A DNA stretch of 64,000 nucleotides from a virus. Location of the stretch: positions 72,788-136,787 of the IMG/VR virus record IMGVR_UViG_3300047489_000453; one strand, 5' to 3'. Numbering within the stretch: the stretch's first letter is position 1; each line of letters opens with the position of its first letter. Both the position numbers and the translations under genes were made by a program. Below are positions 1 through 64,000 of this stretch, one piece after another. Under the pieces are notes generated by a model. The model did not search any database. It worked only from the letters and a program-made list of their open reading frames with translations, and had not been told where the DNA came from.

Positions 1-353
1 ATGGCTATTACGTAGTGTCCACTGTCACCTTCAAGCTCTGCTTGAGTGGAAGCCCACGCCTGCACTGTTATTATTACTGGTCGACCTGAGTCTAGATAAC
101 TTATAAGTTCAGAGTCAGACATGTCTTCATGCCATATCGTCTCAAAGCCACGTGACATGGCCGCTTGTTGAAGCTTATCCGGGCTTGTACCGCCTATTGG
201 ATCGGAATTAAGCTCCTCAGCTAGATTAAACTCGCTTTCAATACAGCCCCAGTAGTTAAACACGGAGCTTAAGACAGCTGGACCACAGGTATGGCTGCGC
301 TGCTGCCTTATGTCTGGTAGGGGTATTCTATTTCCTCGCAGAGTCCTTATCAT
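1..353 (-). CDS. C39-family cysteine peptidase (3' end truncated by window edge; missing from ORF track)
   Basis: Hand translation from ATG at 353: MIRTLRGNRIPLPDIRQQRSHTCGPAVL...GRPVIITVQAW...SGHYVIA. The Q-x5-C(G) and GHY motifs match C39 peptidases. Confidence 0.8.
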   Translation of the reverse strand, partial: MIRTLRGNRIPLPDIRQQRSHTCGPAVLSSVFNYWGCIESEFNLAEELNSDPIGGTSPDKLQQAAMSRGFETIWHEDMSDSELISYLDSGRPVIITVQAWASTQAELEGDSGHYVIA

Positions 354-475
354 GGTGGGCTCCCTGCAAGTTAAGGTTTAAGATGTAATAACGAACTACT
401 AATATCCTACCCGATTAGTAGTACGGATTAAAGAATTATGGTAAAAAATGACGTAAGTTATTAATTTACAACAAC

Positions 476-2377
476 TTACATATAGTTAAGGCTGTTCCTA
501 TAGGGCCCAGTTTGACTCATATAACCCTGGTTCATGGCGGCAGTGACTGGATTACCTTGCTGCTGGGCGCTTGAGGCGCCTCCGCCCATCAATCGACTAA
601 TAGCGGCTCCGCCTAGCAAGCCTCCGCCTGCTAATAGAGCCCATTTGGCCCATGGGTTATTTTGAAAAAATTCTAATGCTGGAAGCGTGTATCCTGCAGC
701 CATTCTACGGCCTTCACTTTGAGCCGCTAGCGACGAGCCATAATTGCCTAGCCCTTTAACTAACGGCGTTACGGGGCCTTTGAATCGATCGGCTACTGCT
801 TTTGAAGTTTCGTATAACGAGCTCAAAGGAGAGGTCTTCAAACCAGTTGCGTATTGTACAGCTTCTAATGGATTCTCCTTAGCCCATTGAACTTTTGCTG
901 CGTCAAAGCTTTTTGAGGTTCTGTCTACAAAATTGTTAAAGCCTTGGCGCATGTTAGTAAAATTAGGCCTATTAACGTCCTCCCTTACTCTGTTCATTGC
1001 TTCTTCGTTGCCAAACAATCCTCTAGCGGCGTCATATACGCCAGCCCCTGCCCCTCTTAAAGCATTAGTAGTTGCTGGGCTTCTTACGGTATCAACAAAA
1101 CTAGGTTTTTGCGGCTGGGCTGCGCCACTATTAGACGAAGACGTTAAGCCTCCAACTATTGGACCGAATGCCGCAGTGCCTGCAGAGCCTGCAGGGCCTG
1201 AAAGCGAGTCGGCTGTGGCGCCTAGAACATTCTTGGCCCCTGTGTAAGTTTGCTTAAAAGCATCAGACATAGGCCCCGCTGCATTAGATAACTGTTTTTG
1301 CAGTGGTTTGTACTTACGATAAGCCGCAATAGCGCTTGGTGAATATCGGCGCTTACTTGCATTATCTACAATACCCTTGCCTATCGAATTGGCTCCTTGC
1401 CAAATAGATTTTGCCGCATCTAGTGGGTTAGACGGCTTACCGGCTCCCTGAGCGGCGACGTCTTGTATGGCTTTTAGCTTGTCTTTGTCAAAAGGCTGGC
1501 CTAGAGAGCTAAAGTCAAAGTTAGGCCTAGCAGAAGTGTCAGCCGCTGATTTTAGAAGGTTTAAAAGCTCTGATCTTTTTCCAAACATAGATCCGCCGGT
1601 AGGGTTCACGCCAAACGTGCTTCTAGTTGCGCCTATTAGAGCCTTTCTGGCTGACGAGGCCCGTAGCTTCTTGCTAAGAGGCATGACACCGGCTCCAGGA
1701 GATGACTTTCTAGCTCTAGGCAATCCATCAGATGGATCGAAGTTAACTACGCCATCTTTAGAATCACCTGCACCCCTATTAGGACTGGTTACTACTTCGG
1801 CTAGTTTTTGCAGATTGGCATCTTTAGACCATAAGCTAATAAGCCTGCTCATGGCTTTCTTTTCTCCGTTTTCTTCCATTTTTTCTAGTTTTTTGTAATA
1901 GTCTTTGTCGTCAGTTAAATGATCCATGGCTATTTCTTTAGCCAGGTCTTTATTAACAGTGTGCTCTCTTTCGTGATCGGCCCCCATCTGAAGCGACTTA
2001 GCCGGGAAGTCGCACGGCCTCTTATCGTCAGCTGCGCCGCCAGGAACTATATCCTGGCTAGATCTAGCTTTAGGCTTGCTATTCTCAGTGTCGCTACCAT
2101 CCAGGCAGCTACCTGAGCTACTTTGGTCAGTGCTTTCGGGGTTTAACTTTTTTTTTAAAGCTTTGGTAGCCTCACTCATAGCTTCAGCAAGCTTGCTTAT
2201 GGCGTTTGCTGCCTTATCTGCTGGCTTTGAATCTTTTGATTTGCCGTCTGCTACGTGCTCTGGAAGCTTTTCGTCTTTTGTTTCTTTGGCCCACTCGTCA
2301 CAATTCCAAGAGCCAGCCTCTCCTTTCTCTTTCAAAGCATAGCATAGTCTACGTTGTGCTTCTGATTTAAACGGCAT
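476..2377 (-). CDS. Multidomain probable virion protein (MPFKSEAQRR N-terminus, DUF5661-like module, C-terminal Gly-rich TM segment)
   Basis: 633-aa ORF; GADHEREHT...AKEIAMDHL..D.DYY.KL resembles DUF5661; WALLAGGGLLGGAAISRLM is hydrophobic. Confidence 0.55.
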   Translation of the reverse strand: MPFKSEAQRRLCYALKEKGEAGSWNCDEWAKETKDEKLPEHVADGKSKDSKPADKAANAISKLAEAMSEATKALKKKLNPESTDQSSSGSCLDGSDTENSKPKARSSQDIVPGGAADDKRPCDFPAKSLQMGADHEREHTVNKDLAKEIAMDHLTDDKDYYKKLEKMEENGEKKAMSRLISLWSKDANLQKLAEVVTSPNRGAGDSKDGVVNFDPSDGLPRARKSSPGAGVMPLSKKLRASSARKALIGATRSTFGVNPTGGSMFGKRSELLNLLKSAADTSARPNFDFSSLGQPFDKDKLKAIQDVAAQGAGKPSNPLDAAKSIWQGANSIGKGIVDNASKRRYSPSAIAAYRKYKPLQKQLSNAAGPMSDAFKQTYTGAKNVLGATADSLSGPAGSAGTAAFGPIVGGLTSSSNSGAAQPQKPSFVDTVRSPATTNALRGAGAGVYDAARGLFGNEEAMNRVREDVNRPNFTNMRQGFNNFVDRTSKSFDAAKVQWAKENPLEAVQYATGLKTSPLSSLYETSKAVADRFKGPVTPLVKGLGNYGSSLAAQSEGRRMAAGYTLPALEFFQNNPWAKWALLAGGGLLGGAAISRLMGGGASSAQQQGNPVTAAMNQGYMSQTGPYRNSLNYM

Positions 2378-2434
2378 TGCTCGACTCCTAAAATTTATTG
2401 CATTAAAAATTCTAGCAAACTGCAGAGGCAGGCG

Positions 2435-3169
2435 CTATAGGTTATTTAGATTGAAAAACTTTCGATATCTAGCGGCCTTAGCCTGGGTTCCAGTGTAAGT
2501 TACTCCTTTGTCGGTGAAGTCCGTAGCTGGATAATACCCAAACAAATTGTTTTTTGGCACTATGTTTGATTTAAACTTTGCCAGCAGGCCCTCATCTAAT
2601 ATTGCAAAGTTCTTATTGCAGTAGTTCATAACTTCTAAGTCTAAGCACCACATAAGCTTAGATGGTTTTAATAAGTCGCTTGCAACTTGATTTACCGTGC
2701 TTACGACATCTTTTCTAAAGAAATTTACCATCATGTTTTTAGGCCTGGTCTTATCTACAAAGACCCTTGGCAGCCTGTACTGGTGATACTTACTAAAGAT
2801 GTCGTTTATTCTTTTAATGTCTGGCTTTTTTATAGCAACAACGTCTACGTCAGTCAGCCCGACGTGGTCATCTACGACAGGCATTGAAAGCCACCTGCTT
2901 AGCGCGTAGTAGCCGTAGCAAGCTTTAGGTCTTTTATCCTTTTCTGGCAGCTCTATCTGTGAGAAGTTTGCGTTTATTTCTTCAAAAGTTATTGGGTCGT
3001 GGGTAATAAGTATGTCATTGTCTGAGCAGTACTTGTCTACAGATTTATTCTTAGGGCCTACAAACCTTAAAGAAAATCTGGCGTTTGGCCAAAACTTCTT
3101 TATAGAAGTGTGCCAATTTAGAAAAAACAAATCAAAATATACCTGCTCTGCTGCAGTGTGAAATATCAT
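2435..3169 (-). CDS. Putative GT-A fold glycosyltransferase
   Basis: LSRW...GLTDVDVV (DxD motif); lies in an operon with glycan enzymes. Confidence 0.5.
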   Translation of the reverse strand: MIFHTAAEQVYFDLFFLNWHTSIKKFWPNARFSLRFVGPKNKSVDKYCSDNDILITHDPITFEEINANFSQIELPEKDKRPKACYGYYALSRWLSMPVVDDHVGLTDVDVVAIKKPDIKRINDIFSKYHQYRLPRVFVDKTRPKNMMVNFFRKDVVSTVNQVASDLLKPSKLMWCLDLEVMNYCNKNFAILDEGLLAKFKSNIVPKNNLFGYYPATDFTDKGVTYTGTQAKAARYRKFFNLNNL

Positions 3170-3792
3170 GAAGGGATATAAATCCTCTCGTGCATTATTG
3201 ATTCATATTTTGTGTAGTTTCTTTGAGCAAGCCAAGACTCTATGTCTGCGTCTTTAAACCCAAACCTTTCACCGTGGCTCATCCATTCCAAGGCAATTAC
3301 TGGTCTATATTTCTCTATGGTAACAGCCGAGCCTCTTAGAGCAGGAAGCTCCCAGCCTTCTATATCGAAATGGATTAAGTCGCAGCCTTCAAGCCCCAGG
3401 TCGTCTACCATTAGAGTGGGTATAAGACCGGTAGTCTCAGGTATTATTGAATAACATCCGATGTTCTTTTTGCTGTTGGTCAGGGCTACGAGCTGCCTGC
3501 AGTCTCCTATGCACGCCTGCTGCTTAAAAACATTAGCAGCAGAGGCGTTTAAGGTAAGGCAATAAAAATTAAGATTGTCGGGCTCAAATGTATAAACGGA
3601 CTTAAATATGTTTCCGTAAAGCTTAGGATAAAAGCCGCAGTTACCGCCGGCTTGTACAGCTACATTTTTATTTTTGCAGTGTGACGAGATTATTGACGGT
3701 AAGTCTTTTTCTCTTTGAAGCCAAGGCCAGCATTTCATGTCTTTAGAGGGCCAGTACCAGCCGTCTTTTAAAATAACTTCTTTTTTTAGCAT
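3166..3792 (-). CDS. FkbM-family SAM methyltransferase
   Basis: QAGGNCG, VYTFEP, DLIHFDIEGWELPALRG, RPVIALE. Confidence 0.85.
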   Translation of the reverse strand: MLKKEVILKDGWYWPSKDMKCWPWLQREKDLPSIISSHCKNKNVAVQAGGNCGFYPKLYGNIFKSVYTFEPDNLNFYCLTLNASAANVFKQQACIGDCRQLVALTNSKKNIGCYSIIPETTGLIPTLMVDDLGLEGCDLIHFDIEGWELPALRGSAVTIEKYRPVIALEWMSHGERFGFKDADIESWLAQRNYTKYESIMHERIYIPS

Positions 3793-3817
3793 TTATGTGG
3801 CCTCTTGAGTTTTCTGA

Positions 3818-4594
3818 TTATACCTTACCGGCTTTCAGGGCGTATACCCAATCTCTTATGATTTCAGGAGTTATTCTGTTCATTGCCGCCGTACAGTGCG
3901 AACACTTTATCTTCATTCCACAGGGCGTACCACCTGTGAATATGTTTACGTGGATTGGGTATCCAGTCTGAACTGGGGATATGTAGCCGCCAAATATTAC
4001 CACCGCTTTCTTATTTACAGCAGCAGCCGCATGGTGCAGCCCTCCTTCCGGTAGAACGCATAGCGCTATATTTGATATCAAGGAGGCGGCATGCCTAAAG
4101 CTCGGTGGCTGTATTACATTTATACCTTTTATCTTTTTGTATTCTGGTTTTGAGATCTGTACCCAATTGACATCTGGCGCCAGGCTTACTAGCTTTTCCC
4201 AGTTAGGCCAGCCCCAATCTTTGTTTACAGTGGCTATTTGTTTTAAGTTTGGCTCTATTATTACAGCGTCTCTACCTATCTTGCCTGCATTATCAATACC
4301 GTACTTAATCTCCTCGTCTGTAAAGAAAAACTCTCCAACAGAAGGACCGACGTTGGTCCACGTCCTTTTTTCTTTTGTCTCACTGGCCCTATATCTTCTT
4401 CCTGCGTTTGCGCCTATCCAGTGTACAAGTGCGCCCCTTTTGACTTCTTCAATGGTTGCCATATTAGGATTATTGAAAAATACTTCCGACCATCTCTGGC
4501 GGTTTTTATCCATTTTTACGGCAATTTTACGATTAATGGTCTTGGCGAGTATTTTTACCTCACCAGTAACCATAAGGTCGTCACCTAGCCCCAT
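3818..4594 (-). CDS. GT9 (heptosyltransferase-like) glycosyltransferase
   Basis: N-terminal GLGDDLM, KDWG.PNW, EGGLHHAAAAV..KAVVIFG. Confidence 0.75.
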   Translation of the reverse strand: MGLGDDLMVTGEVKILAKTINRKIAVKMDKNRQRWSEVFFNNPNMATIEEVKRGALVHWIGANAGRRYRASETKEKRTWTNVGPSVGEFFFTDEEIKYGIDNAGKIGRDAVIIEPNLKQIATVNKDWGWPNWEKLVSLAPDVNWVQISKPEYKKIKGINVIQPPSFRHAASLISNIALCVLPEGGLHHAAAAVNKKAVVIFGGYISPVQTGYPIHVNIFTGGTPCGMKIKCSHCTAAMNRITPEIIRDWVYALKAGKV

Positions 4595-4605
4595 GACTCA
4601 TTCCT

Positions 4606-6429
4606 TTACATTTTCATACGAAATTTTTTATACCATACGGCGAACATAACTATAGTGAATAGCTCTTTTTGGGCATTTAGCCCAGGTCCGGCTGACGGCT
4701 TGCCGCTTGCCTTTTTAGGACCGATATGGTTTACATTATTTAAATATTTGTTGTCTATATCTGCGGAGTTTATTTCGAATATTTCCATTATTTCCCGGTC
4801 ACTAAGAATATCTCTGAAATAAGCCCTTATAGGTGAATTCTTCTTGGCCGGGTAGGCCTGAGTGCCGATTACCCAATCGTCAGTAGGAGCCCTCCAGCCT
4901 GTCTTGTTTTTAGTTGTTATAAACTCTGGGAGCTTTGAGTTGTAAGCAAGCCTTAGTAAGTTTTTATTGCACTGATCCCATCTTAGCTTGGAATGCTTTG
5001 GAGCGGCTTTTAGGTTTCCAGGTATACTTCTAGCAAAGTTTTTAAAAACATTACACATCATTGGAAACCTGGCTTCCATTCCAAAGGCCATTCCCAACTT
5101 GTCGTTTCTTACTAAAAAATCCTCACTTAAAGTGTGGAGGCTCTCTATGTACATTATGTCATTAAGATTATTACCAGTCAGGCCGCCTTTTGGAATCCAC
5201 GACATAAGATACTCGTGCTGATCTTTGTTTGTAAGCGCCTTTGCTGGATCTAATAGTTTTCTGTGGTGTAGCCTAAGGCTGTCAAGCCTGTCATTAAAAG
5301 TGGCATGATTAAAGTAGTGCTTGTACCCGGCTAGCAGTTCGTCTCCTCCGTCACCGCTCAATGTGACTATTACGCCGTTGTCGCGCAGAAACTTATTAGT
5401 GGCGTAATAAGCCGAGTAACTTTTACCCTGCCTAGGCTCTTCAAGGGCCAGAACCGCAGACTCAAGATTGTCCAGCCAAGCCTGTTCGTTTATTTTTATT
5501 TCTTTATGGTCAGAGCCATAAAGCTCTGCAAGCTGCTTGGCTAAGACGGCATCCTCGTTATGGTTGCACTTTTTATGCGGAATATCAAATTTTGTGGAAA
5601 AGGTATGGGCGCTTATACCAAGTGATTTTGACATTTCGTAAAGAACAGACGAGCTGTCCATGCCGCCGCTAAGAAACAAGCCTACCTGCCTGCGCCCCAT
5701 AAGTGTCATACTTACGGCTTGTTTAAGCTTATCGTGAAGTAGAAGCGGAATGTCTTCTTCGTTCGAAGTAAATGGGTCTATCGGCCTGTTATTAATATTA
5801 CTGCTATATTTGACTCCTGTTCTTATATCCAGCTCTATAATTTCACCGGGTACAAGCCTGCTTATATTCTTGAAGCACGTTATTGGCCCGGCCGTCAGGC
5901 CTGAATAATAGAAGTGCTTGAACCCGTCTATGGACACTTTTCTCTCAAACCCAAGCTCAAGTAAGCTTGCCACCTCTGACGAGAATGCGAGTTTATTTTT
6001 TAGATATCCATAGAATAAAGGCTTGGCTCCGTTACTATCCCTTGCCAGTAGCAGCTTCTTTGATTTCTTATTATAAATAGCCACGGCAAACATACCGTCG
6101 CACTCGTATAAAAAGTCTTTTCCAAACTTTTCATACCCTTTGATTAAAACTTCGGTGTCTGTATCAGACACGAAGTCGCCGCCTATCTTAGCTCTAAGGG
6201 ATTTGTAGTTATAGATTTCGCCGTTGTATACCATGACACTTGATTCAGTGTGCCATGGCTGGCTTGATTGTGGAGGCGTATCCACTATTGATAAAAGATT
6301 ATGCCCCAAGGTTATAAAGTCGTCGCCCCATATACCTTCGCCGTCTGGGCCTCTGTGTCTTGCTTTTTTAACCATGGCCGGCATGGCGCCGGTGTCATCT
6401 TTCCAACAAAATCCATGAATACCGCACAT
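4606..6429 (-). CDS. asnB: Asparagine synthase (glutamine-hydrolysing)-like amidotransferase
   Basis: MCGI Ntn nucleophile, HRGPD, YNGEIYNY, SDTDTEV, LSGGMDSS, LSGDGGDELLAGY. Confidence 0.93.
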   Translation of the reverse strand: MCGIHGFCWKDDTGAMPAMVKKARHRGPDGEGIWGDDFITLGHNLLSIVDTPPQSSQPWHTESSVMVYNGEIYNYKSLRAKIGGDFVSDTDTEVLIKGYEKFGKDFLYECDGMFAVAIYNKKSKKLLLARDSNGAKPLFYGYLKNKLAFSSEVASLLELGFERKVSIDGFKHFYYSGLTAGPITCFKNISRLVPGEIIELDIRTGVKYSSNINNRPIDPFTSNEEDIPLLLHDKLKQAVSMTLMGRRQVGLFLSGGMDSSSVLYEMSKSLGISAHTFSTKFDIPHKKCNHNEDAVLAKQLAELYGSDHKEIKINEQAWLDNLESAVLALEEPRQGKSYSAYYATNKFLRDNGVIVTLSGDGGDELLAGYKHYFNHATFNDRLDSLRLHHRKLLDPAKALTNKDQHEYLMSWIPKGGLTGNNLNDIMYIESLHTLSEDFLVRNDKLGMAFGMEARFPMMCNVFKNFARSIPGNLKAAPKHSKLRWDQCNKNLLRLAYNSKLPEFITTKNKTGWRAPTDDWVIGTQAYPAKKNSPIRAYFRDILSDREIMEIFEINSADIDNKYLNNVNHIGPKKASGKPSAGPGLNAQKELFTIVMFAVWYKKFRMKM

Positions 6430-6482
6430 ACGATTCTACTCCATCGTAATTATTTTTACGCTAGTAGGTATGTATTGCACAG

Positions 6483-7196
6483 TTATTTGGGTGGTTGGTA
6501 GTTAGGGCTTAAAACGCCGCTTCTATATAAATTATACAGGTGGTACGGCAAAACAGGGGCGGCCGGCGCTGGGTGCATTCCAGCGCCGTGAGCTATAGCA
6601 TCGGCGGTGGTGTGACCGGCTAAGTGCCCCAAAGCTTTAGGAGCATGCTGAACTGCTAGATTTGAAGCTGTATGGCCTACGGTACTGGCAAGATGAGGCT
6701 GAGCTGCCTGTGCCGCAGGTGCGAGAATCTTGCCTCCATAATAACCTGCTGTGCGGCTAGCCCCTGATATTCCTAAAGTTGACGCCATCGTATTAAAAGC
6801 GTGCTGGTCTTGCTCGCTTTTTTGCCTAAATTTTTCGGCCTCTAGCCCTTTAGTAGGGAAGCTTTTTTGCTCCCCAAGCCTTGCAGTTTCTTTAAGCCTT
6901 TCCAGGTCTTGCTGCTTAGTAGTCAGGCCTTTATGGCTAAGATAGTCACTGGCTTGCTGCTGCATAGTAGGAGCTTGCCTGGACGCCCACAGCTCATTTA
7001 GCGTAGGGTTTTTAGATGGACTAAAGGAGCGATCTGGAGGAACAGGAAGCGGTCGACCTCTACCGTCTAAAGGTCTTATACGGTCAGGGCTATTATACGG
7101 CTGAGGGGATTGGCCGCCTGGCGCTACCGGTTGATTGCCTGCGGCAATTTTTCCCATAAGCTTGCCAAAGTTTTCCGCTCTTCGAATATTAATCAT
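6483..7196 (-). CDS. Hypothetical protein with shared N-terminal leader (probable virion protein)
   Basis: Begins MINIRRAENFGKLMGKIAA. Confidence 0.6.
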   Translation of the reverse strand: MINIRRAENFGKLMGKIAAGNQPVAPGGQSPQPYNSPDRIRPLDGRGRPLPVPPDRSFSPSKNPTLNELWASRQAPTMQQQASDYLSHKGLTTKQQDLERLKETARLGEQKSFPTKGLEAEKFRQKSEQDQHAFNTMASTLGISGASRTAGYYGGKILAPAAQAAQPHLASTVGHTASNLAVQHAPKALGHLAGHTTADAIAHGAGMHPAPAAPVLPYHLYNLYRSGVLSPNYQPPK

Positions 7197-7222
7197 GTAT
7201 CACCTGTAAGTATTGTATAATT

Positions 7223-7849
7223 CTAGCGTTCTAGGCTTTTACTCACTGCATTATTAACTGCTTTTTGAGCACTTATTGGATCTGTTAGTTTAATTGAACT
7301 GCCTGCTACGTTTCTAGCGTAATTACCCCAAGATCCTGCAGGAGTAAATAGGGCTTTAAGTACGCTTGGGCCTTTGTATGCCAGCGCCAAATCACCACTT
7401 GAACCTATTAACCCATGTCCTCTTTGTAGATTGTAATCAATCATTGCTTGGTGTTTAGCTTTGTTTTCAGCTTCCCATGCCTCTCTTTGCTCTGGACTGG
7501 CTGCGGCCCACCTGCTTTTATCGGTAGGAAAATACTTTCCGGCTGCTTGGTCTTTTGCTCTTGCAGTGTCAGACATCTCATAACTTGCATTGTACTTTTT
7601 GGGGGGAGAGCCTGATAAACTTGGAGCCGCATTATTAGCCTGGTTCCACATCTTATTTTGTTGTTCAAATCCTAAAGGTTGTTTTGTTTCTTTAAGGTTT
7701 ACGCTTTTAACAGGAGCCCCCAGTTTGCCAGGAACTGGTGTTACTGATAAAGGGTCGGCAGAATTGGCGGAAAGATTGTCAGCTGCTATCTTTCCCATAA
7801 TCTGGCCAAATCTAGCCGCTTTGGTAAATCTATTCATTATTTTACTCAT
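7223..7849 (-). CDS. Hypothetical protein with shared N-terminal leader
   Basis: Begins (MSKI)MNRFTKAARFGQIMGKIAA. Confidence 0.6.
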   Translation of the reverse strand: MSKIMNRFTKAARFGQIMGKIAADNLSANSADPLSVTPVPGKLGAPVKSVNLKETKQPLGFEQQNKMWNQANNAAPSLSGSPPKKYNASYEMSDTARAKDQAAGKYFPTDKSRWAAASPEQREAWEAENKAKHQAMIDYNLQRGHGLIGSSGDLALAYKGPSVLKALFTPAGSWGNYARNVAGSSIKLTDPISAQKAVNNAVSKSLER

Positions 7850-8406
7850 GAGTCAGCCGTTAGCTTACTTACGTTGTTTTCACCAGTTACGTTTTTCTTT
7901 TTGCAGCCAACCGGAATATAGAATCCTAATTGTGGAGACGTCTCCAAACCATAGCTCCGGCGTATATCCTCAAGATTATCACTTTCTATTGAAATTGCCC
8001 ATAGCTTTTCGTACTCACCGTTAGCTGGGAGCTCTACTATTGGGCCTAAAGTATAGTTATAAGCGTGCCCTCTTTCAGTTACTTTGTCAGGGCCGCCAAT
8101 CTTATCTACTTCGGCTTTGGTCATTACTTTAATAGCAGCCTCAGTACGATTATTACGCACAACAAACTCAGCGCCAGGCTCATGTAGGGCATCGAATACT
8201 CCTTTGATTAGGGAAGCTGGGACAGTAAGTTCTATGCCGCCGTTAGGGCCTGCTTGAAGCCTACCGGATAAAGCATGCACAGCCGTATGTGACCCTGCTT
8301 TGCATAGATGCCCGTGAGCCTGACCTAATGAAAAGAACTCGGAGTCGATGAGCTTTGCTCTTTCGATTCCTTTAGATAAACCCAACGATAGCGGCGGTAT
8401 GGTCAT
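7846..8406 (-). CDS. Hypothetical phage protein
   Basis: 186-aa ORF with ATGA-type overlaps to both neighbours. Confidence 0.65.
   Translation of the reverse strand: MTIPPLSLGLSKGIERAKLIDSEFFSLGQAHGHLCKAGSHTAVHALSGRLQAGPNGGIELTVPASLIKGVFDALHEPGAEFVVRNNRTEAAIKVMTKAEVDKIGGPDKVTERGHAYNYTLGPIVELPANGEYEKLWAISIESDNLEDIRRSYGLETSPQLGFYIPVGCKKKNVTGENNVSKLTADS
7932..7947. repeat. Dispersed 16-bp palindrome copy (15/16)
   Basis: GTGGAGACGTCTCCAA inside a CDS. Confidence 0.85.
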
Positions 8407-8930
8407 TTGACTGAACCAGGTATAAGCCCTTTAGGATTAAAAAGGTAAGGTAATGCACTGGCGGCATTGCTATTGTATTCGTTGTTAACTCTCATACGAG
8501 AAGCTGCTATACCATTAATATCTCTAGGTGGATTTGCCCTGTTCATATTGGCTAGTTCGTTATAGTGCTTAGCGTTAGATAGTTCTCTTACTTTATCAGA
8601 TACGTTAGCTGATCTCCACGGACTTGCCGCTGGTGAATCGCTGCGCTTGGGATCTTTAGCGACAGATAGTTGGTTTCTGTTATCTCTATTAGTATTTAAC
8701 CAACTGTTAGGATTAACAAATCCACTGGGGTCTTTTAATCCCCACAGCTGGCTTCTTGCGTCGCCTGTACTAAGACTTCTTCTTTCAGCCTCGCCCGGAC
8801 TATTAACGATTGTACTGATGCCGTTGCCTTTAGGGACATTATCGTGCTGGGGGTTAAAGATATCATTTCTAGGACGCTTGGCCATTCTGCCCATCATTCT
8901 TCCAAACTCTTCTGCTTGTTTAATACTCAT
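8403..8930 (-). CDS. Hypothetical protein with shared N-terminal leader
   Basis: Begins MSIKQAEEFGRMMGRMA. Confidence 0.6.
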   Translation of the reverse strand: MSIKQAEEFGRMMGRMAKRPRNDIFNPQHDNVPKGNGISTIVNSPGEAERRSLSTGDARSQLWGLKDPSGFVNPNSWLNTNRDNRNQLSVAKDPKRSDSPAASPWRSANVSDKVRELSNAKHYNELANMNRANPPRDINGIAASRMRVNNEYNSNAASALPYLFNPKGLIPGSVK

Positions 8931-8992
8931 TTGATAAACCCAATGATAGTGGAGGTATGGTCATTTTTAATCCTTATAAGTTACCTTGCCAA

Positions 8993-9835
8993 TTACTCTA
9001 GGAAATCCTTATAAGTTACCTTGCCGATAACTCTACGACTCCCTCCATCAGAGCTTGGAGGTAGGGCTATTTCTCCGCCCCAATTCATATATGGACCTGC
9101 TTTTTGTCTACTATAAGTGTTAGGGTATTTACTAGTATCGAGTATCTGATTCACAAGATGTCCGTAGTAGCTCCTCTCGGCGTCTGTTCTAGCAATGTTT
9201 TCTCTAGCCTTTATGATGAGTGGCTCTGAATAGTACGGAGGTTTTTGTCTCAACTCTCTTGCAAGGTCAGCCCGAGCTCTTTGGTGCTCAAAGTCAGCTC
9301 TGTTTTGTTTTGTAGTTGCGTCATCAAGGTCACTTTGATAACGGAGACCTTCGAACTCAGGTATGCGGTTTAAATCAATCGGGTAAGGTTCATCTGGGTA
9401 ATAATTTTTATATTTTTTACGATAGTAGTCATCCATCTCTGCTTTTGTAGGCTCTCTAAACCTATGCCTACTCCAGAAATTAGATGAGGAATCATCTGAT
9501 TTAGGGAGGCTAGAAGGTGAACCTTGCAAGTGCTTTTTAACTTCCCTTTCTAGCACTCTCTGTTCAGCCTGTCTATACTCGTCGTCTGAAGGCTTACTAG
9601 CAGGAATTAGCTTACCAGCCAAGTGGCCCAATCCGGCTCCAGCCAAACCACCTAATCCTGCCCCAATCATAGCTCTTCTCAACTTATTCTCTTTGGTTCC
9701 TTTAAGCCAGTCATAGATAGCGGTGCCTCCGCCACCTATAGCTGCCCCTGCCAAGGATGATAACATTGTAGGGCTTAAAGCTACTGCCCTTTTACCCATC
9801 ATTCTTCCAAACTCTTCTGCTTGTTTAATGTTCAT
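8993..9835 (-). CDS. Leader-bearing glycine-zipper protein
   Basis: Begins MNIKQAEEFGRMMGKRA; GAGLGGLAGAGLG glycine zipper. Confidence 0.6.
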   Translation of the reverse strand: MNIKQAEEFGRMMGKRAVALSPTMLSSLAGAAIGGGGTAIYDWLKGTKENKLRRAMIGAGLGGLAGAGLGHLAGKLIPASKPSDDEYRQAEQRVLEREVKKHLQGSPSSLPKSDDSSSNFWSRHRFREPTKAEMDDYYRKKYKNYYPDEPYPIDLNRIPEFEGLRYQSDLDDATTKQNRADFEHQRARADLARELRQKPPYYSEPLIIKARENIARTDAERSYYGHLVNQILDTSKYPNTYSRQKAGPYMNWGGEIALPPSSDGGSRRVIGKVTYKDFLE

Positions 9836-9839
9836 TGCA

Positions 9840-11474
9840 TTAAATTCCTATTGTTCCGAGGGCTTTTTCATACCAAGGTTTTTCTTCGTCTGAATGGAGT
9901 AGCGGAAGCGCTTCTCTAAGATATTCAGGCTTCAGTAAACCATACTCTTTTAATACTTTAGCAGTAGCCAATAAGTTTCTATTGTAGCGTGAAGCGCCTA
10001 AGTGGCCCATACCGGCCCCTGTCAAGCCGCCCATAGCTGCAAGGCCTAACGACTTACCTAGCCCCTGCCCTGTGTACTTACCGGCTACCCCGCCTGCAGC
10101 AGCTCCTACAAGTCCTTTAATGATAGACTCAGCCTTTGGGCTTCTCTTCATTTCTGAGAACTCATAGCCTTCGTCTTTCTTATCAGCCAACTGCTTGATC
10201 ATGTCGTTAAATGTTCCTCTGGAAAGACCGGCTGATTCCAAGGTATCAGTAGGGTCAACCAAGGCCCTGGCTTGATGGAACATGGACAAAGCGTTGGACA
10301 TCTGCTGCGGGCCAGTACCTCTAGCAACAGAGCCTAAGTCCCTAAAGGCCGCTGTCTTAGCCAGATTTGCTCCAAACTTAGCCGCATTAAGGTACCTGTT
10401 ATTGGACATGATTGTTTCCTTATTTAAAGTATCCGCAGCTTTGGCCATTGGCTTTTTAGCTTTTGGCTTTTTCTTCTTTGCCTTTTCTTTTTCCCTAATA
10501 GCGTCCCTAAGCCTAGTAAGCTTTGTAAGGGCTAGTTCTTTGGGAATATTGTACTCTTTTGAATAAGCGTCGGCGTACTCGTCCAAGTAACTTTGTAAGG
10601 CCTTTTCATCTCCAAGAGATTTTCTACTGCCCAATGCCGAGCCTATAGAATAACCCAGCGGAGTTCCAATACCTTTTCCTACAACGTTACCAGTTAAGGC
10701 TCCTAGTATGCCGTAGCCTAGTGGCCCAGCCGGTGATCCTCCGCCGATTGCTGAGCCCTTCATGGCGCCCAATATACCGCCTCCAACTGTTCCAAGAGCG
10801 CCGCCTAAACTATGGCCCCAATAACTGCCAAGCCCCATAGGTTTGGTTCTAGCCGATTGCTCCAGGGTCTTTACTAAAAGATCTGGGTCAAGCTTTGTCT
10901 TGGCCGCGCCGCTTAGTAGTCTATCTTTGCCTTTGTTCCAGGCCGCATGTTCCATCCATAAAGTAGGCGCAAATCGCTGATATAGGCCAGCGAGTGCGCT
11001 TCTTACTTTATCCTCAGGATCGTATTCATTAAAGTCAGTAGCATGGCCCAGCTCGTGCATCAATACGCCTGGGTTTCCAGAAGGAAGCCATACCTCGTCG
11101 GGAGTGCTCCAGTAAGCGTCGCCAAGCTCCTGGGTGTGAAACTGCTCTTTAGGAAAGTATTTGTTTTTAGCTTTTTCATCTATGAACGGGTTTTGAAACG
11201 AGGCTTTATCTTCGTCAGACACCCTTGGGTTCATTTTGACGCGCTTTTCTAAGTCATCAAGACGTGAACCATGCAGGCCTATTCTAACGTTATTGAGCGC
11301 ATTATGGGTGGCGGCAGCCTCCATAGCTTTTCCGATAGCCTTAACTTGTTTAAGATTAATAGTGCCGCCTTCATTAGCTCCGCTACCTGTAGGCCAGGCT
11401 GGATCGTAGACAGGCATCTTATAGTGCTGATAAGCGTCTATGGCTTTTTTTATCATGTCTTGTACATTTGTCAT
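9840..11474 (-). CDS. Large protein with zincin-like HExxH motif and glycine zippers; internal leader and start at 10409
   Basis: GVLMHELGHATD followed by a downstream E; several GxxxG runs. Start reassigned to ATG 11474, which has GGAG upstream and avoids the overlap. Confidence 0.6.
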   Translation of the reverse strand: MTNVQDMIKKAIDAYQHYKMPVYDPAWPTGSGANEGGTINLKQVKAIGKAMEAAATHNALNNVRIGLHGSRLDDLEKRVKMNPRVSDEDKASFQNPFIDEKAKNKYFPKEQFHTQELGDAYWSTPDEVWLPSGNPGVLMHELGHATDFNEYDPEDKVRSALAGLYQRFAPTLWMEHAAWNKGKDRLLSGAAKTKLDPDLLVKTLEQSARTKPMGLGSYWGHSLGGALGTVGGGILGAMKGSAIGGGSPAGPLGYGILGALTGNVVGKGIGTPLGYSIGSALGSRKSLGDEKALQSYLDEYADAYSKEYNIPKELALTKLTRLRDAIREKEKAKKKKPKAKKPMAKAADTLNKETIMSNNRYLNAAKFGANLAKTAAFRDLGSVARGTGPQQMSNALSMFHQARALVDPTDTLESAGLSRGTFNDMIKQLADKKDEGYEFSEMKRSPKAESIIKGLVGAAAGGVAGKYTGQGLGKSLGLAAMGGLTGAGMGHLGASRYNRNLLATAKVLKEYGLLKPEYLREALPLLHSDEEKPWYEKALGTIGI

Positions 11475-11475
11475 T

Positions 11476-12795
11476 TTAGGCGCTCTCCTCCACTCTTCTT
11501 TTCTTACCAAACTTTTTATCGACAAGTTTGTTAACTCCCTCAATATCAGAGGGGTCCATGTCGTAAATTTCTTTTTTAGCTATTCCAAGGTTTATAAGAT
11601 CCTTAGTCGGCCTGCTAGTTAAAAATGGGCCGCCCCATTCTGGGTGCAGGTGAGTGGCTTTGAGCCCAGTGTACGAGTCTTCTGAGACATGTTTATTTAA
11701 CAAATTAGCCGCTAATAGGGCTGCATAGTCGCCAAAGTTGTATTGCTTATCAAACTTGCGACCGCCTCTAACGTGATCAAGGGAGCCGCCTAAGTTGTCA
11801 AAGACTGAACTAGCGGCATAATTTAAATAATTTCCTGGAACTTCAGCCGGGTCGTCAACGAATAACCTTGTTAGAAACCTTGGTTCCTTATTTCTAACTA
11901 TACCAGTTGGCCATATTTTGCTTGAATCGCCGCCTATGCCGTTAATTTTTAAAGGCAGGTCGACAGCCATCATAAGCTGTTTTGGTGTTATATCCCTATA
12001 AAACAAACCAGCTCTTTTATTAAAGCTAGGAGCAAACGGACTATTCAAAGAGAAGCCGTTTGAATACAGGTCGTTATAGGCATTCATGTGATGAATGTCG
12101 TTTAGTCTGCTTATTGCTCTTAGCTTTCTCATAGACTCGTCCCTGTTATATACAGGGTCAGACAAAAGGTCTCGCTTGGTAGCCCCCTGAGGAAGCCTTA
12201 GCATTAAATCTTTTATTCCTTCGTTCTGGGCTTTTCTAGAGAAGTAACCGCCTATACCTGTTAGCCCGCCAAGACCTAACCCGCCTATAAGAGAGGCCCC
12301 AAGAATTTTATTAAGATTAGTATCTTGAAGCTGTGAGCCCAGTGCGGCTCCGCCTAAAGATCCTGCGAGAGCGCCACCTAGGCCGTGAAGTAAGGCGCCT
12401 TTAGCTGGGCTGGAAAGAAGTTCCTGGGCTGGAGTGCCGTAAGACGAGAAAATACGCGGAAACCATCTAGATTCCCCCTCCTGCATTTTCTTTTTATCTT
12501 CTTCAGTAATGTCCCTTCGCTCGGCTACTGGCATGTTTTCTTGGACGGCCAGGTTCTTTATACCGTAAGCGCTTGCCCATTTATAAGACAAGTTAAACGG
12601 CTTATAGCCTGCAGCGCTGACATGGGTGCGCCTGGCAAGATCTGACTTTCTAAGGTTTTTGGGCATCCTGACTGGTTTTTTGGACTCATGCTGCCCTTCT
12701 TCCTTGTCGTCTTCCTCTTCGTCTTTTTTAACTTCTTCCGCAGCTGCTTTTCCAAGATACCTTGCGAACTCGGCTGCCTCGTTAAACCTATCCAT
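11476..12795 (-). CDS. Leader-bearing glycine-zipper protein
   Basis: Begins MDRFNEAAEFARYLGKAAA; GLGGALAGSLGGAALG. Confidence 0.6.
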   Translation of the reverse strand: MDRFNEAAEFARYLGKAAAEEVKKDEEEDDKEEGQHESKKPVRMPKNLRKSDLARRTHVSAAGYKPFNLSYKWASAYGIKNLAVQENMPVAERRDITEEDKKKMQEGESRWFPRIFSSYGTPAQELLSSPAKGALLHGLGGALAGSLGGAALGSQLQDTNLNKILGASLIGGLGLGGLTGIGGYFSRKAQNEGIKDLMLRLPQGATKRDLLSDPVYNRDESMRKLRAISRLNDIHHMNAYNDLYSNGFSLNSPFAPSFNKRAGLFYRDITPKQLMMAVDLPLKINGIGGDSSKIWPTGIVRNKEPRFLTRLFVDDPAEVPGNYLNYAASSVFDNLGGSLDHVRGGRKFDKQYNFGDYAALLAANLLNKHVSEDSYTGLKATHLHPEWGGPFLTSRPTKDLINLGIAKKEIYDMDPSDIEGVNKLVDKKFGKKRRVEESA

Positions 12796-12813
12796 GGTTA
12801 TCTCCGGTTAAAA

Positions 12814-14070
12814 TTAGGCCATTCCAATTCCTGGTGCAGCCTGGTCTCCCTTGACGATTGATAATATCTGCATGATGGCTTTCTTTTTTAAGTCATCACT
12901 ATTAAGTAACATGGGCATAATCCGCCTTAGAGCGTCTGTCTTTCTAGGATACCTGTCACTCATATAGTAATCTAATACCTTCTGTGCGTCAGCTGGAGTA
13001 GCTACTGGTTTTCCAAGATCTTTAGAGTAATAGCGTTTGGCTTCGCTAAGGTGGGCACCCCATTCAGAAGGATTTCCAACATATTTTGCGGTAGTATCAA
13101 ACTCGCTTGGAGACATATTTATCTTTTTTAAAAATTTTTTCATTACTTCGATTTGAGGTTCGCTTATGATCTGAGTCATATTTGTCGAATCGGCAGGCCC
13201 AAACGCAGCGTGGGTCATCTCGTGCCCCAGTATAGAGTACCTGTCTTTTGCGTCAGGATTTAATACAACGTCCCCATAACTACTGAATGGTCGTCTAGGA
13301 GCGGCTCCTCCTAGGTTCTCTCTGCTAACTTTACCTCCATAGGTTGATCGGCCAGAATTGACTATCTTTATCATCTTGTCGATGTCGCTACCTTTACTGC
13401 TTATGTTAATAGGGGCGTCGAGGTCTTTTTGATTAAAAGTAACTAGGCCTAGCTTTTTAGCATCGTCTCTGTACTTTTCGGCATTTTCAACGGCCTTGTC
13501 AAATCCGCCCTCTGTGTCTTTGTAAAAAGGACTTACCACTTCTCTTAAAGAGGCCTTGGCCGAAGTCTCATCTGGAAACTTGAATCTATTTAGTTCGTTA
13601 ATCAGGCTAGTGCTAGCCACTTGCCTTTTGTCTTTTGATGGTGGCTGATATGTAGTTTCGCCAGGATTTCTGTTTGGTTGTTGGGGAGTGCTGCCGCCTC
13701 TGGCCTGCCCTAAAGAAAGTAAAGATTTACGCAACGAAGGCACGACTCCTACAGCTCCGCCTATACCGGCGCCTGTAAGACCTCGACTAAGTGCTTCTCG
13801 AAGTCTTGACTTATCTTTCATTTCGTAGACAGGATCACCATCCTTGTCATACATTGGCTTGCCTTTTTTATCCTTCTTCTGAACATATTCAGATCTAGGA
13901 AACAAGGCTCCATACAAAGCGCCAACAGGCCCACCGATAGAGGCACCTATGCCTGCCCCTCTAAGAGGGCTTTCGTCCATATTTAAATCCCCAAACCTGT
14001 GAGCCAACCCTACTATGGGGGCTATTAGTTTAGGAAGAGGCGCAGCGGACTTGTTGTGACCTTTGTTCAT
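12814..14070 (-). CDS. Glycine-zipper protein with zincin-like HExxH motif
   Basis: GAGIGASIGGPVGALYG; ILGHEMTHAA...PSEWGAHLSE. Confidence 0.6.
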   Translation of the reverse strand: MNKGHNKSAAPLPKLIAPIVGLAHRFGDLNMDESPLRGAGIGASIGGPVGALYGALFPRSEYVQKKDKKGKPMYDKDGDPVYEMKDKSRLREALSRGLTGAGIGGAVGVVPSLRKSLLSLGQARGGSTPQQPNRNPGETTYQPPSKDKRQVASTSLINELNRFKFPDETSAKASLREVVSPFYKDTEGGFDKAVENAEKYRDDAKKLGLVTFNQKDLDAPINISSKGSDIDKMIKIVNSGRSTYGGKVSRENLGGAAPRRPFSSYGDVVLNPDAKDRYSILGHEMTHAAFGPADSTNMTQIISEPQIEVMKKFLKKINMSPSEFDTTAKYVGNPSEWGAHLSEAKRYYSKDLGKPVATPADAQKVLDYYMSDRYPRKTDALRRIMPMLLNSDDLKKKAIMQILSIVKGDQAAPGIGMA

Positions 14071-14081
14071 TTGCCTATACC

Positions 14082-14495
14082 TTAAAACAACTTCTTAGGA
14101 GTTTTACTTTCAATAACAGGAGACTTAGCCGGTAAAGGCTGTTCCTGGGGTAACTTTATATTAGACCAATCTATATCCTTTGGCGCCATACTACCTTGCG
14201 GAGTAAACGTAGCCCCTGGCTGGATTACGCCGTCTTTCATTATGGCCTTGGTAGTACCCGGACCAGTAGCACCTGCTGCCGCCCTGGCTGCTTGACCTTT
14301 TCTATATAGTTCCTGCCTAGTTTTATATATGTCGTTTTCTCTCCAGGTATAAGCCTTTCCATCTTCTGGCTTAGGCCTTGGTAGAGTTTCTGGAGTATAT
14401 CTAGGCATATATGGCGGGCCTGCTAACTCTAATGGAGCGCCTGCGGCTTTTCCCATTCTTGCTCCAAAGCTTGCCGCTTTTTGAAATCTATTCAT
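14082..14495 (-). CDS. Hypothetical protein with shared N-terminal leader
   Basis: Begins MNRFQKAASFGARMGKAAG. Confidence 0.6.
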   Translation of the reverse strand: MNRFQKAASFGARMGKAAGAPLELAGPPYMPRYTPETLPRPKPEDGKAYTWRENDIYKTRQELYRKGQAARAAAGATGPGTTKAIMKDGVIQPGATFTPQGSMAPKDIDWSNIKLPQEQPLPAKSPVIESKTPKKLF

Positions 14496-14497
14496 AA

Positions 14498-14752
14498 TTA
14501 CTCATTCCTAGTAAAAACGTAAGTAATAAAGGATACCACTATTAACAACAGGCCTATGGGGGCTGTGAAGAAAAACCATAAAAAAGGCAATGCCGCCCCA
14601 GCTGATTTGTCGTTGGCTGGTAAATTCCATATGGCTGCAAAATAGGCTTCTGCTCTGCTTGGACTAATAAAGAAAGCCGGTAACGGCCAGCAAATTCCGT
14701 AGATTCCGGCTAATAGTAGTATGACTGCAAATATATGGGCGTATAACTTCAT
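14498..14752 (-). CDS. Small two-TM membrane protein (holin-like candidate)
   Basis: Two long hydrophobic stretches in 84 aa. Confidence 0.5.
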   Translation of the reverse strand: MKLYAHIFAVILLLAGIYGICWPLPAFFISPSRAEAYFAAIWNLPANDKSAGAALPFLWFFFTAPIGLLLIVVSFITYVFTRNE

Positions 14753-14760
14753 TTGTTTCC

Positions 14761-15183
14761 CTAAGCAGCGTCATGAATTCTTGGTTGTATGCCGTTAACT
14801 TCCTGTTCAAACAACTTTCTTTTAAGTCCTATAATCTCTTCTTCCAGCTGAATGACTCTCTTTCTAAGTTCATCATTCTCTTTTCTACAGTTACGTCTGT
14901 CATTCTGCAGTTCTTCCATGTCTTTTTTCAAGTCCACTATCTCGTTTCTAATAAAATCGTGCATGGACTTGGTAGTTTCAACTATCATTCGATACTCTTC
15001 AAATATGGTGTCGTGCTCCTTATGCTCCATTCTTTGCTGCTGAAGATTGAGCTTTTGCAGCTCAACCTCCGCAGTCTTTGATGTCTTTAACTTATTTATG
15101 TAAATCATAGATACGGCGCCAGCGATTGAGCCGATGGCGCCTATGATGATGCTAACTGCTGACAGGGCTATTTCAAAACTCAT
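14761..15183 (-). CDS. N-terminal TM plus coiled-coil protein (holin/spanin-like candidate)
   Basis: Hydrophobic N-terminus followed by a charged heptad region. Confidence 0.5.
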   Translation of the reverse strand: MSFEIALSAVSIIIGAIGSIAGAVSMIYINKLKTSKTAEVELQKLNLQQQRMEHKEHDTIFEEYRMIVETTKSMHDFIRNEIVDLKKDMEELQNDRRNCRKENDELRKRVIQLEEEIIGLKRKLFEQEVNGIQPRIHDAA

Positions 15184-15185
15184 AG

Positions 15186-16001
15186 TTATCTCCCTGGGTT
15201 AGTTAGGTTTAGAGTGTTTCTAGAAATAGGATCAGGAGCTGGGGCGGGTCCTGGGTTAGTAGAATTTATAACAGCCTGGGATATAGGAGCAGTATCGCCT
15301 GAAGATTGAGCCGATGCAACCACTTGTGGCTTGGGTATAGTAGCTCCATAAGCATTTAACTTACTCAAAATTTCGGCCTGTCTTGCCTTCATCTTGGCAA
15401 GCGTAGCTTTAAGATCCTTTAGTTGATTGTTAAGTGAATCTATTTCTTTCTTGCTAAGGTTCCTTGTGGCCCTGCCGTTGATGGCTCTATCCATTTGATT
15501 AATTTGCGCTTCTGTAGCTGGGATTTGCTTTTTGATATTAGCCAATTCAGATTGAAGGGCCGCTATATCTGCAGGCACCCCTGAGGAACCTCCGCCGCCA
15601 GAAGACGCACTGTTCTTGGCGGCATTATATTCTTTGTTGAGGACTACTAAAATGTCGGTGTACTTCTTTGATACGGAGTTAAGTTGGTCTTTACGTGGCC
15701 TGTACTGCTTTTCAAACGACTGAACCAGCTCAACCGCGCCTTTTACAGCAGGGTCCGCTAGCACCTTTTTAATGTCAGTAACTCCGGCTGCAGCGTACTT
15801 GTCCAAGGTTGCTTTATATATAAGGTTGTAAGTCGATACTGAGTTCTCGTAATTAAACTTGAGAAATAACAAATTATCCAAATCCCTGGCTGCGGCTTCA
15901 ACCTGACTTACGGTCTTATTGCCAATACGGCCTTTCATGAACTTGTACGAGTCAAGTCCCTGTAAGGCAGTCATAGTAGGGGAATAAGGAATAGCGGCCA
16001 T
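15186..16001 (-). CDS. Coiled-coil hypothetical protein with conserved C-terminal tail
   Basis: Ends PDPISRNTLNLTNPGR. Confidence 0.65.
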   Translation of the reverse strand: MAAIPYSPTMTALQGLDSYKFMKGRIGNKTVSQVEAAARDLDNLLFLKFNYENSVSTYNLIYKATLDKYAAAGVTDIKKVLADPAVKGAVELVQSFEKQYRPRKDQLNSVSKKYTDILVVLNKEYNAAKNSASSGGGGSSGVPADIAALQSELANIKKQIPATEAQINQMDRAINGRATRNLSKKEIDSLNNQLKDLKATLAKMKARQAEILSKLNAYGATIPKPQVVASAQSSGDTAPISQAVINSTNPGPAPAPDPISRNTLNLTNPGR

Positions 16002-16044
16002 CTTAGCTCCTTGCGCTTAGCGCTTATGATATAGGTCAAATCAA

Positions 16045-17010
16045 CTATCTTCTTGCTGGGTTAGTTAGATTTTTTACATTGTTTGAAATGGGGTCAGGTT
16101 TAGCTGGCTTTGGAGGATTAGTCTGAGCTATTACTGCAGATGACGGCTTTAAAGCGGCATTCTTTGTAGGAGCCGGTTTTGGAATAGGCCTGCTCTTCAA
16201 AGACTTAGCCGCTATCGCGAGAGCCCCTTTGACTTGATCGAGGGTGGCTTCTTTAGGCAGCTCTCTTGCTATTTTAGACAGGTCTGTATTTGATAGCTTG
16301 TTTCCATCAGGCACAAGGGTAGCTGCCAGGCCAAGAGTGGTTAGATTCCAAACCAATTGCTTAGACGCCAATCCATTATTCAATACGTTGGTTATATTGC
16401 CCGGAGTAAATGAGTCTTTGTTTACTTTGTTTGGATTGGTCAAGTCTTTTAAAGAATTCTGATAGTTAAAGGCTGCTTGTGCTTCTTGTCTGGCGCCAGC
16501 TACGGCCACGTCGTTGGCCGCCCTGGCATCAGCTACTATTGAACCCATTACTTGGTCAGGAGATGGAAGTGGAGATTGATTTGGATTGTTAGGGCTTTTG
16601 TAGTTGTTAATAGTAGACTGGGAGTTGAATATGTCCTTATTGTATTTTGTTATCTTGGCGTTGAAATCAGCTTCTGCCTGCCCTGGGTCGCCAATATAGC
16701 CGCCCGCAGATCCAGCAGATTTTAGCTTTCCGCCGTTTCTTATCACTATGGCTTTCCACTTATCTACCTCTAATTGAAGTTTTGTATAAGTAGCAAAGCT
16801 ATAACCAGGCGCTCTTTGGTCAGGGTTAGCTACTTTAAAGTCCGCCAAAGCCTTGTAAGCGTTGTTATAAGACGTGGCTATTGATGTATAGTACTTTATT
16901 CTTTCGTTGGCTATTACGATAATATTGTTTGCTCTGATTACGGTAGTCGGGGCGCCTGAGAACCCTGCTGCTGGTTTGTCGACGTCTATTCCTTCATATA
17001 TAAAAGCCAT
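16045..17010 (-). CDS. Hypothetical protein with conserved C-terminal tail
   Basis: Ends PDPISNNVKNLTNPARR. Confidence 0.65.
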   Translation of the reverse strand: MAFIYEGIDVDKPAAGFSGAPTTVIRANNIIVIANERIKYYTSIATSYNNAYKALADFKVANPDQRAPGYSFATYTKLQLEVDKWKAIVIRNGGKLKSAGSAGGYIGDPGQAEADFNAKITKYNKDIFNSQSTINNYKSPNNPNQSPLPSPDQVMGSIVADARAANDVAVAGARQEAQAAFNYQNSLKDLTNPNKVNKDSFTPGNITNVLNNGLASKQLVWNLTTLGLAATLVPDGNKLSNTDLSKIARELPKEATLDQVKGALAIAAKSLKSRPIPKPAPTKNAALKPSSAVIAQTNPPKPAKPDPISNNVKNLTNPARR

Positions 17011-17034
17011 TTTTAAATTACCCCATATAAAATT

Positions 17035-17050
17035 GTGGAGACGTCTCCAA
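17035..17050. repeat. Dispersed 16-bp palindrome copy (15/16)
   Basis: GTGGAGACGTCTCCAA, intergenic. Confidence 0.85.
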
Positions 17051-17108
17051 AAATAAAGGCCCTGCGGTAATTTTACACGCAGAGCCTTAGTAATTAAAGC
17101 AATATTTA

Positions 17109-17573
17109 CTAATCCATGTCATCCGACGTGAACAATATCTCAGGGCACTTCTCGGAAAGCATCATTACGTCGTATTCAGTAGGGTAGTGTCTGAGGGCTG
17201 ACCTTATTAGTTCTTTAGTTTCGTCCGTTATTACATCTTCTGATCGATCATTTATAAGAAGATTGGTAAGAAGCGTTCTAGCAAAGTTTATACTTCTTGC
17301 CCTTTCAAACGGTAAGGTCATATGAAAATCCTCAGCCTGATCCCATTCGACGTCACACCTGTTTACTTCCAAGATCTTATCAATTAACGACTTAAGTTTA
17401 TCAGGATCATTGTTCATAAGAGTGTTAACCTGAAGTTCCCTCGGATCCCCTCCCCGAGGACCTACGGCTACTGTGAGCTCAGGGCAAGTAATATGAGTGT
17501 AAACTGCCCACTCCGCCTGCCGCATCTCGAAGCTTTCGCCATGATGCGGGTACCTTAGCGACGATAAAGGCAT
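17109..17573 (-). CDS. Hypothetical protein, C-terminal half BPSL0761-like
   Basis: MTLPFERARS...IRSALRHYP resembles the small phage BPSL0761 family. Confidence 0.5.
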   Translation of the reverse strand: MPLSSLRYPHHGESFEMRQAEWAVYTHITCPELTVAVGPRGGDPRELQVNTLMNNDPDKLKSLIDKILEVNRCDVEWDQAEDFHMTLPFERARSINFARTLLTNLLINDRSEDVITDETKELIRSALRHYPTEYDVMMLSEKCPEILFTSDDMD

Positions 17574-17662
17574 CCTGCCACGCCGCTCCTAACCAGCTGA
17601 CACTCTCAGCTAAACTTCAGGTCAACGGCGGTATTCTATAGTATTGGCTGTCTTTGTCTATA

Positions 17663-18388
17663 CTATTCTTCGTTTTCGTCTTCTATCTCGTCTGTACTGG
17701 CAAAGTATATCTTTATCTCTTTTATGATATCCAGGCGGTTTAAAGACGGAAACAACATAAACAAAGCGTCTCTGACTTTACTTGGATTAGGCGTTATCTG
17801 GCACATATCCGGGTCGTTATCGGCTATGTGCATGGTTATTTGAAGAAATGGTGGCTTTTCGCCGTCGTAGTCGTCCTCATATTCGTCAGAGTTATCTTCG
17901 TATATTACGGCGTCTTCGCTATCACTATCGCTATCGCTGTCACTGTCATAAGATGACTCGTAACCCAAAGCCTCAAAGCTGGCTTCAAAGTTTTCGTCTG
18001 AGTCAGAGGATGAATCTGAGTCAGACTCGCTCTCCCATGTACCCCAGGGCTTCTCCTCGTCAGCAAATATGTCGTCGCTTACTTCTTCGCTTTCTTTATT
18101 TACCTTGGGTTCTCTAACTTTTACCGTGTGCATAAACAACGGACCAAATCCACCTGACTTTGACTTCTCTACTAGTTTAGTAAAGTATTCGTTAAGAGCC
18201 TCTTTTGACTCAAACCCCATTTCGGCAATGATGTCTATCATTATGAAGGTGTCGTAGACAGGCAGGAACTCGTCGTTAGGCGCCGTTACAACACCTACTA
18301 GGGCTCTGTCGTATCCTTCTATAAGAGATATCTTTGGATAAAGGCCTTTTAACTCTTCGGCCGTAAGTTTTTTATTGCTTTCAAACAT
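17663..18388 (-). CDS. Acidic hypothetical phage protein with SD repeats
   Basis: GYDRALVGV...PVYD N-terminal domain; long D/E/S tract. Confidence 0.65.
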   Translation of the reverse strand: MFESNKKLTAEELKGLYPKISLIEGYDRALVGVVTAPNDEFLPVYDTFIMIDIIAEMGFESKEALNEYFTKLVEKSKSGGFGPLFMHTVKVREPKVNKESEEVSDDIFADEEKPWGTWESESDSDSSSDSDENFEASFEALGYESSYDSDSDSDSDSEDAVIYEDNSDEYEDDYDGEKPPFLQITMHIADNDPDMCQITPNPSKVRDALFMLFPSLNRLDIIKEIKIYFASTDEIEDENEE

Positions 18389-18633
18389 AATGTCACCACA
18401 AATTATGAAGTGTAATTATCTTGATTAAGTTGTATTACTTACCGGCTGCTAAATCAACCATAAGTGGAAGCTAATCCACTATTTTGTCTAATAAAAGTAT
18501 ACTGCAGTTATTCTTATTTTTAAGAATCTATTCTCACTTTTAAGAAACGGGTCGTAAATTTGTAAATTTTACGTAAGTAGAAACGTAATAAGGACTTACG
18601 TCGAGTCGGGGTTTAAGGTAAAGGAAGTTTACC

Positions 18634-18921
18634 TTAAGCAGTAGGGGGTTGCAACTTATTTTTAGCTAAAAAAGGATTATCTTCTTTATCACCTAACTGC
18701 TTCTGTGTCATAGGGTTAGGTGATATATTCTTATAATTGAGAATAGATGGTTTCATTTTTTTATTATTAGAACCAACATAGCCCAGATTACCCATGGCTG
18801 ACTTAACAGCTGGACCGCCTTTAGTACAGTTACAGAAGTCATAACCTGTCAGTAGGGTTAATATTTTTTTAACAGCTTCTAATTTATCGTTATTAGCCAT
18901 GATTCTACCTTGATGATACAA
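18634..18921 (-). CDS. Hypothetical protein
   Basis: ORF in operon. Confidence 0.45.
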   Translation of the reverse strand: MYHQGRIMANNDKLEAVKKILTLLTGYDFCNCTKGGPAVKSAMGNLGYVGSNNKKMKPSILNYKNISPNPMTQKQLGDKEDNPFLAKNKLQPPTA

Positions 18922-19147
18922 ATGGGGTCATTTTGCCGTTATCCAATACAACTTTATCAGAGGCGTGTTCAGCGCAAAAGTCTAAGAATGACTCGAAGTG
19001 ATTCTTAATATTGATAATATCCATGTCAGACAGGCTTGTGTCAGCCTTGATCCTTGCTGATATAAAGTCATCAACAAGAGTCTCTACAAAAGATTCATAC
19101 TGATCACCTGTAAACAACCTAAGATTGGGTCGCTTTGACATAGACAT
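18905..19147 (-). CDS. Hypothetical protein
   Basis: ORF coupled to upstream gene. Confidence 0.55.
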   Translation of the reverse strand: MSMSKRPNLRLFTGDQYESFVETLVDDFISARIKADTSLSDMDIINIKNHFESFLDFCAEHASDKVVLDNGKMTPFVSSR

Positions 19148-19524
19148 TACTTACCCCCTGTAATAGGTGCTGATGTATCAATTTGATTCTCTGTCCTAGG
19201 TGAGGCCAGCATCTCAGTTGGACCCATGACATTGATAGATACAGATGGTGACGTAATAGTGCTGGACTTATTAAAAGGAATCTTCTCGCCTGTGGATAAT
19301 ATGACAGCTATGCCTGTATCAATATACTCCATGGCTACAACAGGTTTTTGGCTGATAAGTTCCTTTGACGATTTGATAAAATCAATCACTACTTTATTTG
19401 TTGCGTCGTCTGGATTGCTCTTATCCTTCCAATTCGTATATAGCCAGGTAAGTAAATCAGGATCATCCTGGGTATACACATTGAACCCGACCGTGTTTTT
19501 AAGATACTGAGACATAGCTGACAT
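19147..19524 (-). CDS. Hypothetical protein
   Basis: 125-aa ORF. Confidence 0.6.
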   Translation of the reverse strand: MSAMSQYLKNTVGFNVYTQDDPDLLTWLYTNWKDKSNPDDATNKVVIDFIKSSKELISQKPVVAMEYIDTGIAVILSTGEKIPFNKSSTITSPSVSINVMGPTEMLASPRTENQIDTSAPITGGK

Positions 19525-19542
19525 ATGAAAGCCTTTCTAGTA

Positions 19543-19872
19543 CTACTTCATGTTTAGTTTCATTATAGTTAGCCCTATGGCAACTATAAGGGAACCCAGT
19601 GTTACATATTTATTAGCGTTTAGACCAAAAAACACAAGAGGGATTACATAATCTGTTAGTATAACCGCAAATTCCCAGCAAAGGCTAAAGAAAAATATCC
19701 TGTCAGTGGTCTGGCATATCCTTACTCCACTGACCCATAGAGATCCTATAAGGAAACTGCAGCACAAAGACATTGCATAATAATACTTGGACTCACGTAT
19801 GCTATCTGTGTAAGAGAAAACTAAAGAGGTGCTATAAACTAGTACTACCATAAACAGAATTAGGTAAGCCAT
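19543..19872 (-). CDS. Small four-TM membrane protein (SMR/EamA-like topology)
   Basis: Four hydrophobic segments in 109 aa; GGAGG RBS. Confidence 0.55.
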   Translation of the reverse strand: MAYLILFMVVLVYSTSLVFSYTDSIRESKYYYAMSLCCSFLIGSLWVSGVRICQTTDRIFFFSLCWEFAVILTDYVIPLVFFGLNANKYVTLGSLIVAIGLTIMKLNMK

Positions 19873-19900
19873 AGGCCCTCCGTTGTAGTAGTGATTGATT

Positions 19901-19916
19901 GTGGAGACGTCTCCAC
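19901..19916. repeat. Dispersed 16-bp palindrome copy (16/16)
   Basis: GTGGAGACGTCTCCAC, intergenic. Confidence 0.9.
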
Positions 19917-19998
19917 TTTTGATTGTACATTATTATTGGCAGCACCTGATAGCTAAAAAAATCACCTCCAATCCCCTAAGGGATGGAGGTGGTTTTAT

Positions 19999-20337
19999 TT
20001 AGTTGGTATCGCCATCGCGATACCATGTACCGCCCGTGAAGGGCAGCTGGACAAGGGTTACCTTGTCAGCGCCCTCACCAGATGTGGCTACTCTGGTGAA
20101 TCCCACATTCGTGACTGTCCAACTTCGTGAAAACACGAAGGCTTTAAGTCCTATCTTCTGTGGGAGAGACGCTTCTTGGTAACCTGCACATTTGTCAGCG
20201 GACGGTAGTCCGCTGTACTGTGACAGGTCGTAAGCGGAAACGCCAACCGCTATCAACAGACATGTAAACGCCGCCAACAGAAGTTTGTTAAATATATTAA
20301 CAACCCCTGCTATAAAAGCCATTACAGTCTCCACCAT
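19999..20337 (-). CDS. Cassette gene: membrane-anchored hypothetical protein
   Basis: AAGGAG RBS before MVETV; N-terminal hydrophobic segment. Confidence 0.6.
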   Translation of the reverse strand: MVETVMAFIAGVVNIFNKLLLAAFTCLLIAVGVSAYDLSQYSGLPSADKCAGYQEASLPQKIGLKAFVFSRSWTVTNVGFTRVATSGEGADKVTLVQLPFTGGTWYRDGDTN

Positions 20338-20421
20338 GGCATTTTCTCCTTTCATAAAAGAGGGCATGCCTGCCCTATATGAGATTAAGAATCATTCACG
20401 TCTGAATGATTAACCTATCCC

Positions 20422-20480
20422 TTCATATATCTATGACACATTTGTGCCTTGAATTAAGGGCATGGGTGATAGCTAAAAAA
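20422..20480 (-). promoter_or_regulatory. Repeated cassette promoter motif, copy A (CTTAATTC-N11-GTGTCATA), preceded by TTTTTAGCTAT
   Basis: Same motif and spacing at 20913-20970 and 21370-21428; variant at 34448-34474. Confidence 0.7.
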
Positions 20481-20493
20481 ATAACCCAACCCA

Positions 20494-20631
20494 CTATTCA
20501 GTGGGCTGGGAGATTTTTATTAGTGCCAGGGAAGATATCCCTAGCATAACCAGACCAACCAGTCTTTCGGTTGGGCTGGAGTTAAATCCAAAGCTAAGCA
20601 TTAGACCCAGGGTAATCATGATTTCAAACAT
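20494..20631 (-). CDS. Cassette gene: 45-aa hydrophobic peptide
   Basis: AGGAGG RBS; MFEIMITLGLMLSFGFNSSPTERLVGLVMLGISSLALIKISQPTE. Confidence 0.5.
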   Translation of the reverse strand: MFEIMITLGLMLSFGFNSSPTERLVGLVMLGISSLALIKISQPTE

Positions 20632-20663
20632 GATTACCTCCTTTCTGTATGACCAAGTCCCCC

Positions 20664-20846
20664 TTAGGAGAAGGACTTGGCGGCCACAGCGTTAACTGGT
20701 AACGCTTTGTGGCCTGACGAGAAGATCTTTGACCTGGCAACAACGCCGGTCTTAGATTCTTCTCTAATGGACTCTTCTTTCGGATGAGCCCATACAATCC
20801 GTCTTGCTTTTGACAGAAGCAAGAAAAACTGTGTGCTTGACTGCAT
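20664..20846 (-). CDS. Cassette gene: small hypothetical protein
   Basis: AGGAGG RBS. Confidence 0.55.
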   Translation of the reverse strand: MQSSTQFFLLLSKARRIVWAHPKEESIREESKTGVVARSKIFSSGHKALPVNAVAAKSFS

Positions 20847-20912
20847 GTTACCTCCTATAACACTATCAAGCTGGGATCAGGGCCACATCGCATGTGGCAG
20901 ATAACCCGTCCC

Positions 20913-20970
20913 TTCATGTATATATGACACGGTAACGGGTTGAATTAAGTGGTCCAGTAATAGCTAAAAA
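20913..20970 (-). promoter_or_regulatory. Repeated cassette promoter motif, copy B
   Basis: Plus strand: ttcatgtatatatgacac-N11-gaattaag...atagctaaaaa. Confidence 0.7.
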
Positions 20971-20997
20971 AAAAGAACCCGGCCTTTCGGCCGGGTT
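20965..20997 (-). terminator. Intrinsic terminator
   Basis: Minus strand: AACCCGGCC-GAAA-GGCCGGGTT followed by a T run. Confidence 0.8.
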
Positions 20998-21003
20998 GAC
21001 TAC

Positions 21004-21288
21004 TTAGTAGTCTGACGCCGGTGAGGCGTCATTCTTTTTATTTTTGGGCTTTCGCTTCTTCTTCAGAAGCTTAGCCCGCCGGATTAGGCGAGCAGCCCGC
21101 TTGGCTTCCCGCTCGTTGTCGAGACGGGTAATGGCAAGCAATACCTCCTGTTGGAGGGTTGCTTGCGCATGCCTCTTCTTCATTAAGTCGTCAAGGCGAC
21201 GACTTAAGAAGATTCGGCTATGCAGCTCGGCCGCCAAAAGGCCAAGCCCGAAACAAAGGATACATCCAATGATGTACTCCATGTCCAT
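21004..21288 (-). CDS. Cassette gene: TM segment plus basic tail
   Basis: AGGAG RBS; N-terminal TM; K/R-rich C-terminus. Confidence 0.6.
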   Translation of the reverse strand: MDMEYIIGCILCFGLGLLAAELHSRIFLSRRLDDLMKKRHAQATLQQEVLLAITRLDNEREAKRAARLIRRAKLLKKKRKPKNKKNDASPASDY

Positions 21289-21369
21289 TGTTATACTCCT
21301 TTCAGTATAACGAGGTCAGCGTCTGCTCAAACGAGCAGACTGTAAGCCGCCTCTAATGGTTATGTCTCT

Positions 21370-21428
21370 TTCATGTATATATGACACGTTTATGGCCCGA
21401 ATTAAGGCCTGGTAAGTGATGCCTAAAA
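21370..21428 (-). promoter_or_regulatory. Repeated cassette promoter motif, copy C
   Basis: Plus strand: ttcatgtatatatgacac-N11-gaattaag. Confidence 0.7.
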
Positions 21429-21589
21429 ACATCTAGATCAACGCCAGCGACAGACTGCACTAGCGTTGATCGGTAATCCCCACGCATTATGGCCGTCGCC
21501 ATAATGCAATATGATGGTCGCTCAATATTCGCTCGGGGCTTGCGAATAGCCAACATATCATTTAATTATGACGCAATTATTGATTGGAT

Positions 21590-22220
21590 TAAGTTGTTCC
21601 ATAAGCCTGTTGTTCCATGTCTTGTGAGTTGTGGAACGCGTGGAACGCGTGGAACGACTTTATGTAACTTGTTATGTTTAAAGCAGTTATATTAATACAT
21701 GTTGTTCCAAGTTCAATAAAAGCTGTGGAACGCGTGGAACAATCGCATGTAACTTGTTATTCTTAAAGTACTTACATAAATATATGTTGTTCGATAAAAC
21801 TCTTGTCACTTTCTTCACCCTAGGTGCTAGTAACTGATTAGAGTTCCCCTATAAGGGACCATCTAATCCCTAAGCTCCCGCTGGCCCTACTAAGGATTGT
21901 GATTAAGGTACTTCTTGACCCATAGGTTCCTATGGTCCTGAAGGTCCTTGATAACATTCTCGTGGTTTATCCTGTATTGGAGACCATGGTAATCGAGAAG
22001 CTCGTTTACCTTATTGGTATCCTCTAGGTCCCATGAGGTCCTTAGGGCCTGACTAGCTAACCAAGAGCTAACTATGGGCTTTCCTAGCTTATGGCTATTA
22101 GGCCTGTCGTATGCTCTTATGAGAGATTCGGATAAATTATTAAATTTAAAAGACTTATGCTTATATAGTCTGTTCCATAAACCCGCTGTTCCAAGTTCGA
22201 TAAAAGTTGTGGAACGTTTT
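21590..22220. repeat. Iteron-like TGTTCC/GGAAC repeat region (candidate origin or packaging site)
   Basis: (GTGGAACGC)n tandem copies; TGTTCCAAGTTCRATAAAAGYTGTGGAACG present at ~21703 and ~22187; ATGTAACTTGTTAT twice. Confidence 0.6.
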
Positions 22221-22254
22221 AGATTTATGACACGTTGAAACAAAATGATTTAAA

Positions 22255-22632
22255 CTAAGACATGCCGCCAGTGTCTTCTCTGAGGATATCCTCTTCGGAA
22301 ACATTGACGGAGTAGATCTCTATGGCCTCGGTGTCTTCCATGGCATGAAACTTATGGTTAACGCCTGGCATTACTTTGATAGAGTCGTTGGGTCCAAGGT
22401 ATAGAATTGAGTAAGGAGTTTTATCTCCCTCTTTAAATAGCTCGACGGCCAACTTACCCGATATGATGTAAAACTGGTTCCACTTATGAGTATGCCTGTG
22501 ATTTGAGCAGAACCCGCCTTTCTTTATGGTTATATGGCAAGCCTGGAATACGTTGTCTATGTGCATGATATAATTCATGCCCCATAGCTTTTCTTCCTGC
22601 CTAATTTTTATTATCTGTATGTTCTTGTCCAT
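22255..22632 (-). CDS. Cupin-fold protein (sugar isomerase-like)
   Basis: SNHRH..KWNQFYIISG...PGVNHKF. Confidence 0.75.
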   Translation of the reverse strand: MDKNIQIIKIRQEEKLWGMNYIMHIDNVFQACHITIKKGGFCSNHRHTHKWNQFYIISGKLAVELFKEGDKTPYSILYLGPNDSIKVMPGVNHKFHAMEDTEAIEIYSVNVSEEDILREDTGGMS

Positions 22633-22678
22633 ATTGCACCTAGGCCTGGCTACAACTTAATTATATCTTATTTTATCA

Positions 22679-23719
22679 TCATCCTTCTATAAGTCTTTTC
22701 CATTGTGAAAGAAACTGGCTTCGGGCAGCCCTTCTACCTGACGCTGTATTTTTACTTATCGACAACAGGCCGTCTTTAATAGCGTTTACAACTACCTCTA
22801 TGAATGCCTCTGGATTAGGTTCTGCATACATTACGCCGCCCTTTGAGCCGCCACAATTACAGGGCACTAGTCTTCCGTTAACACCGTCTGTAATTATGTT
22901 TGATATAGGCGGCACATCGTAGGCTATAACCGGCGTACCCATATAAAGAGACTCTATGCCAACCAAGCCGAATCCTTCTATTTCAGCTGGCCACAATACA
23001 AGATCATGCTTGCTGTAAAGAATAAGTGAGCTGGTACAAGTTGTTTCATCAATAACCAACTTAATAGACTTATGTTTTGTAATAAATTTAGCTAAGGATT
23101 TCTTACAAGACCAAGGCATACTCTTGGGGCTGTGCGATATAGTTATAACCACGTTTGGAAGCTTAGCCTGAATACCTGTCAGTATTTCATAAAGTGAATC
23201 CAGGTCACATCTTAGGCCTTGGCTTGAATGCAACGGAACTAGTATTCTAGGGGCATCCAAGTTTATATCAGATGCTTCTTTTTTAGTTATTGGAATAGGG
23301 CTGTCCCACTGAATAGTGGAGGCGTCTCTAATATTTACTTCCTTCTGCAGAGTATTAGTATTATCAAGGCAAGGCGACACGACATGGGCACATATCTTAA
23401 ATGACGACCTTATATAACCTGGCAGGCAGTCCCATGGCGCCAAGGCTATTGTTACTATTGATTTGCCTACTTTTTGAACAACTTCTCTACTAGGTGGTAC
23501 AGGCCATATGATATGGCTTATATCGCTGAGCCATTCCTCGTATGACATGTCTTTTGGAGTTTTTACTATGCTATCCCAGTTACAGCCGTAATGGTGCTTG
23601 GGAATCTTATTGCTGAATAGAGTTGTTTCGTATCCTATTATTTTAAACGAATCTGCTAATCTCAAGGCCGCGTATACGGCATCGTGTGGTTTATACTGGA
23701 CATCGAAGCCTATTTTCAT
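22679..23719 (-). CDS. GT4-like (GT-B) glycosyltransferase
   Basis: EGFGLVGIESLYMGTPVIAYD (E-x7-E motif), ITDGVNG. Confidence 0.8.
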   Translation of the reverse strand: MKIGFDVQYKPHDAVYAALRLADSFKIIGYETTLFSNKIPKHHYGCNWDSIVKTPKDMSYEEWLSDISHIIWPVPPSREVVQKVGKSIVTIALAPWDCLPGYIRSSFKICAHVVSPCLDNTNTLQKEVNIRDASTIQWDSPIPITKKEASDINLDAPRILVPLHSSQGLRCDLDSLYEILTGIQAKLPNVVITISHSPKSMPWSCKKSLAKFITKHKSIKLVIDETTCTSSLILYSKHDLVLWPAEIEGFGLVGIESLYMGTPVIAYDVPPISNIITDGVNGRLVPCNCGGSKGGVMYAEPNPEAFIEVVVNAIKDGLLSISKNTASGRRAARSQFLSQWKRLIEG

Positions 23720-23721
23720 AA

Positions 23722-24345
23722 TTAGTTATGCGTAAATAAGTACCCATCAACCTTACTGGGCTTGAATGATGGATTCTCTTTAAGTTTGTTAACATACTCC
23801 CAGTCCGCTGCAAAGCTGTCACTGTTCCATTTAGAGCTTCCTACTAAGTCAGTATGAGCTATCCAGCCTCCTGCGTCTATAGCTCCTCTTTTAAGTTCTG
23901 TCTTTAGTGGTTTCCATAACTTATGGCTATGAACCATGTTACAGTATGCAAAGTTTGCTTTGTTATCCAGGGCGGTGCTTACCATCCACTCTAGATACAC
24001 AGGAGCGTACCAGCAGTCAGCATTCATAGTTCCTATCCAGTTACAGCCAAGCCCCTTGCATATATCAAAGCCGGCCTGGCGCATATTGTGTCCAAACTTA
24101 TTGGCTCTGGTATCAGTGCTGTATTTAATAAACCTCTTATCCTTACCTATGGCAGAGACGCAGGCTTCCTCTGCTTCAGGAGTCCATGGGCCATCATGCA
24201 TAATACATGCTGTGAAATTTCCGAATGTTTGGCATTTTAGGGCGTATATAAGAGATGATAGGCAATTTGTTTGATTGTAGGTTACTACAGCGAGTCCTAC
24301 CTCGTTTGAGGTAGGTATCTTTCTACGCTTCCAGTATCTCATCAC
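23722..24345 (-). CDS. GT2-like glycosyltransferase
   Basis: AVVTYN, HDG, GHNMR, NADCWY, ADW. Confidence 0.7.
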   Translation of the reverse strand: MMRYWKRRKIPTSNEVGLAVVTYNQTNCLSSLIYALKCQTFGNFTACIMHDGPWTPEAEEACVSAIGKDKRFIKYSTDTRANKFGHNMRQAGFDICKGLGCNWIGTMNADCWYAPVYLEWMVSTALDNKANFAYCNMVHSHKLWKPLKTELKRGAIDAGGWIAHTDLVGSSKWNSDSFAADWEYVNKLKENPSFKPSKVDGYLFTHN

Positions 24346-25196
24346 TTTATCCTTAAAGAGCCTTTACCGGCGTTCCTTCCTGACGGGTGTCTAGTAACGC
24401 CTCTGTAGTGAAAAACAAAGCTTGAACAGGCTATTGAGTTTGATATGCCTAGTTTTTTCCAACGACCCATAAGTTCGTCTTCGTTTTTTACCATTTTATA
24501 TTTTGGATTAAAGAATTGGCCTTCAGACAAATTATAGGCGCCAGCTTTCCATGTCTCTGCCTTGGATGCCAGACAAAAGCCATTTAGCGGGCCCTTTTCT
24601 ATAATTCCTTTGCACGAATCATATAGCCGGGTAGATACGCCGGCTATATATTCGTCAGAATCATTTACAGCATAGTCACTTATAAACCTTTTGACGTGCT
24701 GCCTAGGCCTGTGGCCCGGTGCATTCGTCATCGGCCCCACCACGCCTGCGCCTGCGCCTAGAGACTCTACGATTCCCTGACTCCACAGGCGGGGGAACTT
24801 CAGATCGGAGTTCCCCGCTATTATCACTTGGGCATGGTGCTCCAAGGCCAGGCTGATTCCCTTGTTCCATGACCGTGTCAAATTCTTGTCGTTCCGGGGG
24901 AATCTGAACGTCTGCAGTCGCGTCTTGGGATACTTCGACCACATTTCCGGGTTCCACTGCGGGCTCCCGTCGTCCACAAGAATCACTATCCCGTTCGCAG
25001 TGTTCGCCAGGAAGCTTTCCACAGCTATTTTCGCATAATCGAACTGGTTGTACGTCGGAATTACCACAGCTATTGTAGGCTGGGGCGTCTTGAAATGAGC
25101 CTCCAGCAGGTACGCTGGCCTCCTTGCTCGTACAAGCCGGAGCAGCTTCTTCTGTTCCTTCGACCCCTTGCGGTCCTGTAGGCCCGGTACATCCAA
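24342..25196 (-). CDS. GT2 glycosyltransferase
   Basis: VVIPTYN, ILVDDGS, WNKG, NSD, GFC, EDEL, FVFHY; start uncertain (TTG). Confidence 0.75.
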   Translation of the reverse strand: MDVPGLQDRKGSKEQKKLLRLVRARRPAYLLEAHFKTPQPTIAVVIPTYNQFDYAKIAVESFLANTANGIVILVDDGSPQWNPEMWSKYPKTRLQTFRFPRNDKNLTRSWNKGISLALEHHAQVIIAGNSDLKFPRLWSQGIVESLGAGAGVVGPMTNAPGHRPRQHVKRFISDYAVNDSDEYIAGVSTRLYDSCKGIIEKGPLNGFCLASKAETWKAGAYNLSEGQFFNPKYKMVKNEDELMGRWKKLGISNSIACSSFVFHYRGVTRHPSGRNAGKGSLRIK

Positions 25197-25950
25197 TAGC
25201 TCCTTCAGGCAAAAATGACTTCTCTGGGAAAAATTCTTTAGGCTCAGGCTCCCCGTAGCAGGGGCTAACTTGAGACATCAAGAGATTTCCAAATCCTTTT
25301 AAAGTATTAGGAGTAAGCTGGGCAGTACACCTCATACGAAGAACTTTTATCTGTAGAGGACCCTGGCCATAAGGGTTCTTATCAAAAGTGTCTACTGGAT
25401 CAAGTTCGGTAAGAGTGATGCCGTGCTTCTTAAGAACGTCTGTACACTTTAGCAAAAAGGCACAGCCTTTATCAAAAATGCCGGGGTAGCAGTCATCTAA
25501 TAAGATATGGGTGTTTGCACCGCATACATGTAGAACGCCTTCGAGGTCGCTGGTAATAGTTTCAAGGCTATGCCCTCCATCAACAAAAACTACGTTTGCT
25601 GTAGGAATGCCGGTAACGGCTTGCTCCAAAGTTACTCTGGTGTCGCCTTTTACCAGTTGCACCTTGCTGGCACCTGCGGCTATAAGCTTTTGCCTAATCT
25701 CTTCTCTGTTCATGGCCAAGGCAGGTTTGCCGAATTCGTTTGCATTTACCTCTACGGTCATGTCTTCAAACAGATCAAACCCGTAGTATTCAATGTTGGT
25801 TCTTCCAACTTTCTTGGCAAACTTAATCATGGCAGTTGCCCTTACGCCATGATGTACGCCAATCTCTACAATTCGGAAGGGCTTGTTCTTTTTGCTATCG
25901 TTAGCTGTGCTAGAAATAGCTTCATTTAAATTATCGTACCTACTAGCCAT
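24703..25950 (-). CDS. Class I SAM methyltransferase (Methyltransf_24-like) with long low-complexity tail overlapping the GT2 gene
   Basis: VEIGVHHG, YYGFDLF, VKGDT, FVDGGHS, ILLDD. Confidence 0.75.
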   Translation of the reverse strand: MASRYDNLNEAISSTANDSKKNKPFRIVEIGVHHGVRATAMIKFAKKVGRTNIEYYGFDLFEDMTVEVNANEFGKPALAMNREEIRQKLIAAGASKVQLVKGDTRVTLEQAVTGIPTANVVFVDGGHSLETITSDLEGVLHVCGANTHILLDDCYPGIFDKGCAFLLKCTDVLKKHGITLTELDPVDTFDKNPYGQGPLQIKVLRMRCTAQLTPNTLKGFGNLLMSQVSPCYGEPEPKEFFPEKSFLPEGAIGCTGPTGPQGVEGTEEAAPACTSKEASVPAGGSFQDAPAYNSCGNSDVQPVRLCENSCGKLPGEHCERDSDSCGRREPAVEPGNVVEVSQDATADVQIPPERQEFDTVMEQGNQPGLGAPCPSDNSGELRSEVPPPVESGNRRVSRRRRRRGGADDECTGPQA

Positions 25951-25959
25951 AATTAACTC

Positions 25960-26676
25960 CTACAAGGGTTTATCAGTTTTGCTTCTAGTGTACCCAGAAG
26001 TATCCTTAGGTTCTGGTAACTTATCAAGTCCTAATTCAGTTCTGAGCTTTACGTAGTCAGAGTCGTGGACCTTACCGCCGCAACCCAATAGCGGTGATAA
26101 TGATAATACCGGAATTTTAGCCTTTTCTCGAGCTAATTTTCTAGCAACATAGGTCCATTCTCTGTATTCAGCATAAACATCAGCTGGATCAAGACCGTGA
26201 AATCTCACATGTTGGTTGTGAGAATGGTGGTCTCCGCCTAGGCCTGACATGTCAACTCCGATTAGAAATATAGCTCTGGCTCCCATTCTGCAGGCCATAT
26301 CTATGGCGGTCTGCTGAACTCCTCTGCCTATGAATAAAGTATTTTTGTCTTTTCCCAAAAACCCAGACCATTCAGGGTTAGTTTTAAAAACGTATCTGTT
26401 AGGGTCGTCAAAGGGTAGATTTGTAGGTGGTTTTTGTTTTACTATCCATTGGGTTTCTACGTCAGGATTTGACTTAACTACTTCTCTATATTCAACTTCC
26501 AGCTCAGGGTGAACTGTTATTGAATAAGTAACTTTAAAGTTCTTATAAGCTTGATTGAGGCCTATAGATACTCTTCCACCCAAAAGGTCTTTGGGTATAA
26601 GCCTGGCTGTTGGGCCTGTTCCGACTATATAGATATCTGCGCCTCTATGTTTTCCGTAGAGTTTATCTATTAGCAT
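25960..26676 (-). CDS. DUF115/Maf/sialyltransferase-like Rossmann protein
   Basis: IYIVGTGPT, IGLN, IFLIGVD. Confidence 0.65.
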   Translation of the reverse strand: MLIDKLYGKHRGADIYIVGTGPTARLIPKDLLGGRVSIGLNQAYKNFKVTYSITVHPELEVEYREVVKSNPDVETQWIVKQKPPTNLPFDDPNRYVFKTNPEWSGFLGKDKNTLFIGRGVQQTAIDMACRMGARAIFLIGVDMSGLGGDHHSHNQHVRFHGLDPADVYAEYREWTYVARKLAREKAKIPVLSLSPLLGCGGKVHDSDYVKLRTELGLDKLPEPKDTSGYTRSKTDKPL

Positions 26677-27428
26677 TTGAACTTTTCCAAGTACTTTTTG
26701 TAATGTGGATGAAGCCCCTGTGTTAGTCTTTTATCAAGTTTAGGCTTGCTCCAAAGGTCTAACGCAAAATTAAAATCAGCCTTTGAAACCGCTCCAGCAG
26801 TTATAGCTTTGAGAAGTTCGGATTCCCATAAATGAGCCAGAGGATGATTGGGCTTATACCAAGGCTGCTCAGGTTCCTTTGTATAGTGCAGAAGCCTGGT
26901 TGTCATCTCTTCGTATACGTTAAAGTGATTCCAAAATGTAGGTATCTGCAATGGTTTCTTATCCATGAAAGTAAGGTGCATAAAGTTTGCGTAGTTATAG
27001 CCCCTTCGTAGCATGTCCCATAGATCTACAGGATTCCACCCTACCCTGGCGCAGTCTATAACCATTACAGAAGTCTGAGGCCACGGGTTTTTATTAAACT
27101 TATCTGGTTGATAAGTACAGGCAACAGACTTGTCGCCCATGCTGTTTTTATAATTAAATAGTTCTGCTATGTCGCCAAACACGAGCTGGTCGGCGTCTAA
27201 ATAGATGGCGTGCCCTTCATAGTTACAGGCATGAGGAATCATAAACCTTCTGAGGCTAAACCCTGTACCCTGGTGAAGCCCTGATGGAACTTCCCAGTTA
27301 GCTCCTATCATTGGAGTTATTTTAATCTCACGTGAAGTATGCCTCTTTATAGAGTGAGCTAAAACGTCCATTGGCACTTTGGTTTTAATTTCTGTGCCGA
27401 CGAATATTCTTATAGGGCCTTCAGACAT
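26670..27428 (-). CDS. GT8-like glycosyltransferase
   Basis: FSLRRF, AIYLDADQ, SVMVID, WN, LLHYT..PW. Confidence 0.75.
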   Translation of the reverse strand: MSEGPIRIFVGTEIKTKVPMDVLAHSIKRHTSREIKITPMIGANWEVPSGLHQGTGFSLRRFMIPHACNYEGHAIYLDADQLVFGDIAELFNYKNSMGDKSVACTYQPDKFNKNPWPQTSVMVIDCARVGWNPVDLWDMLRRGYNYANFMHLTFMDKKPLQIPTFWNHFNVYEEMTTRLLHYTKEPEQPWYKPNHPLAHLWESELLKAITAGAVSKADFNFALDLWSKPKLDKRLTQGLHPHYKKYLEKFKC

Positions 27429-27480
27429 AACGTTCTCCTTTAATATTGCGCTACTATAGCGATATCCTTTTTAAATTTCA

Positions 27481-28092
27481 CTACTGATTTTGAAAAATGG
27501 GGGCTATATCAGTGCCATACTGTTTCTTGGTAAGCTTGAACTCCGAGAACTGGCCGTCAAATGAACTTCGGCCATTTGCTAGTAAATCCTCTTTGTTAAA
27601 GTGCTTGCTATAGGTTGATCCGCCGTCTATGCCTATTGTGTATATCTTTTTAATGCCGGCTATGGCTAACAAGTTCATTACGGCAACAGAGCCAAATAGC
27701 CTTACTCTTACTGTAGGACCCATTGTTTTAAGGCTTTTTTTATTAGTCCTGCTGCTGTTGTAGTAGAGTACGTTATCGAACTTTAATCCGCCCTGCATCA
27801 TAATATCCACCAAGGATTTACCCCCTGGTTTAAAATTTATATGCGGTTCCCACGGGCTTACCAGATATTTACACTTAAAGTCACTTGCCTCGGTGTGAAC
27901 ATCAAGGTCTATGGCGTGACCCAAAAGACATGGTATTTCAAACATCACGTGGTTTAGAGCTACAACATTATATTCATTAAGATTCAGCTCTTTTATTCTT
28001 TCAAACGAAGGTCCTTTTCCTGCCACCAGCCACGGCTTGTCAGACGCATAAGACCTTATCCAGTGAAAGAATGGAGATAATTTGAATCTCAT
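27481..28092 (-). CDS. DUF115/Maf/sialyltransferase-like protein
   Basis: LVAGKGPS, VVALN, IYTIGIDG. Confidence 0.6.
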   Translation of the reverse strand: MRFKLSPFFHWIRSYASDKPWLVAGKGPSFERIKELNLNEYNVVALNHVMFEIPCLLGHAIDLDVHTEASDFKCKYLVSPWEPHINFKPGGKSLVDIMMQGGLKFDNVLYYNSSRTNKKSLKTMGPTVRVRLFGSVAVMNLLAIAGIKKIYTIGIDGGSTYSKHFNKEDLLANGRSSFDGQFSEFKLTKKQYGTDIAPIFQNQ

Positions 28093-28850
28093 AGACTTAT
28101 ACCGTCCATCATCTTTCTTATAAGGATGTCATGGTCTTCTGAAAGAGCCTTGAACAGAGCTTCTTCTGTAATTGCGTGTGATTCTTTTTTTATAAAGTGG
28201 TCATACATTCCAGAGGCTGATAGCCTTGTCTGGGCGGCCGACCTACTGCCGGCTCCGTGATGGTAAAACATGTGGCCATATATGCCGCCAAATAGCGGAT
28301 GAAAGTTAATTTTGTTTGTTCTAACCATTGGAAGAAAGTCTCTGTCAAAATCAACGTAGTTTGTTGACAGTTCGGTAAATAGGTCCCCCAGCATGTTAAT
28401 CTGGGGTCTCATGTTAAAATTTATGCCTTTTTCTATGAGAGTTCTGTGGGCCATAAGAGCGCAGGGATGAGGAAAGGTGTCAAAGTTTTCACACCTTACT
28501 ATGGCAACTCCTAGCTTTCCCTTTTCTGACATAAGTCTTTCGCACACTATAAACCAGTCATCAGTTATAGGCCAGGCGTCGCTGTCTAGAGTCAAAAACC
28601 AATCACAGTCAGAGCTCTTAAATGCTTCTGTCAAAGCCAGTAGGCCGCTTAGATGGCCTTTATTGTAGTTCCAAGACTTTACTATTGAGTAACCACTATT
28701 TACCCACGGTAACTCGGCGGCTCCGTTTATGGCTACTTTTTTTATAATCTCTACGTGCTTGGTTTTATCAAGATAACTAGATTGAAGGCGGGCCCATACT
28801 TTGTTTCTTTCTGTAGGTGCCGCTACAGTGCAGGCCATTATTTTAGACAT
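28089..28850 (-). CDS. Putative GT-A glycosyltransferase
   Basis: FLTLDSDAWP (DxD motif), FYHHGAGS. Confidence 0.55.
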   Translation of the reverse strand: MSKIMACTVAAPTERNKVWARLQSSYLDKTKHVEIIKKVAINGAAELPWVNSGYSIVKSWNYNKGHLSGLLALTEAFKSSDCDWFLTLDSDAWPITDDWFIVCERLMSEKGKLGVAIVRCENFDTFPHPCALMAHRTLIEKGINFNMRPQINMLGDLFTELSTNYVDFDRDFLPMVRTNKINFHPLFGGIYGHMFYHHGAGSRSAAQTRLSASGMYDHFIKKESHAITEEALFKALSEDHDILIRKMMDGISL

Positions 28851-28860
28851 TTTTATCTTT

Positions 28861-29418
28861 CTAAATATCTACAAGGTTCTCGGACATTTTAACTTTGGGC
28901 ACGTTATGGGCTTTCTTAAGGCTTGAATAAATTGCGCACCAATAAAAATTCTTATCTTTGTATCCAATCGACTTACCTATACCAAATCTGTCGTACTTTC
29001 CAAGAATTATGGCCTTATGGGACTCTGACGTAAACCATGACTTCATTAGCCCTTTAGCGTCTCCGTTTACAGAAAATGATATACATTCGCCAAGAAGCTC
29101 TGGTTCCCTGCCTACTATTGCCATTCTTTGGACTGGTCCAAAGAAGCTAAATCCCATATGTGAAACGCTTTGTGAATTAGACATCCATGTCGCATGTGAC
29201 TGGGCTACCAAGGCACAATCAGAGTCCATTACTAGCGGAGGCAGTTCATATACTTCCCTAGTTTTGTTGTGCAGCTCTAGTATTTCAACTGCCTCGGTAT
29301 TGGTTATCATGTTGTCATCCTTGACGGATGGCCTTGTGGGCCTAACGTCCATGATCATCCTAAGGAAGCTGCTTATAGCATTCATCAAAGTATTTACCAG
29401 CCTTCTACATTGTGCCAT
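28861..29418 (-). CDS. CAP/SCP domain protein
   Basis: HNKTR..LPPL, AQSHA.WM, H, GE.I, W..S.SH..IIL, GIG, YW. Confidence 0.85.
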   Translation of the reverse strand: MAQCRRLVNTLMNAISSFLRMIMDVRPTRPSVKDDNMITNTEAVEILELHNKTREVYELPPLVMDSDCALVAQSHATWMSNSQSVSHMGFSFFGPVQRMAIVGREPELLGECISFSVNGDAKGLMKSWFTSESHKAIILGKYDRFGIGKSIGYKDKNFYWCAIYSSLKKAHNVPKVKMSENLVDI

Positions 29419-31324
29419 ATTGTTGCTGTAATACCATCCTTGCGCCCTGGGTCTGGGCCTGCTGCCTAATATTATTTATGGTCTGTTTAACCAAGCTATG
29501 TATCACTGGATCCTGTGATTTAAGCTTTGTCATCTCAGACTGTCTCTGCGACTCTGGCATAGCAAGCATTTGATTTGCTAGAGCGTTTGCTTTGTCCTGT
29601 AGATCCTGTGGCGTGATCTTTTGGTTTGGAGCAGTAGGTGTGGCAATAGACATACCTTGGGCTGCCATACCAGCTGCCCCTGACGGAGGGGCGCTTTGAG
29701 CTGGGCCTGGAGGAGGCTGAGCACCAGCAGGAGCCTGCCCTCCGCCTTGATCTCCTTGAGCTTGAGATTGCATAAACTGAGTTGTGACAGACGGGGCCAT
29801 CTGCTCCATAAGGGCAGAATCCTCCATATTCTTTTGCATTTTGGCCTGCTCTTCTTGAACAAACCTTTGCTCGTCAAGAATCTGTCTCTGCTCTTCTTTG
29901 AAGTCCATTCCAAGACTGCGAAGCACGCCTGTTTGGCTAACCTGCTGTGCCTGCATAAGCTGCATCTTGGACATAATGAGCTGTACATCATCAAGAATGG
30001 TAGGCTTGATAAGGCGGCAAGTAGCCGGCTCCCATCCAAAAGCGTCGCCGATGGATTTGGTAGTCTCTGTAAGAAATCCGTTAAGGCAGTGTATTAGGTA
30101 CTGCCAGCTAGACTCAAATAGCCTTATAGCTGGAAGAGCCGCCTGTAGGCTTAGAGTGCCTCTGTACAATTCTGCTGGCATACCAAAGCCGTTTAACAGC
30201 ATATTTATACCTGATTCAAGCAGATCGGTAGGAGCCAGGTTTCTGGCTTCTCCGCCAAGCATTTGGTATTGAACAGGTGTGCTTAAGAAGTGCCATGACG
30301 CTGGGTCTCTGCGTCTCTTTCTTAACATAGCCTGAACCTGACCTCGTAACCCGCCAAGATCCATATTCATCAAAGGATCTCCAGCCTCTGGCAGCGAGCT
30401 TGATTGGGGCGCAGGAGTAAGCACTCTGAACGGTATTACATAGTCTAGAGCTATGGCTTCGTTATATCTGTGAAGGACTTGGCAATACCAGGCATGTCTG
30501 AAATTAACTAGCGTTCTAGAAATACCCCATCCTCTTGACCTAACTCCTGACAGGGTAGGTTCGTACATATGGTGCACGGCTTTCCTATCAAATAGCAAAA
30601 AACCGTTAGCTGCTATGGCTTCTACTATTTCCCATGGAGCAGTCTCTAAAACTTGAGGATCTCCCCTTCTTACCTGCATCCTATAGTCTTCTGGTATTCT
30701 CCAGAGATAGTCTCTGTTATCCCTGACAGGGTCGTACCTTACTTCCATCTCAAAAGCCGGCCACCTTCTTACTCTTACTTCCTCTGGCTCATTAGTTCTT
30801 CTGTCTACTCTTTTCCAGTGGCCGCTGTATTTACACCTTGGGCAATTTGCGTGGAAATCGGGCATTTTCCATTTAAAAGAAAAAGCTGGGTTATTAATTA
30901 CCTGCTTTAATGGAACGTCTAGACTGCACTGTGGGCAGTAAAGATAGCGCCTAAATGGAATTACTAGGGTTGTGAAGCTGTTACCGTAGCATAGAAAATC
31001 AAGGCCTACCGAATGCAGTATGGTCCTTATGTCTAGAGTATCATTTAGAAATGATAGGTACTTCTGCTTCTCGTCGTCGCCTATATCTTTATCGTTCAGG
31101 CCTCTAATCTCAATGTCAGTGATAAAATAGCTAAGAACTCTACGAGCCGCTTCACGAATCATTGAGTTTGAGTGAAATATGAATTCGCAATACCTCAAAG
31201 CATCCCTGATATTCTCAGGCATTACTGTTGATGCATAATCCATGAACGGATCTGGAAAAGGCTCGTCGCCCCTACTATTTAAAGCCCAGCCCCGTCCTAG
31301 CGCGCCTTCTGAGTAATCTGACAT
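29405..31324 (-). CDS. Probable portal protein with a Zn-ribbon insert
   Basis: 639 aa; RGWGISR / RYNEAIA..Y.IPFRV / GMPAELY pattern, Q/P-rich C-terminus and CxxC pairs; assignment by resemblance only. Confidence 0.55.
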   Translation of the reverse strand: MSDYSEGALGRGWALNSRGDEPFPDPFMDYASTVMPENIRDALRYCEFIFHSNSMIREAARRVLSYFITDIEIRGLNDKDIGDDEKQKYLSFLNDTLDIRTILHSVGLDFLCYGNSFTTLVIPFRRYLYCPQCSLDVPLKQVINNPAFSFKWKMPDFHANCPRCKYSGHWKRVDRRTNEPEEVRVRRWPAFEMEVRYDPVRDNRDYLWRIPEDYRMQVRRGDPQVLETAPWEIVEAIAANGFLLFDRKAVHHMYEPTLSGVRSRGWGISRTLVNFRHAWYCQVLHRYNEAIALDYVIPFRVLTPAPQSSSLPEAGDPLMNMDLGGLRGQVQAMLRKRRRDPASWHFLSTPVQYQMLGGEARNLAPTDLLESGINMLLNGFGMPAELYRGTLSLQAALPAIRLFESSWQYLIHCLNGFLTETTKSIGDAFGWEPATCRLIKPTILDDVQLIMSKMQLMQAQQVSQTGVLRSLGMDFKEEQRQILDEQRFVQEEQAKMQKNMEDSALMEQMAPSVTTQFMQSQAQGDQGGGQAPAGAQPPPGPAQSAPPSGAAGMAAQGMSIATPTAPNQKITPQDLQDKANALANQMLAMPESQRQSEMTKLKSQDPVIHSLVKQTINNIRQQAQTQGARMVLQQQYGTM

Positions 31325-31369
31325 ACAACAAGCCTCCTAAGGCCCACTAGAAACAATTGTTTTGTAAGA

Positions 31370-32128
31370 TTAAAGAACACCATTGCCTGGTTTAAATTCC
31401 TTGGGTTTCTCATCAATATAATCATAACCGCTTTGTGGAGACGCCTCCACTTCTTTATCCTTATCAATATTGTCCTTAACTTCGTCTGGAAGATCCTTTT
31501 CCTGGCTTATTGGAACCAGGCAATGCTCGTATGGGCCGAACTTATGGTGTATTGCTGGCGGCTTGATAAGGAACAAGCTATCTATGCCGTCAACCATAAC
31601 GCCTATAAAAGCAGCAGACTCATTAGCCAGCTTGCTTGTAAACGGATAAAACTCTCCTGAGCCAGCATACCTTAAGTCAGTTGTTAAAACCAGATAACCA
31701 GGAACTACTGTTACCCCATGATATTTGTAGTTCAAAGTTGCCAATCCAGGCATATCAAAATAAACTCTTACAGATGGCGGAATTACGGCAGAGTCTGGTA
31801 AAGGTGCTGACGGGTGGACATGATTACCGCCGTCTAAGGTAGGAGACACTGTGCCAAGATTAGGAGGCGGAGACCCGGTAAGATCGCTTCTAAATTTCTT
31901 CAAGTTTTCAGCTATTACCTTTGATCTGTCAGTCTCGCTTAAAGACCTTAGCTCATTTACCTTGTCTTGTTTGACAGCGTACGGGTTGCCGCCTAGAGAC
32001 TTCATAGCATTAAGGTCTATAGTGAATGAGTCTAGTTCATGGGGGTCTACTACTATTTTTGTTACGTTTTTGTTTGAATCTATGTTTGATCCATTGGTTA
32101 TAGAAGCCAGGCCATTATGATCATTCAT
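31370..32128 (-). CDS. Hypothetical phage protein
   Basis: 252-aa ORF with AAGGA RBS. Confidence 0.65.
   Translation of the reverse strand: MNDHNGLASITNGSNIDSNKNVTKIVVDPHELDSFTIDLNAMKSLGGNPYAVKQDKVNELRSLSETDRSKVIAENLKKFRSDLTGSPPPNLGTVSPTLDGGNHVHPSAPLPDSAVIPPSVRVYFDMPGLATLNYKYHGVTVVPGYLVLTTDLRYAGSGEFYPFTSKLANESAAFIGVMVDGIDSLFLIKPPAIHHKFGPYEHCLVPISQEKDLPDEVKDNIDKDKEVEASPQSGYDYIDEKPKEFKPGNGVL
31435..31450. repeat. Dispersed 16-bp palindrome copy (15/16)
   Basis: GTGGAGACGCCTCCAC inside a CDS. Confidence 0.8.
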
Positions 32129-32204
32129 CTGTTATTCCTTTCGTTTACCTAACAATGTTAGTTTATAATCTAACTTTTTACTGTTTTACGTCTGAATAAG
32201 CAAC

Positions 32205-32369
32205 ATGATATCAATAGAAAGGATTATAAGTTTTCTTGAAGAAGTCCAATTATTTATTGAGACTAGCACTTGGTTCCATTATGTTTTTGCCTTGTCTGCC
32301 GTATATCTTACGATTAACGCCCCGCTTATTATAGACTACTTATTAGGCAGTGATCCTTTTGATGGCTAA
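32205..32369 (+). CDS. Small plus-strand membrane peptide (54 aa)
   Basis: MISIERIISFLEEVQLFIETSTWFHYVFALSAVYLTINAPLIIDYLLGSDPFDG; fills the gap and ends at a bidirectional terminator. Confidence 0.4.
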   Translation: MISIERIISFLEEVQLFIETSTWFHYVFALSAVYLTINAPLIIDYLLGSDPFDG

Positions 32370-32374
32370 TAGCT

Positions 32375-32409
32375 AAAAAAAATCACAGGAGCGAACTCCT
32401 GTGATTTTT
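32375..32409. terminator. Bidirectional intrinsic terminator followed on the minus strand by TTTTAGCTAT
   Basis: AAAAATCACAGGAG-CGAA-CTCCTGTGATTTTT. Confidence 0.8.
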
Positions 32410-32608
32410 GGTTAGTCTTCGTAGATCATCTCTACGACCTCTAACCGGTAGCAGTCGTTACCAAGAAAGTTTTCTAGCTTCTTGGTCAGGTCAAGCATTG
32501 ATTCTGCTTTGACCATGGTTCTATACTGCCCTCCGCCTGGGAGTACAGTCCTGGATGGGCAGGGGTAAAGCCACGCTATTACTGCGTAGCTTGTTTCATC
32601 TTTTTCTT

Positions 32609-32803
32609 CTATTGTACTATCTCCTTATAAAAGGGATAAACCTTAACAACATAAACTTCAACAGTGTTATTCGAAACCGTCTCTATCCTAACGTCGCCAA
32701 TGAAGTTGTTTTCATCGGCAAATTTTAACGCTTTATGGACTATCTGTCTTTCCAATACAGTATCCAAAGACCAGTTGTTACAAACTTCAGCCTGAAGAAT
32801 CAT
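32609..32803 (-). CDS. Hypothetical protein
   Basis: GGAGG RBS. Confidence 0.55.
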   Translation of the reverse strand: MILQAEVCNNWSLDTVLERQIVHKALKFADENNFIGDVRIETVSNNTVEVYVVKVYPFYKEIVQ

Positions 32804-32824
32804 AGTAACGTAACCTCCGTGTTA

Positions 32825-33440
32825 AAAAATGAACCGGGTCTATCAAAACGAATGATTTAGTTTGATAGACCCGGCCTGGTATGACGCCCGCCCAGACAGA
32901 ATAGTTACAAGACCGAAGTCTTTTATTCCCTGAGGCCGAACGGCGTTTTTGAGAAGATCGCTCAGACCTGGCTTTAGTTGACTAGCAGGGTTGAAAGCTT
33001 ATAGCAGTAACCCAAGGCCAACAACACCAGCTGTTAGGTATAGTAATCCGCCGACGCTAATCGACAAACCTCTATACTAGCCGAACACCTTCTCCCCGTT
33101 AGATAATGCTACTTCACGGTTTAGGCAGCATTCTGACTAGGCGCTCTGGAACTAAGGGTATATCGAAACGAGTCAGACTAGTTATTAAAGGCTTGCGCCC
33201 TTAAAGGTCAGAATGAGGTATTCGAAACGGCCTAAGCCTTATCTTAGCTCTGATCGACCTGGAAGTAGGTAGGCAAACTTATTACTGCGTTGGCGCTACT
33301 TGCGAGTCGCACGAAACCCGGTAAGAGAGGTATGTGTTTTATACTCTCCGCAGGGTAAGGCAGCAATGAGCCAGCTACGTACTCAGACTGGAGACGTCAG
33401 ATTCTCCGGCCACCGGAACTAATTGCTCAGCTCCGATACG
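32825..33440 (-). ncRNA. Candidate large (~600 nt) structured non-coding RNA
   Basis: No ORF of 60 aa or more; GCAA- and UUCG-capped hairpins with G-U pairs on the minus strand; long-range 9-bp helix; terminal 14-bp stem with a U tract. Confidence 0.65.
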
Positions 33441-33445
33441 AAGGA

Positions 33446-34135
33446 TTACTCCTCCGATTTTTTTATTACCTTGCTTTTCTTAGCAAGGTTATAGCCCATT
33501 CCCAGCTTATTAAGCTGGTGCTGAAAGCCGTATTGGGTTATGAAGTTTCCTTCATCACCCAGTAGGCCCTCAAAATCATAACACTGCGGGTTATCATCCC
33601 CCAGAACGAACCCCTCTGGGAGGAGTTCGTTGGGGATGAAAGTAAAATCCCCCATTTTATTTTTTATTAAGGTTTGGTAAAGAGCGTCCAGCTTTTTAGG
33701 CTCGTTAGAGCCCGCAAACCTGGACAACCCACCTATATCCAACACGTCTAAGTCTGGTACCTGACTTTCTAAAAAGCCGGTCACCAGTTTTGGTTGTCTC
33801 ATGTGAACGCATTCCTGCGTCGACAGCCTAGCCTCCGCTAGGCAAGCAGCTGCCGCCACATACGGGTTTTTTCCCAGCCCGTGAAGGGCTGGTATGAACG
33901 AGCAGACTGCCTGGCGCTTGCCATCGCGCCACTGCCATATGGTAACCGAACGGTTACCATATCTGGACAGACATATTACCTTTTCAATAGGTAATATTTT
34001 GTTGAGCAGCACTGTCTTTGGCTTCTCTGGAAGCCAACACATCCACGCTTTGTCGTCGAACTTCCCACCAAATATCCTTTTTACTCCTAGTTCGGCGACC
34101 TGATCCATAGAAACCTCAGACGCTACTACATCCAT
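33446..34135 (-). CDS. Hypothetical protein
   Basis: AGGAG RBS; 229 aa. Confidence 0.65.
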   Translation of the reverse strand: MDVVASEVSMDQVAELGVKRIFGGKFDDKAWMCWLPEKPKTVLLNKILPIEKVICLSRYGNRSVTIWQWRDGKRQAVCSFIPALHGLGKNPYVAAAACLAEARLSTQECVHMRQPKLVTGFLESQVPDLDVLDIGGLSRFAGSNEPKKLDALYQTLIKNKMGDFTFIPNELLPEGFVLGDDNPQCYDFEGLLGDEGNFITQYGFQHQLNKLGMGYNLAKKSKVIKKSEE

Positions 34136-34154
34136 GACTGACTCCTTTCATGGG

Positions 34155-34406
34155 CTACCTTCTGGGCAGCCATTTAACGCTGTCAAAAGGGACAGCTACC
34201 TTGGTGCGCCTTGCACCTCTATCGCCACCTTTAAGGGTGCAGATAAGTCTGTTCCCCTTAGAGTGGCGGCGAGTAACTTCTATGTACTCGCCATCTATTA
34301 GGACATGCGGCTTCAAGGGAAGCCTCTTATTCCCCTTGTTTGAGCCTTTACTAAAAGCCCAAACAAGGAACCCTATGATGGATATGGCAAATAATGCTTC
34401 CATTGG
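34155..34406 (-). CDS. Small TM-anchored protein downstream of promoter motif copy D
   Basis: AAGGA before MEALF; hydrophobic N-terminus. Confidence 0.55.
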   Translation of the reverse strand, partial: PMEALFAISIIGFLVWAFSKGSNKGNKRLPLKPHVLIDGEYIEVTRRHSKGNRLICTLKGGDRGARRTKVAVPFDSVKWLPRR

Positions 34407-34447
34407 GTGTCCTTTCTTGTCGCCAATAACACATGGCAACATAATAT

Positions 34448-34474
34448 TATGACGCGTTTTTGCCCTGAATTTAG
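34448..34474 (-). promoter_or_regulatory. Promoter motif copy D (CTAAATTC-N11-GCGTCATA)
   Basis: Same spacing as the cassette promoters. Confidence 0.55.
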
Positions 34475-34476
34475 GG

Positions 34477-34824
34477 CTAGGAATTGAACTCTTCGTCGTC
34501 GTCGATCACATCTGGATCATCAAAAAGAAAGCCGTCTACGTCTATCTCGACGGAGTCATCGACATGGGTAAGATCGGCTTCGATAATGTTGTTACTTGAT
34601 ATAAGCTTTCTTGGAGGAAGTGAAATGTGCCATCTCTCGCCTTTGACTATAAAGCAAGATACTCTTTTCTTGACTAGTTTTCTAAGCTCAACTACAAGGT
34701 CGTCCTTGGCAGTAAACTCCTTGCACTCGGGCTTTCCAAAATCAGGCACCACTATCAGATAGAACTTGTCAGGGTTGCTATCTTCAGCATGGCCTGTTTC
34801 AGGTTCGCTCTGGCCATTGTGCAT
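34477..34824 (-). CDS. Hypothetical protein
   Basis: Acidic C-terminus; in operon. Confidence 0.6.
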   Translation of the reverse strand: MHNGQSEPETGHAEDSNPDKFYLIVVPDFGKPECKEFTAKDDLVVELRKLVKKRVSCFIVKGERWHISLPPRKLISSNNIIEADLTHVDDSVEIDVDGFLFDDPDVIDDDEEFNS

Positions 34825-35098
34825 CTGGTCCGCCTTCATAAATAATCGTCAAGGCAATTAATACTGCTCGGCTAGTCATATCCTTGTCGAGCCACCGGCT
34901 GCTAATTCCTGGTGGAGACGTAGACACAATTGTAACCCTGTTAGTAGCAACCCAATAGTTAATAGACTCGTCCAGAGGCTCAGTTACTTTAACCAGTCTC
35001 CAGTCATCAGGCGCTGCTCCTGCTGGTCGCTCGTATATTCTTTCTTCCACGAAAGTTTTAGTCTTTAAAAGCCTGGACTCATTGGTCGAGTGGTTCAT
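34799..35098 (-). CDS. Hypothetical protein
   Basis: In operon. Confidence 0.55.
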   Translation of the reverse strand: MNHSTNESRLLKTKTFVEERIYERPAGAAPDDWRLVKVTEPLDESINYWVATNRVTIVSTSPPGISSRWLDKDMTSRAVLIALTIIYEGGPDAQWPERT

Positions 35099-35744
35099 TA
35101 TTAATAGCCCTCATTAACCTTATAGCTTCCCTATCTGCCGGTTTTTTAACTAGCTGTGGTACAGGGTAACCTGTGCATATCCAGCTGCAGGCAGATCCTT
35201 TTAGATCCCAAACATAAGGTTCTATGAACTTTCCTGGCATCTTCGGGTCAGGTATCTTAACCTTTACAGCCTCACAAAGAAACATGTAATTTTTGGCCCT
35301 ATTTAGAATAGTCATCTTTCCAATAGCTTTTTCTATATGTGGCCAGTGCTCAATTGAAGTAAAAGCCAACATCCTGTCATGGCCGCCGCTGTTGTCAATA
35401 AAGTCAAAGTTACTGAATAACTTTCGGTTAAAAGTAAGAATGTTTACAACATCGTCTTTGCCACACCAGGCCTGATATTCGGCAAGGGGGTCAAAGTCTA
35501 ATCCTCCCTTTGAGAACAGGGACGTATGGTTAAAGAATACGAAGTCCGAGGACAAGTCAGATAGCGAGCTAGACACATCAGCCCTTTTAAGAGGGGGCAT
35601 CTTTTTGAGCTCTTCGGCTGACGGGGTATCTATTCTGCCGTCAACAATGCCTTCCTCTACCGGAACTTTTCCTATTAGCTCATACTCCGGTATGGACTTC
35701 ATGTAGTCTTCTACAACTTCTTGTGATAATCTCTTGCCGCTCAT
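35079..35744 (-). CDS. Hypothetical protein
   Basis: 221-aa ORF. Confidence 0.65.
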   Translation of the reverse strand: MSGKRLSQEVVEDYMKSIPEYELIGKVPVEEGIVDGRIDTPSAEELKKMPPLKRADVSSSLSDLSSDFVFFNHTSLFSKGGLDFDPLAEYQAWCGKDDVVNILTFNRKLFSNFDFIDNSGGHDRMLAFTSIEHWPHIEKAIGKMTILNRAKNYMFLCEAVKVKIPDPKMPGKFIEPYVWDLKGSACSWICTGYPVPQLVKKPADREAIRLMRAINNEPLDQ

Positions 35745-35746
35745 TA

Positions 35747-36742
35747 TTATTTCCTAGGTATGGTTAGCACTATATTTGAGTGTTTATCCCTTACAAAAAC
35801 ACTGGTCTCGTCTGAGAAGCATTCGTAATAGTTAGACTTGTCAACCATTATTGATAAAGCCTCAGAGTCTTTTACTTTATCGTCAGAGTCGGCTTCCTGG
35901 AAAGCTAGAAAGACTACGCCTCTGGCGCACGTACTTAGTGTGCAATTGTTAAAGCACATATGGGCCTTTTTAAGGCTGGTATAGTTCTTTTCAGAATAAC
36001 CGTACCCGGCGCTCAGCTCGTCTACAACCATGACTTCAAGAGTTTTAAGTTTGCTGCCCTCGGCCATTAAATCTTTAATACCGCCACTACTGCGGCATTT
36101 TAATCTACCCTGCCAGTCTTCAGGTTTGACTCTTTTATAGTTTTTATTGAGCTTTTTGTTAAAGGTTTTAAGGCTTAGATGCAGGCAGCAATTTTCATTA
36201 ATTTCACACCTATCTAGGACATGAGCTATTACTGCGTCTAGGTCTTCGCGTTTACCGAGGAAAATATTAGGCACGTTGGAATTGATAATGTCGTCATTAT
36301 CAAACCCAGCGTCAAACCTTTGCATATACTTTTCCCTGTTGTACACAGGTTTAAGAGACGGCATAGCTTTAGTGGACGCTGCCTGCTTGATCTTAACTAC
36401 ATTGTCAGAAAGGTACTTGGAGGCCTTTCCGCATGCCTTTGAGATTCTAAACGATTCTATAGGCGTAGCCTTGGCTATATGGATTACATCTTTTTTCAGC
36501 TTTTCAACGGACGCCTCGTCAGCGCCCATGGCTACTGCTTTTGACTTAATATCGTCAAGCGCCGCTTTTTCCAGCATTCTAGACAGCCTTAAGGCGTCCA
36601 TAAAATACAGGCTGCTGGTGTTGTCTCCTGTCTCAAGTAAAAGACTTTTGAAAGAGTCCTTTGTAGCCTCAGTTATTTTCCTGTTACTTACTCTCATTGC
36701 CGTTATCCTTTCTTTTATCAAATCCCATTCCATATTGCTCAA
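35747..36742 (-). CDS. Hypothetical protein (possibly a degenerate P-loop fold)
   Basis: 331 aa; VMVVDE resembles Walker B but there is no Walker A. Confidence 0.55.
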   Translation of the reverse strand: MSNMEWDLIKERITAMRVSNRKITEATKDSFKSLLLETGDNTSSLYFMDALRLSRMLEKAALDDIKSKAVAMGADEASVEKLKKDVIHIAKATPIESFRISKACGKASKYLSDNVVKIKQAASTKAMPSLKPVYNREKYMQRFDAGFDNDDIINSNVPNIFLGKREDLDAVIAHVLDRCEINENCCLHLSLKTFNKKLNKNYKRVKPEDWQGRLKCRSSGGIKDLMAEGSKLKTLEVMVVDELSAGYGYSEKNYTSLKKAHMCFNNCTLSTCARGVVFLAFQEADSDDKVKDSEALSIMVDKSNYYECFSDETSVFVRDKHSNIVLTIPRK

Positions 36743-37325
36743 CTGCTAGAGCGCAAACATATACGGAATCGGCTATGTTATCAACTCCAGAACTTTCATA
36801 TCCTTCAGGGTCAAAGTCAAATCCAAACTCGTTATTACAAGCTTTGATTATATCTACCTTGTTGGCATTACCTTTTCCAGTTGCTCTTTTCTTTATAGTA
36901 CCTATAGGCATTCCAGTGCAGGGTACACTGTTTTCTTCGGCCCAAGTGCTTACTGTGGCTTTGAGGGCTCCAAACCATTCGCAGGCAGGAGCGGCTCTTG
37001 CCAGTAAAGCTCCGGCACTCATAAAGCCTGTTCCGCTAGGAGGTGTATATCTTACGTCTTCATACGCAATAAGATCAGGTTTTATAGCTGACAAGAAATG
37101 CCTCAACCTAATAAACCTTATAGCGCCGGAATCATACGGCCCAGCCGACAAGTCTAACTGACCGGCATAAATTCTGGACTTGTTTATTCTGTCGTCTACG
37201 AAGCAATACGAGTAGCCGCAGTTCGTTCCAAGGTCTAAGCCTAGCACTGTCGCCATTCCAGTTACTTTGTTTAAAGCAACTTTTTCGGCCAGTTCGTCGG
37301 GATATCTTTCTACGTTTAGTTTCAT
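36684..37325 (-). CDS. ruvC: RuvC-like Holliday junction resolvase
   Basis: VLGLDLG, IAYE, IKKRATGKGNANK, DNIADS. Confidence 0.85.
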   Translation of the reverse strand: MKLNVERYPDELAEKVALNKVTGMATVLGLDLGTNCGYSYCFVDDRINKSRIYAGQLDLSAGPYDSGAIRFIRLRHFLSAIKPDLIAYEDVRYTPPSGTGFMSAGALLARAAPACEWFGALKATVSTWAEENSVPCTGMPIGTIKKRATGKGNANKVDIIKACNNEFGFDFDPEGYESSGVDNIADSVYVCALAVEQYGMGFDKRKDNGNESK

Positions 37326-38104
37326 TTAACAGCTTTCATAATTGAATTTTTTGCTGACTCACAAAGTTTTCTGTATTCCTCAAACAAGTAATGCGTAAGT
37401 CTGCAGTCGTAATCAGCCTCGTGGGCTGACCCAGTCATGTTGTACTTGTTGACTAGGTCGTACTTCTTGGCACAATGCCTGTCTAACGATGAGTATATTC
37501 GGCCTCCCTCGTTAACAAGTCTAGATGTAAAACTAAGCCAGTTATCGTCTTGAAACGGAGTTATTTTACTCTGCAGGCCTCTTTCTATGGCCATGGTGTC
37601 AAAGTAATTTATACCCATTTTATCAAACTCAAAGTTCTCGTGATCGCCCAGTACTTGTTTTATATTATTATTCAACATTGGCTGGTCGAATCTTAGCCCG
37701 TTATGTGCTATCAGGCTGAAGTTATGGGACTTACAGATTTTTATAATATCCAAAAAATTTGTAAAAGCCTCATGAACAGGGACACCGTCCTTTTTCATTC
37801 TTTCAATACTATGCTTGTATGCCAGCTCTTGGTTATTGCTACGAGCCTGCATGTTGGCTCGGGTTGTAGCCATTCTGTTTTCAAGCCAGTCGCAAAAATG
37901 CTTATCTTTGTTATGTGTCCAGTCTGGAGTATAGTTGGAGCACTCAATAAGCTCTTTGTTGACTACAACGGCGTATCCTAGTTGAACCACTAGGTCGTTA
38001 TTGAAGTCCAGGCCTGTTGTTTCAATATCAAAAACCAAATAGTTTACTGGCAGAGGTCCAAGCTTGGACACTGTCTGCAGTAACCATATACTGCCGTCAT
38101 CCAT
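37322..38104 (-). CDS. DEDDh 3'-5' exonuclease
   Basis: FDIETTG, AHNGLRFD, DT, AHEADYD. Confidence 0.88.
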   Translation of the reverse strand: MDDGSIWLLQTVSKLGPLPVNYLVFDIETTGLDFNNDLVVQLGYAVVVNKELIECSNYTPDWTHNKDKHFCDWLENRMATTRANMQARSNNQELAYKHSIERMKKDGVPVHEAFTNFLDIIKICKSHNFSLIAHNGLRFDQPMLNNNIKQVLGDHENFEFDKMGINYFDTMAIERGLQSKITPFQDDNWLSFTSRLVNEGGRIYSSLDRHCAKKYDLVNKYNMTGSAHEADYDCRLTHYLFEEYRKLCESAKNSIMKAVK

Positions 38105-38119
38105 GACTATCCGATCGCA

Positions 38120-38617
38120 CTAGAACCAGGAACTTATCTTTCTAAGAATCCGTCCCAAGAAAGATTTATTCCCTAAACATAAATTATTGGCTGCCTTGAC
38201 GGCCTGCTCCTCAAATCTCTTGTCATTGAGCGGAGACGGCTCATCTTCAACAAGTACGTCTCTTATGCCAAGATAAAAGGCAGCCAGCATAGTTTCTCCC
38301 ATGGCAGCGTAAGCCAGTGTCCTTGCGTCAGGGCTGCAATCAAATAAGCCACTGGCCTGGGCCGCTTCCTTGGGATTATTTGGGCATTCTTCAGGCTTAT
38401 TGCACATGGCCATAAAAGTGGCCAAGGCCTTAGCCGTTTTAAGAAGTTCTTCGTCGCTTATCTTGTTCTTGTCTATAAAAGACAGCGCCCAGGCCTCGCC
38501 TGTTCCGCTAGCTATTCTGTCCATGGCTGCTCGCATTATCCAGGGCCAGCAGTACGCTATATCCCTGCTGGGGTTGTACCTTCTCTTGTCTACGTGCCCT
38601 AGGATATTGGTGGCCAT
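38120..38617 (-). CDS. Hypothetical protein
   Basis: 165-aa ORF. Confidence 0.65.
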   Translation of the reverse strand: MATNILGHVDKRRYNPSRDIAYCWPWIMRAAMDRIASGTGEAWALSFIDKNKISDEELLKTAKALATFMAMCNKPEECPNNPKEAAQASGLFDCSPDARTLAYAAMGETMLAAFYLGIRDVLVEDEPSPLNDKRFEEQAVKAANNLCLGNKSFLGRILRKISSWF

Positions 38618-38622
38618 AGTAT

Positions 38623-39300
38623 TTAGTCCTCGCTATTCCAATGTTTAAAACTATCAGGAAACGCTCTTTCAGCTATACTGGACATGCATTCGGCGTATTT
38701 TCTTATCTCGTATTGGGCAGCCGTACTATTTCTAAGTGATAAGAAATGCATCAAAGACCTAAGATTACACGAAGCGAACATAGCGGTATAAGTGCATACC
38801 GGCAGAACTCCTCTGGCAATCTCTCTGGCTACTCCCGCCTCTATTAGACTGTTGTATGTCTCGGCAGCCTTTTCATTCTGCTCTACATACAATTTGTCTA
38901 AAGCTACGTCTTTAAATTCTCCTTCGGACGCTTGTTTGTTAGTCTTTGACTGGTATCTCCAGTTAACGGGCTTATAGAACTCCAAGGGCACTGTCTCATT
39001 CATTTTTAAATAGCGCATACTCCATTCGTTGTAACTCCAGCCCGCTCTGTGTCTGTGCCACTCTCTTAGCACAAATATAGGGGCTTTTACAAAAAACTTA
39101 AGGAAAGTATGTTCAAATGGAGAACCGTGATTATTCTTTATAAGGTACTTTATTAATTTGCTGTCCTGCTCTGTTAGTGTTTCTGACTCCTTGGCGTAGC
39201 TGACCCTAGCACAGTTAACTACATCCAAGTCAGAACCAGAATAGGATACTAACTGCAGCTTTGAAATTCCGTCGCCTAAAGGATCCATAACCTCAATCAT
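38623..39300 (-). CDS. thyX: Flavin-dependent thymidylate synthase
   Basis: HGSPFEH, REWHRHR...SYNEWSMRY, AREIARGVLP, NLRSL, AQYEIR. Confidence 0.95.
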   Translation of the reverse strand: MIEVMDPLGDGISKLQLVSYSGSDLDVVNCARVSYAKESETLTEQDSKLIKYLIKNNHGSPFEHTFLKFFVKAPIFVLREWHRHRAGWSYNEWSMRYLKMNETVPLEFYKPVNWRYQSKTNKQASEGEFKDVALDKLYVEQNEKAAETYNSLIEAGVAREIARGVLPVCTYTAMFASCNLRSLMHFLSLRNSTAAQYEIRKYAECMSSIAERAFPDSFKHWNSED

Positions 39301-39311
39301 AATAGCGCTTT

Positions 39312-40268
39312 CTAGTCGTTGTTCGACTTAATAAGGTCTAAGCTTAACGAGGCTGCACAATTTATGCAATAGCCTGATTTATCCGCGTCCATCCATTCAA
39401 GATGATTGCATTTTTTACATTCCCCAGAAATATAAGATTTTCTTTTAACAGCAGCCTCACATTGATCTGCTCCGGCCGGGCACCTGTGGCAGTGCAGGCT
39501 CTTTGGCATACTAAGCGGGCACGTAAAATCGTCACTAGGATGAATGTTTCTAAATCTTTTCTTTAATAAGGATCTATTTTGATTTACCAGATAGTCTGAA
39601 CAAAAGAACTTTGTGTAATCAGGCTTATCGCCTTTTACAGACAAATGGTCAAAGTAGCCAAAAAAGTACAGGCCGAACATATACGATTCATCTAGAAAAG
39701 GATAGCTAGAGACTGCTCTTGATGTAGGAGAAGACACAGGTCTGCTAAAGCCCATTCTGTATCTGGCAAAATTAAACATATCTGTCGACCAGAACTTCTT
39801 TATTCTAATTCCGCTGGCTGGTCCGCTGTGGATGTCTAAGTCAAGCCAAGCACCGCGCTGAGTAGTGCCGTCCTTAAAAGTTCTTATGGCCCTTTCTACA
39901 CCTATTATTTGAATAAGACCCCAGTCAGACCTGGATCTCCAGTCATTGTCGTATATAGGGTTGCCGGACATAACATAATCAAAGTTGCCGGCTATCCTGG
40001 TCGCTATTGTCTTTATGTCTTTAGCTGTAAGAGGCTGTCTTACATATTTGATAAGCAAGTCCTGGGCGCATGTAAGGTTTATACAGGACTTCGGAATACA
40101 AAACGCCAAAGCATTAGTAGCCCTATCAAAATTATTATCGGCAAGGACGTTACCAGAAAAAGGGTTAAGAGAATCAGAAACTCTTTTCCTGACGTCCTGT
40201 ATTTTGAAGATAGAAATCTTAACTTCTTCATGCTTAAAATCCTTTTTTGACATGTGGCCTCCAATCAT
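39312..40268 (-). CDS. Hypothetical protein with C-terminal Cys-rich Zn-binding motifs
   Basis: CP...CHRC...C and CKKC...CINC. Confidence 0.6.
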   Translation of the reverse strand: MIGGHMSKKDFKHEEVKISIFKIQDVRKRVSDSLNPFSGNVLADNNFDRATNALAFCIPKSCINLTCAQDLLIKYVRQPLTAKDIKTIATRIAGNFDYVMSGNPIYDNDWRSRSDWGLIQIIGVERAIRTFKDGTTQRGAWLDLDIHSGPASGIRIKKFWSTDMFNFARYRMGFSRPVSSPTSRAVSSYPFLDESYMFGLYFFGYFDHLSVKGDKPDYTKFFCSDYLVNQNRSLLKKRFRNIHPSDDFTCPLSMPKSLHCHRCPAGADQCEAAVKRKSYISGECKKCNHLEWMDADKSGYCINCAASLSLDLIKSNND

Positions 40269-40987
40269 AGCCCTATGGGCGGCTCATCGTAGCCCCTTCT
40301 CTTTGAGGCTGATTCTTTTCCGTTCTCGTCTGCGTTTATAGCTATACCTTTGTTAAATTTTTTAAGTCTAAGTCCTTCATGCTTTATAAGCTCTCCAAGC
40401 AATACATCACCGCCCCTATGCTTTAGATCTTTATGTGGCCAGTCGTATTTACTTAGTAAGCTTGACTTTATAGACCACCAACCGCCTGTTGCAAAAAGCG
40501 TCCTATTAGACACCATGCTAGGCTTGAACCACGAACAGTGGAGACGTCTCCACTCATTTTGTTTTGGAAAAGATATTACCTGATACAGGGACCCTATCAT
40601 GTCTGCCATTGTCTCTACCATGAAGTTCTCAACTTCTGTGAGCCACTTGACTGGACTAGGATCTTTTATATAGCTATCGTCATCAAACCACATTACATAA
40701 TCTGTAGTTATTGGATCTGTTTTCCAGAGTAGCTCTCTCATCGCTGGATACTTATAGATCTGTGGATTATTTTCTAAGGTTATAAGTCTTTCGGGCTTTT
40801 CAAATAATTTTTTTATTACGCTTCTAGTCCTGTCGGATATCTCGTTACAGGATATTCTCACAGGCGTGCCATTATTATAAAGCTCGCTTATAGGCTTTAA
40901 GCACCTATAAGCGAGCTCAGGATAGTCTCCGTATAGAAGACAGCATACAGTGGTAGACCATCTAGATGGTCGTAATTCACTAGTCAT
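40265..40987 (-). CDS. GT2-like glycosyltransferase within the DNA metabolism block
   Basis: YVMWFDDDSY, FATGGWW, GGDVLLG. Confidence 0.7.
   Translation of the reverse strand: MTSELRPSRWSTTVCCLLYGDYPELAYRCLKPISELYNNGTPVRISCNEISDRTRSVIKKLFEKPERLITLENNPQIYKYPAMRELLWKTDPITTDYVMWFDDDSYIKDPSPVKWLTEVENFMVETMADMIGSLYQVISFPKQNEWRRLHCSWFKPSMVSNRTLFATGGWWSIKSSLLSKYDWPHKDLKHRGGDVLLGELIKHEGLRLKKFNKGIAINADENGKESASKRRGYDEPPIGL
40538..40553. repeat. Dispersed 16-bp palindrome copy (16/16)
   Basis: GTGGAGACGTCTCCAC inside the GT gene. Confidence 0.9.
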
Positions 40988-40988
40988 G

Positions 40989-41921
40989 TTAACGGGCTAT
41001 TTTGCTCTTTCCAGACCTTGATGAAGAATCGTCTCTCTTCTCCGAGGTCTTCTTTCTTTCAGAGCTGTTCTTGATGATGGTGCCAGGAATTTTTCCTGTA
41101 TACTCCGTAACTCTATCAATAAGCTCCGCAAGATTCTCAAGGCCCTCATTTACAGAGGCGGCCTGTTGAGCAAAAAGCTTTAAGTCCTCATCAGAGCCTG
41201 TTTCAATAGCCTCATTTACGTCAGATAGAAGCTCATCGACTTTTGTCTTAAGCTTAAGGCCGTACCTACAGCTGCCGGTTATTATCTGTTTAAATAGAGA
41301 CTTAACATTAGCCCTAACGTTATTTACCTTCTTTGCCTTCTTATTACCATATACGAGCTTAACTTCTGCAGCCAAAGCCCTTACTGATAACTTGTTCTCT
41401 ACGGCAAGATTGATCATCTTTCGCCTATCCTCGTGAGGATCGGTAGAGGACGAAGACTCTGGAATGTGAAGAACATTTACAAAGTGCGACCAAGTCAGGG
41501 TCATGCCTTTGTTTTCTGCTCCGTCAAGAACGGTCTCAAGCTCTTTCTTATTAACGTACATATTGCTGAATTTGATGGTCTTATACATGGTTGACCTATC
41601 AACTCCAAGCGCTGTCGCCATTAGATTAACGGCAGCCTCACCGTATTTTGGATTTCTATTAATCTCAGCTGCTACTGAGCCCCTGTCGTAGTTGAAAGTC
41701 ACGATATCGCCCCTATGGTCTTTATAGGCTTCCTTTTCTTTTTCATAGATTTGACGAAGACCTTCGTCCATTCCTTCTATTGCTTTCTTTCTAAGCTCAA
41801 TTTCCGCAGTAGACAGCTTGGAGACATCATCGCTAATGGCTTCGTCTGCGTCCACATTATGCTCATTTACAGCGGCTTTGGTTGTTTTCTCAAGTTGTTC
41901 AAATTTTTCACTCATGCTCAT
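40989..41921 (-). CDS. HTH DNA-binding protein, DUF1016-N/ParB-KorB HTH-like, with coiled-coil tail
   Basis: KYG...LMATALGVDRSTMYK HTH; LTWSHF..L; AVENKLSVRAL. Confidence 0.55.
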   Translation of the reverse strand: MSMSEKFEQLEKTTKAAVNEHNVDADEAISDDVSKLSTAEIELRKKAIEGMDEGLRQIYEKEKEAYKDHRGDIVTFNYDRGSVAAEINRNPKYGEAAVNLMATALGVDRSTMYKTIKFSNMYVNKKELETVLDGAENKGMTLTWSHFVNVLHIPESSSSTDPHEDRRKMINLAVENKLSVRALAAEVKLVYGNKKAKKVNNVRANVKSLFKQIITGSCRYGLKLKTKVDELLSDVNEAIETGSDEDLKLFAQQAASVNEGLENLAELIDRVTEYTGKIPGTIIKNSSERKKTSEKRDDSSSRSGKSKIAR

Positions 41922-41944
41922 ATGGCACCTCAGGTTTAAAAAAA

Positions 41945-43177
41945 TTACTCTCCGGCAACGTCCGGTAACGATAATTTATTAAAGAAAAGAGCCCAGGCAA
42001 TCCTTTCTAGCCTGTCTTTTGAAAAGTAGTTCAAAAGGAGCTGTTCCCTGCATTCCTTAATAATCACATCAATCAAACACATGACCGACTTAGTCGGCCA
42101 TGTCTTTGATCTTTCAAATATGGAGAAAGATCCTCCATCAGCGTCTGAGCCAGCAAGCGTCTTTGAAAGACACTTCTTGGCCATCAAGTAAGTCATACCA
42201 GCCCTATCGGTAAGAAACTCTATAAGCTGCTTAAATCTTTCGTCATCTTCTCCGTCGCCTGTAAATCCAAGCGATAGGGCTCTATTGGCTTCTATTCTTT
42301 TTTGTAGGCTAGCCTGCGTGAAGGTAGCGTTACTAAGTCTAGAAGATACCCCGGTTATAAGATTAGAAAGTTTACCTATTAAATCTCGACCTGAATGGGC
42401 CACTCGACCAAGTTTACCATAGGGTGCCGACATCATGGAATCTGTACTATCGATCAGTACTATTGTTGCCTTGATTGCGGCGTCTCCTATTTCGCTATTA
42501 CTTACTAACAGGCCTGGAGTTAGGTCACAGTCGTCGTATCCATCGACAGAATATACGATTGATATTTTTCTATCGTATATGAGTGCGGACCTAAAACTGA
42601 ACTTAATACCAGTAGCTTCTACTATCGACGATACCGCCGTAAGGAAGTCGTTATTTGAAATCCTTCTATACTTTGCACCTACTACAGCCTCAATAACGCT
42701 TGATTGCGTATTAATGACAGCTTGGAAGCCAAATAGTCTGCCAAATCTTTTCTTGAGCGCGAGGTTGTATAGAGCGGCCGCTTCGCCTACCGTAAAATCT
42801 TCGTCAGGGTCAGCTTTCATTCTAGACATCTTGTCTGGGTCGTCTGGAAGTCTTCTAAGACCTACAAGATCAGATAAAGAAGAAGCCAAGCCTGAAGACA
42901 GAGCCTTGCAGACCTGGCGTAAAGCTAACCACGACATCTTTTCACCCGAAATGGTTTTAGCCTTTCGGCTTAAAGCCAGCTGGGTTTCGTCATCTATCAT
43001 TACAATCTCAGTAATCCTCTCCTGGTCAGACAAGTAGTCAACAAGCTTGTTGTACTGGCTGGCAGTGAACATCATGCCGTCAACGTGTACGGCCAGTGAC
43101 TCAGGATTACTGGAGTTGTAATTAGCCATTTTCTTTTTCGTCCCAATAATACTCAACGGTCTTTTCACAGAATCCAT
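41945..43177 (-). CDS. DUF932-like protein
   Basis: AVVGAKYRRISN.DF; GLLVSNSEIG. Confidence 0.6.
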   Translation of the reverse strand: MDSVKRPLSIIGTKKKMANYNSSNPESLAVHVDGMMFTASQYNKLVDYLSDQERITEIVMIDDETQLALSRKAKTISGEKMSWLALRQVCKALSSGLASSLSDLVGLRRLPDDPDKMSRMKADPDEDFTVGEAAALYNLALKKRFGRLFGFQAVINTQSSVIEAVVGAKYRRISNNDFLTAVSSIVEATGIKFSFRSALIYDRKISIVYSVDGYDDCDLTPGLLVSNSEIGDAAIKATIVLIDSTDSMMSAPYGKLGRVAHSGRDLIGKLSNLITGVSSRLSNATFTQASLQKRIEANRALSLGFTGDGEDDERFKQLIEFLTDRAGMTYLMAKKCLSKTLAGSDADGGSFSIFERSKTWPTKSVMCLIDVIIKECREQLLLNYFSKDRLERIAWALFFNKLSLPDVAGE

Positions 43178-43508
43178 TCTTATCTGAGCTACCAGAAATG
43201 GTTACTGACATAGAAACGTTGGCTGGCTTGACCATATCAATAAGGGACTTGGCTGCAGAGCTAACAGCTGCACCGAGGTTGTCAATTGTGGGATTTGATC
43301 CGATAAGGACGCTCATCCAGTCCCTATCAAAGTTTTCCCTGTTCTGCTTATCTTCCTCGGTCATATGCTTAGGGCTGGGAGAATATGCCACTTCGACATT
43401 GATAAATCTGTCTCCGTTTCCAGGAGTAGGTTCGCCAGTTGTCTGGCAAGTTCCTGGAATGTTCATAGATTTCCAAAGCCTTACATACAAATTACTTTTA
43501 TTGCTCAT
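43122..43508 (-). CDS. Hypothetical protein, weak QueF/T-fold resemblance
   Basis: CQTTGEP...VEVAYSP...KPANVSM. Confidence 0.4.
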   Translation of the reverse strand: MSNKSNLYVRLWKSMNIPGTCQTTGEPTPGNGDRFINVEVAYSPSPKHMTEEDKQNRENFDRDWMSVLIGSNPTIDNLGAAVSSAAKSLIDMVKPANVSMSVTISGSSDKNGFCEKTVEYYWDEKENG

Positions 43509-43520
43509 TGATTACTCCAA

Positions 43521-44063
43521 TCATCTAGACCAACTAACTGATTCAAGGAACTGATCGAACGGCTCGATCACAAAAGATTCCTCTTTGCTCAGTGTCCTTA
43601 CAATCTTCATAGAATCACTAACAGAGCTGCCAAGCTTTCCTCCAAACCTGCTAGATTCACAGTTATGCAGGCAGCATAGCTTCCATTTTGGCCAGTTAAA
43701 AACAACTACCAAAGGCTTAGTCATAAAGTCAGGTGCCGACTTCCAGTTGGCTTCTTCCTCCTTCCATGATAAATATAGGTCTGTCTTTTTAAACTTTTTG
43801 TACAGGCCGTCCCACATGTCTCTGACCCATGGGACTTTCTTATAAACAAGCCTGACAGGAAATCCTGAGAACTCCTCAGAAAACCAGGCCAGCGTCACTC
43901 TGGCTGAAGAAGTCTGCGCTTTACACGCAGACTTCAATTCGGACATTGTTCCTACAGACGGAAACCTGTTAACAAGGACTTTTACTGCTGCCTCGGCTGA
44001 AGAGGATTCAGAGTCTATACCAACAGGCCTGTCTTTAAAAAAGCTGTCTCTGTCGTCAAACAT
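43521..44063 (-). CDS. Hypothetical protein
   Basis: AAGGAG RBS. Confidence 0.65.
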   Translation of the reverse strand: MFDDRDSFFKDRPVGIDSESSSAEAAVKVLVNRFPSVGTMSELKSACKAQTSSARVTLAWFSEEFSGFPVRLVYKKVPWVRDMWDGLYKKFKKTDLYLSWKEEEANWKSAPDFMTKPLVVVFNWPKWKLCCLHNCESSRFGGKLGSSVSDSMKIVRTLSKEESFVIEPFDQFLESVSWSR

Positions 44064-44072
44064 TGGAACTCC

Positions 44073-45254
44073 TTAGCTGCACTCGCCAGACATCTGGTCA
44101 CAGTACGGGACATTGATCTTAAATGGAGTCCTTTTTCTTATACCATGCATCTTGTCCAGGCTAAGCCTTACTTCTTCGTTGTCCTCTATAGCTTGCCCGA
44201 TTTCAGTCCAGCTGGTCTTGTTAAGCCCTAAGAGAGAACAATCTGCTGTCTTTCTGGCCTTGTCTATGTTTTCAAGGCCTAAGAACGAACACACTCTACC
44301 TTTTCTTGTAGGGGACATGGCGTTGATGACCGCTATAGAGGCTTCATGCCAATCCCATACTGTATGCTGTAGCCCATTCTCATCATGGGTCCACTTCATA
44401 GACACAGTTATCTCTCTGTTCTCACCAGCGTTACTTAGTGAGTTCTTCTCCATGACAAGCTCGACGATCCTTATGGATTCATTAAGCTTTTCAATCTTTT
44501 CTTTCAAAGACGTGTATATCTTCATGGTGGCGTGATAGGTTAGGGCCTCTCCGCCGGGAATTCTCTTTATGTTGAACCCCCTGGTATCCTTAGATATCTT
44601 TACGTGATTTACGCCTATGAAGCTAAATGGCCATATTCTCAGCTCATTGAACATAAACTTACAGTAGGTATTTATAAGATTGGCACCTTTGGCAAATCCT
44701 ATGGAGGCGTGACCTTGCTCCCATATGTCGCTGATATCAGAGTCGGTTGTAACGCCTGTAAGCGAATCAACTCCAATAGCTACGGGGAACGGGCACCCGC
44801 CTAGTACAGGATACATGTCCCTTCCTTTTTTCATCCAAGAGGTAATGCTCTTCTGCCATTCCTCTATAGACCCGCATAAGTTGGTAGGAAAGTTTTTATC
44901 TCTACTATGGCCAATTATGCTAGCCCTAAGGTCAGGGGTATCTCTTGCTTCAGTAAGGTTGTAGACATAACCACCGCTGTTATCTACGTGCCATTTAAAC
45001 ATTTCAAACAAGAAAGCCGTTTTGCACGAACCACTAGGGCCGTACAGCTCTGTCATTCTTGATAAAGGGAAACAGTCATTTTGAAAAAAGTACCTTAGAC
45101 TAAAGGCTTTTAATGGAAGACCTATAACGACTTCCTGTGACTCGTCCCCTATGTACACATCATTTCTACCCAGGCTGTTCTGTGATGAGCTCATCTGTGA
45201 AGAGAAGAAGTCAGTTAAAGTACCTTGTGCAATTTCAGCTTTCTTTTTAGCCAT
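44073..45254 (-). CDS. recA: RecA/UvsX-like recombinase
   Basis: TELYGPSGSCKT, GVDSL, VNH, PGGEALTYHA. Confidence 0.85.
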   Translation of the reverse strand: MAKKKAEIAQGTLTDFFSSQMSSSQNSLGRNDVYIGDESQEVVIGLPLKAFSLRYFFQNDCFPLSRMTELYGPSGSCKTAFLFEMFKWHVDNSGGYVYNLTEARDTPDLRASIIGHSRDKNFPTNLCGSIEEWQKSITSWMKKGRDMYPVLGGCPFPVAIGVDSLTGVTTDSDISDIWEQGHASIGFAKGANLINTYCKFMFNELRIWPFSFIGVNHVKISKDTRGFNIKRIPGGEALTYHATMKIYTSLKEKIEKLNESIRIVELVMEKNSLSNAGENREITVSMKWTHDENGLQHTVWDWHEASIAVINAMSPTRKGRVCSFLGLENIDKARKTADCSLLGLNKTSWTEIGQAIEDNEEVRLSLDKMHGIRKRTPFKINVPYCDQMSGECS

Positions 45255-45295
45255 GATTACCTCTATGAAAAATTATGAATAGTTATGAGATTAGG

Positions 45296-45329
45296 TAAAA
45301 CTCCCCGGCTTAAAACCGGGGAGTTTTAA
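45296..45329. terminator. Bidirectional hairpin terminator
   Basis: TAAAACTCCCCGG-loop-CCGGGGAGTTTTA. Confidence 0.75.
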
Positions 45330-45336
45330 ATAGTTA

Positions 45337-46749
45337 TTACTGACCAGATACGTTGTTGTTCTGTCTAGCTCGCCTTAGTTTTTCTTTGATGTCATCTCGG
45401 ATCTTTTCAGCTCCTTCAGACGACTCAGAGATACTATGGCTGATAATGCTGGACAAATCAGACATGTTATTTATAAGTGGAGCCACCTGCTCTTGAAGAG
45501 GAGTAGGGGCCACTGGGAAAGGAGGACGTCCTTGAACAGCAGGCGATGCTGGGAAAGGATAAGTAGGAAGCTCTGGAACCTGTGGAACCTGTTGAACAGG
45601 TGCAGGTACCGCAGGAACTTGATACGGGACAGCAGGTTGCTGATAGGCATAAGGCTGAGCCATAGGCTGAGGAACAGGCTGCTGAGCCGGTTGCCACTGC
45701 AATCCTGGATTGGCTACTGTAGTTGCCATAAGCCCTACCTGCCTTAAGAACTCGCTTCCAAAGGAAACAAAATCTGCGGGCAGCAGTCTTTCGTATCTAT
45801 CCCTGAGTGCATGAACAACTAATCCAGCACTTGCTGGGTTATCGCGCATGCTGTCTATAATAAACCTTACCTGCTCTTCATCTGAAGGGAAGGACAGTGA
45901 GTCCCTGATTGGAGTTGCCACTCTCTTGGCGATCATGGCAATTTCTTCATTGTTGAAAGTAGCAGGAACTCCCCTGTGGGATTTGGTAAGAATGCAGTCA
46001 TAACCAATAGGCTTCATCTTTGAGTTGTATGAAGACATAGGCTGCTGAGGCTTCATGGCCTCGTAGCCTCTAGGCACGAATCCCATTTCAAAGAACATCA
46101 TGAACGAGCCTTCGGTAAGGCTCACAAAGTCACCATGTTTGAATCTGAGATTTGGATCTTCAGACGTTACTCCGCTAGGGCTGTTGATTTCCCTATTCAT
46201 AGCAGTCCATGCTGATTTTTTAAGAAGCATGAATACTGTTTGGTGAGTAGGAGCCAAGCCGTCTGGAGGAGTATTAGGTTGGCCTTTATATTCATAAATG
46301 GCGCACCTTACAAGAAGAGCTGTATCCGGCCTTGAGATAAGAGCCGACCTTCCCTGGCCGCCTTTAAGCATAAGCGCCCATTCCTGAGGGCCTCTCATCT
46401 TGCCGTTCTCTACCTGCTTTACCAGATCATAAATAATAACCGCAGGGTTATTGCGGGTATCATAATGTCTGTCTTCGGGGTCGTAAGCTATCCATGACTT
46501 CTGTGGGTTACCAAATCCAAGTACCATAGAAGCAGCGTAGAACCAACCCGAGAAGTCGTTCTCCGTGTATCTTGATGGTTGGAAATTATTACCCTGGATA
46601 CAGGGAAAAACTCTGATGACAGTAGGGTCCGATTTTGACCATGAAGGCCGCTTAATCATGCCAGAGCCTGGCTTAAGAATATGATCCCCTCTGTTAGACT
46701 CCCTAGCAGCATTTTCGCTAGGCATTTTAAAACCTTGAAAACCAGTCAT
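45337..46749 (-). CDS. Hypothetical protein with P/Q-rich tail (possible ssDNA-binding or annealing protein)
   Basis: GGAGG before MTGFQ; PTVIRVFP N-terminal motif; next to recA. Confidence 0.5.
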   Translation of the reverse strand: MTGFQGFKMPSENAARESNRGDHILKPGSGMIKRPSWSKSDPTVIRVFPCIQGNNFQPSRYTENDFSGWFYAASMVLGFGNPQKSWIAYDPEDRHYDTRNNPAVIIYDLVKQVENGKMRGPQEWALMLKGGQGRSALISRPDTALLVRCAIYEYKGQPNTPPDGLAPTHQTVFMLLKKSAWTAMNREINSPSGVTSEDPNLRFKHGDFVSLTEGSFMMFFEMGFVPRGYEAMKPQQPMSSYNSKMKPIGYDCILTKSHRGVPATFNNEEIAMIAKRVATPIRDSLSFPSDEEQVRFIIDSMRDNPASAGLVVHALRDRYERLLPADFVSFGSEFLRQVGLMATTVANPGLQWQPAQQPVPQPMAQPYAYQQPAVPYQVPAVPAPVQQVPQVPELPTYPFPASPAVQGRPPFPVAPTPLQEQVAPLINNMSDLSSIISHSISESSEGAEKIRDDIKEKLRRARQNNNVSGQ

Positions 46750-46808
46750 TGAAACCTCCGAAAAATTTCGACCGTAAAAACGGTCTGGCCACAAAAAAAT
46801 AAGTAACA

Positions 46809-47288
46809 CTAAGACTTTTTTATTAGCTGGAGTTTTTCCGCCAATAGGGAAACTTGAAGATTTAATAAATTTAAATCACCAGAATTTTCTAAGATATGAG
46901 TACAGTCTTCTGCCTTGTAAGTCAACGTTGGATCTGCACTAATTCCAGGTCTTTCAACCCATACCGCGTAACTAATATAACCCCTTTCTATACAAGACTT
47001 TAATTCTATTTTATCCCTTATACCTGTAATAACTTTAGCTTTTTCAAGACACATCCTTACTAATTTAGTGGGGTCGTCTTTTCTAAAATCATTAAGTATA
47101 TTATACCACTCCATTCGCCTTTTATGACGAGTTTCCCAGGCAGTTTGCTCAGGTATTTCAAGGGCATCCGCAACTATGCCTTTGCATACCCATGAAGCAC
47201 TTCCTGCATATTTAAGGCCTGTTAATTTGGAAAACATAAACGCTGCGGTATCTTTTCCAGATCTTCCATGGCCGCAAAAAGCTATCAT
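46809..47288 (-). CDS. Deoxynucleoside monophosphate kinase-like P-loop protein
   Basis: IAFCGHGRSGKDT, ITGIR..E, VWVERPG, ENSG. Confidence 0.75.
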   Translation of the reverse strand: MIAFCGHGRSGKDTAAFMFSKLTGLKYAGSASWVCKGIVADALEIPEQTAWETRHKRRMEWYNILNDFRKDDPTKLVRMCLEKAKVITGIRDKIELKSCIERGYISYAVWVERPGISADPTLTYKAEDCTHILENSGDLNLLNLQVSLLAEKLQLIKKS

Positions 47289-47317
47289 ATTTGACCTTTC
47301 AGCTAGCAGGTCACCCT

Positions 47318-47344
47318 ATTCTATTCATTTTTTAAATTTGTCAA
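47318..47344 (-). promoter_or_regulatory. Sigma70-like promoter TTGACA-N15-TAGAAT
   Basis: Near-consensus hexamers but a short spacer; palindrome copy 20 bp upstream. Confidence 0.45.
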
Positions 47345-47364
47345 GCCTAACAGCAAATTAATTA

Positions 47365-47380
47365 GTGGAAACGTCTCCAC
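47365..47380. repeat. Dispersed 16-bp palindrome copy (15/16)
   Basis: GTGGAAACGTCTCCAC, intergenic. Confidence 0.85.
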
Positions 47381-47384
47381 ATTA

Positions 47385-47639
47385 TTACTTCTTAGAATCC
47401 TTAATTGGTTTCATAGCCTTAATATCTCTAAGCATTCTTCTTAATAACCTGGCCACTTCTTCTGGGCTTTCAGCCCCTAAGGTTGCCTCCGTGTGCCCTA
47501 TAACTTTGTTATCTTTATGTGTTATCTCTCTGAGAGCATACCAAGGGTCTTTCTTTGTACCCATATTTACTAGGCCGTAGCACCATGCGAAAGAATAGGT
47601 TGGTTCGCTTATTTCTTCTTTAACTTTAGTCTTTTTCAT
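47385..47639 (-). CDS. Small phage protein, paralogue of 49287..49535
   Basis: W.Y...DPWY...E..HK...LG.ES.E.....L.RM. Confidence 0.65.
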   Translation of the reverse strand: MKKTKVKEEISEPTYSFAWCYGLVNMGTKKDPWYALREITHKDNKVIGHTEATLGAESPEEVARLLRRMLRDIKAMKPIKDSKK

Positions 47640-47658
47640 AAATCCTCCGTTGTTTAAG

Positions 47659-48786
47659 TTAGTAACAATACCGAACTCTTGAATAAGGCGTTATTTGTTC
47701 AATCATATTTTTAAGTTTACCTTTAAGTACTGTCTTATCTGGTCTTGAGTATGAGAGAACGTTGGGCTTATTAGGTTTTGGTGTCAGGCCGAAAGGCCCT
47801 CCAACCATCATGCTATGTGCCTTGGGGGCATAGGCGTTTACCATTTCAAATTGCTTCTCTGAATGAGTGAGAAATATTATCTCATAAGCAAGTTGCTTTT
47901 TTACACCTAAGACAAGCACGTCGTCTATTAGTTTAAGTAAATCGCTATATTCTTTTTCGTAGTTATCTGTGACTACGATAGGTGACAAGTTTAAATGCAC
48001 CTCAAACCCAGCCAAGAACAGCTTATTAGCGGCATTTAACCTGTCTATTATTGGAGCAGTATTCATCTCTAAAATTTTACGATGATGCTCTGGCATCACT
48101 GATAGCCTAATCCTGTGATGACTAGGCCTTACGCAGTTCTTTATAAATGAATCAAAACTTGCAGACTTAGTAGCAAAAGACGTTTTTGCGTTAGGTATGG
48201 CGGATATCTTATTCATAATATCAACAACATGACCTGGAAAATTATCATGAGCTGTGAGCTGGTTGTCCAGTGTACAGTCGCTATCACAGCCTAGATCAAA
48301 AGTAATCCAATCGCCATGCTTAGGGTCTCTGTATTTTTCAAAGTCCCTATGAGTTAGAGATATCATTTTTTCTCTGTAAAACTCTAAGTTGTCCATGGTG
48401 TGTTGCACCATGTTTACAACTTCATAAACATCGCCATATAGTTTTGGGTAGTTATTCAAATAATGACGCTCTGTGTAGCAATAGGTGCAGCCGAAAGCGC
48501 ACCCTTGCGTCATCATAAGGCCCGGCAGAAAATCCGTAGAATTGCCATTAGGATCAGGCTTCCACTTAGCTGCTCTGTGTAGCAAGGCGGCTTTGGTGCC
48601 TTTTTCTCTGAAATGGTCTTTGTATTCTGCGCTTACATTTCCATATTTTGGATTGTAAGCATGCGTGTTTGCTTTAATTATAGATACCCTGGCTTTAGGA
48701 TGTGCCAGAGTCATGTGATTTAAAAGTTCAGAATCAACTTCTTTCTCGCTAACATATAGTTCTTTTACTGATACTTTTTTCTCCAT
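47659..48786 (-). CDS. Spore photoproduct lyase-like radical SAM enzyme
   Basis: GCAFGCTYCY (CxxxCxxC), DLGCDSD, SFATK, RIRLS, E..TA.I.DRL.AA, VHLNLSPIV. Confidence 0.8.
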   Translation of the reverse strand: MEKKVSVKELYVSEKEVDSELLNHMTLAHPKARVSIIKANTHAYNPKYGNVSAEYKDHFREKGTKAALLHRAAKWKPDPNGNSTDFLPGLMMTQGCAFGCTYCYTERHYLNNYPKLYGDVYEVVNMVQHTMDNLEFYREKMISLTHRDFEKYRDPKHGDWITFDLGCDSDCTLDNQLTAHDNFPGHVVDIMNKISAIPNAKTSFATKSASFDSFIKNCVRPSHHRIRLSVMPEHHRKILEMNTAPIIDRLNAANKLFLAGFEVHLNLSPIVVTDNYEKEYSDLLKLIDDVLVLGVKKQLAYEIIFLTHSEKQFEMVNAYAPKAHSMMVGGPFGLTPKPNKPNVLSYSRPDKTVLKGKLKNMIEQITPYSRVRYCY

Positions 48787-48896
48787 ACAAAATTTGTCTC
48801 CTTAAAACTCAAAAGAATGGTACTCGTCTCCTAACGCTCTTTTTGCAGCTTTCTTTACAAGCCTCGTCAAAGTTAGGATGACGAGGCTTTTTAGTA

Positions 48897-49085
48897 TTAG
48901 GGGTTTTCATTAATGCGATCTTCGTGAATGAAATTTTTGCCTACAAATTTAGGGTCAGCGAACATAAAGATGCTGTCCGTAGGAACCAAGTCCTGCTTGA
49001 TGGAGATGCTCCAACGAGCATTCATGAAGAATGCCACATCTTTTTCATGTCTTAATCTCATAGCTTGTTCTTCAGTATGATCCAT
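48897..49085 (-). CDS. Small ORF resembling a fragment of a major capsid protein
   Basis: AGGAG RBS; RWSISIKQDLVPTDSIFMFADPKFVGKNF. Confidence 0.35.
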   Translation of the reverse strand: MDHTEEQAMRLRHEKDVAFFMNARWSISIKQDLVPTDSIFMFADPKFVGKNFIHEDRINENP

Positions 49086-49097
49086 GCGTATTCTCCT

Positions 49098-49277
49098 TTA
49101 ACTCTTACAAAAGGTGTGATCGTCTATGTTAAAAAACAGCTTTGAAAACACAATAGACCTTAGGACGGTCTGTTGTTTTTCTGTTAATCTTTTAAACAGC
49201 TCTCCGCGGCTTTCACCAGAAAGCTGATACATAGCAACAATCAAATTCACCATTTCCTTTTCCTGATAATCTACCAT
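49098..49277 (-). CDS. 59-aa hypothetical protein
   Basis: AAGGAG RBS; MVDYQEKEMVNLIVAMYQLSGESR... Confidence 0.5.
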   Translation of the reverse strand: MVDYQEKEMVNLIVAMYQLSGESRGELFKRLTEKQQTVLRSIVFSKLFFNIDDHTFCKS

Positions 49278-49286
49278 GCTACTCCT

Positions 49287-49535
49287 TTACCGTCGGGGTT
49301 TAGTCGCCGTTGGATTAACCAGCTCAATTACGGGATGGTCGAGGGCGTCCATCATCCTTTGAAGCTGCTGCTTTAAGCCTTCCAGCGACTCACTCCCTAA
49401 CCTAGCTGTCACTCCTATGTGGGAAGGTGCCTTTATGTCGCCTTCTTTGTGCACAACTTCTTCTATTGTGTACCACGGATCTCCACCGTTATACACCTTT
49501 CCAACTTCAAACACCCTGTAGTCCCATGTAAACAT
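49287..49535 (-). CDS. Small phage protein (TWDYRV family), paralogue of 47385..47639
   Basis: Shared motif pattern with 47385..47639. Confidence 0.65.
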   Translation of the reverse strand: MFTWDYRVFEVGKVYNGGDPWYTIEEVVHKEGDIKAPSHIGVTARLGSESLEGLKQQLQRMMDALDHPVIELVNPTATKPRR

Positions 49536-49537
49536 TA

Positions 49538-49786
49538 TTAATCTCCTTCATATTCACAAGAATAGTAATCGCCTTTTAGCGCCCTTTTTACAGCCTTCTT
49601 TACGAGCTTGTGAAACTTGCCGACTATTACTCTTTGCAGTTCCCTTTTTATTAGCTCAAAATTACCGTCGTCTACTAAGTCAGGGTCTAACCCTATGTTC
49701 TTAAGATCCTTGTCTCTAAGACAAATCTTTTTTCCGCCCGGGAATGAGAGGTTTACGTGTCTTTTTTGGGTCCTTTTTTTGGTCAT
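49538..49786 (-). CDS. Hypothetical protein
   Basis: AGGAGG RBS. Confidence 0.6.
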   Translation of the reverse strand: MTKKRTQKRHVNLSFPGGKKICLRDKDLKNIGLDPDLVDDGNFELIKRELQRVIVGKFHKLVKKAVKRALKGDYYSCEYEGD

Positions 49787-49797
49787 AGTAGTCCTCC

Positions 49798-50487
49798 TTA
49801 GTCTAATTTACTTCCATACACGCCGTCATATAGCCTGTAGCAGTACTCCGGTAAACGAACACCGTGTTCGTTCATCAACTTTCTAAACTTTTTGTCGTAA
49901 AACATAACCCTTCTTATTCGCTCAATAGCCAGGCTTTCCAGCTGCCTTATCCTTTCTCTGGTGAGTTCTAAAATGTTTCCAATAGCTTCCAAGGATAGCT
50001 TTTCGTAGATTCTCTTTTTCACTATGTACTGCTGTCTACCATCAAGCTTGGACAACATGTAATTACTAAGACTGCTTGCTTCTCCAAGCTCCAGTAAAAA
50101 ATCCGTAGGCCAGCTGTAGTAGTCTCTACGGTCTTTATGGGCTATGTTGTTTAGCCTTAGTCGGTAAAGTACCTTGGCTTTAAAGTTGTCGTCACGTACC
50201 CCCGACTTTCTATACTTTGCGCTCAAACGATCTGAGTCGGTCTTTATTATCCTAAACACATAACTAAACACCCTAGTCATAAAATAAGTGCTAAACTCAC
50301 CTTTGTTTTTATTCCAGCCCCATAACGCAGTGTTAAATCTTATTAACAAGATTGCCCAATAGTCTTCAGCGTCTCCACCAAACAACTTAGATACCTTTAT
50401 GGCGGCCCAGTATAGAATGCGCTGATACTTTATCCAAGCCTCGTCAAAGTTAGGATGACGAGGCTTTTTAGTATTAGGAGTTTTCAT
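49798..50487 (-). CDS. Sigma70-family RNA polymerase sigma factor
   Basis: Region 2 KGEFSTY; region 4 LSLEAIGNILELTRERIRQLESLAIERIR. Confidence 0.8.
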   Translation of the reverse strand: MKTPNTKKPRHPNFDEAWIKYQRILYWAAIKVSKLFGGDAEDYWAILLIRFNTALWGWNKNKGEFSTYFMTRVFSYVFRIIKTDSDRLSAKYRKSGVRDDNFKAKVLYRLRLNNIAHKDRRDYYSWPTDFLLELGEASSLSNYMLSKLDGRQQYIVKKRIYEKLSLEAIGNILELTRERIRQLESLAIERIRRVMFYDKKFRKLMNEHGVRLPEYCYRLYDGVYGSKLD

Positions 50488-51035
50488 CAGTTATTCGAAA
50501 ACTTTGGAAGTTTATGCATCTTATATAGTGTGTCATCAAACTTATCACGGCAGGACTCGTTAATCGTAAGCTTATCCAACGAAACCACATCGTCACCAAT
50601 GACACTAACTTTGGAAACAAAATCATCCATGCAGGCATCCACGTAAGCACCATAAGAGTCTTTACGCATTACGATTACATCGCCAAATACAGCTGGAATT
50701 AATAATTGGTCATGCATGTCTTGTGGTATTTGATGTTTTAAGATGAACATTGCCACCATGTTCAAATTAGACTCATCGACTACATAATCTCCATGCTCAT
50801 CACGCTCTAGCTCCTTATGAGCACTGCTGGCAAATACCAACTCGTACCCATCATTAATTTTGACTCTTACCAAATCTCTACAATCCAGGTACCTGCAACA
50901 GGCAGCGCTGTATTCACTGTCATCGTTTGGATGTGTAAAGAACTTACACACGGAGCCAGCTATAATCATTGAATCTTTGCTACATTCGCTTTCTTGCGCC
51001 TTAATTACCCCAACACTAACGGATTTCTTACTCAT
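50487..51035 (-). CDS. Hypothetical protein (DUF3846-like)
   Basis: LNMVA...VFGDVIV. Confidence 0.5.
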   Translation of the reverse strand: MSKKSVSVGVIKAQESECSKDSMIIAGSVCKFFTHPNDDSEYSAACCRYLDCRDLVRVKINDGYELVFASSAHKELERDEHGDYVVDESNLNMVAMFILKHQIPQDMHDQLLIPAVFGDVIVMRKDSYGAYVDACMDDFVSKVSVIGDDVVSLDKLTINESCRDKFDDTLYKMHKLPKFSNN

Positions 51036-51082
51036 TGTATTCCTTTCTGCTTTGCTTCAAGGTAATCATACCCTTTGAAAAC

Positions 51083-51203
51083 AAAAGCCCGCCACAACAA
51101 GTGACGGGCCGCACGCAAAACTATAGTCAGTAATAAGATACTTATACACGCGCCTCTCGGCAAGCATGTATAAATAAAAAGCCCGCCACAACGAGTGACG
51201 GGC
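51083..51203 (-). terminator. Two near-identical intrinsic terminators in tandem
   Basis: AAAAGCCCGCCACAACRAGTGACGGGC at 51083-51109 and 51177-51203. Confidence 0.75.
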
Positions 51204-51260
51204 AGCAAGGCTTAGAATCATTGATTATGATATGGCATTCAGCTAACGGGTCAACGTAAA

Positions 51261-52046
51261 TTATAAAGATATTAGAAAAGGATCGATGTCTGAGCCAAGA
51301 GCCTTTAAAGCCTCTTTAGCATATCCCCCAGATCTTTCTTTATCTGAAAGATACTCAAGGGCGCTTTCTCTAAAATCTTTATTGCTTAAAATAAACTTCC
51401 AACGCTCTAAGTAAGCTTCTTCGATCTTTAAGCTGCTTTTAAATCTAGTGTCGACAACATCGTCATCGTTAGTACGAAACTGAATGCTGGCCCTGTAGCG
51501 GCTTCTTGAACTTTTTAATTTTTCAATCTTTATGCCTGGATAGTAGTGTTTATAGAACTTTCTATTTAATGCGTTTTGCCAAGGATCTACAGGTCTTAGG
51601 TTTTCTATATTATCGTTTAGTGAGTTATTGTCTTTATGGTCTATAAATTTATTCGCTATGTCAGCTTTACTGTTATGCAACATGTAAACTATTCTGCTTG
51701 AAAAAAGCCGCATAGGTACCTTGTTTACGGTTAAATAAACTTGGTAGCAGTACCTGTCAATTGTGGCGCTTTCACCAGAAGTTCTAAGACTTCCAGCCGG
51801 CTTACCGGCATTTTCTGTGTTCCAAGCCTGAGACGTTTTGCTATTAGAGAAATGATGACTTGGTCTTTTTTTCCACCTAAGGCACGAAGGCGATGTTTTG
51901 TCGTAAATAAAGCATTCTTCCAAATACTCTACTGGAGGCATGTTCCTAGTTCTTATATTAAATTTTTTGTCTTTCTTTACGACTTGAACCCAATGTTTCA
52001 TGATGGCCTCCGGTGCCTTAAGTGAAAAGATATTAATGCTGCGCAA
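51261..52046 (-). CDS. HNH homing endonuclease (HNH_3-type with AP2-like C-terminus)
   Basis: CLRWK, AGKPAGS, RIVYMLH, IDHKDNNSLNDNIENLR, QNALN. Confidence 0.85.
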   Translation of the reverse strand: MRSINIFSLKAPEAIMKHWVQVVKKDKKFNIRTRNMPPVEYLEECFIYDKTSPSCLRWKKRPSHHFSNSKTSQAWNTENAGKPAGSLRTSGESATIDRYCYQVYLTVNKVPMRLFSSRIVYMLHNSKADIANKFIDHKDNNSLNDNIENLRPVDPWQNALNRKFYKHYYPGIKIEKLKSSRSRYRASIQFRTNDDDVVDTRFKSSLKIEEAYLERWKFILSNKDFRESALEYLSDKERSGGYAKEALKALGSDIDPFLISL

Positions 52047-55000
52047 ACTTTTCAGGTATACCCATGGATTTGCAGTCTTCTTTAGTCAATGGGATTGACC
52101 ACTTTGTAAAAACTTCAGTGGCTATTCCAAGATTGTAAGGACCGCTATCTCCACTCCTACGTGTACCGTCCAAGTGGCATGAATATATATCAACTTTATT
52201 GCTCATGCAAGAGGGTAATACGTTTTCTACCACCCAAGACACGCACTCATAAGGTACTTCTAATATTACAGCGTCGTGTACCTGCAATATTATGTCATAC
52301 CACATACCTGATGGAGCAGATTTTCTATACTCGTAAATATGGTCAAGAGCCCTAGACATTGCGTCAGCAACGCAGGACTGAATAGGGAAGTTCATGCTTT
52401 GTCTTTCATACTCAGCAATTACCGACCTATCCGTAGTAGGAGCAAACCTCCTGTATCTTCCAAACGCATTACATACCCAGCCTGGGGTCTTTACCCTTGA
52501 TTTACATTCTTGAAAATATACTGGTAGCGCAGGATACATGGCGACTAGACCATTTATTAAATCTTGAGCTTCATTGACAGATATCTCAACGCCTTCTTGT
52601 TTTGCTTTTCTGGCTGTAGACTCCGCTCCTTGGCCGTAAGCGTATCCAAATACCACAGCCTTGGCTGCTGTTCTCAAGCCGGACTTGCCTGCCTCTTTTA
52701 ATCCTTTCTTGGTTGGCGGGCAGGAGAGCTTAAAGGTATTAACAGCAACATTGCTATGGATGTCGTAATAGTCAGGATCAGACTCTGGAAGATTGGCTCT
52801 CATGACATGGTTAATCATGTTCTTATCGCCTGATTGCCAGGCCATAATAGCCAGTTCTGCACCTGTATAATCAGCCTCGACAAGAACATGCCCAGGTCTT
52901 GCGCTTATAGCAGATCTGAGAGGATAAGAGTATTCAAGGGACAAACTTGGACCGTGAGCAGAAAATATAGCCTTGTATCTGTCTTCTATAGTCTTGCCAA
53001 GGTTCTGCATATTGGGCCTGGAAGAAGACGCCCTTCCAGTTTCTTTGGTCTGCGAGAACATTGACCTGACTCTGTTATCAGAATGTATATAGGACAGCAG
53101 ACCTTTTTCGTATACAAGGTCGCCGTCGTCATCGACCATCTCCATCCCGTCTTTATCGCACTCAGGCGGCCTAAGCACGGTTGTCTTAAGGTAGTGCAGT
53201 GCCCTGACATCCCTTAGGGCTGACACAACTGGGTTTCCGTCAGACAGTATGGTTAGAGATTCTTTATCGGTGGCTGGGGAATATAAATGATCTATTCCTC
53301 TGCCTACAAGCTCAGACCAGAGCTTTCCCTTTGAGCCTGTTCCAGTGCTTTTATACGGCTGTATATTCAGGGAAACAGCCTCTTCAGGTCTTAGTCTGAT
53401 AGACGCCCCAGAGGCGTCTCTTTTACCTGAATACTTTTCACCAAACAGCAACTCTCTTTTATGAAATGTGCTAGACGCGTTGAAGTCCGGCCATTTTATC
53501 ATAGCTCTGAGCTTATCTAACAAGCTTTCATGCAAAGTATCATAAAGCTCTGTTAGTTCGCTTACTCTGGCTTGGTCTATTAGTATTCCCTTCTGTCTCA
53601 TCTCTATGAACGCTGGGTACGCTCTCATAGATAACCAGAAAGGAAGTCTACAGTTATTTCCGTACTTATCTTTGTCCAGCTTGCCTGGCTGATCTCCTAT
53701 GCCGTTGTAAAAGTCATATAATCTTCTAGTCACATCGGCATCATAGCAGCCGTAAGGTATAATAACCTCGTCAGGGCATTCTCCATAACCTTCAAGAGCA
53801 GAGTCTTTAATTCCTTTCTCTTTGCAGTGCTTTTTACGCCATTCGGTTACAGGGCCTTCCCATCTTGGCACGTTGCAGTAACGTACAGCCTGTTCTTCTA
53901 GGTTGAACACATCGGTCTCGTTTACAGCATGCGCCGCAAGCAGAGTGTCGAAGCCGCCCTCAAACTTGGTCTTTTCAAAACCAAATTTAAACGCCGCCAT
54001 ATCGTCATCAGAAATAACAGTAGAGAAGTCATCGTCATTTGGAGCTTCAAATATTGAAGTAAGATCCACTCCAAGCGACTTCATCCATGGTAAATCTGCT
54101 GTTAGATAGTGTCCTACTACCCTTACCTTTCTTCCATCTTTTGGAAAGAATATCTGATTAAGTATTTCCTTAAGCCTATCCATGCCGCCACCAAACACTA
54201 CTCCGCCTCCAGCTTTATTAACAACAATACTGCAGGCTACCTTTGGCTTCCAAGAAAGTTGAAGAGTTCTGACGTAGGCATTTTTTTCTGTAGGCCATTC
54301 TCCATTCCATTCTAAATCTATTGCTATTACAGGGTTAGGTTCATTTAGTATTTCTTCGGCTATTAAGGCTAGCTCGGCGTCTGACCTTATATCCATGTGA
54401 GATATGTCTGTTTCGTTAGATAGAAACTCTCTTCCGTTGCAAAGCGCTGCAAAGTGCTCTATTGAGGAGGACAACCTGTCAGAGTGTTCAGGATATCTAA
54501 GAACATATGACGGGTTAACAGCAGCTACTGCTTTAGCCACATGGGTTGTTCCGTCGATACAAGGAATCTCTATATCAAATACTTTACCGACGGCGTCTGA
54601 TAGTTTTTTATCCCTGCCGGCAACAGCTTTAAGAGCTTCATCCCCTGTCAGTAGAATGAAGTCAGGCTTAGCTAGCATAAGCTCTAGTTTTAGTATTGGA
54701 GAGCAATTATTTACCCATACCGATTTTAGTCCGTTTGAAGACGGGTCAAGGGTCTTATGCTTTATTACATTTGTAAGGTAGAAGTCTGCCTTATCAAAGC
54801 CGTGCTGTTCAAGCAGGCTCCACAAGTAATCTCCATTAATACCGTAATTTATACGTCCGGCATTTATATCCTGGTCGATAGGGGCTTTTCCTATGACCAT
54901 GTATTTAAACTTTCTAAACGGCCCAGGCTTGGAATTTGTAAGCCAGCACGCGCCAGGCACCATTCTTGCTTCCAGTATGTTTCCATTAAACATCACAGGA

Positions 55001-55242
55001 AGCATAAAAGTGTTGTCATATAGGGTGCGAAAATATAGGAAGTCAAGATAGGCATCAACCATCATCTCGTCTCTTTCGCCGGATCTAGACGGATTTGCTA
55101 ATAGCTCAGCCATTTGGCTAAAATCAGGTCCTGTTTTAGGGAACAGGCCTTTATGTTCACTTGTATAAATAAAAGGCCAGTCCTTTAATGGTCCGGCCTT
55201 TTCTATCTTAAGTATGAAATTATTAAAAGTAAGATCATGCAT
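52033..55242 (-). CDS. polA: Family A DNA polymerase with N-terminal uracil-DNA-glycosylase-like and 3'-5' exonuclease domains
   Basis: TGRASSSRPNMQN, ADYTGAEL, R..AK...FG..YG, QVHD; exonuclease DLE and YGCYD; UDG-like IGKAP, YLTNVIK, NPSY. Confidence 0.92.
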   Translation of the reverse strand: MHDLTFNNFILKIEKAGPLKDWPFIYTSEHKGLFPKTGPDFSQMAELLANPSRSGERDEMMVDAYLDFLYFRTLYDNTFMLPVMFNGNILEARMVPGACWLTNSKPGPFRKFKYMVIGKAPIDQDINAGRINYGINGDYLWSLLEQHGFDKADFYLTNVIKHKTLDPSSNGLKSVWVNNCSPILKLELMLAKPDFILLTGDEALKAVAGRDKKLSDAVGKVFDIEIPCIDGTTHVAKAVAAVNPSYVLRYPEHSDRLSSSIEHFAALCNGREFLSNETDISHMDIRSDAELALIAEEILNEPNPVIAIDLEWNGEWPTEKNAYVRTLQLSWKPKVACSIVVNKAGGGVVFGGGMDRLKEILNQIFFPKDGRKVRVVGHYLTADLPWMKSLGVDLTSIFEAPNDDDFSTVISDDDMAAFKFGFEKTKFEGGFDTLLAAHAVNETDVFNLEEQAVRYCNVPRWEGPVTEWRKKHCKEKGIKDSALEGYGECPDEVIIPYGCYDADVTRRLYDFYNGIGDQPGKLDKDKYGNNCRLPFWLSMRAYPAFIEMRQKGILIDQARVSELTELYDTLHESLLDKLRAMIKWPDFNASSTFHKRELLFGEKYSGKRDASGASIRLRPEEAVSLNIQPYKSTGTGSKGKLWSELVGRGIDHLYSPATDKESLTILSDGNPVVSALRDVRALHYLKTTVLRPPECDKDGMEMVDDDGDLVYEKGLLSYIHSDNRVRSMFSQTKETGRASSSRPNMQNLGKTIEDRYKAIFSAHGPSLSLEYSYPLRSAISARPGHVLVEADYTGAELAIMAWQSGDKNMINHVMRANLPESDPDYYDIHSNVAVNTFKLSCPPTKKGLKEAGKSGLRTAAKAVVFGYAYGQGAESTARKAKQEGVEISVNEAQDLINGLVAMYPALPVYFQECKSRVKTPGWVCNAFGRYRRFAPTTDRSVIAEYERQSMNFPIQSCVADAMSRALDHIYEYRKSAPSGMWYDIILQVHDAVILEVPYECVSWVVENVLPSCMSNKVDIYSCHLDGTRRSGDSGPYNLGIATEVFTKWSIPLTKEDCKSMGIPEKFAQH

Positions 55243-56293
55243 CTGGCCACTCCGTAAGATAATCTGATGTGGTTTTTATTCCTGCTGATTCAAGGTTATA
55301 GTGGAGACGACTCCACAATTCTTTTTTAAGAGAGCCTGGATCCTCGTCTCCAGTCATTTTAATCTTAGTAACAAATGACCTAGGGGCAACCTGTTGTATT
55401 TTTACAACTAGGCTATCAGCTTTTTCGCTGGCATCGGCGTCCAAGGCCACTGCTATTGGCTTTCCGTTAAAGAATTTACCTATTGTTGATAGCTGGCTGT
55501 GGCTGCAGTCACTGCCAAATATGGCAACTCCTGCCGGGCCTATTGACCAAACATCTGCTGGGCCTTCGCATACGACAAGAACGCCATGATTAACGGCGTT
55601 ATCTATGTTATACAGCAGGGTAGACTTTCTCATTCCAGAAGGGTTTATATACTTCTGTTTAGACTTATCAGGGTCGGATTTTATTATTCTGGCCTGGTAA
55701 CCCATTAACTTTCCAGCCTGATATATTGGTATATACAGGCGTTCTTTTAATATAGGTATGCCCTGGTCAGTTATCCAACCAACTCCTAGGTACTTCTCTA
55801 AAACAGACGGGTTGTATCCTCTTGATTTTAAATATTGTATGGCATCGTGAGATTCAGGCAAAGAACTTAAGTTAACGCAGGCTAGCGGAGTAACGAACTC
55901 TCTATTTTCAATAGCATCCGCTTCGCCCGCTCTAACTTTTTTAACCGGCAAAGACAGCCTGGCCGTAGTTCCAAAAAGCCAAACGTGAAGCTGATCTAGT
56001 CTGCTCTTACCTACGTCGCCTTTTGTGCAGGCTGTCTCGTTAAAGCAATTTGCCATAAACCTGTTTTCAAACCATCTATGATTTATATAAAGCCTATGCC
56101 TAGTGTCATTGCACCACGGGCAGCAGACTCTATAATGCTCTCCGCTTACGACTGGAGTTTCTCTTCCAGAGCTGTCAACTCTGGTAACCATTTGAACTCC
56201 TCTATTGGCTACTAGAACACTTTTAAATAATTTTTTTAATTTAAAGTATAGTTCAGGGCATAATACGTCATCTTTGTTAACTGACATGTACAT
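55235..56293 (-). CDS. DNA primase (Zn ribbon plus TOPRIM)
   Basis: CCPWC...C..C, GYQAR, KYIN, VCEGPAD, LDADA, DPG. Confidence 0.88.
   Translation of the reverse strand: MYMSVNKDDVLCPELYFKLKKLFKSVLVANRGVQMVTRVDSSGRETPVVSGEHYRVCCPWCNDTRHRLYINHRWFENRFMANCFNETACTKGDVGKSRLDQLHVWLFGTTARLSLPVKKVRAGEADAIENREFVTPLACVNLSSLPESHDAIQYLKSRGYNPSVLEKYLGVGWITDQGIPILKERLYIPIYQAGKLMGYQARIIKSDPDKSKQKYINPSGMRKSTLLYNIDNAVNHGVLVVCEGPADVWSIGPAGVAIFGSDCSHSQLSTIGKFFNGKPIAVALDADASEKADSLVVKIQQVAPRSFVTKIKMTGDEDPGSLKKELWSRLHYNLESAGIKTTSDYLTEWPDA
55301..55316. repeat. Dispersed 16-bp palindrome copy (15/16)
   Basis: GTGGAGACGACTCCAC inside the primase gene. Confidence 0.85.
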
Positions 56294-56305
56294 AACTAAC
56301 CTTTC

Positions 56306-57949
56306 TTATTCGTCGTCAAATGATGAAAGACTATGACTGCTTTTTCTGGTAGGGGCCACTCCAATGGAGGCGCCAGCTATTCCAGCCGGAGCAAACCCGT
56401 CGTGGTCGTCTATTACCCAGCTATTATCTATTTCAAAGTTACAGGTATGGCTGTCAAACCTTATGACCGCATGGTTTTTGGATTTAAACTCATCATTTCT
56501 AAGCTTTGAGGCATCAAATCTTTGCACACCGCTGGTTGGATGTTTGCTGCCAAGGCAGAATACCCTGTGACAGTTTTCGGCAAAGTCTTTACACTCAGAG
56601 GCTTCAGAATGGTGAATAGGGACTCCAGGTTTTATTTTTGTAGCGGCTCCGCTGAGCTGCTGTAGTATGAAGGCGTGGCACTTGTATTTGTTACAAATTT
56701 CTAGAGATATCTTTTCGGGAATAGCCCTAATATAGTGCCTAAGGTTATTAAAATCAGTTCCGTTCATGTGTCTTTCAGCCATAAGCTTGGCGTAATCAAG
56801 AACCAAGACACCAAGATCAGCCTTTGATGACTTCATGCAATGATTAATCTGGGCCGAAAGCTCGTCTATATACCCCTTGCCTTTATGCCTTGGATTTTCG
56901 CCATTAAGGGATATTATTCTGCAGTGCTTGGACAGAAGCTCCTTGGCTTCATTAAATCTTTCAACTTCTGGTTTCTTTAGGAAAGAATCACTTATAGACT
57001 CATATTTCTTTATCTCGTAGTCCCTATAGCTGTCTCTTGTGGAGAGCGGCGCATTCGATGTGACGTGCTCAATTATATGCTTTACAGGTATTTCCGCCAT
57101 GCTAGCCAGAAGTCTAAACCTTATGCTGTCAAGGCTGTCCTCGTAATGAACCAAGACGCCCATCTTTGGCTTATACTCCTCTCCTGATGTAGCGGACTTT
57201 ATTCTTCTGTAGTTTTCCTGCTTACAGAAGCTGGTCACTATGCTGATGCCTATCCATGTCTTACCAGTACCAAAGCCGCCTAGAACTCCGTATACGTCCC
57301 CGGCTCTAACGCCGCCAGTCATAAACATGTCTAGATAAGGTATTCCAATAGAATCACCTATTACTATATTTGGCTTCCATACATCAGGTACGACACTGAA
57401 TACGGCTGACGACTCTACGGTTTGTATTTCACTTAATACGTTGGTTATATCCTCTACAAACTTTGATGGTTCTTTAATTACACTTTGAGAAGAATTTATT
57501 GTTGCTATGTTGTTATATATGGCGTCGTGAAACCCTCTTTCAATTAAAAATCTTTTTATAATATCCCTGCAAAGATTCCTGTTCTTCTCTACCTCTCCTA
57601 ATGAATATTCATTCATGGAATTAATTATTGAATAGCAGGCGTCTTTAAGGCTCATCTGATTAGACATCTGATAATTATTTCTGACATAATCATCATCGTT
57701 TACCATAAGTTTTAGGGCTTCTTGATTAGGCCTATCGCCGAAGTCTACCCTGTACATTCTTACGCATTTTACGATAAGCATGTAATGCTTCTCGTCCTCG
57801 GAGAAATACTTGTCCTTTATCAGACCTGAGCACTCTGTGACAAGCTCGTCGTCGCTTATGTAATGCTTGACCATAAAATCTATTGAATCGGCGTCCAGTC
57901 TATAAGCTGCCGCCTTCGACAGCTCGTTGTCTTTTATGCGCCCTGCCAT
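56306..57949 (-). CDS. DnaB-like replicative helicase
   Basis: GGFGTGKT, YE, VLDY, QQL, K.R; next to primase. Confidence 0.8.
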   Translation of the reverse strand: MAGRIKDNELSKAAAYRLDADSIDFMVKHYISDDELVTECSGLIKDKYFSEDEKHYMLIVKCVRMYRVDFGDRPNQEALKLMVNDDDYVRNNYQMSNQMSLKDACYSIINSMNEYSLGEVEKNRNLCRDIIKRFLIERGFHDAIYNNIATINSSQSVIKEPSKFVEDITNVLSEIQTVESSAVFSVVPDVWKPNIVIGDSIGIPYLDMFMTGGVRAGDVYGVLGGFGTGKTWIGISIVTSFCKQENYRRIKSATSGEEYKPKMGVLVHYEDSLDSIRFRLLASMAEIPVKHIIEHVTSNAPLSTRDSYRDYEIKKYESISDSFLKKPEVERFNEAKELLSKHCRIISLNGENPRHKGKGYIDELSAQINHCMKSSKADLGVLVLDYAKLMAERHMNGTDFNNLRHYIRAIPEKISLEICNKYKCHAFILQQLSGAATKIKPGVPIHHSEASECKDFAENCHRVFCLGSKHPTSGVQRFDASKLRNDEFKSKNHAVIRFDSHTCNFEIDNSWVIDDHDGFAPAGIAGASIGVAPTRKSSHSLSSFDDE

Positions 57950-57961
57950 GATACCTCCTTG

Positions 57962-58702
57962 TTACAAAATTAATTTATCTGTATATATGCCCAGCTGTAC
58001 TCTGCTAGTTTTTATTCTCATTGACGCGTTTATGACAAAGGTGCTGTGTAAAGCCCCGCCCCAGGCTGCGTCATATATGTCAGGCCTAAGTGAATATTCT
58101 TCTATGGCCTCCATCATCACGTTGTCTGGAATAAGATCTTCCAGCTGCATCATTAAAAGTATGTTTACTTTGCATATGTCTGGTACTTTGCTTAAAAGCA
58201 CTATGTCTACATACGCTTGTTTTGAGTCTATGAATTTGCCGTAACTAGTCACGCTCATATCTATTATTTTTTTATACGAGTTAAATAGATTTGAGTATTC
58301 CTGGACTATGTCGGTTTTTCTTTCTAAGGCTAGCTTGATAGCTCTAGGCCCATGACAAGAGTTAGCAGAAGGAGGGCCTCCTATCGAGGCATCAAACTGT
58401 GCCCTTATAAGTTCTATGACTAAAAGCCCGGAAGACTCAGCTGACTTGGCTATTTTGGGCCATACAGGCTTATAGTCTTTACCGCTTTTATGTGTTATGG
58501 CTTTACCGTATTTAGGCTTTTCCGTTGACGTGCCGTCGTAGTGCGGAAGATGCCTGGCGCCATAATCACAAATAAAGCCATTGTGAAGTTTGTTGTACCT
58601 GTTCATAAAGGCACAGTAAACTCTTCTGGATTCGGCTGATAGCATCTCTATATTAGTCATCAAACGCTTCTTCCATAACTTCAATACCTTCAATTGATTC
58701 AA
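57962..58702 (-). CDS. Hypothetical replication-block protein
   Basis: 246-aa ORF between the two helicases. Confidence 0.6.
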   Translation of the reverse strand: MNQLKVLKLWKKRLMTNIEMLSAESRRVYCAFMNRYNKLHNGFICDYGARHLPHYDGTSTEKPKYGKAITHKSGKDYKPVWPKIAKSAESSGLLVIELIRAQFDASIGGPPSANSCHGPRAIKLALERKTDIVQEYSNLFNSYKKIIDMSVTSYGKFIDSKQAYVDIVLLSKVPDICKVNILLMMQLEDLIPDNVMMEAIEEYSLRPDIYDAAWGGALHSTFVINASMRIKTSRVQLGIYTDKLIL

Positions 58703-60183
58703 GAGGTTTTTTATTGGATGTAGGAGGTACTTCTTTCCAGCCCATCTTTTTATACGACATTCTTCGACTTCTACTTCTGTTTAAGAATGAGAAATCAAAG
58801 TTGTCCATGCAATCTATTACAAGACCGTGGTTCTTGCCGGATTCGTCGTGTTTTCTGGCCACTCTACCTGGCGCCTGAATATCGACAATCTTGCTTGATC
58901 TGGCGTCTGCCCTTATAAGCACCGATAACTGGGCAAAGTCTACTCCTGTGCTCCACACGTCTGTGCTTATTACTTTTTTTATAGATCCTTTTTCAAAACC
59001 AAGCCTCATACCTTCCCTTCTGGCTGGTGACATTAATGGTTCCGTGGCTGGGTCAATCAGCCCTTTCTTTACGTACCGCTCATAGTCAACTGTGTCCATT
59101 GTGTCATAGCACAAAGAAAACTCTGGAAGGGCTTGTTTAAGATATACAGCGTGTTCAACTGATTTGACCATGATAAGGACTTGTTCATCGTCGCCAAATT
59201 CTCTGGCCTTGGCCGCTATGGCGTTATTCCTATCCTCATTGCGCCATATGCCCCATCTTTCTTTTGGAACACCTGAAAGATCTCCGCAAGGGTTTACACA
59301 ATCAACCTGTATCCACTCGACTCTTATTGGAACAACCAGGTTAGAATCCACCGCAGTACCGTATGACATTTCAAATATTCTTTGGCCAAAGATTGCTTCT
59401 AACAAAAAATGAGCACCGTCCATTCTTCCGTCTGGAGACGCTGTAAAACCAAACTTTCTAGTCTTCAGGTACTTGCCTATTTCGGCTTGATACGAAGGTG
59501 CAACAGCTTCATGCGCCTCATCGTATAGAAGTATATCAGCGCATCCATCCCCGGAGTGGCTTATCTTATGCATGCTGTCGGCAGTTATAACTGTTACCCT
59601 GCCCCATCTGTTACTGCCGCTACCTACCATGCCAATAGTTGGTACAACCTTTGCCAGTGAAGTGTAGAGTCTTTTCATGACGTCTACTCTTCTGGTTACT
59701 ATGTGTATTTTTGCGTTTGGGTACGCCAGGCATATGGCAGAGAACATGAATGATTTGCCAAATCCGGTTGGGGCAACTATAAGCCCGTCCCTGTTTGACA
59801 TTATTGCAGCCAGGCAGTCGTCCTGTCCGTCTCTAAGGGTTATCACAGAAGTCAGCTTATCTATGTCTACAGCAAATGCTGCGCTGTTGTGGTAATCCTT
59901 ATCGAGGTCTGTAACGTTGACAGAGATACCGGAGGATTTAAACTCGTGAATTAGCCTTGGCGTAAAACCTCTTGGACATACAAGATTATTTTTTTGGTCG
60001 TACTTAAATACTGTTCTAACTTCGGACGAAAAATTTCCGCTTTTTCTAAACCCAGCATGGTTAAATGACACATGAGTATAGCACAGCCTGCTTTCTAGTC
60101 TTTTCTTTATGTCTAATGGCAGCTCACCGGTTGGCGAAGATACCTGTAGCAAGGAGTTGCCTATAGTAAAGTTTACCTCCATG
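58653..60183 (-). CDS. Superfamily 2 DEAH helicase (UvsW/XPB-like)
   Basis: APTGFGKS, DEAH, TAS, TGVD, QAPGRVAR; start probably MEVNF at 60183. Confidence 0.88.
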
Positions 60184-60260
60184 TCGCATCCTTCCAATAA
60201 TAAGTATTGAAATGGTAATGGCAATCTATTGACTTAGGTGGGAATAATTATAGACTTAAT

Positions 60261-60336
60261 GCAGCGATTGCTGCACCGCCACCACCTGCGGTGTGAAATA
60301 TCCCCAACTGATTGCCGTCGGTTGGGGAATTTTTTT
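60261..60336 (+). ncRNA. Candidate ~75-nt plus-strand small RNA
   Basis: TTGACT-N16-TAGACT promoter at 60229-60256, two hairpins, then a terminator with T7. Confidence 0.5.
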
Positions 60337-60441
60337 GATCTCGTTTGAGCATTCTATTTCGACTAAGAACGTTAGTCAACGTGGTTAAAAATATTTGTTC
60401 ATAAAAGTTTTAAACCGTTTTAACCAAACCTTTTACATTTA

Positions 60442-61440
60442 CTACTTTTTTATAAAACTAGTAAATGCTTTAAGATCTTCTCTGTTTTTGAAAAAATAAG
60501 AATAGTCAAAAAGCCTTTCCATCCATGGGTTTGGATAAGGATAAATACAATCAAGCCAGGCTAGCCTAAGAAACTTTATGAAATACTTTGTTATTGTTTC
60601 AATTGGCCACTTGTTAAAGTCCATTCCCCATTTATCACAAGCGTATTTAAGTATAAAACAACCTGGGTCAGCTATTTTATTACTTAATAGCTCAGAACTA
60701 TTCTTGTAACTATTGAAGCCATACATCTCGGTTCCGGCCCAGCATATAAGGGCTTCTATTCTTCTTCTGTCTTTATCGACTGTACCTACGTTTCCACATA
60801 GGCCTACCCACGAGAAAAGTTTTGATAACCTGTCGGGCCTGTTGGGGTCTACAAACCATCTGGGGTCGCATATTTTTCCGATTAACGATCCAAGAATATG
60901 TGGCCTTATGTCATCGATGAATGACATATATTTGAATATAGGATGCTTAACAATAAGGGCTTCTATACTGTCATCAATATCTTTTAGCTTTTTTAAAGTA
61001 CTGACTGACAGGCATCCATTCTTTTTAAACTTAGGTTCAATGTTAAGAGCGGACTCTGATAAGTTTGACATTTTATAGACTAGTGACTCGTCATATGTCA
61101 TTTCATGCCATCCTCCGAGTGAAGGAGGCAGCGTGCACAGCCTCATTCTTATCAAAGAACTTTCAGGCCTGCTCTTTTGATGCATGATAGGCGACGCTAG
61201 CTGCAGTGAGTCTATACAGCCTTCAGCTTTAGCATCGTACAGTAACGGTATTATTTTATGGTTAATCGGAGCGGCAAGTACTCTTACCAGCTTAAACCTG
61301 CCGCTCGATTTTAAAGCGTCTACGAATTCTCCCGTACTATCGCTGGTTATTTTTGGAAGTTTATCTCCATCAATAGCCCAAACATTACCGGCCTCATCGG
61401 CTGTAATCTTTAAGTACGAGCTGTCTATTATCTTTGCCAT
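60442..61440 (-). CDS. IS110/Nop-fold-like protein (Tas/Transposase_20-like), N-terminal RuvC-type residues not evident
   Basis: HPIF..MSFI....ILGSLIGKICDPRWF...SKLFSWVGL and KYFIKFLRLAW. Confidence 0.55.
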   Translation of the reverse strand: MAKIIDSSYLKITADEAGNVWAIDGDKLPKITSDSTGEFVDALKSSGRFKLVRVLAAPINHKIIPLLYDAKAEGCIDSLQLASPIMHQKSRPESSLIRMRLCTLPPSLGGWHEMTYDESLVYKMSNLSESALNIEPKFKKNGCLSVSTLKKLKDIDDSIEALIVKHPIFKYMSFIDDIRPHILGSLIGKICDPRWFVDPNRPDRLSKLFSWVGLCGNVGTVDKDRRRIEALICWAGTEMYGFNSYKNSSELLSNKIADPGCFILKYACDKWGMDFNKWPIETITKYFIKFLRLAWLDCIYPYPNPWMERLFDYSYFFKNREDLKAFTSFIKK

Positions 61441-61443
61441 TAA

Positions 61444-63630
61444 TCACCTATATAGTGATATAGTATGATCGCACATTCTTTCAATGGCTTTTTCATGACT
61501 AACTATAAGAACCTGCAAGCCAGACGATTGTGACATGGCTCTTAGCCTGTTAAATGCCATCTCAAGGCATTCTATATTATCATCGTCCAGGCCAACAGTT
61601 GGTTCGTCTAGTACCAAAAGATTTACTCCTGATGCTATTCCAAACTGTACTGCAAGCCTAAAGGCCAGAGCTAGCACTACTTTTTCACCGCCTGAAAGCC
61701 TGGCTGCGGGCAGGTCTCGTCCGTCACTGAACTTAGCCCAAAACATAAGCTCACTATCTGAGTATACCCTAAACGGCGCATTAAAGTCTTCAAGATAGCT
61801 GTTCATTTTTGCAACAGTTTGTTTAAGGTAATTAAAGGCAACCTTTTTAGGAAGGTTAGATTTATGCATCAACTCTTTAAGTGATTCTAGGTAATTTTTT
61901 ACCTCCATGTTTGTCTTAGCTTCCATAAGACCTTCTGCTATTTTTGTTCTTCTTGTCTCAAGAATTTCTATTGTATCTGAGCATCCTTTTATAGCCTCCT
62001 CAGTTCTTATTATCTCGTTGTTATTGCTTCTCACTACATTAATCAAATTAGTAAGCTCTTCTTTAAAACTTATTAATTCCTCGTTAGAAGCCTCTAGACC
62101 GGTATCAGTAATATCCTTTTCAATTGTTTCTTTATTACGCCTGAATATATCAAGACGGCCCCGTTCAAAGTTAATAGTCTTATTTAGTTCATTTATAATT
62201 AAAGAAGCAGTATCGTACTTGGATTTTGTAGACTGGGCTTTATCCAAGGCCACCTTGCAGTCATCACTTGATACTGACGGAGGGTCGGTTAGCTTTGAAT
62301 TTATATCAGACAATGACGCATTTAAACCGGCAATAACAGTGTCTAGTTTTGTTTTTGAGGATAAGTAGTCAGCGTACTCTTTATCAAATTTTCTACTATC
62401 GGCAAAAGCTGCCTTTAGTAAGTCAATCTCTTTGCTTTCCTCATCCACAGAGCTCTGAAGAAGAGATACAGCCTTATCAAGACTGTTTCCTGTAGATTGA
62501 CATACAGGGCACTGTTTATTGGTTAATAACTCTTTTATGCAGGCTTTCTTTGCCTCGTGGGATCCTAGTTTACTATTGTAGTTATTAAAATTGGCTCCAA
62601 CTGCTTCGATATAGGTGGAAGGCTTTGCAGGTCCTTCGCCTAGGGATTCAAGATTCTTAATAGCAGTTTCTATGTTTGACTCTACTATTTTTTTCCTGGC
62701 TATAGCGTCGTCATAAAATTTCCACTCTGATACAAGTGATATGTTGTTATTTATGACATCTATAAGAGCAGAGTAAGACCCGTACTCTGCCACCAGTACG
62801 TCAATATTGGGGCCTGTAGAGGCGTCAAAAACTATACCTAGGTCTTGTAAAGCTTTGCTGGCATTATCATTGAGTACTTTTATAGAAGCCTCAGCGTCGC
62901 TTATTCCTTTAATAAGAACTTGAATAGAGGTGTTATTTTTTATGACTTTGTCAACGATTGCTAGCTCTGTTACAAGGCCGCTATCGTCTCTCTTTAAAGC
63001 CATTAGGCCTACAAGTTTTGTGTTAAGAGAATCCAGCAGCAGCTTTCTTTCTCTTATACCCGTTTCAACATCGCTTATTGATTCTGAGAAGATTGGTATA
63101 TTTATTTTTGTAATTGATTTACCTATCTCGTCATAGCACAGTTCAGCCTTGCTGAGCCCATAGAGGGATTGAAGGGCTGACAGCCTGTCAGACTTTGTGG
63201 CTGTGAACACCTCGAACATCTTCCACTGATCAACAAATATATAATCGTTTAGAATGTCCGGGCTAATACCTATTAGGCCTTCTATGGCAACTTTTATTTC
63301 TTTATCAGAAGTTATAGGTTTTGAGCCGTTTATTGATAATGATTTTTTATTAGGCCTTAGCGATCTAAGTATAGTGGAGACGTCTCCATTATTTGAAAAT
63401 GTTAGTTCTATAAAGCTATCGTCTTTCTCTGAGCAAGTTTTGCTTATGTTATCAAGCATAACCCCTTCGTTTCTTCTGAAGTCTCCCGTCAGAGCCGAGT
63501 ATATGGCCTTGATAGCATTTGATTTTCCTGAGCCGTTAGGGCCGCTTATTGCCACTATGCCATTAGGTATGGACCAGTCTAATTCTTGATGCTGACAGAA
63601 GTTTTTTAGCCTTAATCTTTCAATCTTCAT
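61444..63630 (-). CDS. sbcC: SbcC/Rad50-like SMC ATPase
   Basis: GPNGSGKS, Q-loop, CPVC zinc hook, LSGGE, LVLDEPT, SH. Confidence 0.92.
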   Translation of the reverse strand: MKIERLRLKNFCQHQELDWSIPNGIVAISGPNGSGKSNAIKAIYSALTGDFRRNEGVMLDNISKTCSEKDDSFIELTFSNNGDVSTILRSLRPNKKSLSINGSKPITSDKEIKVAIEGLIGISPDILNDYIFVDQWKMFEVFTATKSDRLSALQSLYGLSKAELCYDEIGKSITKINIPIFSESISDVETGIRERKLLLDSLNTKLVGLMALKRDDSGLVTELAIVDKVIKNNTSIQVLIKGISDAEASIKVLNDNASKALQDLGIVFDASTGPNIDVLVAEYGSYSALIDVINNNISLVSEWKFYDDAIARKKIVESNIETAIKNLESLGEGPAKPSTYIEAVGANFNNYNSKLGSHEAKKACIKELLTNKQCPVCQSTGNSLDKAVSLLQSSVDEESKEIDLLKAAFADSRKFDKEYADYLSSKTKLDTVIAGLNASLSDINSKLTDPPSVSSDDCKVALDKAQSTKSKYDTASLIINELNKTINFERGRLDIFRRNKETIEKDITDTGLEASNEELISFKEELTNLINVVRSNNNEIIRTEEAIKGCSDTIEILETRRTKIAEGLMEAKTNMEVKNYLESLKELMHKSNLPKKVAFNYLKQTVAKMNSYLEDFNAPFRVYSDSELMFWAKFSDGRDLPAARLSGGEKVVLALAFRLAVQFGIASGVNLLVLDEPTVGLDDDNIECLEMAFNRLRAMSQSSGLQVLIVSHEKAIERMCDHTISLYR
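63374..63389. repeat. Dispersed 16-bp palindrome copy (15/16)
   Basis: GTGGAGACGTCTCCAT inside sbcC. Confidence 0.85.
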
Positions 63631-63638
63631 AAGTTCTC

Positions 63639-64000
63639 CTAGAGTTTGTCTTGCTGTTTTACTTCATCGGATATTAGAGATATTTCCTTTCTAAGTTCGT
63701 CTACAGAAGAGGATCTCCACATCCTTATAATGTCTGACACACCTCTGTGTTTGTCTGGAAAACATGAGGCTACGGATTCGCAGAATATGCTGTCTACTGA
63801 GCTGACGGCGACTTTAATAGGGTCGTCAACAGCTTTTATCTCCATTTCAGATTCGTCCATAATAGGCTTGAAATCTAAAAATGCTTTGTCCTTAAACGCG
63901 TAGCACATTGCCTCGTATACGTCGGGCACAGCAGTATTGTAGGTAACTCTTATAATTGGCTTGCCTATGTCGTTTGGTAAAGCCTTGTGAACAAGGGTGC
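63639..64000 (-). CDS. C-terminal part of a probable SbcD/Mre11-like nuclease (5' end outside window)
   Basis: Frame stays open to the window edge (..KPIIRVTY..); directly upstream of sbcC. Confidence 0.55.
   Translation of the reverse strand, partial: TLVHKALPNDIGKPIIRVTYNTAVPDVYEAMCYAFKDKAFLDFKPIMDESEMEIKAVDDPIKVAVSSVDSIFCESVASCFPDKHRGVSDIIRMWRSSSVDELRKEISLISDEVKQQDKL

What the first reader, a model, noticed from the sequence alone, without database searches (positions are those of the whole stretch)
32825..33440. ~600-nt ORF-free, densely base-paired region: candidate new large phage ncRNA
Seen on the minus strand: ATCGGAGCTGA-GCAA-TTAGTTCCGGT (33412-33437; 11 bp, 3 G-U), TTAAGGGC-GCAA-GCCTTTAA (33185-33204), AAGAC-TTCG-GTCTT (32909-32922), a long-range 9-bp helix (33207-33215 with 33129-33137), AATGCTGC/GTAGCATT, and a terminal perfect 14-bp stem (32834-32874) followed by a U tract. 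CGTTTCGA-(A/TA)-TACC occurs twice and resembles a T-loop. GNRA/UUCG loops and G-U pairs work only on the minus strand, which points to RNA-level selection. I see no hallmark of tmRNA, RNase P, group I/II intron or hammerhead cores. The size is in the range of large phage-associated RNAs such as ROOL and GOLLD, but I cannot assign it to either.
Basis: partly seen in the sequence, partly recalled or inferred. Interest (0 to 1): 0.8.

Follow-up and report, generated by a model that had tools for sequence, protein, structure and literature searches.

The report
New large structured phage RNA
A roughly 620-base non-coding RNA of an uncultured freshwater phage has a core helix shared with a few related phages, appears in lake and river RNA libraries and matches no known RNA family, but its function is unknown.

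Summary
Window 32804-33445 (minus strand) has no ORF above 41 aa and lies between a 229-aa gene and a 64-aa gene of a large uncultured freshwater phage.

- **Folding:** it folds better than shuffles on the minus strand only (z -5.8 against -1.9).
- **Rfam:** no match, even at E<=10.
- **RNA libraries:** contigs from 4 of 4 metatranscriptome runs laid cover 32727-33530. Two contigs from two studies stop at 33441/33442, just after the upstream stop codon.
- **Relatives:** five distinct related sequences in four phage lineages hold an ORF-free, terminator-ended, sense-strand-structured stretch of 310-500 nt at the same place. They show almost no sequence similarity to the window.
- **Shared core:** a covarying 6-11 bp helix, a bulged G, GUKC/GWGC, and GGCUA in most copies.
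- **Close pairs:** they differ mainly by one compensatory A-U to G-C change, loop changes and a hairpin insertion, but L004 and L112 also diverge over their first ~100 columns.

I read it as a new, narrow, fast-evolving family of large phage ncRNA. It is probably cut from the end of an operon and may work with the co-occurring 64-aa protein. It is not ROOL or GOLLD. Covariation rests on few sequences, and models built from relatives did not recover the window's core.

The adjacent 229-aa gene is saturated with perfect hairpins on both strands (z about -10).

The parts
32823..33442 (-). the ncRNA as read here, about 620 nt: from the place where RNA-library contigs stop to the end of the U tract
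   Evidence: No ORF above 41 aa. z -5.82 sense against -1.86 antisense. RNA-library contigs cover 32727-33530.
33440..33455 (-). hairpin GGAGGA-GUAA-UCCUUC spanning the end of the 229-aa ORF; the stop codon UAA (33446-33448) lies in the GUAA loop; candidate 5' end or processing site
   Evidence: Read. Two contigs from two studies end at 33441 and 33442 with no loose ends, which the tool rates as a weak hint.
33412..33437 (-). 5' hairpin, 11 bp with 3 G-U pairs and a GCAA tetraloop
33380..33399 (-). 5' strand of a predicted long-range closing helix (about 18 bp with bulges); it pairs with 32882-32903
   Evidence: MFE and MEA structures. Prediction only; not shown to be conserved.
32882..32903 (-). 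3' strand of the predicted closing helix; contains the 12-mer UGUCUGGGCGGG shared with L005
   Evidence: The shared 12-mer was reached by 0 of 200 shuffles.
33185..33204 (-). 8-bp hairpin with a GCAA tetraloop
33157..33229 (-). two copies of CGUUUCGA-(A/UA)-UACC; repeat internal to this RNA, absent from relatives
33078..33094 (-). conserved core, 5' strand: P1a GAGAAGGU (33087-33094), P1b GUUC (33083-33086), GGCUA (33078-33082)
   Evidence: 12-mer shared with L004 (reached by 1 of 200 shuffles). Descriptor scans.
32951..32964 (-). conserved core, 3' strand: U-GAGC (32960-32964), bulged G (32959), P1a' AUCUUCUC (32951-32958)
   Evidence: Enforcing this helix costs 1.7 kcal/mol against the MFE, and its ensemble probability is 0.18.
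33038..33077 (-). hairpin A inside the core (17 bp, 5 G-U); much longer than in relatives
32969..33030 (-). branched hairpin B domain inside the core
   Evidence: prediction
32909..32922 (-). 5-bp hairpin with a UUCG loop
32823..32876 (-). intrinsic terminator: 14-16 bp stem, 13-nt loop, U6 (32823-32828); preceded by CCAGGCC as in L004/L112, and by CCAGGGCC in L005
32609..32803 (-). 64-aa ORF; GGAGG lies 10 nt before the ATG, which is about 20 nt after the terminator; present wherever the RNA is present
   Evidence: AlphaFold2 model with beta-alpha-beta-beta order, pLDDT 85.
33446..34135 (-). 229-aa gene directly upstream, coding but saturated with perfect hairpins on both strands

Best explanation
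Window 32823-33442 (minus strand) encodes a stable, highly structured non-coding RNA of about 620 nt. It belongs to a small, fast-evolving family confined to one group of large freshwater phages.

Inferred route: the RNA is transcribed as the last part of the upstream (replication-side) operon. It is freed by a cut within the hairpin that holds the stop codon of the 229-aa gene, or started there. It ends at a strong intrinsic terminator. A 5' hairpin and the terminator hairpin protect both ends, so it accumulates.

Its conserved part is a long helix: variable and covarying outer pairs, a bulged G, an inner GUKC/GWGC, and GGCUA in most copies. This helix closes a junction that carries one or two variable hairpins.

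Inferred function, not shown: it acts in trans as a folded scaffold. It may bind the co-occurring 64-aa protein, or it may act as an RNA-only assembly in the manner of ROOL and GOLLD.
For: **Non-coding**
- No ORF above 41 aa.
- No tblastx similarity of the window's stretch to any locus held at that point.

**Selection at the RNA level**
- Sense z -5.82 against antisense -1.86.
- The same asymmetry holds in 5 of 5 relatives. Sense: -4.7, -3.8, -5.5, -9.0, -7.2. Antisense: -0.1, -0.9, -1.6, -5.1, -4.2.

**In RNA libraries**
- 6 metatranscriptome runs hold 32-50% of the words of 32600-33700.
- In 4 of the 4 runs laid, contigs with 0-1 differences cover 32727-33530.
- Contigs of two studies end at 33441/33442 with no loose end.

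**Synteny**
- The gene order is kept in relatives.
- L005, L006, L026, L004 and L112 have an ORF-free, terminator-ended stretch at the same place.

**Sequence homology**
- The 12-mer shared with L004 was reached by 1 of 200 shuffles.
- The 12-mer shared with L005 was reached by 0 of 200.
- The L004-L006 12-mer was reached by 0 of 200.

**Core helix**
- 281 places in 686 kb hold both short motifs.
- 7 of them have 6 of 6 flanking pairs, and all 7 are these intergenic RNAs: 5 distinct sequences, with different pair types at the same positions.
- None of the other 274 has 6 of 6.
- Shuffled sequence gave 0-3 hits against 9 in the real sequence.

**Pair counts on the 4 aligned relatives**
- 92.4% of cells are paired, against 77.6% in shuffles (0 of 500 reach it).
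- 9 of 21 pairs change on both sides (3 of 500 shuffles reach it).
- With the partner slid by 1-3 columns, 27-46% of cells are paired.

**Close pairs**
- Downstream of their diverged first ~100 columns, L004 and L112 differ only by one A-U to G-C double change (columns 99/139), one loop change and two hairpin tips.
- L006 and L026 differ by a 47-nt hairpin insertion, a hairpin tip and one further base.

**Link to the small protein**
- The RNA and the small ORF occur together in all 6 distinct RNA-bearing sequences.
- In the 4 lineages without the RNA, tblastn finds no small ORF. For L011 I also read the gap itself.
Against: - Only 4-5 independent lineages are available, so no statistical covariation test such as R-scape is possible.
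- I found the core by eye and derived the descriptor from the same sequences, so part of the argument is circular.
- The pair counts come from an alignment fitted to the structure, and it spans effectively two lineages.
- The covariance model built from L004/L112/L006/L026 did not find the window's core. It hit the terminator at E 2.5. It found L005's two copies only at E 0.94 and 2.3.
- The comparative P1 is not in the window's MFE; its ensemble probability is 0.18.
- My repeat of the z-score (-3.83) is only a little beyond the most negative coding control (-3.04).
- RNA libraries can hold DNA, and contigs show neither strand nor ends with certainty.
- One RNA contig crosses into the upstream ORF (33313-33530) and one crosses the terminator into the 64-aa ORF (32727-32877). 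The RNA is therefore not cleanly separate from its neighbours.
- No promoter was found in front of it.
- The function is pure inference.
Confidence: 0.6

Rival explanations
1. It is a cis-acting untranslated region: a long 3' UTR of the 229-aa gene, or a leader with a terminator/antiterminator switch that gates the 64-aa ORF starting about 20 nt after the U tract.
For: - No promoter-like site lies directly upstream.
- One RNA contig runs from the ORF into the region (33313-33530). Another runs through the terminator into the 64-aa ORF (32727-32877).
- Several mutually exclusive helices exist, as a switch would need.
- The RNA and the small ORF co-occur.
Against: - In L004, L112 and L076 the RNA's terminator is followed by a separate promoter-like element and about 125 nt before the small ORF. 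The RNA is therefore not its leader there.
- 310-620 nt is far larger than known attenuators.
- Two contigs stop at 33441/33442.
Confidence: 0.15
2. It is a non-functional, hairpin-rich spacer. The same process that fills the upstream gene with palindromes also acts here, and the transcript is seen in RNA libraries only because structured RNA decays slowly.
For: - The neighbouring gene has z about -10 on both strands and 12 perfect hairpins, against 1.2 expected.
- The region diverges very fast and varies from 310 to 620 nt.
- It is absent from several relatives.
Against: - The gene's hairpins are local, perfect and strand-symmetric. The RNA's helices are long-range, rich in G-U and strand-specific in 6 of 6 sequences.
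- The core helix covaries.
- Outside their diverged first ~100 columns, close relatives differ only by compensatory, loop or tip changes.
Confidence: 0.1
3. It is a DNA-level element, such as a replication origin, a packaging site or a recombination site, and the RNA is incidental.
For: - It lies between a replication-type module (RuvC-like, polymerase exonuclease, ThyX) and a 639-aa protein with only a faint portal hint (phrog_64, E 0.079, in 2 of 10 members).
- The adjacent gene has strand-symmetric palindromes.
Against: - The structure is strand-specific.
- There is no turn in cumulative GC skew.
- It ends in a terminator.
- It is missing in close relatives that keep the surrounding genes.
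Confidence: 0.05
4. It is a very diverged member of a known class (ROOL, GOLLD, a self-splicing intron or another Rfam family) that the models cannot reach.
For: Its size, phage origin, lake habitat and presence in RNA libraries resemble ROOL and GOLLD as described in bioRxiv 10.1101/2024.12.08.627333 (passages read).
Against: - No Rfam match at gathering score in the whole window.
- No match inside the region at E<=10 with permissive filters.
- No tRNA in 64 kb.
- The flanking ORFs are separate genes in relatives, so it is not an intron.
Confidence: 0.03

Closest known systems
ROOL RNA (Rumen-Originating, Ornate, Large)
   Same: Phage-encoded, several hundred nucleotides, heavily base-paired, abundant as RNA, no known protein partner or function (10.1101/2024.12.08.627333, passages read).
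   Different: - No match to any Rfam model.
- Not near tRNA genes: none in 64 kb.
- Far less conserved: only one helix and the terminator are shared among relatives.
- Oligomer formation was not tested.
[quoted passage not shown]
   Same: Phage or prophage RNA known from lake and marine samples, with one conserved part and one poorly conserved part. Its expression rises during lysis. Here too, part of the RNA is conserved (the core and the 3' end) and the rest is variable.
   Different: - No Rfam match.
- About 620 nt here and 310-500 nt in relatives, against more than 800 nt.
- No tRNA neighbour.
- Restricted to one phage group.
Stable RNAs cut from the 3' end of an mRNA or operon (3'-UTR-derived bacterial small RNAs; recalled, no paper read)
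   Same: It lies between a stop codon and the operon's intrinsic terminator. No promoter of its own was found. A possible 5' end lies 4-5 nt after the stop codon.
   Different: Such RNAs are usually 50-150 nt and act by short seed pairing. This one is 310-620 nt and selected for extensive internal structure.
phi29 packaging RNA (pRNA; recalled, seen only as reference titles)
   Same: A phage-encoded structured RNA that works as an oligomeric scaffold. The window RNA lies about 1.5 kb upstream of a 639-aa protein with a faint portal hint.
   Different: - No Rfam match.
- About 3.5 times longer than pRNA's length as I recall it.
- No evidence of a role in packaging.
- The portal assignment itself is unproven.

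Membership tests
ROOL (Rfam family; the paper read took its profile from Rfam) | Match to the family's covariance model | tested here: not met
   cmscan against all 4227 Rfam 15 families gave 0 matches at gathering score in the 64-kb window. With E<=10 on 32300-33900 there were 3 weak matches, none inside 32825-33445 and none to ROOL.
ROOL / GOLLD | Usual setting in phages or prophages next to tRNA islands (typical, not strictly defining) | tested here: not met
   ARAGORN finds 0 tRNA or tmRNA genes in the window. The phage origin is met.
GOLLD (Rfam family) | Match to the family's covariance model, in particular the universally conserved 3' region | tested here: not met
   no match
ROOL / GOLLD way of working | Homo-oligomeric RNA-only cage held by kissing loops and A-minor contacts | not testable with these tools
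   Needs native gels, SEC-MALS or cryo-EM of the transcript.
Group I / group II self-splicing intron | Interrupts a gene whose exons join into one reading frame; match to the intron models | tested here: not met
   The flanking 229-aa and 64-aa ORFs are separate genes in L005 and L006. No Rfam intron match.
tmRNA / RNase P RNA | Recognised by ARAGORN or the Rfam models | tested here: not met
Intrinsic (Rho-independent) terminator at the 3' end | G+C-containing stem directly followed by a U tract on the transcribed strand | tested here: met
   14-bp perfect stem, then UCA and U6. Equivalent terminators end the stretch in L005, L006, L004 and L112.
New family proposed here | Core: outer helix of 6 bp or more, GUKC, GG(CUA) ... 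KWGC, bulged G, complementary outer strand; on the gene strand between the 229-aa family gene and a small ORF; ends in a terminator | tested here: met
   Window 33078-33094 with 32951-32964. The same holds in L004, L112, L006 and L026, and twice in L005. Caveat: the definition was derived from these same sequences.

The most novel reading that the evidence does not exclude
This is the first member seen of a new class of large phage RNA. It is made in quantity by a widespread freshwater phage lineage and evolves as fast as counter-defence genes. It works as a folded particle, either a ribonucleoprotein with the co-inherited 64-aa beta-alpha-beta-beta protein or an RNA-only assembly like ROOL and GOLLD. 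It sits beside a gene whose coding sequence is itself saturated with hairpins. The whole locus could then be a device for presenting structured nucleic acid to the host, for example as a decoy for RNA- or hairpin-sensing defence or for RNases.
Probability: 0.25. Interest if true: 0.8.

Novelty: new variant of a known kind. Interest (0 to 1): 0.6.

Why it matters
Large, ornate, phage-borne RNAs such as ROOL and GOLLD are few, and their functions are unknown. Each new family gives an independent case for asking what such RNAs do. Four features make this one useful:
- It comes from an abundant freshwater phage lineage. DNA holders were found in lake, river and other freshwater metagenomes of at least 10 studies, though some may be the source sample.
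- It is present in RNA libraries.
- It is always found with one small protein, which gives a testable partner.
- It lies next to a hairpin-saturated gene, which is odd in its own right.

Its fast divergence, with only one conserved helix, also shows why alignment-based screens would miss it. The IMG/VR screen in PMC10690425 reports motifs of only 29-151 nt (passages read).

Tried and rejected
**Searches with the RNA sequence**
- blastn of the RNA against 50,697 phage records: no match.
- blastn (word size 7) against the related loci: only the identical copy L024 matched.
- tblastx of the four intergenic stretches: nothing for the window's.

**Searches for more relatives**
- 229-aa protein alone in viral contigs: none.
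- Its alignment in viral contigs: only L005's and L006's contigs.
- 64-aa alignment in viral contigs: the same two contigs.
- 64-aa alignment in genome contigs: 55 pattern matches, 0 confirmed.
- Core DNA pattern in viral contigs: 3 matches, one of them new (L112).
- The same pattern in genome contigs: 5 matches. Three have 0 flanking pairs next to the core. The other two (L116, L120) lie inside ORFs on the other strand. I count all 5 as chance.
- Closer relatives of the flanking proteins exist (P0007 and P0008 at 78-80% identity; P0013 and P0014 at 97% and 80%), but their DNA could not be fetched.

**Covariance models**
- R1 (L004 alone): with default filters it found only L004. With filters off it found L026 at E 0.57 and L006 at E 1.7, and in the window's copy it hit the terminator.
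- R2 (4 relatives): it missed the window's core.
- MAFFT misaligned the five cores, and mafft-qinsi is not installed.

**RNA libraries**
- In the 4 runs laid, no contig lies on 30500-32726 or on 33531-36000.

**Proteins**
- 64-aa protein model: best Foldseek E 0.45, best VIA Z 4.6 (Argonaute N-terminal region, below the noise level the tool gives), and no Atlas hit.
- 229-aa protein model (pLDDT 83): best Foldseek E 0.054.
- 639-aa protein: no PDB sequence match of note, and phrog_64 'portal' at E 0.079 in 2 of 10 members.

**Other**
- A sigma-70 promoter in front of the RNA: none within 200 nt.
- The phage's own promoter-like motif CTTAATTC-N-GTCATA: 3 sites, all at 20.4-21.4 kb and none near the RNA.
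- The relatives' contig numbers in the supplements of PMC10690425: no occurrence, but 3 files could not be searched.

Full report
**Setting.** The window is part of a 136.8-kb IMG/VR virus record rated 67% complete. Around the finding all genes lie on the minus strand.
- Upstream are a ThyX thymidylate synthase, a polymerase-type exonuclease and a RuvC-like resolvase.
- Downstream are a 64-aa ORF, a 252-aa ORF and a well-conserved 639-aa protein of unknown family.
- The region 32804-33445 lies between the stop codon of a 229-aa ORF (33446-34135) and the ATG of the 64-aa ORF (32803).

**The observation.** It is correct.
- No ORF above 41 aa overlaps the region.
The repeated CGUUUCGA-(A/UA)-UACC occurs twice, against 0.01 expected.
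- The minus strand folds at -214.8 kcal/mol with z -5.82. The plus strand gives z -1.86.
- My own repeat with 15 shuffles gave -3.83. Twelve control windows on the same strand ranged from +0.41 to -3.04. Energy alone is therefore suggestive, not decisive.
- Rfam 15 gives nothing at gathering score in the window, and nothing inside the region at E<=10. ARAGORN finds no tRNA or tmRNA.

**Is it made as RNA?**
- A word search found 14 DNA runs holding 88-100% of 32600-33700, from lake, river and other freshwater metagenomes. It also found 6 metatranscriptome runs holding 32-50%.
- I laid 4 of those 6 RNA runs on 30500-36000. All four have contigs on the region, eight pieces in all, spanning 32727-33530, with 0 differences in seven pieces and 1 in the eighth.
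- A contig of X15 (33118-33441, depth 27) and one of X17 (33248-33442) stop at the same place, with no loose ends. They come from different studies. The tool rates such a coincidence as a weak hint of an RNA end.
- That place is 4-5 nt after the UAA of the 229-aa ORF. It lies inside the 3' arm of a small hairpin (33440-33455) whose GUAA loop holds the stop codon.
- One contig runs on into the ORF (to 33530), and one crosses the terminator into the 64-aa ORF (32727-32877).
- These are contigs, not reads. They show presence in RNA libraries, not strand, level or exact ends.

**Relatives.**
- The RNA has no blastn match in 50,697 phage records.
- Using the 639-aa protein I collected 19 loci from IMG/VR and 80 from metagenomes. 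Gene order is conserved in the closer ones.
- Four lineages have, at the same place, an ORF-free stretch that ends in an intrinsic terminator:
  - L005, about 500 nt;
  - L006, about 326 nt, with its variant L026 (86% identical);
  - L004, about 350 nt, and L112, a new contig found with a DNA pattern.
- L024 is identical to the window.
- Other relatives (L011-13, L015/16, L007-10, L014) keep the neighbouring genes but lack both this stretch and the small ORF.
- The stretches are not alignable by blastn. All fold far better than shuffles on the sense strand only: sense z -3.8 to -9.0, antisense -0.1 to -5.1.

**The shared core.**
- The window shares a 12-mer (GGUGUUCGGCUA) with L004, reached by 1 of 200 shuffles. 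It shares another 12-mer with L005, reached by 0 of 200. L004 and L006 share a 12-mer, reached by 0 of 200. The 10-mer shared with L006 alone is not significant (39 of 200).
- Around this word every RNA can form the same helix:
  - an outer stem of 6-11 bp whose sequence differs in each lineage (window GAGAAGGU/AUCUUCUC; L004 UCGGGU/ACCCGA; L006 GCCCCU/GGGGGC; L005 AGAAGAGCGUU/GGCGUUCUUCU and a second copy);
  - then a bulged G on the 3' strand;
  - then an inner GUKC/GWGC;
  - then GGCUA in most copies (L005's first copy has GGUCU).
- The helix encloses two hairpins in L004, L006 and the window. The window's hairpins are much enlarged. In L005's second copy it encloses one long hairpin.
- A scan for the two short motifs found 281 candidate places in 686 kb. 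Seven have 6 of 6 flanking pairs, and all seven are these RNAs. None of the other 274 has 6 of 6, and eight have 5 of 6. Shuffled sequence gave 0-3 hits against 9 in the real sequence.
- On the model-made alignment of L004, L112, L006 and L026, 92.4% of cells pair, against 77.6% in shuffles (0 of 500 reach it). Nine of 21 pairs change on both sides, and slid controls pair at 27-46%.
- In the window, enforcing this helix costs 1.7 kcal/mol (-213.1 against -214.8). It has probability 0.18 in the ensemble, so it competes with other pairings.

**Close pairs.**
- L004 and L112 differ strongly in the first ~100 columns.
- In the remaining ~250 columns the only changes are one A-U to G-C double substitution in a helix (columns 99/139), one loop base and the tips of the two core hairpins.
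- L006 and L026 are identical except for a 47-nt insertion that is itself a perfect hairpin, one hairpin tip and one further base. Their flanking 229-aa genes differ at 62 positions.
- This is the pattern expected for an RNA under selection for structure.

**Weak points.**
- I found the core by eye, and the descriptor comes from the same sequences.
- Covariance models gave no independent support for the window:
  - R1 found L026 and L006 only at E 0.57 and 1.7.
  - R2 found L005's copies only at E 0.94 and 2.3.
  - R2 missed the window's core, whose interior is 113 nt long, and hit the terminator instead.
- Only 4-5 lineages are available. Closer relatives exist in other assemblies, but I could not fetch their DNA.

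**The neighbour.**
- The control scan showed that the 229-aa gene is far more extreme than the RNA. It has z -10.4 on the sense strand and -12.2 on the antisense strand, and -8.2 and -10.3 in L005 and L006.
- It holds 12 perfect hairpins with stems of 6 bp or more, against 1.2 in codon-order shuffles. The excess is found in the window's gene and in all 7 relatives' genes tested at this position, including phages without the RNA.
- The gene is coding: differences between close pairs concentrate at third codon positions (93 of 136, 52 of 62, 126 of 230).
- Several hairpins sit at the same protein positions in distant orthologues with different sequences, for example over the conserved RYGN...W. 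Between close relatives, single hairpins are often broken.
- These hairpins are local, perfect and strand-symmetric. The RNA's helices are long-range, rich in G-U and strand-specific. I treat them as two different phenomena side by side.

**How it most likely works.**
- Shown: a non-coding, sense-strand-structured, terminator-ended stretch that is held in RNA libraries and shares a covarying core helix with syntenic relatives.
- Inferred:
  - It is transcribed with the upstream operon, since no promoter was found and one contig bridges the gene and the RNA.
  - It is released near 33442 and ended at 32823.
  - It is stabilised by hairpins at both ends.
- Speculative: it acts in trans as a scaffold, with the 64-aa protein as the best candidate partner.
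  - All 6 RNA-bearing sequences have the small ORF, and it was not found in any of the 4 lineages without the RNA.
  - The protein has a confident beta-alpha-beta-beta model but no known fold match.
- A role as leader of the small ORF is unlikely to be the conserved one. In L004, L112 and L076 a separate promoter-like element lies between the terminator and that ORF.

**Comparison and verdict.**
- The RNA works most like the large phage RNAs ROOL and GOLLD in size, origin, habitat and abundance. It fails their membership test: no model match and no tRNA neighbours.
- It is much less conserved than either.
- I rate it a new variant of a known kind: a new, narrow family of large structured phage ncRNA. 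Confidence that it is a real structured ncRNA is about 0.6, and interest is 0.6.

Noticed in passing
window 33446-34135 (minus); orthologues L005:5499-6224, L006:5665-6396, L004:5554-6249, L011:6248-6934, L010:6136-6987, L007:6028-6984: The 229-aa protein-coding gene directly upstream of the RNA is saturated with perfect local hairpins on both strands.
- z is -10.4 on the sense strand and -12.2 on the antisense strand.
- It has 12 stems of 6 bp or more, against 1.2 in codon-order shuffles.
- The window's gene and all 7 relatives' genes tested at this position show the excess, including phages that lack the RNA.
- Some hairpins keep their position on the protein alignment with different sequences, but single hairpins turn over between close relatives.
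- The protein has a confident model and no known fold.
- I know of no explanation.
   Followed up: partly
window 19900-21450 (minus); also 32368-32379; L004:6591-6650, L076:90-170 and 500-520, L112:590-650 (minus), L011:6975-6990: A cassette of small genes, each with a terminator hairpin running into TTTTTAGCTAT(C/T). Three of them carry a promoter-like CTTAATTC-N11-12-GTCATA.
- CTTAATTC-N-GTCATA: 3 sites against 0.01 expected.
- TTTTTAGCTATC with up to 1 mismatch: 6 sites against 0.92 expected.
- In L004, L112 and L076 the same element directly follows the RNA's terminator.
- It is probably the phage's own promoter type.
   Followed up: partly
window 33440-33455 (minus); L006:6379-6406; L005:6217-6232: The stop codon of the 229-aa gene lies in the loop of a hairpin that joins the end of the ORF to the start of the RNA.
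- Window: GGAGGA-GUAA-UCCUUC.
- L006: a 12-bp stem with a GUAA loop.
- L005: CCUU-GAUC-AAGG.
- In the window, two RNA-library contigs end inside its 3' arm.
   Followed up: no
L005:6498-6564 and L005:6590-6667: L005 carries two tandem copies of the core helix motif. The 3' strand of the first copy exists in two overlapping versions (GCGGGUU repeated). The window's closing-helix 3' strand (32882-32903) shares a 12-mer with it.
   Followed up: partly
L026:2426-2472 compared with L006:6474-6475: A 47-nt insertion containing a perfect 7-bp hairpin with a CUAG loop lies in an otherwise identical RNA. It may be an expansion segment or a small palindromic insert.
   Followed up: no
window 32609-32803 (minus) and 10 protein clusters P0001-P0010: The 64-aa protein family (59-86 aa, all unnamed) is found only beside this RNA in the loci I hold. 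The AlphaFold2 model has beta-alpha-beta-beta order with pLDDT 85. There is no PDB match, and no hit by features in the ESM Atlas, which holds the identical sequence. L004 and L112 carry a 65-aa protein with the same hydrophobic pattern but only 14-16% identity.
   Followed up: partly
genome G000 C1 65800-67550 (outside the window): A third island of dense perfect hairpins in the same phage genome (4-7 per 700 nt, where most windows have 0-2). I did not examine it.
   Followed up: no
window 32378-32409 (either strand): An 11-14 bp hairpin flanked by A5 and T5, so it could terminate transcription in both directions. It lies between the 64-aa and 252-aa genes and is followed on the minus strand by TTTTTAGCTATT.
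   Followed up: no

Follow-up and report, generated by a model that had tools for sequence, protein, structure and literature searches.

The 332-aa protein encoded between an SbcC/Rad50-like ATPase and an SF2 helicase, hereafter X, is probably an array-less, nuclease-dead, TasR-like nucleic-acid binder that belongs to the recombination module of its phage. The small RNA (sRNA) encoded beside it would be a separate, cis-antisense element. Both lie in the record of an uncultured freshwater phage (136,787 bp), and all coordinates refer to the window, the 64,000-nt stretch of this record that was analysed. X is the ORF 60442-61440 on the minus strand, with its stop codon at 60442-60444. Two strings of IS110/Nop type had been read in this 332-aa ORF by the original prediction, and both, KHPIFKYMSFIDDIRPHILGSLIGKICDPRWFVDPNRPDRLSKLFSWVGL and KYFIKFLRLAW, are present. 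The features of the locus are the following:

61444..63630, minus strand: gene for an SbcC/Rad50-like ATPase, directly upstream of X
61102..61440, minus strand: RNase H/RuvC-like domain of X, residues 1-113, b-b-b-a-b-a-b-a by DSSP of the model
60952..61095, minus strand: short helical hairpin of X, residues 116-163, at the Tas/Nop5 coiled-coil position in the model
60853..60867, minus strand: family signature D192-P193-R194-W195-F196, from the alignment of relatives
60445..60945, minus strand: Nop/Transposase_20-like helical domain of X, residues 166-332, aligning to the TasH Nop domain
60351..60379, minus strand: putative helicase operon promoter, gene-sense and sigma-70-like, by motif (TTGACT-17-TAGAAT)
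60259..60336, plus strand: predicted sRNA of ~78 nt, from fold and covariation, antisense to the helicase 5' leader
60261-60274, 60275-60292 and 60301-60328, plus strand: hairpin 1, hairpin 2 and, after a linker, the terminator hairpin of the sRNA, followed by a T7/U-run
60229..60256, plus strand: promoter-like site of the sRNA, by motif (TTGACT-16-TAGACT), conserved in homologues
58653..60182, minus strand: gene for an SF2 helicase (UvsW / T5 D10-like), downstream of X, with ResIII and Helicase_C

The stop codon of the SbcC-like gene and the start codon of X are 3 nt apart, and because of this spacing the two proteins would be made together. In the SbcC-like ORF, Pfam detected SMC_N (E 2.5e-20), AAA_23 (3.5e-15) and, below cut-off, SbcC_Walker_B (7e-4). 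The helicase matched ResIII (6e-14) and Helicase_C (5e-8), and tblastn matched it to phage helicases, UvsW of P-SSM3 among them. Its frame is open to a TTG at 60224 (58653-60224); the ATG at 60182, preceded by a GGAAGGA ribosome binding site, is likely the true start.

Loci encoding a relative of X are numbered L001-L016 and L023-L088 (82, including duplicates between two fetches). The helicase promoter was the sole minus-strand match to a strict sigma-70-like pattern across the 137 kb. Only three strict sites were found there on either strand, and two of the three converge at the gap between X and the helicase. A TTGAC(T/A)-N17-TA(G/C)AAT box was also present in the gaps of L001, L002, L003-5, L006/7, L010, L014, L016 and L023-25. 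Searches for tRNA and tmRNA genes were negative. No GC skew inflection was seen near the locus, which gives no support for an origin there. The original prediction had also pointed to a 600-nt RNA; for that region Rfam returned nothing relevant, and no DNA match was found in the records of five relatives, at least two of which are fragments.

The AF2 model of X had a pLDDT of 96.2 and a pTM of 0.92, and it supports an architecture of the IS110/Tas kind, with a predicted RuvC-like and a predicted Nop-like part. In a Foldseek search of the PDB, the best 11 chains listed (E ≤ 2.1e-3) were all TasR, IS621 or ISCro4, and the next one listed had E 0.15. A VIA scan of 48,161 chains gave Z 12.6 for TasR, 8.9 for TasH and 8.2 for ISCro4, with every other chain at 6.8 or less. 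TasR (9mty_B, Z 12.6) was aligned over 255 of 294 residues at an rmsd of 5.2. The IS110 recombinases were aligned over 258-264 residues, with Z 9.2 for IS621 and 8.2-8.6 for ISCro4, and TasH over 170-173 residues, in the Nop domain only (Z 8.9-9.2). Chains of Nop5, Nop56 or Prp31 were absent from the best 50 VIA rows, which N-domain matches fill; the RuvC-like domain has generic RNase H-fold matches at Z 5-6.8. The BFVD fold library contained no match at E ≤ 1e-3. The two helices of the hairpin span residues 116-132 (17 residues) and 146-163 (18 residues). In TaTasR, the coiled-coil helices are K109-D138 (30) and A142-H168 (27), as given in the Methods of Xu et al. 2026 (bioRxiv 10.64898/2026.09.09.750476).

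At the sequence level, all matches of X fell in the Nop/Transposase_20-like domain. The NCBIfam model NF052498 (TIGR_Tas_endo) matched residues 153-217 with E 2e-4 and 21.4 bits, below its curated cut-off of 100 bits. The same model matched 40 of 66 relatives at E ≤ 0.01 (best 2.1e-9), with all scores seen far under the cut-off. No other NCBIfam family was matched by any of the 66 members, and hence no IS110 model. The PHROG 'transposase' family phrog_4285 matched residues 159-224 (E 0.006). The A2 profile found TasR (9mty_A) in the PDB at E 0.012, a match that was lost with the deeper A4 profile. Pfam had no match for X at E ≤ 10. PF02371 was matched by one of the 66 relatives (E 0.028) and is borne by language-model neighbours of X; PF01548 was not found in the record. 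PADLOC reported nothing for X, p165 or p246, and longer (fused) forms of X were not found, which is weak evidence. By its VIA scores (Z 12.6 versus 8.2-9.2) and the TIGR_Tas_endo matches, X is nearer to TasR than to IS110. The IS110/Nop fold originally proposed was recovered in the matches to IS621 and TasR, with the emphasis moved from IS110 to TasR.

The signature D192-P193-R194-W195-F196 is the hallmark of the family, with D in 152, P in 153, R in 152 and W in 135 of 153 sequences. In a profile alignment, it falls on the GD..IDRF loop of TasR, with a 6-residue insertion. The acidic columns of the RuvC-like domain behaved differently (n=153): position 15 is D in 68 and A in 41, position 56 is G in 135 and A in 17, position 80 is E in 80 and Q in 54, and position 93 is E in 65. 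The canonical RuvC tetrad is thus not conserved in the X family and, judging by these columns, the nuclease chemistry is probably lost. These counts bear out the earlier remark that no obvious DEDD set is present. An IS110-type catalytic serine (presumably S241 in IS621) was sought just after the GL-P motif, and no residue reaches 60% in any column from 216 to 226. Other polar residues in or beside the RuvC-like domain are conserved, namely D/E6 (115/153), N60 (143/153), H112 (139/153) and D/E118 (148/153). H112 is part of a GG-W-H motif, in which G109 and G110 are present in all 153. In the model, D6 precedes strand 1, and H112 and D118 come after helix 3, within the segment that links it to the helical hairpin. 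The residues D/E6, N60, H112 and D/E118 could form a putative non-canonical active site.

The X family comprises 736 clusters at 50% identity (E ≤ 1e-3). Of 66 further viral loci, 64 have a relative of the SbcC-like gene immediately upstream of X, and 65 have the helicase gene downstream of it. An ORF of at least 400 aa ends within -20 to +48 nt of the start of the X match in 69 of 78 loci, and in most relatives SbcC, X and p165 follow each other without intergenic space. The 136,787-bp record contains one copy of X, and no IS ends are present at it. This single copy and the fixed place between SbcC and helicase make X a domesticated core gene and not an insertion sequence, in line with the original prediction, which had drawn on the tight placement and the lack of IS ends. 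Among the genomes of 185,579 prokaryote species, A1 yielded no relative of X, and A6 a single one, which lies on a 13-kb MAG contig. Cultured phages did not yield the family: searches of 50,697 phage records by tblastn with X, P0021 and P0008 gave no match; neither did blastn of the locus against phage records, nor the SbcC-like protein at 1e-6. We know of no cultured member of this phage group. As a group, the carriers of X form a large uncultured clade of phages that distantly resemble T5.

A TIGR array has two alternating repeats of 8-12 nt and spacers of ~9 nt. TRF found no dual-repeat TIGR array in the window. Scanning the 137-kb record and all fetched loci for periodic 7-mers revealed no TIGR-like array at any X locus; the detector works on exact 7-mers, and stem-loop arrays would escape it. 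For guides, the search extended over ±3-4 kb around the relatives and over 67% of this genome. Inside X, no zone of suppressed synonymous change indicated an embedded conserved RNA.

The gap between X and the helicase contains the promoter-hairpins-terminator unit that had been noticed in it, with its promoter-like site on the plus strand. The fold of the sRNA has -35.9 kcal/mol, with z -5.2 on the plus strand versus -3.2 on the minus strand. Similar folds are predicted for its homologues in L002, L016 and L014 (z -5.0 to -7.3), which also keep TATTGACT and the -10 region of the promoter. Compensatory changes were seen at four base pairs, and G-U pairs only in the plus orientation. In contigs of other phage strains, matches of at least 85% were confined to the sRNA segment. 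Two runs labelled RNA-Seq, probably DNA and available as contigs only, are unable to show a transcript. The sRNA is a real element, as judged by its predicted promoter, hairpins, terminator and covariation.

The sRNA is patchily distributed, and its function is therefore dispensable in most relatives. A regular-expression scan of the fetched X loci found it in just four distinct lineages; L001, L010 and L011 (50-52% identical) lack it and have only a remnant. A scan of viral contigs with the sRNA core pattern gave five places, of which only the one in the L002 contig was a true copy, the other four being GC-rich chance matches. In this clade, the sRNA occupies the slot that the p165 gene ('mini-RAMP') has in most relatives. 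Rfam had no gathering-score match in the window, with NsiR1 below threshold on the sRNA (27.7 versus 39 bits).

By position, the sRNA overlaps the leader between the helicase promoter (60379-60351) and the ATG at 60182, and is fully complementary to the helicase transcript predicted from that promoter. From this arrangement, it looks like a cis-antisense regulator of the helicase that is unrelated to X and is not a guide. Between lineages, hairpins 1 and 2 keep their stems and differ in their loops; cis-antisense pairing would explain such variable loops, which are complementary by construction. The sRNA would be transcribed towards the helicase promoter, in the manner of lambda OOP, and probably tunes helicase expression through leader pairing and/or transcriptional interference of the two convergent promoters. 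A search for trans targets gave 5 exact 11-mers versus 3.9 ± 2.9 for shuffles, which is not significant.

The original prediction saw in this RNA a possible single TIGR-like guide of X, and a bridge-like guide would be a similar reading. We consider such a role highly unlikely, even though the RNA adjoins X, is real and conserved, sits in the p165 slot of the relatives, and has conserved stems with loops varying between lineages. The motif CCA-N9-TGAAA...CCA on which the idea was built does stand at 60282-60306, and a CCA-N9-UG...CCA-N9 pattern fits the window and L014, but it is not conserved: two of the four homologous RNAs (L002 and L016) lack the first CCA. Its N9 consists of three loop bases and the invariant 3' arm of hairpin 2. 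Where variable 9-nt segments had been expected, the putative spacers turned out to be the most conserved stem and terminator segments. The only hairpins beside X are small-looped (4-11 nt), and loops of 8-11 nt and 4 nt seem too small to take up two spacers of 8-12 nt plus a loop, as described by Faure et al. 2025 and Xu et al. 2026. No tandem target of two putative spacers was found in 137 kb at ≤ 3 mismatches, and the variable loops are already explained by cis-antisense pairing. The prediction had itself tied a guide role to conservation of the RNA next to orthologues of X; as the RNA is confined to four lineages, with only remnants in L001, L010 and L011, the guide idea largely fails.

A guide could also come from elsewhere. 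X would then be RNA-guided like the dead-RuvC TasRs, which are RNA-guided repressors according to Xu et al. 2026. Guided from a distant locus, by a phage or host transcript, or by replication primers or R-loops, it would direct SbcCD, or the helicase, or a block, to particular sites in the DNA. We regard this as possible, if rather unlikely. Its appeal is that the nearest structural relatives of X are all RNA-guided, and that the part of X recognised by Tas and IS110 profiles is its conserved D-P-R-W ... G-L-x-P stretch. Box D is contacted in TaTasR by R198, the Arg of the matching IDRF motif (Xu et al. 2026), and we infer that the Arg of DPRW may be its equivalent. That paper leaves it open whether a viral branch of TasR without arrays relies on 'an alternative guide RNA source'. 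Against such a guide, neither an array nor a conserved RNA turned up beside X among the loci fetched, SbcC, X and p165 lack intergenic space in most relatives, synonymous change inside X shows no suppressed zone, and the X family has other residues in place of the GIG helix-hairpin-helix motif of TasR. A bolder version, to which we give a small chance, has X as the subunit that holds the guide in an RNA-guided system without arrays, built into phage replication; this system would use non-array RNAs to direct SbcCD and the UvsW-like helicase to particular sites in the DNA. RNA guidance would then be part of recombination-dependent replication, and not of defence or transposition. The non-array RNAs could be transcripts from origins or primers, R-loops or, in this clade, the 78-nt RNA next to X. 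It is similarly improbable that X is an active structure-specific nuclease, such as a Holliday-junction or R-loop resolvase with a non-canonical site, in the slot of T5 D14. The positional analogy with T5 D13-D14, the RuvC-like fold, the strongly conserved polar residues and the GG-W-H motif with its invariant G109 and G110 speak for this; however, the RuvC metal-ligand positions are G, A or variable in the family, D6 lies before strand 1 with H112 and D118 in the linker after helix 3, and resolvase matches are weak (RuvC 6s16 Z 5.1, RuvX 5.5-6.0, poxvirus resolvase 5.7). Finally, a transposase of a resident IS110-family insertion sequence, suggested by phrog_4285 (E 0.006) and the fold match to IS621 and ISCro4, is already contradicted, and we give it practically no weight: X lacks PF01548 and PF02371 matches, has neither a conserved DEDD set nor a conserved Ser past GL-P, occurs once in the record, 3 nt away from SbcC, keeps its neighbours in 64-65 of 66 loci, and is essentially absent from the 185,579 prokaryote species genomes.

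We therefore favour X as a diverged protein of the TasR kind that has become a fixed part of an SbcCD-helicase recombination/replication module. From its fold and context, it would cut nothing and instead bind structured nucleic acid, or serve as a scaffold for it, be it RNA, an R-loop or branched DNA. The conserved Nop-like face, with the DPRW loop and the GL-P motif, may form the binding surface together with the conserved face of the dead RuvC domain that has GGWH, N60, R53 and R100. X might thereby help SbcCD and/or the UvsW-like helicase in recombination-dependent replication.

The characterised relatives of the X fold (IS110, TasR/TasH/TasA and Nop5) all work via guide RNA. Large and strictly viral, the X branch retains the fold, has shed both nuclease and array, and has been welded into an SbcCD-helicase module. 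This fixed neighbourhood makes the question that Xu et al. 2026 raise about array-less viral TasR testable: a guide-free role in replication or recombination, or an unconventional source of the guide. A second lead is the conserved antisense sRNA, located between strong promoters that face each other; as a regulatory element it is of an ordinary kind.

Several known systems resemble parts of this locus. The lambda OOP RNA is a ~77-nt cis-antisense RNA with its own promoter and intrinsic terminator, antisense to the 3' end of cII. Like it, the sRNA is short (~77-78 nt), has its own putative promoter and terminator, and is antisense to a phage mRNA with pairing set by position. Unlike OOP, it covers the 5' leader of the helicase and not the 3' end of cII. 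The IS110 recombinases (IS621, 8WT6/8WT9; ISCro4, 9T56) share with X the order of a RuvC-like part, a coiled coil (a short helical hairpin in X) and a Tnp/Nop part, as well as '...D.RF...GL.P', which we take to be the PF02371 motif. X differs from them in having no DEDD set, no conserved serine, no mobility and no Pfam-level membership, and the flanking non-coding ends and bridge RNA are absent. In T5 (NC_005859), the RusA-like Holliday junction resolvase D14 starts 3 nt after the SbcC-like D13, a slot like that of X, in a replication/recombination module of related type. The folds are unrelated, D14 being a RusA of 160 aa and X having no recognisable active site.

The overall architecture of X is common to TaTasR, an active RNA-guided nuclease of TIGR-Tas (PDB 9MTY; Faure et al. 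2025, PMC12045711). Unlike X, TaTasR has four conserved acidic RuvC residues and a 36-nt tigRNA from a dual-repeat array, and its coiled-coil helices, of 30 and 27 residues, compare with 17 and 18 in X. The X family also differs from TasR by the replaced GIG (helix-hairpin-helix) motif and by its own DPRW(F/Y)VD insertion. The fixed SbcCD-helicase place of X is not mentioned in the available text of Xu et al. 2026 or Faure et al. 2025. By its description in the former, the array-less viral TasR branch is the closest to X: both consist of a RuvC-like domain, a helical hairpin and a Nop domain in ~330 aa, both lack the canonical catalytic residues, both have a short C-terminus without the Y/H loop, and both are viral and encoded in tightly packed loci that leave no room for an array.

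Protein X, a 332-aa protein, is encoded once in its virus record of 136,787 bp (estimated completeness 67%), of which the window is the final 64 kb. Nearly all genes lie on the minus strand, and the gene for X is part of the following arrangement:

61444-63630, minus strand: ORF, SbcC/Rad50-like ATPase
60442-61440, minus strand: ORF, X (332 aa)
58653-60182/60224, minus strand: ORF, SF2 helicase, after the gap downstream of X
57962-58702, minus strand: 246-aa ORF after the helicase, followed by a DnaB-like helicase, a primase and a family-A polymerase

Eight viral and eight metagenome loci retrieved with an alignment of close relatives had the order SbcD, SbcC, X, gap, helicase, ~240-aa ORF. 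An alignment of 66 members then yielded 66 further viral loci, on contigs of up to 226 kb. An SbcC relative lay directly upstream of X in 64 of them, the other two starting at the contig end, and the helicase lay downstream in 65. An ORF of at least 400 aa terminated between -20 and +48 nt from the start of the X match in 69/78 loci, and most relatives had no intergenic space around X. In phage T5, the RusA-like Holliday junction resolvase D14 begins 3 nt after the SbcC-like D13; therefore, X sits in a recombination slot. The original prediction of a domesticated gene was right: X, single-copy and fixed between SbcC and the helicase, is a core gene and not an insertion sequence.

Between X and the helicase, 49 of the 66 distant loci (L023-L088) carried a conserved ORF of ~165 aa (p165, e.g. 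L077:3947-4444). It had no counterpart in the window's clade, nor was it found in the window's incomplete record. There, its place is occupied by a gap with a promoter and, in four lineages, a predicted small RNA (sRNA). Neither p165 nor the 246-aa ORF had a match in Pfam, NCBIfam or PADLOC. The closer relatives L023-L029 also have the 246-aa ORF after the helicase; its conservation was weaker in L036, L038, L079 and L087.

DNA of the phage was present in lake, freshwater and estuary metagenomes (14 studies). The SF2 helicase was similar to UvsW-type and T5 D10-type phage helicases, and the family-A polymerase (52033-55242, minus strand, 1069 aa) was closest to T5-like phages (24-27% identity). 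The T5-like matches spanned at most residues ~194-1039 and those to Lysinibacillus phages started from ~113, leaving the first ~110-190 residues uncovered. An ORF-free stretch of ~600 nt (32830-33445, minus strand) has a T-run and a perfect 14-bp hairpin (32834-32874) at its end. Rfam gave no match to it, whether at the gathering score or at E ≤ 1, nor was matching DNA found in the records of five relatives, two or more of which are fragments. This stretch, the 600-nt RNA mentioned in the original prediction, possibly encodes a large structured non-coding RNA.

The AlphaFold model of X from seven sequences was mediocre (pLDDT 72.9); that from 149 sequences reached a pLDDT of 96.2 and a pTM of 0.92. 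The latter model has three parts:

Residues ~10-99, plus a conserved loop to 113: RNase H-like domain (b-b-b-a-b-a-b-a)
Residues 116-132 and 146-163: helical hairpin
Residues 166-331: helical C-terminal domain

A Foldseek search of the PDB placed only chains of TasR (9MTY, 2.5e-4), IS621 (4.6e-4 to 1.6e-3) or ISCro4 (2.1e-3) in the first 11 ranks of its list (E ≤ 2.1e-3), and the next listed match had an E of 0.15. VIA-align scored TasR highest (Z 12.6, rmsd 5.2, 255 residues, model 8-327), followed by IS621 (Z 9.2, 258 residues), TasH (Z 9.1-9.2, 171-173 residues, model 115-330) and ISCro4 (Z 8.6). The same three families were recovered at Z of at least 8 when 48,161 PDB representatives were scanned without bias, and everything else scored 6.8 or lower. 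In a language-model atlas, the neighbours of X were clusters carrying PF02371. From the fold matches and these neighbours, the assignment of X to the IS110/Nop fold was therefore correct. Judged by the model, X is nearest to TasR among known proteins, and not to IS110.

X had no Pfam match even at E ≤ 10. Its matches to the "transposase" phrog_4285 (E 0.006, residues 159-224) and to the NCBIfam model TIGR_Tas_endo (NF052498; E 2e-4, residues 153-217) were weak, the second scoring 21.4 bits where the cut-off is 100. Close relatives, with 50-61% identity, numbered only six in a word-indexed search. When 1.84 billion cluster representatives were searched with a profile, 736 proteins matched at E ≤ 1e-3 (459 at ≤ 1e-10, 36 at ≤ 1e-30), and nearly all of the best 150 of the 736 were 280-370 aa long. 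Among the 66 aligned members, TIGR_Tas_endo was matched by 40 at E ≤ 0.01 (best 2.1e-9), phrog_4285 by 11 and PF02371 by one (E 0.028); no other NCBIfam family, hence no IS110 model, was matched. Searches of 50,697 GenBank phage records and of BFVD gave no relative of X, and only one, on a 13-kb MAG contig, was found among 185,579 prokaryotic species represented by one genome each.

The absence of a catalytic set was also predicted rightly, as the four RuvC-type metal-ligand positions were not conserved acids in 153 relatives:

Position 15, end of strand 1: D in 68, A in 41
Position 56, after strand 4: G in 135, A in 17
Position 80, strand 5: E in 80, Q in 54
Position 93, helix 3: E in 65

The ten residues that follow the GL-P motif, a stretch in which IS621 has its catalytic serine, included no conserved one. 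The conserved residues were K11, W21, R53, G56, N60, P84, P92, R100, S107, W111, H112 and D/E118, with G109-G110 in 153/153, and, in the Nop-like part, H166, P167, F174, D192-P193-R194-W195, D198, P202, G213, W234, P259, F262, R265, W295, F311 and F317. D/E6, N60, H112 and D/E118 could form a candidate non-canonical site. On these column counts, X is in our reading nuclease-dead, as are PateTasR and CsTasR in a TIGR-Tas preprint (Xu et al. 2026, bioRxiv 10.64898/2026.09.09.750476).

The gap between X and the helicase holds the sRNA and two facing promoters:

60229-60256, plus strand: promoter-like site of the sRNA, TTGACT-16-TAGACT
60261-60274, plus strand: hairpin 1
60275-60292, plus strand: hairpin 2, with an 8-nt loop
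Between hairpin 2 and the terminator, plus strand: linker of 7-8 nt
60301-60328, plus strand: terminator hairpin of 12 bp, then seven U
60379-60351, minus strand: helicase promoter TTGACT-17-TAGAAT, conserved in nearly all close loci

The 78-nt sRNA unit had a folding energy of -35.9 kcal/mol, with a z-score of -5.2 on the plus strand vs -3.2 on the minus strand. Three other lineages, L002, L016 and L014, in which X is 50%, 48% (partial piece) and 34% identical, have homologues downstream of X with the same promoter boxes and a similar fold (z -5.0 to -7.3). In the consensus structure, four pairs had compensatory changes, all within the terminator stem, and there were also several G-U pairs, where the other strand would have A-C mismatches. 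In metagenome contigs of other strains, the sRNA segment alone aligned at 85% identity or more. Co-occurrence with X, proposed as a check, was partial: the full sRNA was absent from L003-7, L012-13 and L023-29, and a signature scan found none in L030-L088. L001, L010 and L011 lack the sRNA as such and keep a remnant. This remnant lies in the helicase leaders (L001:5006-5180, L010:1274-1500, L011:4006-4180; X relatives 50-52% identical) and consists of sense CUGAUAUUYUCACC enclosed by the stem CCAAG...CUUGG; L010 and L011 differ from each other in a stretch of 9-10 nt. A sub-threshold Rfam match to the cyanobacterial sRNA NsiR1 (60280-60336, plus strand, hairpin 2 and terminator; 27.7 bits against a gathering score of 39, E 0.009) is probably due to the hairpin-plus-terminator shape alone.

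A strict sigma-70 pattern (TTGAC[AT]-N16-18-TA[TGA]A[AC]T) occurred at only three sites in 136,787 bp, 59917, 60229 (plus) and 60379 (minus); two of the three are the convergent promoters on either side of the sRNA. Strong host-type promoters seem rare in this phage. The helicase mRNA would start near 60344 with a leader of ~160 nt, to which the sRNA would therefore be fully complementary. The putative sRNA is most simply read as an antisense RNA that regulates the helicase gene in cis. As the loops of such an RNA are complementary by construction, they would be free to vary, with the stems kept. The alternative, that the sRNA is a single TIGR- or bridge-like guide of X, was not supported. The CCA-N9-UG...CCA string behind it is present in the window, with a similar one in L014, but it does not qualify as a TIGR unit, because three loop bases and the invariant stem arm GCGGUG make up its N9, a conserved terminator segment makes up the second "spacer", and L002 and L016 lack the first CCA. 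Instead of the variable 9-nt segments to be checked for, the putative spacers were conserved parts of the stem and terminator. The 137-kb record contained no tandem target of the putative spacers at up to 3 mismatches, and matches of the sRNA in trans were at chance level. An exact 12-nt copy of its single-stranded linker (GTGTGAAATATC) at 3156-3167, over the start codon of the ORF 2435-3169, is by count compatible with chance.

Tandem Repeats Finder likewise detected no guide array in the window, and a scan for exact periodic 7-mers (at least 4 copies, period 25-90) revealed no such array at any X locus or elsewhere in the 137-kb record. As for an RNA embedded in the gene, a 25-locus subgroup showed no zone inside X in which synonymous change was suppressed, the synonymous-difference fraction being 0.45-0.68 per 15-codon window (mean 0.575). 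The best description of X is a variant of TasR that is nuclease-dead and array-less and has a fixed place in a phage SbcCD-helicase module. It may serve in nucleic-acid binding or scaffolding during recombination-dependent replication; alternatively, it might be guided by an unconventional RNA.

In the profile alignment to TasR, the GIG motif is lost from the X family, which has six residues inserted at the GD..IDRF loop. At 17 + 18 residues, the helical hairpin of X falls well short of the coiled-coil helices of the TIGR-Tas nuclease TaTasR (30 + 27 residues). Xu et al. 2026 describe compact TasR proteins that form "one long phylogenetic branch", have no coiled-coil domain and no detectable array, and are encoded in densely packed viral genomes; the authors call their guide source an open question. 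X may belong to this branch because its hairpin is far shorter than the TaTasR coiled coil. The family was probably already glimpsed in that preprint; new here are its fixed recombination context and the clade-specific putative antisense sRNA.
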